IMG/VR virus record: IMGVR_UViG_2579778773_000006 | Source: a virus | Taxonomy: Duplodnaviria > Heunggongvirae > Uroviricota > Caudoviricetes | Reading direction: 5' to 3' (one strand) | Length of the DNA stretch: 7,692 bases | Part shown: one piece after another, positions 1 through 7,692 of the stretch | Layout of the letters: every line of letters starts with the position of its first letter | How positions within the stretch are numbered: position 1 is the stretch's first letter | The notes under the pieces: model-generated | What the model was told of the DNA's origin: nothing | The model's input: the letters and a program-made list of their open reading frames with translations, nothing else | Database searches by the model: none | Program-made: the position numbers and the translations under genes

Positions 1-816
1 ATGAGCACTTGCATATATTGTGGTCAGGAAGGGAAAATGACTAGAGAACATATACTCCCGTCTTTCATCTATGAATATCAATATAGTACATCATCTGGGA
101 AAACTATAGGATGGCAAGAAAAATCAAAAAAAATGATAAGTGGTGAGGCTAAAATAAAAGATGTTTGTTTTCATTGTAATAACGTAGTTCTATGTAATTT
201 AGATGGTTATGTCAAAAATATGCTAGAGCGCTCTGGTTTCTTTACAGAGTGTTTTTTAAAAGAAAAAGTTAATATCGATTATAATTATAGCTTGCTTTCT
301 CGCTGGCTACTTAAAGTTGCATTTAATTCATCTAGGGCTAGTGAGAAGAAATTGTCTTTTTTTGATAAATACAAAGATGTTATTTTGGGGTTGAGTTCTG
401 ACTTTTCAGACTTTGCAATTTCGGCTGGGTTGTTTAAACCATTAAAATTGACACCATCGGAAATGCTAAAATATGGCCATAACCTCAAAGCGCATCCTTC
501 GGGATATGCGAATCCTTTCTTTGGTCGAATTTCATGGGGCGAATTCGAATCATCCGAATGCGCGGTGAAACAGATTGTAATTGGTGCCGCAATTTTTCAT
601 ATTCTAGCTTTTAAAGGCGATTTGCATAGAAATCGAAAGAAAGCTTTAGTTAAGGAATATTTAGAAACTTGCAAAGGAATGACTCTCATTAGGAAAAATA
701 AATCTAAAGTAGATGTAATGCAAACCCCCATAACCTTTCTTGACTCAATGAAGCATCATATGCAACGCCCAGAGGTTGAACCATACTTGAGAGAAATATC
801 CCAAAATATCAATTAA
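1..816 (+). CDS. Cargo protein of unknown function with N-terminal HNH-like Cys/His (zinc-ribbon nuclease-type) motif; candidate anti-phage defence effector or free-standing HNH endonuclease
   Basis: Uninterrupted 271-codon ORF from an ATG at window position 1 to TAA at 814-816. N-terminal motif reads C4-x2-C7 ... E16-H17-I-L-P20 ... C56-F-H-C59-N-N ... L-C65-N, resembling the CxxC / (D/E)H-x2-P / N / CxxC layout of HNH nucleases. The remaining ~200 aa carry no motif I can name. Strongly AT-rich and Lys/Asn/Ile/Tyr/Phe-rich codon usage, unlike the phage genes downstream. The ORF touches the window edge, so the true start and any upstream partner cannot be confirmed. Confidence 0.65.
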   Translation: MSTCIYCGQEGKMTREHILPSFIYEYQYSTSSGKTIGWQEKSKKMISGEAKIKDVCFHCNNVVLCNLDGYVKNMLERSGFFTECFLKEKVNIDYNYSLLSRWLLKVAFNSSRASEKKLSFFDKYKDVILGLSSDFSDFAISAGLFKPLKLTPSEMLKYGHNLKAHPSGYANPFFGRISWGEFESSECAVKQIVIGAAIFHILAFKGDLHRNRKKALVKEYLETCKGMTLIRKNKSKVDVMQTPITFLDSMKHHMQRPEVEPYLREISQNIN

Positions 817-964
817 TTTTTGCTCACGCATTTTGATAATAGGAGCTATAGGATGTTTGTGCTTCATTCAAGGTCCGCTCCTCGCTCAAAGCAGACTGTC
901 AGATTTGACAGGGTTTTGGTTACGTAATTTGTCAGTTGGAAACTGAGTGAGTACAAATCAAGGC

Positions 965-993
965 AGGCGGGCTGATTGCCCGCCTTTTCTTTA
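965..993 (+). terminator. Rho-independent (intrinsic) terminator downstream of the cargo gene
   Basis: Perfect 8-bp GC-rich stem AGGCGGGC (965-972) / GCCCGCCT (978-985) with 5-nt loop TGATT, followed directly by the T-rich tract TTTTCTTTAT (985-994). Confidence 0.6.
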
Positions 994-1007
994 TCTGTTG
1001 TTTCATC

Positions 1008-1062
1008 CACTGACCAGTCAGGTCAAATAGCGTCTCATGCACTGCCCAACAGACAATAGTTG
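1008..1062 (+). promoter_or_regulatory. Candidate late promoter region (PF-like) for the FI-FII-E-T-U-D operon, containing a dyad-symmetry element
   Basis: Overlapping inverted repeats CTGAC(1010-1014)/GTCAG(1017-1021) and TGACC(1011-1015)/GGTCA(1021-1025) lie about 65-80 nt upstream of the FI ATG, where P2 late promoters carry an activator-binding dyad. No perfect TGT-N12-ACA match and no convincing -10/-35 pair were found, so exact elements are not assigned. Confidence 0.3.
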
Positions 1063-1088
1063 CACCCATTAACCACGGAGTTAAACGG

Positions 1089-2279
1089 ATGAGTGACTAT
1101 CATCACGGCGTGCAGGTGCTGGAGATTAACGACGGCACCCGCGTCATTTCCACCGTATCCACTGCCATTGTCGGCATGGTCTGCACGGCCAGCGATGCGG
1201 ATGCGGAAACCTTCCCCCTCAATAAACCGGTGCTGATTACCAATGTGCAGAGCGCAATTGCAAAGGCTGGTAAAAAAGGCACGCTGGCGGCATCGTTGCA
1301 GGCCATCGCCGACCAGTCAAAACCGGTCACCGTTGTCGTGCGTGTGGAAGACGGCACCGGCGACGACGAGGAAACGAAACTCGCGCAGACCGTTTCCAAT
1401 ATCATCGGCACCACCGACGAAAACGGTCAGTACACCGGACTGAAAGCCCTGATGGGGGCGGAGTCGGTTACCGGTGTTAAACCGCGTATTCTCGGTGTGC
1501 CGGGACTGGACACCAAAGAGGTGGCGGTTGCACTGGCATCAGTCTGTCAGAAGCTGCGCGCTTTCGGGTATATCAGCGCATGGGGCTGTAAAACCATTTC
1601 CGAGGTGAAAGCCTACCGCCAGAATTTCAGCCAGCGTGAGCTGATGGTCATCTGGCCGGATTTCCTCGCATGGGATACGGTCGCCAGTACCACCGCCACC
1701 GCGTATGCCACCGCCCGTGCGCTGGGCCTGCGCGCTAAAATCGACCAGGAGCAGGGCTGGCATAAAACGCTGTCCAATGTCGGGGTGAACGGTGTTACCG
1801 GCATCAGCGCATCCGTCTTCTGGGATTTGCAGGAGTCCGGCACCGATGCTGACCTGCTTAACGAGTCAGGCGTCACTACGCTGATTCGCCGCGACGGTTT
1901 CCGCTTCTGGGGTAACCGTACCTGCTCCGATGACCCGCTGTTCCTCTTTGAAAACTACACCCGCACCGCGCAGGTGCTGGCCGACTCGATGGCTGAGGCG
2001 CACATGTGGGCGGTGGACAAGCCCATCACTGCAACGCTGATTCGCGACATCGTTGACGGCATCAATGCCAAATTCCGTGAGCTGAAAACAAACGGCTATA
2101 TCGTGGATGCGACCTGCTGGTTCAGCGAAGAATCCAACGATGCGGAAACCCTCAAGGCCGGAAAACTGTATATCGACTATGACTATACCCCGGTGCCTCC
2201 TCTTGAAAACCTGACCCTGCGCCAGCGTATTACCGATAAATACCTGGCAAATCTGGTCACCTCGGTTAACAGCAATTAA
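1089..2279 (+). CDS. FI: Contractile tail sheath protein (P2 gpFI family)
   Basis: 396-aa ORF; the translation (MSDYHHGVQVLEINDGTRVISTV...YLANLVTSVNSN) is recognisable as P2 FI tail sheath, and the length equals P2 gpFI. GGAG Shine-Dalgarno at 1077-1080, 8 nt before the ATG. First gene of the conserved FI-FII-E-T-U-D order. Confidence 0.95.
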   Translation: MSDYHHGVQVLEINDGTRVISTVSTAIVGMVCTASDADAETFPLNKPVLITNVQSAIAKAGKKGTLAASLQAIADQSKPVTVVVRVEDGTGDDEETKLAQTVSNIIGTTDENGQYTGLKALMGAESVTGVKPRILGVPGLDTKEVAVALASVCQKLRAFGYISAWGCKTISEVKAYRQNFSQRELMVIWPDFLAWDTVASTTATAYATARALGLRAKIDQEQGWHKTLSNVGVNGVTGISASVFWDLQESGTDADLLNESGVTTLIRRDGFRFWGNRTCSDDPLFLFENYTRTAQVLADSMAEAHMWAVDKPITATLIRDIVDGINAKFRELKTNGYIVDATCWFSEESNDAETLKAGKLYIDYDYTPVPPLENLTLRQRITDKYLANLVTSVNSN

Positions 2280-2291
2280 GGAGCCTGACCG

Positions 2292-2810
2292 ATGGCAATG
2301 CCGCGCAAACTCAAGTTAATGAACGTCTTTCTGAACGGCTACAGCTATCAGGGCGTTGCAAAGTCCGTCACGCTGCCAAAACTGACCCGTAAGCTCGAAA
2401 ACTATCGCGGTGCGGGGATGAACGGCAGCGCACCGGTAGACCTCGGCCTTGATGACGATGCGCTGTCAATGGAGTGGTCGCTCGGTGGCTTCCCGGATTC
2501 GGTTATCTGGGAGCTTTACGCCGCAACCGGTGTGGATGCCGTACCGATTCGTTTTGCAGGCTCTTACCAGCGCGACGATACCGGCGAAACGGTGGCCGTC
2601 GAGGTGGTCATGCGTGGACGTCAGAAAGAAATCGACACCGGCGAGGGCAAACAGGGAGAAGACACCGAGTCGAAAATCTCCGTGGTCTGCACCTATTTCC
2701 GGCTGACGATGGACGGTAAGGAGCTGGTCGAAATCGACACCATCAACATGATTGAGAAGGTGAACGGCGTCGACCGGCTGGAGCAACACCGCCGCAATAT
2801 TGGCCTGTGA
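2292..2810 (+). CDS. FII: Tail tube protein (P2 gpFII family)
   Basis: 172-aa ORF (MAMPRKLKLMNVFLNGYSYQGVAKSVTLPKL...) recognisable as P2 FII tail tube. AAGGAG RBS at 2277-2282 overlaps the FI stop codon. Lies immediately after the sheath gene as in P2. Confidence 0.95.
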   Translation: MAMPRKLKLMNVFLNGYSYQGVAKSVTLPKLTRKLENYRGAGMNGSAPVDLGLDDDALSMEWSLGGFPDSVIWELYAATGVDAVPIRFAGSYQRDDTGETVAVEVVMRGRQKEIDTGEGKQGEDTESKISVVCTYFRLTMDGKELVEIDTINMIEKVNGVDRLEQHRRNIGL

Positions 2811-2817
2811 TTTTCAT

Positions 2818-2838
2818 CCGGTCAGCCTGGCTGACCGG
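2818..2838 (+). other. GC-rich stem-loop in the FII-E intergenic region (possible mRNA stability element or partial attenuator; not a canonical terminator)
   Basis: CCGGTCAGC (2818-2826) pairs with GCTGACCGG (2830-2838) around a 3-nt loop (9-bp perfect stem). The downstream sequence TTAACCCCCGATT lacks a U-tract, so efficient intrinsic termination is unlikely. Confidence 0.35.
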
Positions 2839-2867
2839 TTAACCCCCGATTCAGAAGTGAGAAAACC

Positions 2868-3143
2868 ATGAACAAAGAAAATGTGATTACCCTGGACAAT
2901 CCGGTCAAGCGTGGTGAGCAGGTCATCGAACAGGTCACGCTGATGAAACCCAATGCCGGGACGCTGCGCGGTGTCAGTCTGGCTGCGGTCGCGAACTCCG
3001 AAGTCGATGCACTGATTAAGGTGCTGCCGCGCATGACGGCACCGATGCTGACCGAGCAGGAAGTTGCCGCGCTGGAACTGCCTGACCTTGTGGCGCTGGC
3101 CGGTAAGGTGGTCGGTTTTTTGTCGCCGAACTCGGTGCAGTGA
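2868..3143 (+). CDS. E: Tail assembly chaperone gpE (zero-frame product)
   Basis: 91-aa ORF (MNKENVITLDNPVKRGEQVIEQVTLMKPNAG...) sits between the tube and tape-measure genes as in P2. Length matches P2 gpE. It contains the slippery run near its 3' end. Confidence 0.9.
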   Translation: MNKENVITLDNPVKRGEQVIEQVTLMKPNAGTLRGVSLAAVANSEVDALIKVLPRMTAPMLTEQEVAALELPDLVALAGKVVGFLSPNSVQ

Positions 3144-3295
3144 CGTTCCCGAAAAATCTCTCGGTCGATGACCTGATGGCGGATGTGGCAGTGATATTTC
3201 ACTGGCCGCCATCAGAACTGTATCCCATGAGCCTGACCGAACTCATCACATGGCGCGAAAAGGCGCTCCGGCGAAGCGGAAACACGAATGAGTAA
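2868..3295 (+). CDS. E+E': Tail assembly chaperone frameshift product gpE+E' (made by -1 frameshift near 3119-3122)
   Basis: Shifting -1 at the TTTTTTG site gives the continuation ...VAELGAVTFPKNLSVDDLMADVAVIFHWPPSELYPMSLTELITWREKALRRSGNTNE, ending at TAA 3293-3295. The predicted fusion is 142 aa, the length known for P2 E+E'. The arrangement parallels the G/GT chaperone frameshift conserved upstream of tape-measure genes. Confidence 0.7.
3114..3122 (+). promoter_or_regulatory. Programmed -1 ribosomal frameshift slippery site (G GTT TTT TG) for E -> E+E'
   Basis: A T6 run (3116-3121) lies within GGT-TTT-TTG in the E frame, 7 codons before the E stop. The -1 frame is open from here to TAA at 3293-3295. 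Confidence 0.7.
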
Positions 3296-5735
3296 CAATG
3301 TAAAATTACAGGTATTGCTCAGGGCTGTTGACCAGGCATCCCGCCCGTTTAAATCCATCCGCACAGCGAGTAAGTCGCTGTCGGGGGATATCCGGGAAAC
3401 ACAAAAATCACTGCGCGAGCTGAACGGTCACGCATCCCGTATTGAGGGATTCCGCAAGACCAGTGCACAGCTCGCCGTGACTGGTCATGCACTTGAAAAG
3501 GCTCGGCAGGAAGCCGAAGCCCTTGCCACACAGTTTAAAAACACCGAACGTCCGACCCGTGCTCAGGCGAAAGTGCTGGAATCCGCAAAGCGTGCGGCGG
3601 AGGACTTACAGGCGAAATATAACCGCCTGACGGATTCCGTTAAACGCCAGCAGCGGGAACTGGCCGCTGTGGGAATTAATACCCGCAATCTTGCACATGA
3701 TGAGCAGGGGCTGAAAAACCGTATCAGTGAAACCACCGCACAGCTTAATCGTCAGCGCGACGCACTGGCGCGTGTCAGTGCGCAACAGGCAAAACTTAAC
3801 GCAGTAAAACAGCGTTATCAGGCCGGAAAGGAACTGGCCGGAAATATGGCCTCAGTGGGCGCTGCCGGTGTGGGGATTGCGGCGGCGGGAACGATGGCCG
3901 GAGTTAAGCTGCTGATGCCCGGTTATGAGTTTGCGCAGAAAAACTCAGAATTGCAGGCCGTGCTAGGAGTGGCAAAAGACTCCGCCGAAATGACCGCACT
4001 CCGCAAGCAGGCGCGCCAGCTCGGCGACAATACCGCCGCCTCAGCGGATGATGCGGCCAGTGCACAGATAATCATCGCGAAAGCGGGTGGGGATGTTGAT
4101 GCCATTCAGGCGGCAACACCGGTCACGCTGAATATGGCGCTGGCGAACCGCCGCACGATGGAAGAAAACGCCGCCCTGCTGATGGGGATGAAATCCGCCT
4201 TTCAGCTTTCAAACGATAAGGTCGCTCATATCGGGGATGTTCTCTCCATGACGATGAACAAAACCGCCGCCGATTTTGACGGCATGAGCGATGCGCTGAC
4301 CTATGCCGCACCTGTGGCAAAAAATGCCGGTGTCAGCATTGAAGAAACCGCCGCAATGGTCGGGGCGCTGCATGATGCAAAAATCACAGGCTCAATGGCG
4401 GGGACGGGAAGCCGTGCCGTGTTAAGCCGCCTGCAGGCACCGACGGGAAAAGCATGGGATGCACTCAAAGAGCTTGGCGTGAAAACCTCAGACAGCAAGG
4501 GAAACACCCGGCCAATATTTACCATTCTGAAAGAAATGCAGGCCAGTTTTGAGAAAAACCGGCTCGGTACTGCCCAGCAGGCTGAATACATGAAAACCAT
4601 TTTCGGGGAGGAGGCCAGCTCAGCCGCCGCTGTGCTGATGACTGCCGCCTCAACCGGAAAGCTGGACAAACTGACCGCTGCGTTTAAAGCCTCAGACGGG
4701 AAGACCGCCGAGCTGGTAAATATCATGCAGGACAACCTCGGCGGTGACTTTAAGGAGTTTCAGTCCGCTTATGAGGCGGTGGGGACTGACCTGTTTGACC
4801 AGCAGGAAGGCGCGCTGCGTAAGCTCACGCAGACGGCCACAAAGTATGTGTTAAAACTCGACGGCTGGATACAGAAAAACAAATCACTGGCGTCAACCAT
4901 TGGCCTCATTGCCGGTGGCGCGCTGGCGCTTACTGGCATCATCGGTGCAATTGGTCTTGTTGCCTGGCCGGTTATCACCGGCATCAATGCCATCATCGCG
5001 GCAGCAGGCGCAATGGGGGCAATCTTCACGACGGTTGGCAGTGCTGTTATGACGGCCATCGGGGCGATTAGCTGGCCGGTTGTGGCCGTGGTGGCCGCCA
5101 TTGTCGCCGGGGCGTTGCTTATCCGTAAATACTGGGAGCCTGTCAGCGCATTCTTTGGCGGTGTGGTTGAAGGGCTGAAAGCGGCATTTGCGCCGGTGGG
5201 GGAACTGTTCACGCCACTGAAGCCGGTGTTTGACTGGCTGGGCGAAAAGTTACAGGCCGCGTGGCAGTGGTTTAAAAACCTGATTGCCCCGGTCAAAGCC
5301 ACCCAGGACACCCTGAACCGTTGCCGTGACACGGGCGTCATGTTCGGGCAGGCACTGGCTGACGCGCTGATGCTGCCGCTTAATGCGTTCAACAAACTGC
5401 GCAGCGGCATTGACTGGGTACTGGAAAAGCTCGGGGTCATCAACAAAGAGTCAGACACACTTGACCAGACCGCCGCCAGAACTCATGCCGCCACATATGG
5501 CACCGGTGGTTATATTCCGGCGACCAGCTCTTATGCAGGCTATCAGGCTTATCAGCCGGTTACGGCACCGGCTGGCCGCTCTTATGTAGACCAGAGTAAA
5601 AACGAATATCACATTAACCTGACGGGTGGTTCTGCGCCGGGAACACAGCTTGACCGCCAGTTACAGGATGCGCTCGAAAAATACGAGCGGGATAAACGTG
5701 CGCGCGCCCGTGCCAGCATGATGCATGACGGTTAA
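3288..5735 (+). CDS. T: Tail tape measure protein (P2 gpT family)
   Basis: 815-aa ORF, equal in length to P2 gpT. The N-terminal region is charged and coiled-coil-like (Q/R/A/L/K-rich). The C-terminal part has Gly/Ala/Ile-rich hydrophobic segments (e.g. LIAGGALALTGIIGAIGLVAWPVITGINAIIAAAGAMGAIF) typical of tape measure proteins. The start overlaps the E' terminus by 8 nt. Confidence 0.93.
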   Translation: MSNNVKLQVLLRAVDQASRPFKSIRTASKSLSGDIRETQKSLRELNGHASRIEGFRKTSAQLAVTGHALEKARQEAEALATQFKNTERPTRAQAKVLESAKRAAEDLQAKYNRLTDSVKRQQRELAAVGINTRNLAHDEQGLKNRISETTAQLNRQRDALARVSAQQAKLNAVKQRYQAGKELAGNMASVGAAGVGIAAAGTMAGVKLLMPGYEFAQKNSELQAVLGVAKDSAEMTALRKQARQLGDNTAASADDAASAQIIIAKAGGDVDAIQAATPVTLNMALANRRTMEENAALLMGMKSAFQLSNDKVAHIGDVLSMTMNKTAADFDGMSDALTYAAPVAKNAGVSIEETAAMVGALHDAKITGSMAGTGSRAVLSRLQAPTGKAWDALKELGVKTSDSKGNTRPIFTILKEMQASFEKNRLGTAQQAEYMKTIFGEEASSAAAVLMTAASTGKLDKLTAAFKASDGKTAELVNIMQDNLGGDFKEFQSAYEAVGTDLFDQQEGALRKLTQTATKYVLKLDGWIQKNKSLASTIGLIAGGALALTGIIGAIGLVAWPVITGINAIIAAAGAMGAIFTTVGSAVMTAIGAISWPVVAVVAAIVAGALLIRKYWEPVSAFFGGVVEGLKAAFAPVGELFTPLKPVFDWLGEKLQAAWQWFKNLIAPVKATQDTLNRCRDTGVMFGQALADALMLPLNAFNKLRSGIDWVLEKLGVINKESDTLDQTAARTHAATYGTGGYIPATSSYAGYQAYQPVTAPAGRSYVDQSKNEYHINLTGGSAPGTQLDRQLQDALEKYERDKRARARASMMHDG

Positions 5736-5749
5736 GGAGGTGACGAAAA

Positions 5750-6229
5750 ATGATGCTCGCGTTAGGTATGTTTGTTTTTATGCGCCAGACGCTGCCACAC
5801 CAGACCATGCAGCGTGAATCAGATTATCGCTGGCCGTCAAATTCCCGTATCGGTAAACGGGATGCCTTTCAGTTTCTCGGTGTTGGCGAGGAAAACATCA
5901 CGCTTGCCGGTGTGCTTTATCCCGAGCTGACCGGCGGAAAGCTGACGATGACCACGCTCAGGCTGATGGCAGAGGAAGGTCGGGCGTGGCCGTTGCTGGA
6001 TGGCACCGGCATGATTTACGGCATGTATGTCATCAGCAGGGTGAGTGAAACAGGGAGTATTTTCTTTGCAGACGGCACACCCCGAAAAATTGATTTTACG
6101 CTGTCGCTCACCCGCGTTGATGAATCACTGGCCGCGCTTTATGGCGATATCGGTAAACAGGCGGAATCGCTCATCGGTAAGGCTGGCAGTATGTCGACCA
6201 GATTCACGGGTATGACGGGGGCGGGATAA
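5750..6229 (+). CDS. U: Tail protein gpU
   Basis: 159-aa ORF (MMLALGMFVFMRQTLPHQTMQRESDYRWP...) at the position and length of P2 gpU. Strong AGGAGGTGA RBS (5734-5742), 7 nt before the ATG. Confidence 0.9.
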   Translation: MMLALGMFVFMRQTLPHQTMQRESDYRWPSNSRIGKRDAFQFLGVGEENITLAGVLYPELTGGKLTMTTLRLMAEEGRAWPLLDGTGMIYGMYVISRVSETGSIFFADGTPRKIDFTLSLTRVDESLAALYGDIGKQAESLIGKAGSMSTRFTGMTGAG

Positions 6230-7392
6230 TGCTGGATGCACTGACATTTGATGCAGGCAGTACGCTGACGCCGGATTACATGCTGATGCTCGACAGCAGG
6301 GATATTACCGGCAATATCAGCGACCGTCTGATGAGCATGACCCTGACGGATAACCGGGGCTTTGAGGCTGACCAGCTTGATATTGAACTGAACGATGCCG
6401 ACGGGCAGGTCGGACTGCCGGTTCGTGGCGCTGTCCTGACGGTGTATATCGGCTGGAAAGGTTTTGCCCTGGTATGCAAAGGGAAATTCACCGTTGATGA
6501 GGTTGAACACAGGGGCGCGCCGGATGTGGTCACTATCCGCGCCCGGAGTGCAGATTTTCGCGGGACGCTCAATTCCCGCCGTGAAGGCTCCTGGCATGAC
6601 ATCACGCTCGGTGCGATTGTTGAGGCGATAGCCTCCCGTAACAGGCTGGAAGCCAGTGTTGCTCCGTCACTGGCCGGAATAAAAATTCCACACATCGACC
6701 AGTCGCAGGAGTCCGATGCGAAATTCCTGACCCGCCTTGCTGAACGCAACGGCGGTGAGGTGTCGGTAAAAATGGGAAAACTGTTGTTTCTCAAGGCGGG
6801 GCAGGGGGTGACGGCCAGCGGTAAAAAAATCCCGCAGATTACCATCACCCGCAGCGATGGCGACCGACATCATTTTGCGATTGCTGACCGTGGAGCCTAC
6901 ACCGGCGTAACGGCAAAGTGGTTACACACCAAAGACCCGAAGCCACAAAAGCAGAAGGTAAAACTGAAACGCAAAAAGAAAGAGAAACACCTGCGCGCAC
7001 TGGAGCACCCGAAAGCGAAACCGGTCACGCAGAAGAAAGCACCAAAAGTACCGGAAGCGCGCGAAGGTGAATACATGGCCGGTGAGGATGACAATGTTTT
7101 TGCCCTGACCACGGTATATGCCACGAAAGCGCAGGCCATGCGCGCCGCTCAGGCGAAGTGGGATAAACTGCAACGGGGCGTTGCGGAGTTCTCCATCAGC
7201 CTGGCTACCGGTCGGGCAGATATTTACACGGAAACACCGGTTAAGGTGTCAGGCTTTAAGCGCGTCATAGACGAGCAGGACTGGACCATCACTAAGGTGA
7301 CACATTTTCTGAATAATAGCGGCTTCACGACGTCCTTAGAGCTTGAGGTCAGGCTTTCTGATGTGGAGTACGAAACAGAAGATGATGAGTGA
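6229..7392 (+). CDS. D: Tail/baseplate protein gpD (late control gene D family)
   Basis: 387-aa ORF, equal in length to P2 gpD. The start ATG overlaps the U stop (TAATG at 6227-6231), suggesting translational coupling. Last structural gene before ogr, as in P2. Confidence 0.9.
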   Translation: MLDALTFDAGSTLTPDYMLMLDSRDITGNISDRLMSMTLTDNRGFEADQLDIELNDADGQVGLPVRGAVLTVYIGWKGFALVCKGKFTVDEVEHRGAPDVVTIRARSADFRGTLNSRREGSWHDITLGAIVEAIASRNRLEASVAPSLAGIKIPHIDQSQESDAKFLTRLAERNGGEVSVKMGKLLFLKAGQGVTASGKKIPQITITRSDGDRHHFAIADRGAYTGVTAKWLHTKDPKPQKQKVKLKRKKKEKHLRALEHPKAKPVTQKKAPKVPEAREGEYMAGEDDNVFALTTVYATKAQAMRAAQAKWDKLQRGVAEFSISLATGRADIYTETPVKVSGFKRVIDEQDWTITKVTHFLNNSGFTTSLELEVRLSDVEYETEDDE

Positions 7393-7410
7393 TGTTTTTG
7401 TTTTATCTGT

Positions 7411-7439
7411 TTGTTTTATAAGGATAAATTAACTAAAAT
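7411..7439 (+). promoter_or_regulatory. Candidate sigma70-type promoter for ogr
   Basis: TTGTTT (7411-7416), 17-nt spacer, TAAAAT (7434-7439), located in the AT-rich D-ogr intergenic region about 35 nt upstream of the ogr ATG. Sequence-only prediction. Confidence 0.3.
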
Positions 7440-7473
7440 GGCACCATCAACAAAACCGGAAGAGGTGCTCGCG

Positions 7474-7692
7474 ATGTTTCATTGTCCTTTATGCCAGCAT
7501 GCCGCACATGCGCGTACAAGTCGCTATATCACTGACACGACAAAAGAGCGTTATCACCAGTGTCAGAACGTGAATTGCAGCGCCACGTTCATCACTTATG
7601 AGTCGGTACAGCGATACATCGTGAAGCCGGGAGAGATCCACGCCGTAAGGCCGCACCCGTTGCCATCAGGACAGCAAATTATGTGGATGTAA
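7474..7692 (+). CDS. ogr: Late gene transcriptional activator Ogr (zinc-finger protein)
   Basis: 72-aa product MFHCPLCQHAAHARTSRYITDTTKERYHQCQNVNCSATFITYESVQRYIVKPGE... with C-x2-C ... C-x4-C zinc-binding cysteines, recognisable as P2 Ogr. AGGTG RBS at 7463-7467, 6 nt before ATG 7474. The ORF-track entry starting at 7411 is a 21-codon in-frame upstream extension with no RBS and is not used. Confidence 0.9.
   Translation: MFHCPLCQHAAHARTSRYITDTTKERYHQCQNVNCSATFITYESVQRYIVKPGEIHAVRPHPLPSGQQIMWM

Follow-up and report, generated by a model that had tools for sequence, protein, structure and literature searches.

The window analysed here, a 7,692-nt stretch of viral DNA, opens with a gene for a 271-amino-acid (aa) protein (positions 1–816, plus strand) that unrelated mobile elements exchange as a single-gene, low-G+C cassette. 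The existence of the gene is confirmed, and its sequence makes the product a probable DNA-cutting enzyme of an unstudied family. On balance, we consider that the protein probably acts as a stand-alone, single-protein nuclease, most likely one that the prophage expresses for defence against phages (or mobile elements). A defence nuclease is favoured over a homing endonuclease or a component with an obligate partner because the gene moves alone, has no conserved neighbour, and has no homologue in phage records.

The ORF is complete in the ORF list and in its genomic counterpart. Window 1–1088 is 100% identical to the genomic copy in E. coli CE0011b (locus L001, in which window position 1 is 12001), where an in-frame TAA lies 12 nt 5′ of the ATG and an AAAGGA Shine-Dalgarno sequence lies 5 nt before it. 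Therefore, the ORF is not a piece of a larger gene, which disposes of the fragment of a larger known gene that the first-pass annotation had allowed for. The RefSeq/PGAP products (WP_029396804.1, WP_063406870.1, and WP_000196387.1) are shorter, with 259 aa and a start at window 37, and this start drops the invariant C4xxC7 of the HNH metal site; the plasmid copy WP_181365381.1 is annotated with the full 271-aa start.

The surroundings of the gene bear out its earlier description as HNH-type cargo in the P2 Z/fun slot, directly upstream of FI. Homology to the P2 backbone, shared by 68 phage records and 1,012 of 5,426 complete E. coli genomes, starts at window 869–878, and FI, the P2 tail sheath gene and the conserved right flank of the hotspot, occupies window 1089–2279 on the plus strand (ORF list; named “phage tail sheath protein” by RefSeq in L001). 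By contrast, the 271-aa ORF itself occurs in only 4 of the 5,426 complete genomes. The G+C content is 0.30–0.39 over the ORF versus 0.55–0.61 over the tail genes. A terminator scan found an intrinsic terminator-like stem-loop followed by a T-run at window 965–985 (plus strand; L001 12965–12985), in a segment conserved in P2-like phages; this stem-loop is part of the P2 backbone, closing the upstream transcription unit ahead of the FI promoter region. The remaining window is the P2 late region with FI, FII, E/E′, T, U, D, and ogr, within which window 6750–7200 shows a strong AT skew (0.45–0.47) that corresponds to a Lys/Glu-rich stretch of the gpD-like late-control protein (KQKVKLKRKKKEKHLRALEHPKAKPVTQKKAPK). 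The FI protein of the window differs from that of CE0011b (L001 13089–14279) at more than 12 residues (for example, QKLRAFGY versus QELNAFGY) while window 1–1088 is 100% identical; therefore, the cargo is present in at least 2 P2-like backbones.

The N-terminal part of the protein (window 1–240, plus strand) contains a ββα-metal HNH core with a four-Cys site (C4, C7, C56, and C59), as indicated by HNH_5 matches, conservation, and the structural model. Comparison of 40 homologues (20–38% identity) revealed that C4, C7, E16, H17, D54, V55, C56, C59, N60, L64, D68, K105, and N109 are invariant, and that R101, W102, R112, P172, R176, and F199 are nearly invariant. Thus, the Cys/His cluster read from the sequence at first pass is real as far as C4, C7, E16, H17, C56, C59, and N60 are concerned, but H58 (“CFHC”) and C65 (“LC”), which had been counted in, are not conserved among the homologues. 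The resemblance of this cluster to an HNH nuclease core also held up. The Pfam family HNH_5 (PF14279) is matched by 31 of the 40 diverse homologues (best E value 1.2e-6), PF14279 is precomputed on homologues P0011 and P0025, and other homologues are named “HNH endonuclease” at source; the window protein itself matches at aa 4–22 with an E value of 0.014 and 15.8 bits, below the Pfam gathering cutoff of 27.5 bits.

The AlphaFold2 model of the 271-aa protein (pLDDT 84.7, pTM 0.85) has the corresponding strand-strand-helix arrangement, that is, a strand (residues 13–17) ending in H17, a second strand (residues 51–56), and a helix (residues 57–78) beginning at C59–N60. The insertion between the 2 strands (residues 21–50) consists of a helix plus a disordered loop, and pLDDT drops below 50 for residues 35–46. 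Sequence and model together show the N-terminal 80 aa as a predicted HNH/His-Me finger core, clamped by a predicted four-Cys metal site, with E16–H17 and N60 as putative catalytic residues. The invariance of the catalytic residues argues for an active nuclease. An analogy with T4 endonuclease VII was dropped, since hhalign of the family profile against a provisional sequence of that enzyme was not significant.

The rest of the protein is a C-terminal α/β domain (approximately residues 85–255, about 190 aa; window 253–765, plus strand) of no named family. The first-pass annotation could name no motif in these roughly 200 aa. It was right as far as domain libraries go, with no Pfam, NCBIfam, or PADLOC match for the rest of the protein beyond the HNH core, but the domain does carry a strongly conserved motif, R101-W-L-L-K105...N109-S-x-R112 (RWLLKxxxNSxR, residues 101–112; nt 301–336, plus strand). 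Although the structure prediction is confident, fold searches with the model found no relative of the domain among solved structures or viral protein structures. The only PHROGs matches were weak and to families without an assigned function, neither the protein nor the 40-sequence profile retrieved anything meaningful from PDB sequences, and no known modified-base reader fold was detected fused to the nuclease core.

The gene is a member of a broad, uncharacterised family that combines HNH_5 with a novel domain. At E ≤ 1e-3, a full profile search retrieved about 1,338 cluster representatives, of which 299 passed E ≤ 1e-30; a word-indexed search retrieved only 30 clusters, all from Gammaproteobacteria. 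The genome scan located family members in Proteobacteria, Firmicutes, Cyanobacteria, Planctomycetes, and other phyla. The members found by the profile search come in 2 sizes, of about 265 aa and about 430 aa. The longer ones (P0028–P0030, P0046, P0065, and others; about 420–440 aa) continue beyond the shared region with a further domain of about 160 aa, which has no Pfam match, and are a second architecture of the family.

Alignment by blastn of the four chromosomal contexts of the gene revealed a common piece of 1,123 bp (L001 11774–12896, equivalent to window −226 to 896; 98.8%–99.9% identity), made up of 227 bp upstream, the ORF, and 80 bp downstream. The contexts are (i) the P2-like prophage of CE0011b, where the unit lies between FI and the tail-fibre assembly gene, the latter followed by an IS2; (ii) a non-phage chromosomal island with site-specific integrases, which is 99.9% identical over 4.9 kb; (iii) an e14-like prophage (EC11), where the unit lies downstream of pinE and a DUF4145 gene; and (iv) the bio end of a lambdoid prophage. 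Across the P2-like, e14-like, and lambdoid prophages the unit is 98.8%–99.3% identical. In addition, a 100%-identical protein is encoded on a conjugative IncFIB NDM-4 plasmid, within the same integrase island. The CE0011b prophage is probably defective: its tail-fibre gene is broken into 3 pseudogene fragments (L001 4279–7903), with the IS2 between the tail-fibre assembly gene and the cargo block. In the e14-like prophage, the DUF4145 protein (L003 7971–8675) is encoded between pinE and the HNH unit and has no PADLOC match.

The first-pass annotation had suggested that an upstream partner might be cut off by the window edge. Four extra low-G+C cargo genes do lie there in the P2 prophage (L001 8030–11463), the chromosomal integrase island (L002 4030–7463), and the IncFIB NDM-4 plasmid (L095 3168–6463), and the P2 and island copies share a 4,867-bp block that includes them. 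Their products have 309 aa (with an HExxH motif), 156 aa, 182 aa (with a hydrophobic N-terminal stretch), and 211 aa (with a Transgly, or peptidoglycan transglycosylase-like, domain). Yet 2 other prophages carry the HNH unit without these genes, a 537-bp gap separates the unit from the nearest of them, and an all-against-all comparison of genes within four genes of the family members at about 84 loci found no recurrent neighbour family beyond closely related species. The upstream cargo genes were therefore rejected as partners, and an obligate upstream partner is not supported. A PADLOC and Pfam scan of the four genes, the DUF4145 gene, and the island genes gave no PADLOC match and only the Transgly and DUF4145 domains.

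More distant homologues are found in several kinds of place. The Dickeya homologue is a solitary gene beside the phn operon, the Cedecea homologue is in a small islet, the Salmonella homologue neighbours a SymE toxin gene within an ICE, and the Aeromonas homologue is in an island with MksE, Fic, and Xre-family genes. A V. parahaemolyticus homologue (51% identical) is an integron cassette between 127-nt attC-like repeats; the window gene, by contrast, is not flanked by attC but bounded by a different, 24-bp site.

The right-hand copy of this site (GTCCGCTCCTCGCTCAAAGCAGAC; window 873–896, plus strand) lies where the mobile unit ends and the P2 backbone begins, as located by the junction alignments of the four contexts, by pattern search, and by the P2 homology from 869–878. 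The left-hand copy, a direct copy, lies outside the window at −225 to −202 (L001 11775–11798). The consensus of the site, present as a direct copy at each end of the HNH unit, is GTCyGCTyyTCGCTCAnAGCrGAC, and in GTCYGCTYYTCGCTCANAGCRGAC two imperfect inverted arms of 9 bp can be read on either side of a near-constant centre. The junction alignments revealed that the outer halves of the copies differ according to the recipient element and that the inner halves travel with the gene; therefore, the exchange points lie in the constant centre TCGCTCA. No clear covariation was seen between stem positions 4 and 21, which leaves a folded-hairpin reading unsupported, and Rfam gave no match at the boundary sites. 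The tail-fibre-assembly gene is not a general left neighbour of the site, being found at only 5 of 120 loci. In P2-EC53, where repeats are annotated around the Z-region ORF, the “right inverted repeat” contains a degenerate version of the site. A literature search found no paper quoting the site sequence and none naming the protein accession in its main text; work by Nilsson and colleagues from 2004 probably discusses these repeats and may already describe the 24-bp site.

A scan of viral contigs showed that the site is not peculiar to the Z/fun slot or to the HNH gene: at least 120 contigs carry it, only 21 of them with a P2 FI homologue. Between direct copies of the site lie 28 intervals of 0.4–3.4 kb, of which 26 have an ORF of at least 60 aa, mostly as one main ORF, and the G+C content of these intervals is mostly under the locus median. 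A scan of the main ORFs of 24 of the intervals other than the HNH one yielded defence matches to Shedu SduA (8e-166), DRT RT_UG17 (5e-155), and a ThsB-like TIR protein (2e-128), with further matches to pVip, PDC-S31, PDC-S66, and HEPN_LA2681. Non-defence cassettes also occur among the site-bounded intervals, namely, GNAT acetyltransferases, a permease, a methyltransferase, and a CdiI immunity protein. In one occupied/empty pair, a cassette has been gained or lost precisely at the site: in viral contig L128, sites at 1497–1520 and 3468–3491 surround a 1,971-bp cassette, and in E. coli TW14425 (L217) the same flanks enclose a single site (4497–4520).

The pattern fits cassette exchange at a short conserved site, by a site-specific recombinase or by short-homology recombination. 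A bolder reading, which we hold as a doubtful though real possibility, takes GTCYGCTYYTCGCTCANAGCRGAC to be the core site of a recombinase-driven, integron-like system that would shuttle single-gene defence cassettes among unrelated enterobacterial prophages (P2-like, e14-like, and lambdoid), ICE-like elements, and integrase islands; the HNH protein would then be one such cassette, a new immune nuclease whose unmatched C-terminal fold would be a new invader sensor.

Several lines of evidence bear on a role in defence. The P2 Z/fun (G–FI) slot is a documented defence hotspot (iLund4u preprint, which cites Vassallo and Rousset on the P2 hotspot). The gene or its homologues occupy recognised hotspots or variable regions, namely, P2 Z/fun, the post-pin position of an e14-like prophage, one end of a lambdoid prophage, an ICE, an island on a plasmid, and an integron cassette. 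Among 150 neighbours (within 3 genes, 26 diverse loci), strong matches to AbiU, Shedu SduA, AriA, MADS, and PtuA were found, as a raw listing, and many neighbours of the homologues are housekeeping genes. The gene is already flagged as a predicted defence gene by one published predictor: the DefensePredictor entry is the exact window protein in its truncated RefSeq form, WP_029396804.1, listed in Table S10 as a “Predicted novel defense gene” with a mean log-odds of 6.33 against a strict cutoff of 4 (DefensePredictor, Science 2026). The accession is absent from Tables S6–S8 of the same paper, which cover the units selected or cloned for screening and the plaque assays; the entry is a prediction only. 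PADLOC-DB 2.0.0 (2023 models) gave no match for the window protein and a single weak match among the 40 homologues (PDC-M01B, E value 0.0027).

In the mechanism that we propose for a defence nuclease, the C-terminal domain would supply target recognition or a phage-triggered switch, so that the nuclease would spare host DNA and cut invader DNA. It would act either by direct, restriction-like cleavage or through abortive infection, and the 227 bp upstream of the ORF would carry the gene's own promoter.

Two other readings would put the nuclease activity at the service of the gene's own spread. As a free-standing HNH homing endonuclease, the second possibility offered by the first-pass annotation, it would cleave related phages without a copy of the gene at a cognate site and spread by repair-mediated copying. 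The HNH motif, the low G+C content, the position between conserved phage genes, and the rarity of the ORF in complete E. coli genomes would all suit such an enzyme. However, a tblastn search of 50,697 phage records, virulent or temperate, found no homologue, the structure search found no viral protein with the same fold, and the homologues are in chromosomal integron cassettes, ICEs, plasmids, and islets in many phyla. Moreover, four backbones unrelated to one another carry the unit at a common 24-bp site, which flanks other, unrelated cargo as well; this is indirect evidence that its movement needs no nuclease of its own, and with mobility explained by the flanking sites we regard homing as very improbable. 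No more credible is that the HNH enzyme mobilises its own cassette by nicking or cutting the 24-bp boundary sites. A nuclease gene between 2 copies of a short conserved site with dyad symmetry invites this reading, but the HNH protein is the main ORF in only 1 of the 26 site-bounded intervals of the viral contigs, the others being unrelated, and most homologues in other phyla were not found with 24-bp sites, the Vibrio homologue using attC repeats instead.

The remaining alternatives keep the gene as cargo and change its task. A nuclease for competition between, or maintenance of, mobile elements (plasmid or ICE exclusion, or an addiction-type toxin), rather than for phage defence, would agree with the copy on the conjugative IncFIB plasmid, with the ICE copy beside the SymE toxin gene, and with integron arrays that also hold toxin-antitoxin and Tae4/Tai4 cassettes. 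We consider this unlikely, given that no conserved adjacent antitoxin or immunity gene was found at about 84 loci, that the ORF opens with the CxxC of the HNH core and has no room for an N-terminal secretion or delivery domain, and that the placement in prophage hotspots and the defence-rich cohort of cassettes point to phages as the target. Similarly small is the chance we give to an accessory protein with no part in defence, for example a zinc-finger regulator or a factor for DNA repair or processing, hitch-hiking in variable regions. Ordinary genes of metabolism or transport make up about half of the sampled neighbours, hotspots also hold non-defence cargo, and no known defence model was matched; against this, the invariant catalytic residues speak for an active nuclease, the patchy distribution, tied to mobile elements and near-identical across unrelated ones, is typical of conflict genes, and the log-odds of the independent machine-learning model favour defence. 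A stand-alone defence nuclease thus remains our preferred reading.

If this reading is confirmed, a widespread single-protein nuclease family would be added to the known defence repertoire, and a C-terminal sensor or recognition domain without structural precedent would make it a compact system for studying how a single nuclease discriminates between invader DNA and that of the host. In practical terms the gain is modest, since the hotspot has already been described, defence systems commonly use HNH effectors, and the gene is flagged by a published model. The boundary site may matter more, as a concrete mechanism candidate for the rapid swapping of defence cargo, which recent P2/P4 studies describe without a mechanism.

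Phage HNH homing endonucleases (I-HmuI and the T4 Mob proteins; PMC5714182) have the His-Me finger catalytic motif in common with the window family, which differs from them in its absence from phage records, its other accessory domain, and its mobility by flanking sites. The single-gene systems of integron cassettes (Darracq et al. 2024), including the HNH-like Sirona and Nemetona, share the streamlined, nuclease-like, single-gene format. By their descriptions, Sirona and Nemetona are relatives of NinG and of type II restriction enzymes, whereas the window family matches HNH_5; our searches found no homologue in V. cholerae N16961. The validated P2 hotspot cargo (Z/fun, old, and tin; Rousset 2022 and Vassallo 2022, as cited in the preprint) shares the G–FI slot and the small, low-G+C format of a single or few genes. 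The window protein is unrelated to these validated systems, with no PADLOC match and a role that is predicted only.

EcoKMcrA, the type IV enzyme of e14, resembles the HNH gene in being a prophage-borne single polypeptide of similar size (mcrA is 834 bp, about 277 aa), and in K-12 e14 mcrA is annotated as a type IV methyl-directed restriction enzyme. McrA is an HNH enzyme with a Cys-rich metal site, and its HNH domain is C-terminal. The domain order is thus reversed in the window protein, in which the HNH domain is N-terminal, and no similarity was detected between the non-catalytic domains of the two proteins. A site search found the 24-bp boundary site to be absent at the mcrA locus of K-12 e14. 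The EC11 e14-like prophage carries the HNH gene in the post-pinE slot, which is the mcrA slot of K-12 e14, with the DUF4145 gene alone in between. A McrA-like, modification-dependent sub-model would be attractive given the shared slot, but the searches found no known reader fold.

Follow-up and report, generated by a model that had tools for sequence, protein, structure and literature searches.

AT-rich cargo genes at the G/FI position of P2-like phages have been described since the 1990s-2000s. According to the summary in PMC8987985, G/FI is the Z/fun accessory locus of Nilsson et al. (2004, Mol Biol Evol 21:1), where the inverted repeats around fun were proposed as site-specific recombination sites and site-specific exchange of the Z/fun region with bacterial genomes was reported. 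Vassallo et al. (2022, PMC9519451) describe this slot as the second defence hotspot of P2, and Moura de Sousa et al. (2026, PMC13586616) as the hotspot 'within the tail genes'. The PeSL cassettes of T4-type phages combine a promoter with a terminator and recombine through homology (Arbiol et al. 2010, PMC2839356). Sirona and Nemetona are HNH-related integron defence systems (bioRxiv 10.1101/2024.07.02.601686). Chromosomal-integron cassettes more generally are known stores of defence genes, and large surveys published recently report that the defence loci of P2 and other elements are swapped very fast, by a mechanism stated as unknown. In loxP, FRT and dif, inverted binding arms enclose an asymmetric 6-8-bp centre that must match between partners, and heterospecific lox variants are used for cassette exchange.

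The window considered here is a stretch of 7,692 nt from a Caudoviricetes virus record (IMGVR_UViG_2579778773_000006). Positions 1 to ~872 form the right end of an island of accessory genes, set in the G/FI ('Z/fun') hotspot of a P2-like prophage, and from the backbone half of the site at 873-896 onward the window is ordinary P2 backbone (Table 1). As a whole, we consider it probable that the locus is best explained as a mobile cassette, bounded by 24-bp exchange sites and free of internal mosaicism, that encodes a defence nuclease. The parts of this explanation differ in strength and are weighed separately below.

Table 1. Features of the window, with positions, strand and basis of assignment
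Feature	Position	Strand	Basis
Cargo ORF, 271 aa, uncharacterised HNH_5-like protein; last gene of the G/FI accessory island	1..816	+	ORF list, GC, absence from 111 P2-like records, homologues
His-Me/HNH-like zinc motif	10..204	+	Conservation in alignment A1; Pfam HNH_5
GC-richer stretch encoding the conserved NPFFxRISW...VKQIVIGA core strands	475..591	+	GC 0.45-0.46; very probably not a junction
AT-rich 3' tail of the cassette, 56 nt	817..872	+	GC 0.346; within shared block; travels with the gene in 4/4 E. coli contexts
Right-hand boundary site 'HP1', GTCCGCTCC-TCGCTCA-AAGCAGAC, 24 bp; holds the cargo/backbone join	873..896	+	Single match in window, 0 expected
Short palindrome CTGTCAGATTTGACAG, directly after the HP1 site; conserved P2 backbone	896..911	.	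Terminator-like scan
Bidirectional intrinsic-terminator-like hairpin AGGCGGGC-TGATT-GCCCGCCT plus T run	965..993	.	8-bp stem, 7 GC pairs, both strands
Predicted pF late promoter region: Ogr-activator site and transcription start	996..1063	+	Homology to P2 17555-17626
P2 backbone, FI through ogr	1089..7692	+	ORFs and RefSeq annotation of near-identical prophage; GC 0.50-0.58
FI (sheath)	1089..2279	+	
FII (tube)	2292..2810	+	
E (E' to 3295)	2868..3143	+	
T	3288..5735	+	
U	5750..6229	+	
D	6229..7392	+	
ogr	7474..7692	+	

Composition and origin of the cargo gene

The cargo ORF has a GC of 0.344 and a GC3 of 0.294 in per-gene composition, against a GC of 0.540-0.583 and a GC3 of 0.606-0.707 for the P2 tail genes FI, FII, E, T, U and D, a gap of 32-41 points in GC3. 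Overall GC of the backbone is 0.557, and among all 816-nt windows within 1089-7692 (n=5,789) it ranges from 0.499 to 0.597 (mean 0.561, sd 0.016), which places the cargo ORF 13 sd below them (z -13). The composition step is far beyond chance. The sharp discontinuity that a preliminary description had reported by eye is thus borne out by both GC and codon-position profiles. A maximum-likelihood fit with two breakpoints puts these at 858 and 1104, separating segments of GC 0.344, 0.467 and 0.574, and a fit with one breakpoint puts it at 961 (support 841-967, LLR 69.6). The same description had the GC-rich region begin at about 1089, which holds for the second step, at the FI coding start, but the foreign block is already over near 858-872. 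Across the gene family GC is 30-35% although host flanking DNA has 40-63%, and because the family is AT-rich in such hosts the low GC does not imply an AT-rich donor. The step is the seam joining mobile AT-rich cargo to the phage backbone.

Gene order at the locus is G - cargo - FI, and other phages hold a different cargo at the same place. In the copy that is 100% identical over 1-900, a G-like tfa, IS2 and four ORFs precede the cargo gene; these four island genes gave no informative Pfam or PADLOC match except a transglycosylase domain. Among 35 P2-like loci, the cargo between the HP2 and HP1 sites described below has a GC of 0.32-0.47 versus 0.36-0.60 downstream (mostly 0.50-0.58), and the order HP2 - AT-rich cargo - HP1 - pF is present in at least 20 of the 35. 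Placement of pF is by homology, from the P2 annotation via a blastn match of window 817-1100 to P2 17201-17665. The hairpin at 965-993, between cargo and pF promoter, is conserved in P2 (NC_001895) and unannotated there, and, as 965-985, is one of six terminator-like hairpins found versus 0.8 expected from shuffles. Promoter-like hits number three versus 4.9 in shuffles. In locus L001, AAGGA lies 6 nt and an in-frame TAA 12 nt before the cargo ATG. An extended -10 element, TGTTATAAT, was spotted by eye about 48 nt upstream of the gene.

All 111 P2-like phage records that match the window do so only from 869-878 onward, where P2 homology begins at the palindromic site 873-896, and none carries 1-868. 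The unit itself, of ~1.1 kb, is found in 4 of 5,426 complete E. coli genomes in four unrelated contexts: within a P2-like prophage, on an integrase island, after pinE in an e14-like prophage, and beside bio at the end of a lambda-like prophage. The block shared between them (-226..+888/899) is 98-100% identical and terminates on either side within a site of the form GTCYGYT-nn-TCGCTCA-n-ARCRGAC. Neither the left site nor the putative promoter is part of the window; both were taken from genomes 99.4-100% identical over 1-900, and beyond position 900 CE0011b departs from the window by a 1-nt indel. A larger module of 4,867 bp, common to L001 and L003, extends from an HP2 site to the HP1 site of the window. 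Homologues stand as single genes in further settings: one is an ICE, another adjoins AbiH, and a third is a Vibrio chromosome, in an array where ~90-nt repeat-sized ORFs lie between short cassettes. The slots taken up are of defence type and belong to at least five kinds of mobile element. The ORF is a self-contained single-gene cassette, with its own upstream region, ribosome binding site and 56-nt tail, and presumably its own promoter.

Taken with the known hotspot, the P2-like records without 1-868 and the near-identical unit in four contexts make it almost certain that the gene was acquired, as the preliminary description had proposed. The opposing view, that this is a native P2 gene whose composition is set by amino-acid content or expression level, gains something from the AT-richness of the family in every host, which makes part of the bias intrinsic to the gene. 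It is nevertheless refuted by the absence of the gene from the 111 P2-like records and by the near-identical copies in non-P2 contexts, to which the size of the GC3 gap and the sharpness of the seam, at a shared site, may be added, and its probability is negligible. Acquisition of the gene in pieces is a separate question. The preliminary description held that 1-480 and about 600-816 are very AT-rich and that the stretch between is GC-richer, and numerically both statements are correct (GC 0.323 and 0.333-0.338 on either side of 0.450 at 481-600); the excess in the middle is however indistinguishable from chance. The best GC-rich segment, nt 475-591, has an LLR of 5.8 and a codon-shuffle p of 81/400, and shuffles give p = 0.07 for the best 40-codon window, 0.74 for GC3 alone and 0.17 for positions 1+2. 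The excess is largest at codon position 1, where the peptide is rich in G/A/P/R (...HPSGYANPFFGRISWGE...VKQIVIGAA), and at no codon position is the contrast between the stretch and the remaining ORF significant (Fisher p = 0.08, 0.15, 0.26).

A mosaic gene, with ~480-600 imported from a GC-richer relative or from a domain of other origin, would account for the raised GC and for the weaker rise (0.38-0.42) in the closest enterobacterial homologues. Such an import is nonetheless improbable given shuffle p values of 0.07-0.20 and the behaviour of the family. Identity of 481-600 to six homologues largely tracks that of the flanks at both protein and nucleotide level, and no homologue gains affinity there; the suggested difference in origin is not supported by this comparison. 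The 271-aa architecture is collinear over its full length in 23 aligned homologues and in most of ~880 clusters (50% identity). In the AlphaFold model, residues 161-200 supply three core strands (E175-179, E187-194 and E197-204, pLDDT 84-93) of a single confident domain rather than forming a separate one. We therefore hold with high confidence that the gene is not mosaic, contrary to the preliminary description. What underlies the local rise in GC is likely the amino-acid make-up of a conserved core segment, not a junction.

The 24-bp boundary sites and the point of exchange

The cargo/backbone join lies in a site of defined architecture, in which inverted 7-bp arms (GTCYGYT/ARCRGAC) surround an asymmetric 7-bp centre, 24 bp in all. 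There are two classes, HP1 with the centre TCGCTCA and HP2 with the centre GTGCCAR. In column profiles of 110 HP1 and 164 HP2 instances the centres TCGCTCA and GTGCCA(R) are invariant, partly by construction as the search patterns fixed them. Sites follow the general grammar HP2 - cargo - HP1: 129 HP2-to-HP1 intervals are of at least 339 nt, and neighbouring units are joined by 15-18 nt, a spacing seen in 56 of the 60 shortest HP1-to-HP2 intervals listed, of 71. In L001 the left copies are at 11775-11798 and 11817-11840, and the cassette's own left-hand HP2 copy is degenerate (GTCTACT...GTGGAC). In P2 itself HP2 lies at 15335 and HP1, in degenerate form, at 17432. Between the sites we find 111 non-redundant cargos in both orientations (69 + / 42 -), and the same sites are present at lambdoid nin/Q-side and cII/O-side slots. 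Of 5,426 E. coli genomes, at least 2,150 carry the composite HP1-spacer-HP2 junction, which is unannotated, and a scan of species-representative genomes places the site mostly in Enterobacterales. A text search of the literature by the site sequence string returned no paper that gives the site sequences as text.

A reading of the site as a hairpin or RNA element was considered and rejected. Positions 4/21 form Watson-Crick pairs in 50 of 110 instances versus 48 expected, and Rfam 15 has no gathering-score match in the window or in four composite-bearing loci, with hits at E <= 1 at chance level. The composite bears no relation to the K-12 sRNA C0293, located at the e14 end.

The halves of the site have different histories. 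Across contexts, positions 1-16 of the window's HP1 are constant with the cargo and positions 17-24 vary with the context; its left flank is identical in L001 and L003-L005, and its right flank 'tgtcagatttgat...' recurs in 35 P2-like loci. Over ~250 loci the left half is kept by the cargo and the right half by the backbone. Where paired loci agree in the right flank but have unrelated left flanks (121 pairs), positions 4, 6, 8 and 9 differ at background rate while positions 17-22 almost never differ; pairs with the same left flank have the reverse pattern, and HP2 sites the same linkage as HP1, the pairs of both classes not being phylogenetically independent. The P2 pF backbone, joined to 13 different left-flank cargo clusters, carries seven different left halves and one right half (14/14) in a set de-replicated by flank cluster only. 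In both classes, linkage of the variable positions to the flanks switches between positions 9 and 17. That the halves stay with cargo and backbone respectively argues, from comparison of present-day sequences, that crossover falls within the invariant 7-bp centre.

Cassettes are exchanged in this manner among P2-like phages, lambdoid phages, e14-like prophages and chromosomal islands by recombination in the 7-bp centre. The simplest reading is site-specific recombination of the tyrosine-recombinase type by a putative enzyme acting at the sites, and the two heterospecific centres would block deletion and permit cassette replacement. A site-specific mechanism seems to us somewhat better than an even prospect. 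A recombinase gene was sought near the site copies and none is consistently adjacent, the integrase and invertase genes near some copies differing in kind; neither an excised circle nor an empty site was seen. More tentatively, and with rather less than even probability, HP1 and HP2 may be the sites of a general and largely unrecognised cassette-exchange system, integron-like in logic and with sites and carriers of its own. Such a system might serve more than 100 accessory or defence genes in P2-like, lambdoid and e14-type prophages and chromosomal islands of Enterobacterales, a breadth to which we attach the same reserve.

Two other explanations of the sites were considered. They could be conserved elements with a regulatory role (palindromes bound by a protein, for example, or terminator/promoter modules), among which cargos are shuffled through short homology without a dedicated recombinase. 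This account is rather unlikely. PeSL provides a precedent in which short motifs flank accessory genes and drive both modular shuffling and the formation of mini-circles, up to ~69 nt of homology is available in the composite HP1-spacer-HP2, and the arms are very similar between sites; the right arm of the cassette's HP2 also overlaps a -35-like TGGACA with a 17-nt spacer, and no recombinase consistently adjoins the sites. However, linkage breaks at positions 9-17 in both classes and is not spread over the homology, and P2 and lambdoid backbone boundaries share just one 24-bp site. Site orientation is fixed to the backbone while the cargo ORF lies either way, which is unexpected for a promoter/terminator module, and since the stem does not covary at 4/21, selection does not act there on an RNA or ssDNA hairpin. 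The ORF could alternatively be a free-standing HNH homing endonuclease that cuts the 24-bp site, the flanking repeats being its target. HNH homing genes are common in phages, and here an HNH-like motif is combined with a gene that moves as a compact unit, but the same sites flank at least 111 unrelated cargos, P2 fun included. Homologues are located in integron-type arrays, on an ICE and in chromosomal islets, and an HP1 copy is present at only one scanned homologue locus, 1.2 kb downstream beyond another gene. On the sites round unrelated cargos and the homologue contexts the homing reading is rejected, and it is very improbable; the conserved ~190-aa C-terminal domain and the ~880 clusters also fit a cellular function better.

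The cargo protein

The zinc motif of the cargo protein reads C4-x2-C7 ... T14-R-E16-H17 ... C56-x2-C59-N60 ... D68 and is split by an insert of ~30 residues. Every residue named in the motif is invariant or at least 90% conserved in alignment A1: H17, the predicted catalytic His, and C56, C59 and N60 are invariant, and C4 and C7 at least 90% conserved. Pfam HNH_5 (PF14279) matches the protein with E = 0.014 and 15.8 bits, below the gathering threshold of 27.5, over residues 4-22 only (the first 22 profile positions). Among relatives, HNH_5 is matched at E <= 0.1 in 22 of 23 (best 7.7e-6) and in all ten distant relatives tested, one of which reaches 28.2 bits. Thirty homologues were found, and the family comprises ~880 clusters.

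The structure model has a pLDDT of 86.6. Fold searches against PDB and BFVD gave no significant match, HNH structures included, and left the C-terminal domain unmatched; profile searches of PDB sequences and NCBIfam found no match, and PHROGs returned only weak matches to families of unknown function. PADLOC-DB 2.0 has no match to the protein, with one marginal match among 23 relatives and only marginal ones among the ten distant relatives. Identity with McrA was considered and rejected, there being no detectable sequence similarity.

The product has two parts. Its N-terminus holds the zinc motif of HNH/His-Me nuclease type, from which nuclease activity is predicted, and its C-terminal domain has a fold without a match. 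It would most likely act as a stand-alone nuclease protecting the lysogen against other phages. As a single-gene defence nuclease we judge it evenly balanced, the defence role being suggested by context; among seven sampled cargos between HP sites, three match PADLOC models. The family is sizeable and uncharacterised, HNH-like, with a confident model lacking a fold match and no PADLOC entry, and with its defence-type slots also in view, the cargo may reasonably be put forward as a candidate new anti-phage system of one gene.

Comparison with described systems

With the seam placed in a 24-bp site, both the grammar and the crossover position can be read from public sequences, making the mechanism of swapping directly testable. 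If the general exchange system proves true, it would supply the mechanism listed as unknown in the 2026 survey of P2/P4 defence hotspots and extend well past the 2004 observation of inverted repeats at fun.

A close described counterpart is Z/fun of P2, in the same slot and with the same flanking sites, where fun is also AT-rich (GC 0.328). The cargo here differs in being a 271-aa HNH-like ORF instead of fun, and it closes a multi-cassette island in which an IS2 is also present. PeSL cassettes share short conserved motifs that flank non-essential genes in hyperplastic regions and mediate modular shuffling. Exchange at the present sites, in contrast, appears confined to the 7-bp centre, and orientation is tied to the backbone and not to the gene.

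For the protein, HNH_5 His-Me finger nucleases share the CxxC...EH...CxxCN motif, which here is N-terminal and split by its insert. McrA of e14 is a stand-alone HNH defence protein, and the cargo is likewise a single-gene unit; in strain EC11 the cargo gene occupies the e14 slot after pinE that mcrA holds in K-12. Sirona and Nemetona may be likened to the cargo protein by description only.

Similarity to loxP, FRT and dif lies in the inverted arms round an asymmetric centre, two types of which would allow replacement without deletion. The arms are however short (7-9 bp), and the sites have no similarity to lox, FRT or dif by eye. Integron cassettes share promoter-independent single-gene mobility, head-to-tail arrays, boundaries inside a short recombination site and the role of a defence-gene store, and the Vibrio homologues of the cargo gene sit in just such a chromosomal array. 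In contrast to attC, which at 57-141 nt folds single-stranded, the sites described here are 24-bp palindromes of double-strand type in two classes, unlike attC by eye. They lack an adjacent IntI, flank cargo in both orientations, and are carried by prophages and islands of Enterobacterales.

Composition and origin of the cargo gene

The best E. coli match to the window is a CE0011b prophage, identical (100%) over the first 900 bases, in which the AT-rich cargo ORF is the final gene of a ~6.4-kb accessory island set between the tail-fibre assembly gene and FI. Between FII and E (window 2810-2868) gene offsets shift by 1 nt, so the window genome is slightly different from CE0011b, its best E. 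coli match. The annotation splits tail-fibre gene H of CE0011b (L001 4279-6054) into three partial pseudogenes, and this prophage may therefore be defective.

Features of the window and of the CE0011b prophage locus (L001). Positions refer to the window unless L001 is named; HP1 and HP2 are related 24-bp sites with centres TCGCTCA and GTGCCAR.
Feature	Position	Strand	Remark
AT-rich cargo ORF	1-816	+	ORF listing
FI	1089-2279	+	P2-like late tail operon
FII	2292-2810	+	P2-like late tail operon
E/E'	2868-3295	+	P2-like late tail operon
T	3288-5735	+	P2-like late tail operon
U	5750-6229	+	P2-like late tail operon
D	6229-7392	+	P2-like late tail operon
ogr	7474-7692	+	after tail operon
Left 24-bp copy	L001 11775-11798		outside window; GTCCGGTTT-TCGCTCA-CAGCAGAC
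Right 24-bp copy	873-896		GTCCGCTCC-TCGCTCA-AAGCAGAC
HP2-type sites of upstream island	L001 8030, 9172, 9889		
HP1 of upstream island	L001 11775		

The cargo ORF has a GC of 0.344 and a GC3 of 0.294, against 0.540-0.583 and 0.606-0.707 in the tail genes, and lies 13 sd from the mean of 816-nt backbone windows (mean 0.561, sd 0.016, lowest 0.499). A two-breakpoint likelihood fit places steps at 858 and 1104 (GC 0.344, 0.467 and 0.574). The first of these means that the foreign block ends near 860-870; between there and FI lies P2 intergenic DNA, intermediate in its composition. The sharp step that the preliminary description saw by eye is thus borne out by GC, GC3, distance from the backbone and fitted breakpoints. 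Low GC is a trait that the whole cargo family shares, not the mark of a donor: homologues have 30-35% GC amid surrounding DNA of 40-63%.

That the gene is a horizontally acquired insertion, as was also proposed, is upheld by its distribution. Among 111 P2-like phage records the match to the window starts only at 869-878 and none has 1-868. Only 4 of the 5,426 complete E. coli genomes carry the cargo unit, each in a different setting: one has it in the P2-like hotspot, NB4833 on a chromosomal island that also holds integrases, EC11 after pinE where an e14-like prophage ends, and J31 next to bio at one end of a lambda-like prophage. By pairwise BLAST these contexts are 98-100% identical over a common block that starts at -226 and stops at +888/899, counted from the ATG.

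The further suggestion that the gene itself is mosaic around 480-600 fared differently, leaving the original observation partly confirmed and its interpretation half right. The GC bump is present numerically (0.450 at nt 481-600 vs 0.323 and 0.333-0.338 in the flanks) but not significant by shuffle tests. Of 400 codon shuffles, 81 did as well as or better than the best GC-rich segment of the ORF, nt 475-591 (LLR 5.8); the richest 40-codon window gave p = 0.07 (GC3 alone, p = 0.74), and the excess is greatest at codon position 1, with none of the three positions significant singly. The bump encodes ...HPSGYANPFFGRISWGE...VKQIVIGAA, within which the alignment places the near-invariant family residues N171, P172, F173, R176 and V193-A196. 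In a comparison with DNA of six homologues (Cedecea, Dickeya, a Salmonella ICE, a conjugative element, Vibrio parahaemolyticus and Aeromonas), protein and nucleotide identity of residues 161-200 to the window largely tracks that of the flanking segments, and none of the six is closer to the window there; the segment thus has no affinity differing from its flanks. The bump is fainter in close enterobacterial homologues and missing in Vibrio and Aeromonas. All 23 aligned relatives are collinear along their full length, and when 1.8 billion representatives were searched with a profile, about 880 clusters came back, the majority 260-280 aa long and aligned over their entire length. An AlphaFold model (pLDDT 86.6, pTM 0.87) places the 161-200 region in strands E175-179, E187-194 and E197-204 at pLDDT 84-93. 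Given the shuffle tests, concordant identity, collinearity and confident model, we conclude that the cargo ORF is without an internal junction and reject a mosaic gene.

A candidate nuclease

RefSeq WP_029396804.1 (259 aa) begins its CDS at window 37, which drops the conserved C4 and C7; the ATG at 1 adds 12 residues (window 1-37 corresponds to L001 12001-12037), is preceded by AAGGA and has an in-frame stop 12 nt 5' of it. As the C4-x2-C7 pair is kept in at least 90% of homologues and the HNH_5 match begins there, the CDS as annotated probably lacks its first 12 codons. Promoter-like matches upstream of the ORF were not above chance.

Aligned conserved residues (C4, C7, T14, E16, H17, C56, C59, N60, D68), together with weak but consistent HNH_5 matches in the protein and its relatives, indicate a putative His-Me/HNH zinc nuclease motif that an insert interrupts. 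For the other ~190 residues, searches of Pfam, NCBIfam, PADLOC, PDB and BFVD gave no match. A subfamily of ~420-440 aa (P0028-P0030, P0080, P0087 and others) joins the same ~255-aa module to a ~170-aa C-terminal extension.

Relatives occur as solitary genes in an ICE, in a conjugative element beside AbiH, in a small chromosomal islet of Dickeya, near Mks, Fic and toxin-antitoxin genes in Aeromonas and in a chromosomal array of short cassettes in Vibrio. The V. parahaemolyticus homologues (L134-L136, ~50% identity) lie in long arrays whose cassettes are separated by ~90-nt repeat-sized ORFs, with Tae4/Tai4 and acetyltransferase cassettes adjoining, a layout that appears typical of a chromosomal integron; such integrons are documented stores of defence genes. 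In EC11 the gene fills the slot occupied by mcrA in K-12 e14; identity with McrA was rejected, there being no similarity. Judged by its context alone, the protein most likely acts as a stand-alone defence nuclease, a reading with about an even chance of being correct.

Boundary sites and their exchange

The four cargo contexts diverge within a 24-bp sequence found at both unit ends, the context-dependent half being the outer 5' half in the left copy and the outer 3' half in the right. A second related site, with centre GTGCCAG and degenerate arms, follows 18 nt after the left copy. P2 carries a GTGCCAA-centred site at 15335, 61 nt past G, and a degenerate TCGCTCA-centred site at 17432, exactly where window homology starts. 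CE0011b and the NB4833 island share a 4,867-bp module running from the first HP2 site to the window's HP1 site. The island 5' of the cargo (L001 8030-12896) is a chain of units bounded by sites, with IS2 at its left edge and four ORFs that, a transglycosylase domain excepted, have no informative Pfam or PADLOC match. A palindrome, CTGTCAGATTTGACAG (window 896-911), adjoins the boundary site; ~70 nt past it the backbone has a hairpin (965-985, within an element spanning 965-993) that resembles a strong bidirectional terminator and precedes the pF activator site, as placed by homology to P2. Both are conserved in P2 and unannotated in its reference record.

The sites are widespread. The TCGCTCA pattern occurs in at least 120 IMG/VR contigs and, in species-representative genomes, mostly in Enterobacterales among the matches listed. 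At least 2,150 of the 5,426 complete E. coli genomes have the HP1-spacer-HP2 composite, among the matches listed always unannotated and between hypothetical genes of prophages or islands. P2-like loci have the order G - HP2 - AT-rich cargo - HP1 - pF/FI, and some contain a tandem pair of units. Across all loci, 129 distinct HP2-to-HP1 intervals each span at least 339 nt; HP1-to-HP2 spacing is 15-18 nt in 56 of the shortest 60 of 71 intervals. Non-redundant cargos (n=111) have a median length of 1,374 nt and a median GC of 0.41, and their longest ORF lies in either orientation (69 vs 42). Three of seven randomly sampled cargos matched PADLOC models (NsnA/PD-T4-2_A, a REase-like N-terminus and a pVip-like radical SAM). 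Recurrent HP1 right flanks in lambdoid phages, Stx phages included, fall on the hok/rem-Q and cII-O sides. Lambdoid accessory slots (L006, L023 and related IMG/VR loci), one at hok/rem-Q that includes Stx-converting phages and another adjoining cII-O, are bounded by the same sites, which are therefore not P2-specific. In K-12 e14 a degenerate HP1-like site, GTCCGCCGCTCGCTTAAAGTGGAC (L263 5597-5620; E. coli K-12 1199596-1199619), lies between the exclusion gene lit and intE, 8 nt past the lit stop codon; sRNA C0293, encoded nearby, has no relation to the sites.

HP1 site pairs were grouped by shared or unrelated flanks. Where the right flank is the same and the left unrelated (n=121), positions 4, 6, 8 and 9 differ at about background and positions 17-22 almost never; in the 21 pairs with a common left flank the pattern is inverted. 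Once de-replicated, the P2 pF backbone has 13 cargo clusters with 7 left halves and a single right half (14/14), a lambdoid backbone 11 clusters with a single right half (13/13), and the window's cassette one left half with four right halves. HP2 behaves likewise. Linkage thus switches within the invariant centre. A hairpin reading of the sites was rejected, since positions 4 and 21 do not covary and Rfam gave no match, and from their sequence we read them as probable double-strand palindromic sites.

Simple tyrosine-recombinase sites have inverted arms and an asymmetric 7-bp centre in which crossover occurs, and the 24-bp sites are alike in all three respects. Two different centres would block deletion between unit ends and permit replacement, and we infer site-specific exchange via the two centres; for the 24-bp sites, neither a recombinase nor a circle nor an empty site was observed. 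The closest alternative model for exchange is that of the PeSL regulatory cassettes of T4-type phages (PMC2839356). Site-specific exchange has been proposed before for P2, with inverted repeats flanking fun as the recombination sites (Nilsson et al. 2004, as summarised by Benler and Koonin, PMC8987985). Vassallo et al. 2022 (PMC9519451) describe a second P2 locus enriched in defence genes, which contains fun, and Moura de Sousa et al. 2026 (PMC13586616) list a hotspot within tail genes and call the mechanisms of exchange with other elements unclear. The region adds a new cargo to a hotspot that was already known, with flanking repeats of a known type, and its boundary sites deserve follow-up.

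Follow-up and report, generated by a model that had tools for sequence, protein, structure and literature searches.

The tail sheath operon of a P2-like prophage is very probably preceded by a Wphi-type allele of the late promoter pF

Late activator sites of P2 and 186

The literature consensus for the late activator site of P2-like phages is TGT-N12-ACA. Two papers describe Ogr as binding to inverted repeats whose centre is near −55 and as requiring contact with the RNA polymerase α subunit (PMC3152322, PMC3931495); in P2, late transcription is both Ogr- and α-subunit-dependent in vivo (PMC3152322). The P2 record (AF063097) places the pF activator site, GGTGGTTGTGCTGTCGATTAGCCAACCGG, at 17555–17583 (‘activator binding site; activation of pF promoter’), the start site at 17626–17628 and the FI ATG at 17652. 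The annotated pF and pO/pP sites both read GTTGT-N12-CCA, a pattern with three matches in the P2 genome, two of them on annotated sites. The 186 record (U32222) has B-protein sites at 3798–3817 (GTTGTGTGGGCGGTTGTCCA) and at 14091–14110 (GTTGTGCCAGACATCATCCA), the second serving the sheath promoter pJ. GTTGT-N12-CCA fits both and has no other match in the 186 genome.

Exact TGT-N12-ACA behaves differently. Of its five occurrences in the P2 genome, not one falls within the three activator sites that the record marks. A 6/6 match is therefore not defining, because no annotated P2 site has one.

A P2-like tail region with its own activator gene

The window (the whole stretch of DNA analysed, 7,692 bases) is the tail region of a P2-like (Peduovirus) prophage, its bases 1–1100 being 100% identical to Escherichia coli strain CE0011b (NZ_CP119008.1). 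It opens with an AT-rich cargo open reading frame (1–816, 271 amino acids; the RefSeq start is at window position 37). The plus-strand tail sheath gene FI follows (1089–2279; Pfam Phage_sheath_1, Phage_sheath_1C and Gp18_domIII_N), first gene of the pF-driven operon, and then come FII (2292–2810), E (2868–3143), T (3288–5735), U (5750–6229) and D (6229–7392). This FI-FII-E-T-U-D order is that of the P2 F operon and, as is usual for promoters of the Ogr/B/Delta type, makes the operon downstream a late morphogenetic one.

The same element also encodes a cognate zinc-finger activator of the Ogr/Delta type. The gene, ogr, occupies 7474–7692 on the plus strand (Pfam Ogr_Delta, 1.1e-21, residues 3–49), and its product is identical to P2 Ogr at 71 of 72 residues. 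The sole change, V55I, lies outside the zinc-finger domain. Given this near-identity, nothing in the protein sequence suggests that its DNA specificity has changed. An Rfam scan of the whole window returned nothing in 800–1100, its sole match being a chance-level IRES at 3827–3860.

We find that 996–1065 is very probably the pF late promoter of this prophage in its Wphi allele, overlapped by chance by a palindrome. As such it is a textbook late promoter in a common natural allele and matters little in itself. The initial annotation had proposed an Ogr-dependent late promoter for FI in this stretch, and on comparison with P2 and 186 that proposal appears right, with an activator site other than a perfect TGT-N12-ACA.

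The predicted activator site is of the P2 and 186 form

The predicted Ogr-binding site of pF lies at 997–1016 on the plus strand and reads GTTGT-N12-CCA, an assignment made by homology to the annotated P2 and 186 sites. Its core is formed by TGT (999–1001) and CCA (1014–1016) about a dyad centre at 1007.5. This is the partial dyad typical of Ogr/B/Delta late promoters, TGT-N12-CCA at 999–1016 agreeing with five of the six consensus bases. The pattern has a single match in the 7,692 bases. The P2 pF activator site aligns with window 993–1021, and all eight specified bases agree between 997–1016 and both B-protein sites of 186. Beyond the core, the outer right half carries GT at 1017–1018 against a consensus AC; the 186 pV/p12 site also runs on with GT, giving CCAGT as in the window.

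To place the site among its homologues, we aligned the 135 nt upstream of each FI ATG in 83 regions (80 FI loci from species-representative genomes, plus the window, P2 and Wphi). Conserved blocks fall at 997–1001 (GTTGT), 1014–1018 (CCAAC), 1023–1031 (A(C/T)AAATAGC), 1052–1057 (GA(A/C)AAT) and in a CTCACC start region; at the first four the window reads GTTGT, CCAGT, TCAAATAGC and GACAAT. GTTGT is nearly invariant, with T999 and G1000 present in 83/83 regions. The homologous site is TGT-N12-CCA in 57 of 81 Enterobacterales FI-upstream regions and ends in ACA in about four (L035 and L058 from a heuristic site-finder script; L048 and L049 read by eye in the alignment). Two further loci were also read from the alignment: L006, which has a different, truncated upstream region, and L011, which has GCTGT for GTTGT. 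The suggestion that this promoter uses a divergent activator site thus fails, since TGT-N12-CCA is the form of P2 pF and pO/pP and of most of these regions.

A scoring matrix built from about 78 other FI-upstream regions, with the window and its closest relatives left out, gives only one strong match over the whole window and both strands, at 996–1019 (17.4 bits, against 4.5 bits for the runner-up). The P2 site itself reaches 20.3 bits and the median of homologous sites is 22.0. The window site ranks in the lower fifth, 15 of 82 sites scoring lower, and so is on the weak side yet inside the normal range. Its right half-site CCAGT departs from the consensus CCAAC at two outer positions, G1017 being found in 8/83 regions and T1018 in 5/83, and its strength could be reduced as a result.

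An exact TGT-N12-ACA had been sought by eye in 841–1088 without success. A programmed search bears this out and extends it to the whole window, where 1.6 matches are expected by chance. This absence is uninformative, because the annotated P2 sites also go without an exact match, and normal, because the motif is a consensus that P2 pF itself fails; the missing ‘canonical’ motif is an artefact of taking a loose consensus as an exact pattern. Allowing one mismatch, 841–1088 holds two matches. TGC-N12-ACA at 1038–1055 was rejected as an activator site, since it runs into the −10, with its centre at about −17. For annotation, the lesson is that exact-match scanning with TGT-N12-ACA overlooks real sites even in P2, whereas GTTGT-N12-CCA or the scoring matrix locates the sheath-operon activator site specifically (two of three P2 matches on annotated sites, two of two in 186, a single match in the window).

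Spacing, −10 and start region

The −10 hexamer of pF is GACAAT (1052–1057, plus strand), with A1053 and T1057 invariant in all 83 regions. At the aligned place P2 has GAAAAT and 186 pJ has GACAAT. GACAAT is thus a tolerated variant, shared by 186 pJ and 28 of the 83 aligned regions. Only a weak −35-like element, TAGCGT (1028–1033; two of six consensus bases), lies within and after the conserved box, and no σ70 consensus promoter was found in 700–1200, as expected for an activator-dependent promoter. The locus thereby shows a recognisable −10 with no −35 consensus, the arrangement of Ogr/B/Delta late promoters.

By homology to P2 (17626–17628) and to the 186 pJ initiation point (14159), transcription of the FI-FII-E-T-U-D operon is predicted to start at 1063–1065 on the plus strand. 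The −10 hexamer begins 44.5 nt downstream of the dyad centre, as it does in P2. Measured from the homology-predicted start (1064), the dyad centre lies at −56.5, compared with −57.5 in P2 and −58.5 in 186; with that inferred start, the site is centred at about the 55 bp upstream that is characteristic of these promoters. A ribosome-binding site, GGAG (1077–1080, plus strand), is read from the sequence 8 nt before the FI ATG, and GGAGTTAAACGGATG is kept in almost all of the 83.

Between the activator site and the −35 position lies a plus-strand box of consensus A(C/T)AAATAGC (TCAAATAGC here, 1023–1031). Its columns are well conserved among the 83 regions, which have A at 1023 in 72, T at 1028 in 70, G at 1030 in 81 and C at 1031 in 79. 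The box is without annotation in either the P2 or the 186 record; at P2 pO a similar sequence, GGGACTGATGGC, occurs at the same offset. It may contact RNA polymerase (the α C-terminal domain or σ) or extend the Ogr site.

An inverted repeat, TTATCTGTTG (991–1000) and CAACAGACAA (1047–1056), pairs the left Ogr half-site with the bases just before the −10 (10 nt, 90% complementary, 46 nt apart). CAAC(A/T)G precedes the −10 in many homologues, in columns that are only moderately conserved.

Together these elements suggest a mechanism like that of P2. Ogr, encoded at 7474–7692 of the same element, would bind the partially symmetric 997–1016 about 56 bp upstream of the start. By analogy it would then recruit RNA polymerase through the α subunit to a promoter with a usable −10 (GACAAT) and no real −35, and transcription would start at about 1063–1065 and read FI, FII, E/E′, T, U and D. 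The architecture and the homology to annotated sites are observed; from them, with start site and Ogr binding transferred from the P2 and 186 GenBank annotations, we infer Ogr binding, the start and activation at this locus.

The palindrome at 1010–1025

The 16-mer CTGACCAGTCAGGTCA, which the initial annotation had proposed as a dyad at the expected position of the Ogr site, is present at 1010–1025, 64–79 nt upstream of the FI ATG (1089). It is composed of two overlapping inverted repeats with 5-bp arms, an inner CTGAC-ca-GTCAG (1010–1021) and an outer TGACC-agtca-GGTCA (1011–1025). A comparable overlapping pair arises in about 3% of dinucleotide-preserving shuffles of 841–1088, and 36 of 200 whole-window shuffles contain TGACC-N5-GGTCA with at most one mismatch. 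Its significance is modest, the element being only mildly unusual.

Its position is wrong for Ogr. The palindrome is centred at 1017.5, about −46.5 from the homology-predicted start, where an Ogr site is expected at about −55 to −58; it lies about 10 bp too far downstream. The proposed alignment with P2, 186 and related prophages puts the conserved Ogr site elsewhere, at 997–1016, which is 13 bp upstream and overlaps the first seven bases of the palindrome (1010–1016). Within the palindrome, CCA (1014–1016) alone corresponds to the conserved half-site, 1010–1013 are variable spacer and 1023–1025 are the start of the conserved box. Arm columns 1011–1013 and 1021–1022 are unconserved across the 83 regions. 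The palindrome is absent from P2 (TTAGCCAACCGGGACA at this place) and from 186.

Variation within the allele was followed in 120 copies of the Wphi-type promoter obtained by a pattern scan of IMG/VR. The commonest form of the 16-mer (85/120) reads ...CAGCCAG..., with C at 1018, which is nearer the consensus CCAAC and lacks the inner dyad. The window's form, with T at 1018, accounts for 17 copies, and the inner arms depend on this minority single-base variant. Single changes that break the outer dyad are seen in 10 copies, both-arm changes that preserve pairing (TGGCC...GGCCA) in one, and other changes at 1017–1019 in seven. The outer dyad is therefore intact in 110 of the 120.

These data bear on two ways in which the palindrome might itself be functional. 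In the first, it would be a divergent Ogr operator that has replaced TGT-N12-ACA in this lineage. The dyad is genuine, sits in the upstream part of the promoter and is somewhat rarer than chance, but an Ogr that is 71/72 identical to that of P2, a correctly spaced site of the P2 and 186 form just upstream, the −46.5 centre, the lack of a counterpart in the two phages whose site annotations come from experiments, the missing inner dyad in 85 copies and the unconserved arm columns combine to make this reading highly improbable.

In the second, the outer dyad TGACC-N5-GGTCA would be a second operator, at which a host or phage factor modulates pF from a stretch shared in part with the right half-site for Ogr and the −35-proximal box. 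Such a role would fit the retention of the dyad in 110 copies and the one apparently compensatory double change, as well as the dyad's need for T at 1023, where 72/83 regions have A. A single-stranded DNA fold of the palindrome gives a 5-bp stem of −3.8 kcal/mol with a z-score of −3.1. Against this, the 120 copies are nearly identical overall, so that retention is expected by descent, and single changes do break the dyad in 10 of them. The motif occurs only once in the window, with no second copy of TGACC-N5-GGTCA; it is independent of the cargo, and no known factor is implied. We consider a second operator improbable; the retained pairing leaves a slight chance of selection on the outer dyad, very closely related as the 120 copies are. 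The chance stays slim when the reading is widened to take in a weakened right half-site, CCAGT, that may have been tuned to bind Ogr less tightly in this sub-lineage. If this joint reading were true, the locus would carry either an outer-dyad operator through which a host or phage factor tunes tail-operon expression, or a half-site that lowers Ogr affinity.

The palindrome has neither conservation among homologous promoters nor the correct position relative to the start, as would be looked for in an operator. We read it as an incidental, allele-specific overlap with the Ogr site and not as a separate regulatory element.

The cargo junction is set apart from the promoter

The window starts to match the P2-like backbone (P2, Wphi, P24C9 and many others) at about 869–878, and cargo-only matches end at 888–896. 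The cargo/backbone junction is thus at about 869–896, at least 114 bp upstream of the palindrome. Between the two lies a conserved 91-bp backbone segment (873–963) that aligns with the ‘right inverted repeat’ (1983–2073) of the P2-EC53 Z-region (AJ512682) and contains the hairpin CTGTCAGATTTGACAG (896–911). The segment is the counterpart of the right inverted repeat at the edge of the variable Z/fun cargo region in P2-like phages, and it probably anchors recombination when cargo is exchanged at the G/FI hotspot. The reverse complement of the AJ512682 left repeat aligns only loosely with 873–963.

The repeat is followed by a plus-strand terminator-like element (965–993), a hairpin AGGCGGGC-tgatt-GCCCGCCT (965–985; eight pairs, seven of them G-C) and then the T-run TTTTCTTT. 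The element is conserved in P2 and Wphi and across most of the 83 regions; in the 186 record, a terminator (t45) occupies the equivalent place, directly ahead of the B-protein site. This terminator would shield the late promoter from cargo-side transcription.

The window stays collinear with Wphi, P24C9 and vB_YpM_115 all the way from 869 to the FI ATG, the one interruption being a single-base gap against P24C9 where the junction aligns poorly. The same promoter allele is found beside at least 54 different cargo-side sequences, and the window's variant beside at least nine of them; the palindrome thus has no link to the cargo.

The initial annotation held that the cargo insertion abuts the promoter region, and offered as one possibility that the true Ogr site had been displaced by it. 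The first point does not stand, with the 873–963 repeat and the 965–985 hairpin in between. The second, in which the site would have been displaced or lost on insertion and pF crippled or relocated, drew on the presence of a cargo region upstream of FI in a window without a perfect TGT-N12-ACA. It has next to no chance of being correct: the junction is set apart by repeat and terminator, collinearity to the ATG is kept, the site-to-−10 spacing equals that of P2, the same allele recurs beside all those cargo-side sequences, and the matrix scan for a better-scoring site elsewhere found none. The G/FI cargo hotspot is instead insulated from the late promoter by the conserved repeat and terminator, and through this insulation cargo exchange does not disturb tail gene regulation.

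The cargo itself is sparsely distributed. Its open reading frame has no Pfam match, and PADLOC, run on it and on two upstream cargo genes of the source genome, gave no match either. In the source genome it is preceded by two hypothetical genes and a transglycosylase-domain gene. Only four of 5,426 complete E. coli genomes contain it, and in three of these four it is not beside FI, helix-turn-helix genes coming after it instead. The cargo open reading frame may be an uncharacterised hotspot cargo module.

Natural alleles of pF

Promoter pF occurs in two alleles, P2-type and Wphi-type, which differ at most of the variable positions over about 75 bp (996–1066) between flanks that are more than 90% identical. 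The window and P2 pF (AF063097) share the placement between a terminator-like hairpin and FI, the core TGT-N12-CCA with left half GTTGT, the distance from dyad centre to −10, the conserved box, the ribosome-binding site and the operon, and their activator proteins are 99% identical. P2 nonetheless has the other allele over these 75 bp, with CCAACC as its right half (CCAGT in the window), A as the first base of the box (T in the window) and a GAAAAT −10 (GACAAT in the window); in the window, −10 and start site also stand one base closer together.

Closer relatives carry the window's allele. The isolated Yersinia phage vB_YpM_115 (OR545056) has an identical activator site and an identical 16-mer, and in Wphi (AY135739), also an isolated phage, site and 16-mer differ from the window only by C at 1018. 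Both differ from the window in their GAAAAT −10 and in their upstream cargo (orf44 in Wphi, a NepI-like pump in vB_YpM_115). Position 1054 sets the window apart from IMG/VR copies too: the commonest 25 of the 120 all have GAAAAT and none has GACAAT. In 186 (genus Eganvirus), pJ (site 14091–14110, start 14159) likewise has GTTGT-N12-CCA preceded by a terminator, a GACAAATAGCC box, a GACAAT −10 and a tail sheath gene downstream; unlike the window it depends on B and not Ogr as activator, and its spacer sequence is unrelated.

The exact 141 bp of 960–1100 are present at 100% identity in at least 15 complete E. coli genomes, and 508 records match at 99% or more. Because the segment is so common, the window's promoter allele is almost certainly functional.

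In L006 (Escherichia sp. MOD1-EC7003), whose contig begins 140 nt upstream of FI, unrelated sequence replaces GTTGT and the terminator, while CCAACC and everything downstream are kept; this may be a pF promoter truncated by rearrangement. A few IMG/VR contigs (within loci L089–L208) are recombinant, joining a Wphi-type activator site to a P2-type start region (...GAAAATACCACTCACCC).

What the first reader, a model, noticed from the sequence alone, without database searches (positions are those of the whole stretch)
2811..2867. Stable GC-rich hairpin between tail tube gene FII and chaperone gene E
A 9-bp perfect stem (2818-2826 / 2830-2838) sits in the 57-nt FII-E spacer with no following U-tract. 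Sheath and tube proteins are needed in far higher copy number than E, E+E', T, U and D. A partial terminator or 3' stabilising hairpin at this point could set that differential stoichiometry. The E ribosome-binding site is also weak (GTGAG-like), consistent with lower expression downstream.
Basis: partly seen in the sequence, partly recalled or inferred. Interest (0 to 1): 0.4.

Follow-up and report, generated by a model that had tools for sequence, protein, structure and literature searches.

The report
Conserved RNA hairpin after tail-tube gene
The hairpin is real and strongly conserved as an RNA structure just after the tail-tube gene of P2-like phages, and its counterpart in sister phage 186 is already annotated as a leaky transcription terminator, so this is a sound but largely known feature.

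Summary
It is a perfect 9-bp GC-rich stem (2818-2826/2830-2838) with a 3-nt loop, in the 57-nt FII-E spacer. No U-tract follows it (TTAACCCC). It is the only such hairpin in the window and far exceeds chance.

The window is a P2-type FI-FII-E-E'-T-U-D tail operon. The alignable hairpin of phage 186 is annotated in GenBank as "tI; partial terminator of pJ transcript". The P2 RefSeq record annotates nothing in this spacer.

Of 77 distinct downstream sequences from P2-like phages, 68 have a strong hairpin starting 5-17 nt (median 7) after the tube stop codon. Only 3.9% of control coding windows do. Stem sequences differ between lineages, with compensatory changes (U-A, U.G, C-G). G.U wobbles outnumber A.C mismatches 32 to 1, so selection acts on the sense-strand RNA.

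Best reading: a leaky intra-operon attenuator that also caps and stabilises FI-FII message. This would give more sheath and tube mRNA than E-T-U-D mRNA. The split between termination and stabilisation is unresolved in silico. The "weak E ribosome-binding site" argument is only partly supported. Novelty is low.

The parts
1089..2279 (+). FI, tail sheath gene (396 aa), first gene of the F operon
   Evidence: ORF list. The window is 99% identical to Peduovirus P2. P2 RefSeq annotation of FI and of the F operon transcription start site.
2292..2810 (+). FII, tail tube gene (172 aa); stop codon TGA at 2808-2810
   Evidence: 100% identity to P2-type tube proteins.
2811..2867 (+). FII-E intercistronic spacer, 57 nt. 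It is the only sizeable spacer inside the operon: FI-FII is 12 nt, T-U is 14 nt, and E'/T and U/D overlap.
2818..2838 (+). RNA hairpin: 5' arm 2818-2826 (CCGGUCAGC), loop 2827-2829 (CUG), 3' arm 2830-2838 (GCUGACCGG). It is the orthologue of phage 186 tI.
   Evidence: -16.5 kcal/mol; unique in the window; 186 annotation and sequence; covariation; sense-strand G.U asymmetry.
2839..2846 (+). Post-stem tail UUAACCCC: two proximal U then A/C, so not a canonical U-tract. The TTA(A)CCC motif is shared with the 186 and Klebsiella relatives.
2854..2862 (+). Shine-Dalgarno-like GAAGUGAGA of gene E (SD:anti-SD -5.0 kcal/mol). The hairpin ends 29 nt before the ATG, so this site is not sequestered by it.
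2868..3143 (+). E, tail assembly chaperone (91 aa). E+E' is made by a -1 frameshift at the T-run near 3116-3123.
   Evidence: (P2 annotation of E, E+E' and the frameshift site).
3288..7392 (+). Downstream low-copy genes T (3288-5735), U (5750-6229) and D (6229-7392), which must be transcribed by read-through of the hairpin
   Evidence: single annotated TSS for FI..D; F-operon terminator annotated after ogr. One search gives the copy numbers.

Best explanation
The hairpin forms in the sense-strand late mRNA made from the P_F promoter, 7 nt after the tail-tube (FII) stop codon. It is the P2-type orthologue of phage 186 'tI'. It most likely acts as a leaky intra-operon attenuator. A fraction of RNA polymerases terminate at or just after the stem. 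Efficiency stays low for two reasons: only two U follow the stem, and ribosomes finishing FII sit close enough to the stem to hinder its folding. Transcripts that end there, by termination or by later processing, carry the GC-rich hairpin at their 3' end and are protected from 3'-to-5' exonucleases. The net effect is more FI-FII (sheath and tube, about 190 copies per virion) message than E-T-U-D (3-6 copies, or chaperones) message from a single promoter.

Shown here: the existence of the structure, its improbability by chance, its conservation and covariation, its RNA strand, its fixed position, and the 186 annotation.

Inferred: that it lowers downstream mRNA in P2, the share due to termination versus stabilisation, and the ribosome effect.
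For: - Structure and chance.
- Orthology to annotated 186 tI, 'partial terminator of pJ transcript'. The 5' arm is identical, the 3' arm has one A-to-G change giving U.G, and the flanks are alignable.
- Family-wide presence: 68 of 77 distinct sequences have a hairpin of -12 kcal/mol or better starting 5-17 nt (median 7) after the tube stop. Only 3.9% of control 60-nt windows in the tube CDS do.
- Distant lineages (Pseudomonas, Burkholderia, Ralstonia, Salmonella SopEPhi, Klebsiella, Xanthomonas) have unrelated stem sequences at the same place.
- Covariation on a structure-blind MAFFT alignment: 86.9% of cells are paired versus 12-43% for slid controls. No shuffle of 500 reaches the observed percentage paired, covariation score or number of double-change cells. 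Pair 18-35 is UG 26, CG 18, UA 10. Pair 14-39 is CG 42, GC 7, AU 2. Pair 15-38 is CG 50, UA 6.
- RNAalifold recovers the same stem, with 4 of its 6 pairs carrying compensatory changes.
- Sense-strand RNA selection: in the core stem there are 32 G.U against 1 A.C. The + strand MFE is better in 34 sequences against 8, Wilcoxon p = 2.5e-5.
- Terminator character in relatives: 12 of 68 have at least 5 T in the 8-nt tail. FoX5 has an annotated rho-independent terminator at the same junction.
- Need for read-through: P2 annotation gives one TSS for FI..D and places the operon terminator after ogr.
- Stoichiometry.
- Ribosome repression of terminators placed about 5 bp after a stop codon (termination efficiency from about 90% to under 10%): Li et al. 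2016, PMC4824070.
Against: - The P2-type tail has only 2 U in 8, so it fails a standard intrinsic-terminator definition. A hairpin alone usually terminates E. coli RNA polymerase poorly (established knowledge).
- The P2 RefSeq record annotates nothing in this spacer.
- I could not read the experimental basis of the 186 note. Xue and Egan 1995 and Portelli et al. 1998 are not held in the library, so 'partial terminator' could rest on a shorter transcript that also fits processing plus stabilisation.
- No RNA-seq or Northern data for P2 were available.
- A few relatives lack the hairpin altogether (Burkholderia phage Mana, L067, Vibrio MAR), so it is not indispensable.
- The sequences counted are phylogenetically related, so the counts overstate the number of independent events.
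Confidence: 0.6

Rival explanations
1. Pure mRNA decay barrier. RNA polymerase does not terminate here. The full-length FI..D(ogr) transcript is cleaved endonucleolytically downstream of the hairpin. The hairpin then blocks 3'-to-5' exonucleases, so the FI-FII segment outlives the E-T-U-D segment. This is segmental differential stability, as at malE-malF REP elements or the Rhodobacter puf intercistronic hairpins (from established knowledge).
For: - The hairpin is conserved whether or not a U-rich tail follows. The modal tail has 2-3 T of 8, and P2, 186 and the Klebsiella relatives have UUAACCCC.
- Selection is on sense-strand RNA.
- The position immediately after the stop codon leaves little unprotected RNA.
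Against: - The 186 orthologue is annotated as a partial terminator, not a processing site.
- Several lineages have acquired U-rich tails typical of real terminators.
- No conserved RNase E-type motif was established downstream.
- No transcript data were available.
Confidence: 0.22
2. Translational insulator. The stable hairpin in an unusually long spacer stops ribosomes that finish the heavily translated FII from sliding on and re-initiating at E. This uncouples E translation from FII. Elsewhere in the operon, genes are joined by 12-14-nt spacers or by overlaps that favour coupling.
For: - FII-E is the only long spacer in the operon.
- The distance from hairpin to E ATG is fairly constant at about 24-39 nt, leaving the SD free.
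- The E SD is modest at -5.0 kcal/mol.
Against: - There is no direct evidence.
- The hairpin does not sequester the SD.
- The long-range pairing between the 5' flank and the SD seen in the P2 MFE is not conserved: in a permutation test, 113 of 500 permutations were as good.
- This model does not explain why some lineages add U-tracts, or why 186 tI is called a terminator.
Confidence: 0.1
3. DNA-level palindrome (a binding site for a dimeric protein, or a recombination or cruciform site), or a chance inverted repeat with no function.
For: In the window itself the repeat is a perfect palindrome, so both strands fold equally well (-16.5 against -16.9 kcal/mol).
Against: - In relatives, pairing is kept through G.U wobbles that exist only on the sense-strand RNA: 32 G.U against 1 A.C.
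- Stem sequences are unrelated in distant lineages while position and stability are kept, which no sequence-specific DNA-binding site would allow.
- Chance expectation is 0.0018 per spacer.
- The stem (9-12 bp) is too short for an RNase III site (established knowledge).
Confidence: 0.03

Closest known systems
Phage 186 tI, 'partial terminator of pJ transcript' (GenBank U32222, 15906-15932), between tube gene I and E-homologue H
   Same: It sits at the same junction of the same operon. It is alignable: the 5' arm CCGGTCAGC is identical, the 3' arm differs by one base (A to G, giving U.G), and it has the same TTA..CCCCC tail and the same spacing to the downstream ATG.
   Different: The 186 stem is extended by up to 3 outer pairs (UGA/UUA) and its loop is ACT rather than CTG. 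The window copy is all Watson-Crick. The P2 RefSeq copy carries the U.G wobble as 186 does. The P2 copy carries no annotation in RefSeq.
Canonical intrinsic (Rho-independent) terminators, for example the one at window 965-985 after gene G, or the annotated terminator after the tube gene of Xanthomonas phage FoX5
   Same: It has a GC-rich stem of 8-9 bp, a short loop and sense orientation, and lies just after a stop codon.
   Different: The window hairpin lacks the U-tract (2 T of 8, against 6 in FoX5 and TTTCTTTATC at 965-985). It must be read through, because essential genes E, T, U and D lie downstream without a known promoter.
Intercistronic mRNA-stabilising hairpins that set operon stoichiometry (malE-malF REP, Rhodobacter puf) and partial terminators after major structural genes of phages (f1 gene VIII, T7 T-phi after gene 10). 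These examples are from my own knowledge and were not tested here.
   Same: The logic is the same: one promoter, with abundant products upstream of a stable stem-loop and scarce products downstream.
   Different: This is not a REP sequence. It is single-copy in the window and matches no Rfam family. No transcript mapping is available for P2.
P2 'putative transcription attenuator; O operon' (RefSeq 8399-8417)
   Same: It is another annotated intra-operon hairpin in a P2 late operon. This shows that attenuation within late operons is an accepted theme for this phage.
   Different: It lies in a different operon, has an unrelated sequence and sits inside overlapping lysis genes rather than in a spacer.

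Membership tests
Orthologue of phage 186 tI (partial terminator of the pJ/P_F tail operon) | Located between the tail tube gene and the E-type chaperone gene, on the sense strand | tested here: met
Orthologue of phage 186 tI (partial terminator of the pJ/P_F tail operon) | Sequence homology of stem and flanks to 186 15906-15932 | tested here: met
   identical 5' arm, one change in the 3' arm, shared TTA..CCCCC tail.
Orthologue of phage 186 tI (partial terminator of the pJ/P_F tail operon) | Same base-paired structure maintained by compensatory change | tested here: met
Orthologue of phage 186 tI (partial terminator of the pJ/P_F tail operon) | Partial termination of the late transcript in vivo | not testable with these tools
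   No transcript data are available. The primary 186 papers are not held.
Canonical intrinsic (Rho-independent) terminator | GC-rich hairpin with a stem of at least 5 bp and a loop of 3-8 nt | tested here: met
   9 bp, 7 G-C pairs, loop of 3 nt.
Canonical intrinsic (Rho-independent) terminator | U-tract (at least 5 U in the 8 nt after the stem) | tested here: not met
   The tail is UUAACCCC, with 2 U. The site is not listed by the scan. Twelve of 68 relatives do meet this criterion.
Canonical intrinsic (Rho-independent) terminator | Transcript 3' ends map to the U-tract | not testable with these tools
   Needs Term-seq, S1 mapping or in vitro transcription.
REP/BIME-type or other repeated stabiliser elements | Multi-copy repeat with a family consensus | tested here: not met
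   The hairpin is single-copy in the window. No Rfam family matches the region at E <= 1.
3' exonuclease-blocking stabiliser hairpin (functional class) | Stable stem-loop at the 3' boundary of the more abundant mRNA segment, selected on the sense RNA | tested here: met
3' exonuclease-blocking stabiliser hairpin (functional class) | Longer half-life of the upstream segment that depends on the stem | not testable with these tools
   Needs rifampicin-chase measurements with wild-type and stem-mutant phage.

The most novel reading that the evidence does not exclude
The hairpin may be a ribosome-gated valve rather than a fixed-strength attenuator. Across Peduoviridae the stem begins a near-constant 5-8 nt after the tube stop codon, which is within the footprint of a terminating ribosome. 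Under this reading, the hairpin forms (and so causes termination or 3'-end capping) only when no ribosome closely follows RNA polymerase. Read-through into E-T-U-D would then be licensed by ongoing FII translation. The conserved spacing, not just the stem, would be the selected feature.
Probability: 0.2. Interest if true: 0.5.

Novelty: already known. Interest (0 to 1): 0.22.

Why it matters
It shows how a small phage makes about 190 copies of sheath and tube but only 3-6 copies of hub, initiator and tape-measure proteins from one promoter. SD strengths in this operon do not track stoichiometry: low-copy U has the strongest SD. The idea is already recorded for phage 186.

This check adds four things:
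- The P2-type copy, which RefSeq P2 leaves unannotated, is orthologous to 186 tI.
- The structure is maintained by covariation on the sense RNA across the family.
- Its 5-8-nt distance from the stop codon is conserved.
- Lineages vary between U-poor and U-rich tails.

These points are useful for annotating P2-like prophages and tailocins and for engineering tail operons. They are not a new kind of biology.

Tried and rejected
- **Long-range pairing.** The P2 MFE pairs the U-rich 5' flank (2811-2817) with the E SD (2857-2863). I tested this as a possible translational-coupling switch. Duplex energies between each phage's own flank and SD are no better than between flanks and SDs of different phages (113 of 500 permutations were as good). 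Rejected.
- **Rfam.** A search at E <= 1 returned nothing in the region. The only hit is a spurious IRES match inside T.
- **Internal late promoter.** An exact TGT-N12-ACA search found no match anywhere in the window, not even at P_F, so the test is uninformative. The sigma-70 scan shows nothing in the spacer.
- **DNA palindrome or protein site.** Rejected on the G.U against A.C asymmetry.
- **RNase III site.** The stem is too short (established knowledge).
- **Primary literature.** Christie et al. 2002 (DOI and PMC135442) is not held. The 186 papers are only cited, not held. Searches for P2-like RNA-seq or terminator data gave nothing relevant.
- **Other scans.** The viral-contig scan worked.

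Full report
**What the window is.** The ORF map and a blastn search show 99% identity to Peduovirus P2 records. The window is therefore a P2-type late tail operon:
- FI, sheath, 1089-2279
- FII, tube, 2292-2810
- E, 2868-3143, with E' reached by a -1 frameshift
- T, 3288-5735
- U, 5750-6229
- D, 6229-7392
- ogr, 7475-7692

The end of tail-fibre assembly gene G and a canonical terminator at 965-985 lie upstream.

**Check of the observation.** The coordinates are exact.
- The FII stop TGA is at 2808-2810 and the E ATG at 2868, giving a 57-nt spacer.
- The stem is CCGGTCAGC (2818-2826), the loop CTG, and the return arm GCTGACCGG (2830-2838). That is nine Watson-Crick pairs, seven of them G-C.
- The tail is TTAACCCC, so there is no U-tract. 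The terminator scan does not list the site.
- The spacer folds to -18.8 kcal/mol (z = -3.1; 0 of 200 shuffles fold as well). The hairpin alone is -16.5 kcal/mol.
- It is the only perfect hairpin of 9 bp or more in the window. Dinucleotide shuffles give 0.24 per window, or 0.0018 per 57 nt.
- It sits in the only long spacer of the operon. The FI-FII spacer is 12 nt, T-U is 14 nt, and the other junctions overlap.

**Already annotated in the sister phage.** The blastn hit to phage 186 (U32222) carries a feature under the match. At 15906-15932, between tube gene I and E-homologue H, the record reads "terminator; tI; partial terminator of pJ transcript". The 186 sequence is ACCGGTCAGC ACT GCTGGCCGGT TATTACCCCC. 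Its 5' arm is identical to the window's. Its 3' arm has a single A-to-G change that turns the U-A pair into U.G. The tail and the distance to the ATG are the same.

The P2 RefSeq record NC_001895 annotates nothing in the FII-E spacer. It gives one transcription start for "FI, FII, E, E', T, U, D" and places the F-operon terminator after ogr. The RefSeq P2 hairpin carries the U.G variant. The window and most IMG/VR P2-type copies carry U-A.

**Conservation across the family.** I collected 20 phage records with 30-99% tube-protein identity. I added 80 IMG/VR loci with 69-100% identity.
- Of 77 distinct 60-nt segments following the tube stop, 68 contain a simple hairpin of -12 kcal/mol or better.
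- These hairpins start 5-17 nt after the stop, with a median of 7. Sixty-one of the 68 start at 5-8 nt.
- Only 3.9% of 228 control 60-nt windows inside the tube CDS reach the same energy.
- Distant lineages have unrelated stems at the same place:
  - GGCGCGG in SopEPhi and Klebsiella
  - CCGCCGG in Pseudomonas phage Dobby
  - GCCCGCG in Burkholderia
  - CGGCCCGC in Ralstonia
  - GGCGGCGG in Xanthomonas phage FoX5, where it is annotated as a rho-independent terminator
- The true exceptions are Burkholderia phage Mana (24-nt spacer), L067 (30-nt AT-rich spacer) and Vibrio phage MAR (an extra ORF).
- L070 has a single mismatch. L014 and L016 have imperfect or compound structures.
- In L058 the tube stop codon is lost and the ORF reads through a still-recognisable hairpin.

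**Covariation and strand.** I aligned 58 distinct sequences with MAFFT, blind to structure (A2). The 10-pair structure behaves as follows:
- 86.9% of cells are paired, against 12-43% when the 3' partners are slid by 1-3 columns.
- No shuffle of 500 reaches the observed percentage paired, covariation score or number of double-change cells.
- Pair 18-35, which is T2822-A2834 in the window, is UG 26, CG 18, UA 10.
- Pair 14-39 is CG 42, GC 7, AU 2. Pair 15-38 is CG 50, UA 6.

RNAalifold independently recovers the same stem, with compensatory changes at 4 of its 6 pairs.

The seven core pairs hold 32 G.U cells but only 1 A.C cell. An A.C cell would be the wobble if the opposite strand were the folded one. 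The + strand folds better in 34 sequences and the - strand in 8 (Wilcoxon p = 2.5e-5). The selected object is therefore an RNA hairpin in the sense transcript, not a DNA palindrome. These counts are not phylogenetically independent. However, the variants occur in several separate lineages.

**Tail composition.** In the 8 nt after the stem the modal T count is 2-3. Twelve of the 68 have at least 5 T. Examples are FoX5 TTTTTACT, L079-L082 TCTTCTTT, L080 CCCTTTTT and Dobby TTTCTCTC. Across the family the element therefore ranges from textbook intrinsic terminators to U-poor hairpins, with P2 and 186 at the U-poor end.

**Mechanism.** The virion contains 192 gpFI with a matching tube, but only 6 gpU, 3 gpD and a trimeric tape measure (P2 cryo-EM preprint). 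All these genes share one annotated promoter.

SD strength does not follow that hierarchy:

| Gene | SD:anti-SD energy (kcal/mol) |
|---|---|
| FI | -6.1 |
| FII | -8.4 |
| E | -5.0 |
| T | -3.5 |
| U | -13.4 |
| D | -8.6 |

A transcript-level step at the FII-E junction is therefore the simplest way to lower the whole distal block together. I think the most likely mechanism is a leaky terminator that also caps the terminated or processed FI-FII RNA with an exonuclease-resistant 3' hairpin.

Leakiness is expected for two reasons. The first is the poor U-tract. The second is the 7-nt distance from the stop codon. Li et al. (PMC4824070) showed that moving a stop codon from 28 to 5 bp before terminator tR2 cut termination from about 90% to under 10%, because the terminating ribosome prevents hairpin folding.

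These computations cannot tell whether termination contributes at all, or whether the hairpin is only a decay barrier. Those two readings are my first and second hypotheses. A third, less likely reading is that the hairpin insulates E translation from the ribosome flux on FII.

**What did not hold up.**
- The MFE of the P2 spacer adds an outer helix that pairs the U-rich 5' flank with the E SD. This pairing is not conserved.
- The "weak E RBS" argument is only partly true.
- No Rfam family matches the region.

**Comparison and novelty.** The element is an orthologue of 186 tI and works like a partial terminator or stabiliser. It fails the U-tract criterion of a canonical intrinsic terminator, and it is not a REP-type repeat. 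P2 also has an annotated "putative transcription attenuator" in the O operon. I additionally saw an unannotated -46 kcal/mol hairpin followed by UUUUC in the M-L spacer of RefSeq P2. Intra-operon attenuation is thus a recurring design in this phage.

Because the same element is already annotated with the same interpretation in 186, I rate the finding as already known, with low interest. The modest additions are the family-wide covariation, the sense-strand asymmetry and the conserved stop-to-stem spacing. That spacing leaves open a ribosome-gated valve reading, to which I give about 0.2 probability.

Noticed in passing
window 965-985 (+): A canonical intrinsic terminator, AGGCGGGC TGATT GCCCGCCT followed by TTTCTTTATC, lies between gene G (ends 816) and FI. 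It corresponds to the P2 'terminator for V operon' and to 186 t45. The G-FI gap here is only 273 nt, so the window lacks the fun(Z) gene that RefSeq P2 carries between G and FI.
   Followed up: partly
window 3095-3125 (+): The 'terminator-like' hit GCTGGCCGGTAAGGTGGTCGGT + TTTTTTG is the slippery T-run of the E/E' -1 frameshift (P2 site 19685, about window 3123). It is a false positive of the terminator scan. The weak stem lies upstream of the slippery run, not downstream.
   Followed up: partly
window 5553-5574 (+): There is an 8-bp perfect hairpin, CAGCCGGT TACGGC ACCGGCTG, inside the tape-measure gene T. Shuffles give about 0.9 hairpins of 8 bp or more per window, so it may be chance.
   Followed up: no
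L102 (P2 RefSeq NC_001895) 5901-5999: The 99-nt M-L spacer of the O operon folds into a long hairpin (-46.4 kcal/mol) followed by UUUUC. It is not annotated in RefSeq. It is possibly another intra-operon attenuator after the head genes.
   Followed up: no
L058 1715-1790: In this IMG/VR relative the tube stop codon is lost (TAA to TAC). The ORF reads through the hairpin region to a TGA overlapping the E ATG. A bulged version of the hairpin and a TTTTT tail are retained.
   Followed up: no
window 5728-5749 (U upstream region): Gene U (6 copies per virion) has by far the strongest Shine-Dalgarno of the operon, AAGGAGGTGA at -13.4 kcal/mol. This is stronger than sheath or tube, so SD strength does not track stoichiometry in this operon.
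   Followed up: no
window 2834 vs L102 19374-19429: Within P2-type phages the stem position 2822:2834 is polymorphic. It is U-A in the window and in most IMG/VR copies, and U.G in RefSeq P2 and 186. L027 carries a different wobble (C2823 to T).
   Followed up: yes

Follow-up and report, generated by a model that had tools for sequence, protein, structure and literature searches.

The E+E' fusion of phage P2 is reportedly made at about 10%, and E' is said to be essential for lytic growth. The fusion results from a -1 shift at the sequence TTTTTTG, which yields a 142-aa E+E' alongside the 91-aa E and which operates with no downstream hairpin (PMC3091744, summarising Christie et al. 2002, J Bacteriol 184:6522, and Xu et al. 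2004). The P2 reference genome (NC_001895) annotates both E and a joined E+E' CDS ('shares amino terminus with gpE; -1 frameshift; essential tail protein'), together with a misc_feature recorded as 'site of -1 translational frameshift'. For the analogous pair in phage lambda, gpG and gpGT (Levin et al. 1993; Xu, Hendrix and Duda 2004, 2013, 2014), the model is that the common part binds the tape measure protein, that the extension engages the tube protein, and that neither is found in the virion (PMC5009743).

The window that we analysed is a single stretch of 7,692 nt of viral origin (IMGVR_UViG_2579778773_000006), which the ORF map and Pfam matches identify as the late tail operon of a P2-like (Peduovirus) prophage of E. 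coli. Over positions 2292-3700 it shares 98-99% identity with many Peduovirus genomes, and positions 1-1100 are a 100% match to a prophage in E. coli CE0011b (NZ_CP119008). The E/E' pair sits between FII (tube) and T (tape measure) in the FI-FII-E-T-U-D operon, and the coordinates of all parts are given in Table 1. The window ends on the last sense codon of ogr, so that the ogr stop and the operon terminator lie outside it; a 93-aa ORF opening with TTG (7411-7692) is an artefact of upstream extension of this gene, whose true start is the ATG at 7477.

Table 1. Features of the tail operon window and of the E/E' frameshift locus (positions counted from the first nucleotide of the window).
Feature	Position	Strand	Basis and remarks
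AT-rich cargo ORF	1-816	+	ORF map
Sheath gene FI	1089-2279	+	ORF map, Pfam
Tube gene FII	2292-2810	+	ORF map, Pfam Phage_tube; synteny anchor upstream of the chaperone pair
Gene E, zero-frame tail assembly chaperone, 91 aa	2868-3143	+	Pfam Phage_TAC_7 on residues 7-85
E+E' fusion span, 142 aa; base 3122 read twice	2868-3295	+	Sequence reading, P2 annotation and alignment
TAA closing the -1 frame, 4 codons before the slip site	3104-3106	+	Sequence reading
16S-complementary element AGGTGGTC	3106-3113	+	2 nt 5' of the heptamer; consensus AGGTGRTY; synonymous-site conservation
Slippery heptamer T TTT TTG (X XXY YYZ)	3116-3122	+	Sequence reading; same heptamer in P2
E' segment, -1 frame, 57 codons + TAA	3122-3295	+	Pfam Phage_P2_GpE on fusion residues 104-139
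8-nt overlap ATGAGTAA: T start 3288-3290, E' stop 3293-3295	3288-3295	+	Sequence reading
Tape measure gene T, 815 aa	3288-5735	+	Pfam PhageMin_Tail; presumed client of E and E+E'
Gene U	5750-6229	+	ORF map, Pfam GpU
Gene D	6229-7392	+	ORF map, Pfam GPD
ogr	7477-7692	+	Pfam Ogr_Delta, ATG 7477

Alignment of positions 2868-3295 with P2 (NC_001895, 19430-19857) gave 9 substitutions in 428 nt (97.9% DNA identity) and no indel, with the heptamer and its 30-nt surroundings identical in the two phages. Upstream of the slip site, seven of the eight differences fall on third positions of frame 0, and the single difference downstream falls on a third position of the -1 frame. The likeness extends to the genes and their order (FI-FII-E-E'-T-U-D-ogr), to their lengths (E 276 nt, E+E' span 428 nt, T 2448 nt) and to 141 of the 142 amino acids of the fusion. 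What distinguishes the window from P2 is these nine silent or near-silent substitutions, one residue (N29 in the window, S29 in P2) and another cargo region upstream of the sheath gene. The original prediction had taken the pair for P2 E/E+E' at its known length, and this identification matches the NC_001895 annotation, the literature summary and the independent comparative tests described below. The observation is confirmed, and the locus very probably represents a P2-type E/E+E' programmed -1 ribosomal frameshift in a P2-like E. coli prophage. The frameshift as such is already known, being a textbook recoding site, annotated in the P2 reference, that occurs here in a near-identical copy of P2 E/E'. 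By virtue of that near-identity to P2, from which the experimental evidence comes (Christie 2002), this prophage too would be expected to produce E+E' by slippage and to need it in tail assembly.

The anatomy of the site is largely as first described. E ends in frame 0 at the TGA at 3141-3143, and six codons before this stop the frame reads GGT TTT TTG, placing the T6 run (3116-3121) and the heptamer in X XXY YYZ phase. No stop interrupts the -1 frame from the T6 run up to the TAA at 3293-3295, and the opening reaches back to 3107; the resulting -1 ORF overlaps E by 37 nt (3107-3143), has no start codon before the heptamer, and fits the overlap described for P2 (PMC3931495). The 142-aa fusion (...VVGFL-VAELGAVTFPKNLSVDD...) and the 8-nt overlap of E' with T, whose ATG is at 3288, also stood as predicted. 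Two figures needed correction: the extension, put at 58 residues, has 57 (residues 86-142), since 85 residues are common with E, and the gap left between zero-frame ORFs, put at 145 nt, is 144 nt (3144-3287). A scan of both strands of the window for in-phase heptamers that fall close to the 3' end of an ORF (50 codons or more) and lead into a longer -1 frame gave 3116-3122 as the only one. An open frame of 57 codons is in itself weak evidence, as shuffling of the segment gave P = 0.09. Both parts of the fusion, however, fall in known protein families: Phage_TAC_7 (PF10109) matches residues 7-85 of E (E = 2.6e-12), for which there is also a match to the 'tail protein' family phrog_103 (3.8e-43), and Phage_P2_GpE (PF06528) matches residues 104-139 of the fusion (E = 1.2e-21). 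A sequence search for a solved structure of E+E' returned none.

We compared the site across three sets of relatives. These were 12-13 diverged Peduoviridae (186, PSP3, EtG, ENT90, two Yersinia, four Klebsiella and two Burkholderia phages), 80 prophage loci from bacterial genomes, and 80 viral contigs, mostly of close relatives, with 92 + 78 unique sequences, or about 170 altogether. Each of the 12-13 diverged Peduoviridae has one qualifying heptamer at the homologous spot and a -1 frame that stays open for 56-58 codons and ends in the T start. T TTT TTN is found at the homologous position in every locus of all three sets, with a seventh base that is G in 69, A in 10 and C in one of the genome set, and G in 78 and A in two of the viral set. 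The -1 frame is likewise unbroken in every locus (80/80 prophage loci and 80/80 viral contigs) over 54-62 codons, and in nearly all of them it ends inside the tape-measure start (ATGAGTAA, ATGAGTGA or ATGAGTAG). Stops and frameshifts within the -1 frame, the kind of decay that the original prediction had named as evidence against itself, were found in none of the approximately 170 unique relatives. In eight pairwise comparisons with diverged phage relatives, pN/pS was 0.24-0.60 in the -1 frame, compared to 0.7-3.0 in the other two frames, which also contain 1-6 stops per relative. The most conserved part of the whole fusion is the E' domain (DDLMADIAVIFHWPPSE...WR.KA), and the residues VAELGA, encoded between the heptamer and position 3140, are conserved in the -1 frame. 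These patterns indicate that the -1 frame is under purifying selection.

The T6 run is 100% invariant across the 92 and 78 unique sequences, compared to major-base frequencies of 0.3-0.8 in nearby wobble columns. The base that precedes TTT TTG stays T despite changes in the amino acid that its codon specifies (GGT, CTT, ACT, AGT or AAT), and the keeping of this first T across amino acid changes implies selection on the RNA sequence rather than on the protein. Taken over the alignments, this indicates that the heptamer is under nucleotide-level selection.

The expected course of events at such a site is that most ribosomes would translate E and stop at the TGA at 3141, and that a minority would slip back by one base. 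In the slip state, tRNA-Phe on UUU (3117-3119) would occupy the P site and tRNA-Leu on UUG (3120-3122) the A site; the two would re-pair on UUU UUU (3116-3121), GUC (3122-3124) would be read next, and reading in the -1 frame to the TAA at 3293 would give the 142-aa E+E' with a Leu-Val junction (...GFL-VAELGAV...). Classical tandem slippage of this kind is the most likely mechanism. The junction residue would be Leu in the case of tandem slippage (tryptic peptide VVGFLVAELGAVTFPK), and Phe (VVGFFVAELGAVTFPK) if the A-site tRNA were chosen directly in the -1 frame or if the mRNA carried an extra U. By analogy with lambda gpG/gpGT, E and E+E' would serve as tail assembly chaperones for the tape measure protein T, with the shared E part binding T and the E' domain presumed, for P2, to recruit the tube protein, and the ratio of E to E+E' would be fixed by the frameshift.

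A stimulatory structure downstream of the slip site, which the original prediction had suggested looking for in 3123-3200, is not borne out. The fold of that segment has a z-score of 0.09 and that of 3090-3250 a z-score of -1.5, and RNAalifold applied to the 92 relatives gave no consensus pairs within about 55 nt downstream of the slip site. On these grounds we rejected a downstream stimulator, in agreement with PMC3091744; because there is no such structure, the efficiency of the shift is not predictable from the sequence. A hairpin of the form GCCG-N4-CGGC just 3' of the heptamer was rejected as well, since it is absent from the RNAalifold prediction and starts 1-2 nt away, too close for a 3' stimulator.

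The same frame change could in principle arise during transcription, with RNA polymerase adding a U on the T6 run, perhaps aided by a weak nascent hairpin at 3095-3116, and standard translation of the +1-nt mRNA producing E+E' with a GFF-VAEL junction. Insertion of one U does give the same frame, a terminator scan marks a hairpin and T-run at 3095-3121, more distant relatives (Xanthomonas, Stenotrophomonas) have T7 runs, in T7G and T7C variants (PMC3931495), and in the Burkholderia phages Mana and AP3 a strong hairpin (-17.4 kcal/mol) adjoins the T-run. However, the run in the window is only 6 nt long, where programmed transcriptional slippage is associated with long homopolymeric A/T runs of about 9 nt, and selection against slippage-prone A/T coding runs, across many bacterial genomes, is evident only at about that length (PMC1088944; PMC5009743). 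Nor is the hairpin at 3095-3116 conserved: 77.4% of cells pair compared to 76.9% in shuffles, 93 of 500 shuffles equal it, its central pairs are broken in 40-55% of loci, and its mean folding z-score is -0.5. Furthermore, the T-run always stands in X XXY YYZ phase, an equal run shifted by one base (NNC TTT TTT) occurring in none of the 92 + 78 loci. This constancy counts against slippage by the polymerase, because phase matters to the re-pairing of tRNAs and not to RNA polymerase. We consider it unlikely that transcriptional slippage accounts for E+E', with room for a minor contribution, and the upstream hairpin with its T-run, showing no covariation and no conservation, was rejected as a terminator-like or slippage element for the enterobacterial group. 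As to the hairpins themselves, the one at 3095-3121 in the consensus scan has eight pairs, four of them G-U, and is not conserved in enterobacterial relatives, and those of Mana and AP3 (positions 825-861 and 769-805 of their own loci, z = -4.2 and -2.8) end at the T6 run.

Another way to account for E' without ribosomal slippage is as a separate gene with its own start. Counted from the GTG at 3140, the -1 frame holds an ORF of 51 aa, and NZ_CP119008 (RefSeq/PGAP), like many GenBank phage records, lists E' as a separate CDS ('GpE family phage tail protein'). This GTG is, however, lineage-specific, and where starts exist in relatives their positions vary; 63 of the 92 unique relatives lack any ATG, GTG or TTG in the stretch of -1 frame that runs from the upstream stop to the conserved E' motif, on which basis we rejected independent initiation at 3140. 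Just 5' of 3140 there is only weak complementarity to the anti-SD (mean -2 to -4 kcal/mol), the conserved VAELGA lies upstream of the supposed start, and E' of P2 is described as being without a ribosome-binding site (PMC3931495). We therefore hold a separate E' gene to be very improbable, and the 51-aa ORF from GTG 3140 (window 3140-3295; positions 11139-11294 of the NZ_CP119008 segment 14755-31854) to have been split off from the fusion. The split annotation leaves the 142-aa product missing from protein sets and asserts a spurious start codon, and it is in annotation, rather than in discovery, that the value of this frameshift lies. In the same NZ_CP119008 record the IS2 transposase is given a 'programmed frameshift' join.

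The reading in which only E is functional, and the open -1 frame is either a random ORF or what is left of a decaying one, has a practically negligible probability: a 57-codon frame does turn up in 9% of segment shuffles, but this one matches a Pfam domain at E = 1e-21, is under purifying selection with no interruption in about 170 unique relatives from Enterobacterales and Burkholderia, and contains the most conserved part of the fusion, so that the comparative data refute this reading.

An element complementary to the 3' end of 16S rRNA lies directly 5' of the heptamer, at 3105-3113 (TAAGGTGGTC; core AGGTGGTC, family consensus AGGTGRTY). Its mean anti-SD duplex energy over the relatives is -11.7 kcal/mol. 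This value lies 4.9 SD under the average for the 270 positions scanned, and it surpasses in strength that of E's own ribosome-binding site. Codon choice within the element departs from that of its surroundings, with Lys encoded by AAG in 69 of 71 cases (97%) compared to 26% elsewhere in E/E', and Val by GTG in 84 of 88 (95%) compared to 38% elsewhere. Variable positions keep their pairing (A or G opposite U1532, C or U opposite G1530), and in 78 of the 92 loci all eight positions are able to pair with 16S 1530-1537, the relatives in all these statistics being phylogenetically non-independent. Among the most distant relatives the element is weakened or shifted in position, with GGAG at -16..-13 in the Burkholderia phages, and it is absent in YenM_42.18 and in a Sodalis prophage.

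The position of this element is not that of the known -1 stimulators. SD-like stimulators of -1 shifts act at 9-14 nt from the shift site and those of +1 shifts at 3 nt (PMC5009743, section 36), and the spacing to the heptamer here is 2 nt from the 3' edge of the element, 5 nt for its AAGGTG core and 7 nt from the G opposite C1535. The locus departs from SD-stimulated sites of the dnaX/IS type on both sides, having neither an SD-like element 9-14 nt 5' nor a stem-loop or pseudoknot 5-9 nt 3' of the shift site. Since the spacing lies outside the -1 range and closer to the 3 nt of +1 shifts, the element could be a pause element or even an attenuator. On the first view it might halt the elongating ribosome while the slippery codons occupy the P and A sites; on the second it might damp slippage on a U6 run that would be too slippery by itself. 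In either case it would set the ratio of E to E+E'. We put forward only tentatively, and with some doubt, that the AGGTGRTY element is a cis-acting regulator of the P2-family frameshift, working at a spacing outside the known -1 stimulatory range. No mention of an SD-like element at the P2 site was found in the searchable literature, the full texts of Christie 2002 and Xu 2004 lying outside it. If the element does tune efficiency at this non-canonical spacing, the rules for SD-like modulators of -1 frameshifting would have to be widened, which would help to explain how a site without structure produces a fixed chaperone ratio. Of the features at this locus, the rRNA-complementary element alone has some research value.

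The junction of E' with T has a regulatory aspect of its own. The SD of T is the weakest complementarity in the operon, at -3.7 kcal/mol (GCGGAAACACGAATG, 3266-3290) compared to -5 to -18 kcal/mol for the others. A weak SD combined with the conserved ATGAGTAA overlap fits translational coupling of T to termination of E', and it suggests that T may be translated with the help of ribosomes that reach their stop in the E' frame. The tight coupling of chaperone and tape measure genes named in the original prediction is therefore a possible one. Gene U, by comparison, has a near-perfect SD, TAAGGAGGTGA (window 5728-5752, -17.8 kcal/mol).

Two further features of the operon were noted upstream of E. 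The first is a perfect 9-bp hairpin at 2818-2838 on the + strand (CCGGTCAGC-CTG-GCTGACCGG), in the gap that separates the stop of FII (2810) from the start of E (2868); the fold of 2808-2867 that contains it has an energy of -18.8 kcal/mol (z = -2.9), and there is no U-tract. Its position is that of the feature annotated in phage 186 as 'tI; partial terminator of pJ transcript', and the corresponding intergenic region of 186, PSP3, EtG, ENT90 and the relatives from Klebsiella and Yersinia also holds a GC-rich hairpin, of other sequence, so that the stem looks conserved by compensation. The hairpin probably lowers transcription of E-T-U-D relative to the sheath and tube genes.

The second is the cargo ORF at the start of the window (+ strand), which lies between a tail-fibre assembly gene and the sheath gene, at the spot where P2 carries Z/fun. 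The Z/fun spot of P2 has been described as a hotspot for anti-phage cargo genes. The ORF encodes 271 aa, or 259 aa from position 37 as called by PGAP, and its AT-rich flank extends to about position 1088; its GC content is 31-38%, compared to about 56% in the tail genes. The product has an N-terminal CxxC...EH...CxxCN motif. Searches of Pfam, PADLOC and NCBIfam gave no match, PHROG gave only weak matches of unknown function, and a single-sequence AlphaFold model was unusable (pLDDT 40). Among 5,426 complete E. coli genomes the ORF was found in only four. In NZ_CP119008 the cargo region covers about 6.4 kb (segment 14755-31854, positions 2675-8816), from the tail-fibre assembly gene to the sheath gene. 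Its content is a copy of IS2, a gene for a 'transglycosylase domain-containing protein' and four genes for a 'hypothetical protein', among them the window ORF 1-816; upstream of the cargo, the tail-fibre gene is annotated as three pseudogene fragments.

Beyond P2, the systems to which the locus bears comparison are lambda G/GT and E. coli dnaX. The analogy with lambda, drawn in the original prediction, holds at the level of architecture. In both phages two overlapping ORFs lie between the major tail or tube gene and the tape measure gene, the -1 slip takes place 5-6 codons before the zero-frame stop, and the extension runs for 8 nt within the tape measure gene before it stops, lambda T ending at 10549 and H starting at 10542 (NC_001416), compared to 3295 and 3288 in the window; the overlap reads ATGGCTGA in lambda (10542-10549) and ATGAGTAA in the window. 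A downstream structure is required in neither (PMC5009743). The two differ in that the lambda heptamer is G GGA AAG, that the lambda proteins, of 140 and 279 aa, have twice the length, and that lambda H has a strong SD (AGGAGGAG) compared to the weak SD of T in the window; nor is there a comparable 16S-complementary element upstream of the lambda G/T site. BLASTP gave no match between E+E' and lambda GT at E <= 100, and the lambda G/GT class (Xu et al. 2004) is an architectural and functional grouping, not a homology family.

The likeness to dnaX is one of mechanism. Both sites are homopolymeric heptamers of the form X XXY YYZ (A AAA AAG in dnaX) suited to tandem -1 slippage, and both have an internal 16S-complementary element upstream. 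In dnaX, however, the SD-like element lies 10 nt from the shift site, compared to 2 nt (3' edge) here, and a hairpin stimulator lies downstream, where the window has none. The products differ too, in that the output of the dnaX frameshift is a truncation, whereas that of the E/E' site would be a C-terminal extension, E+E'.
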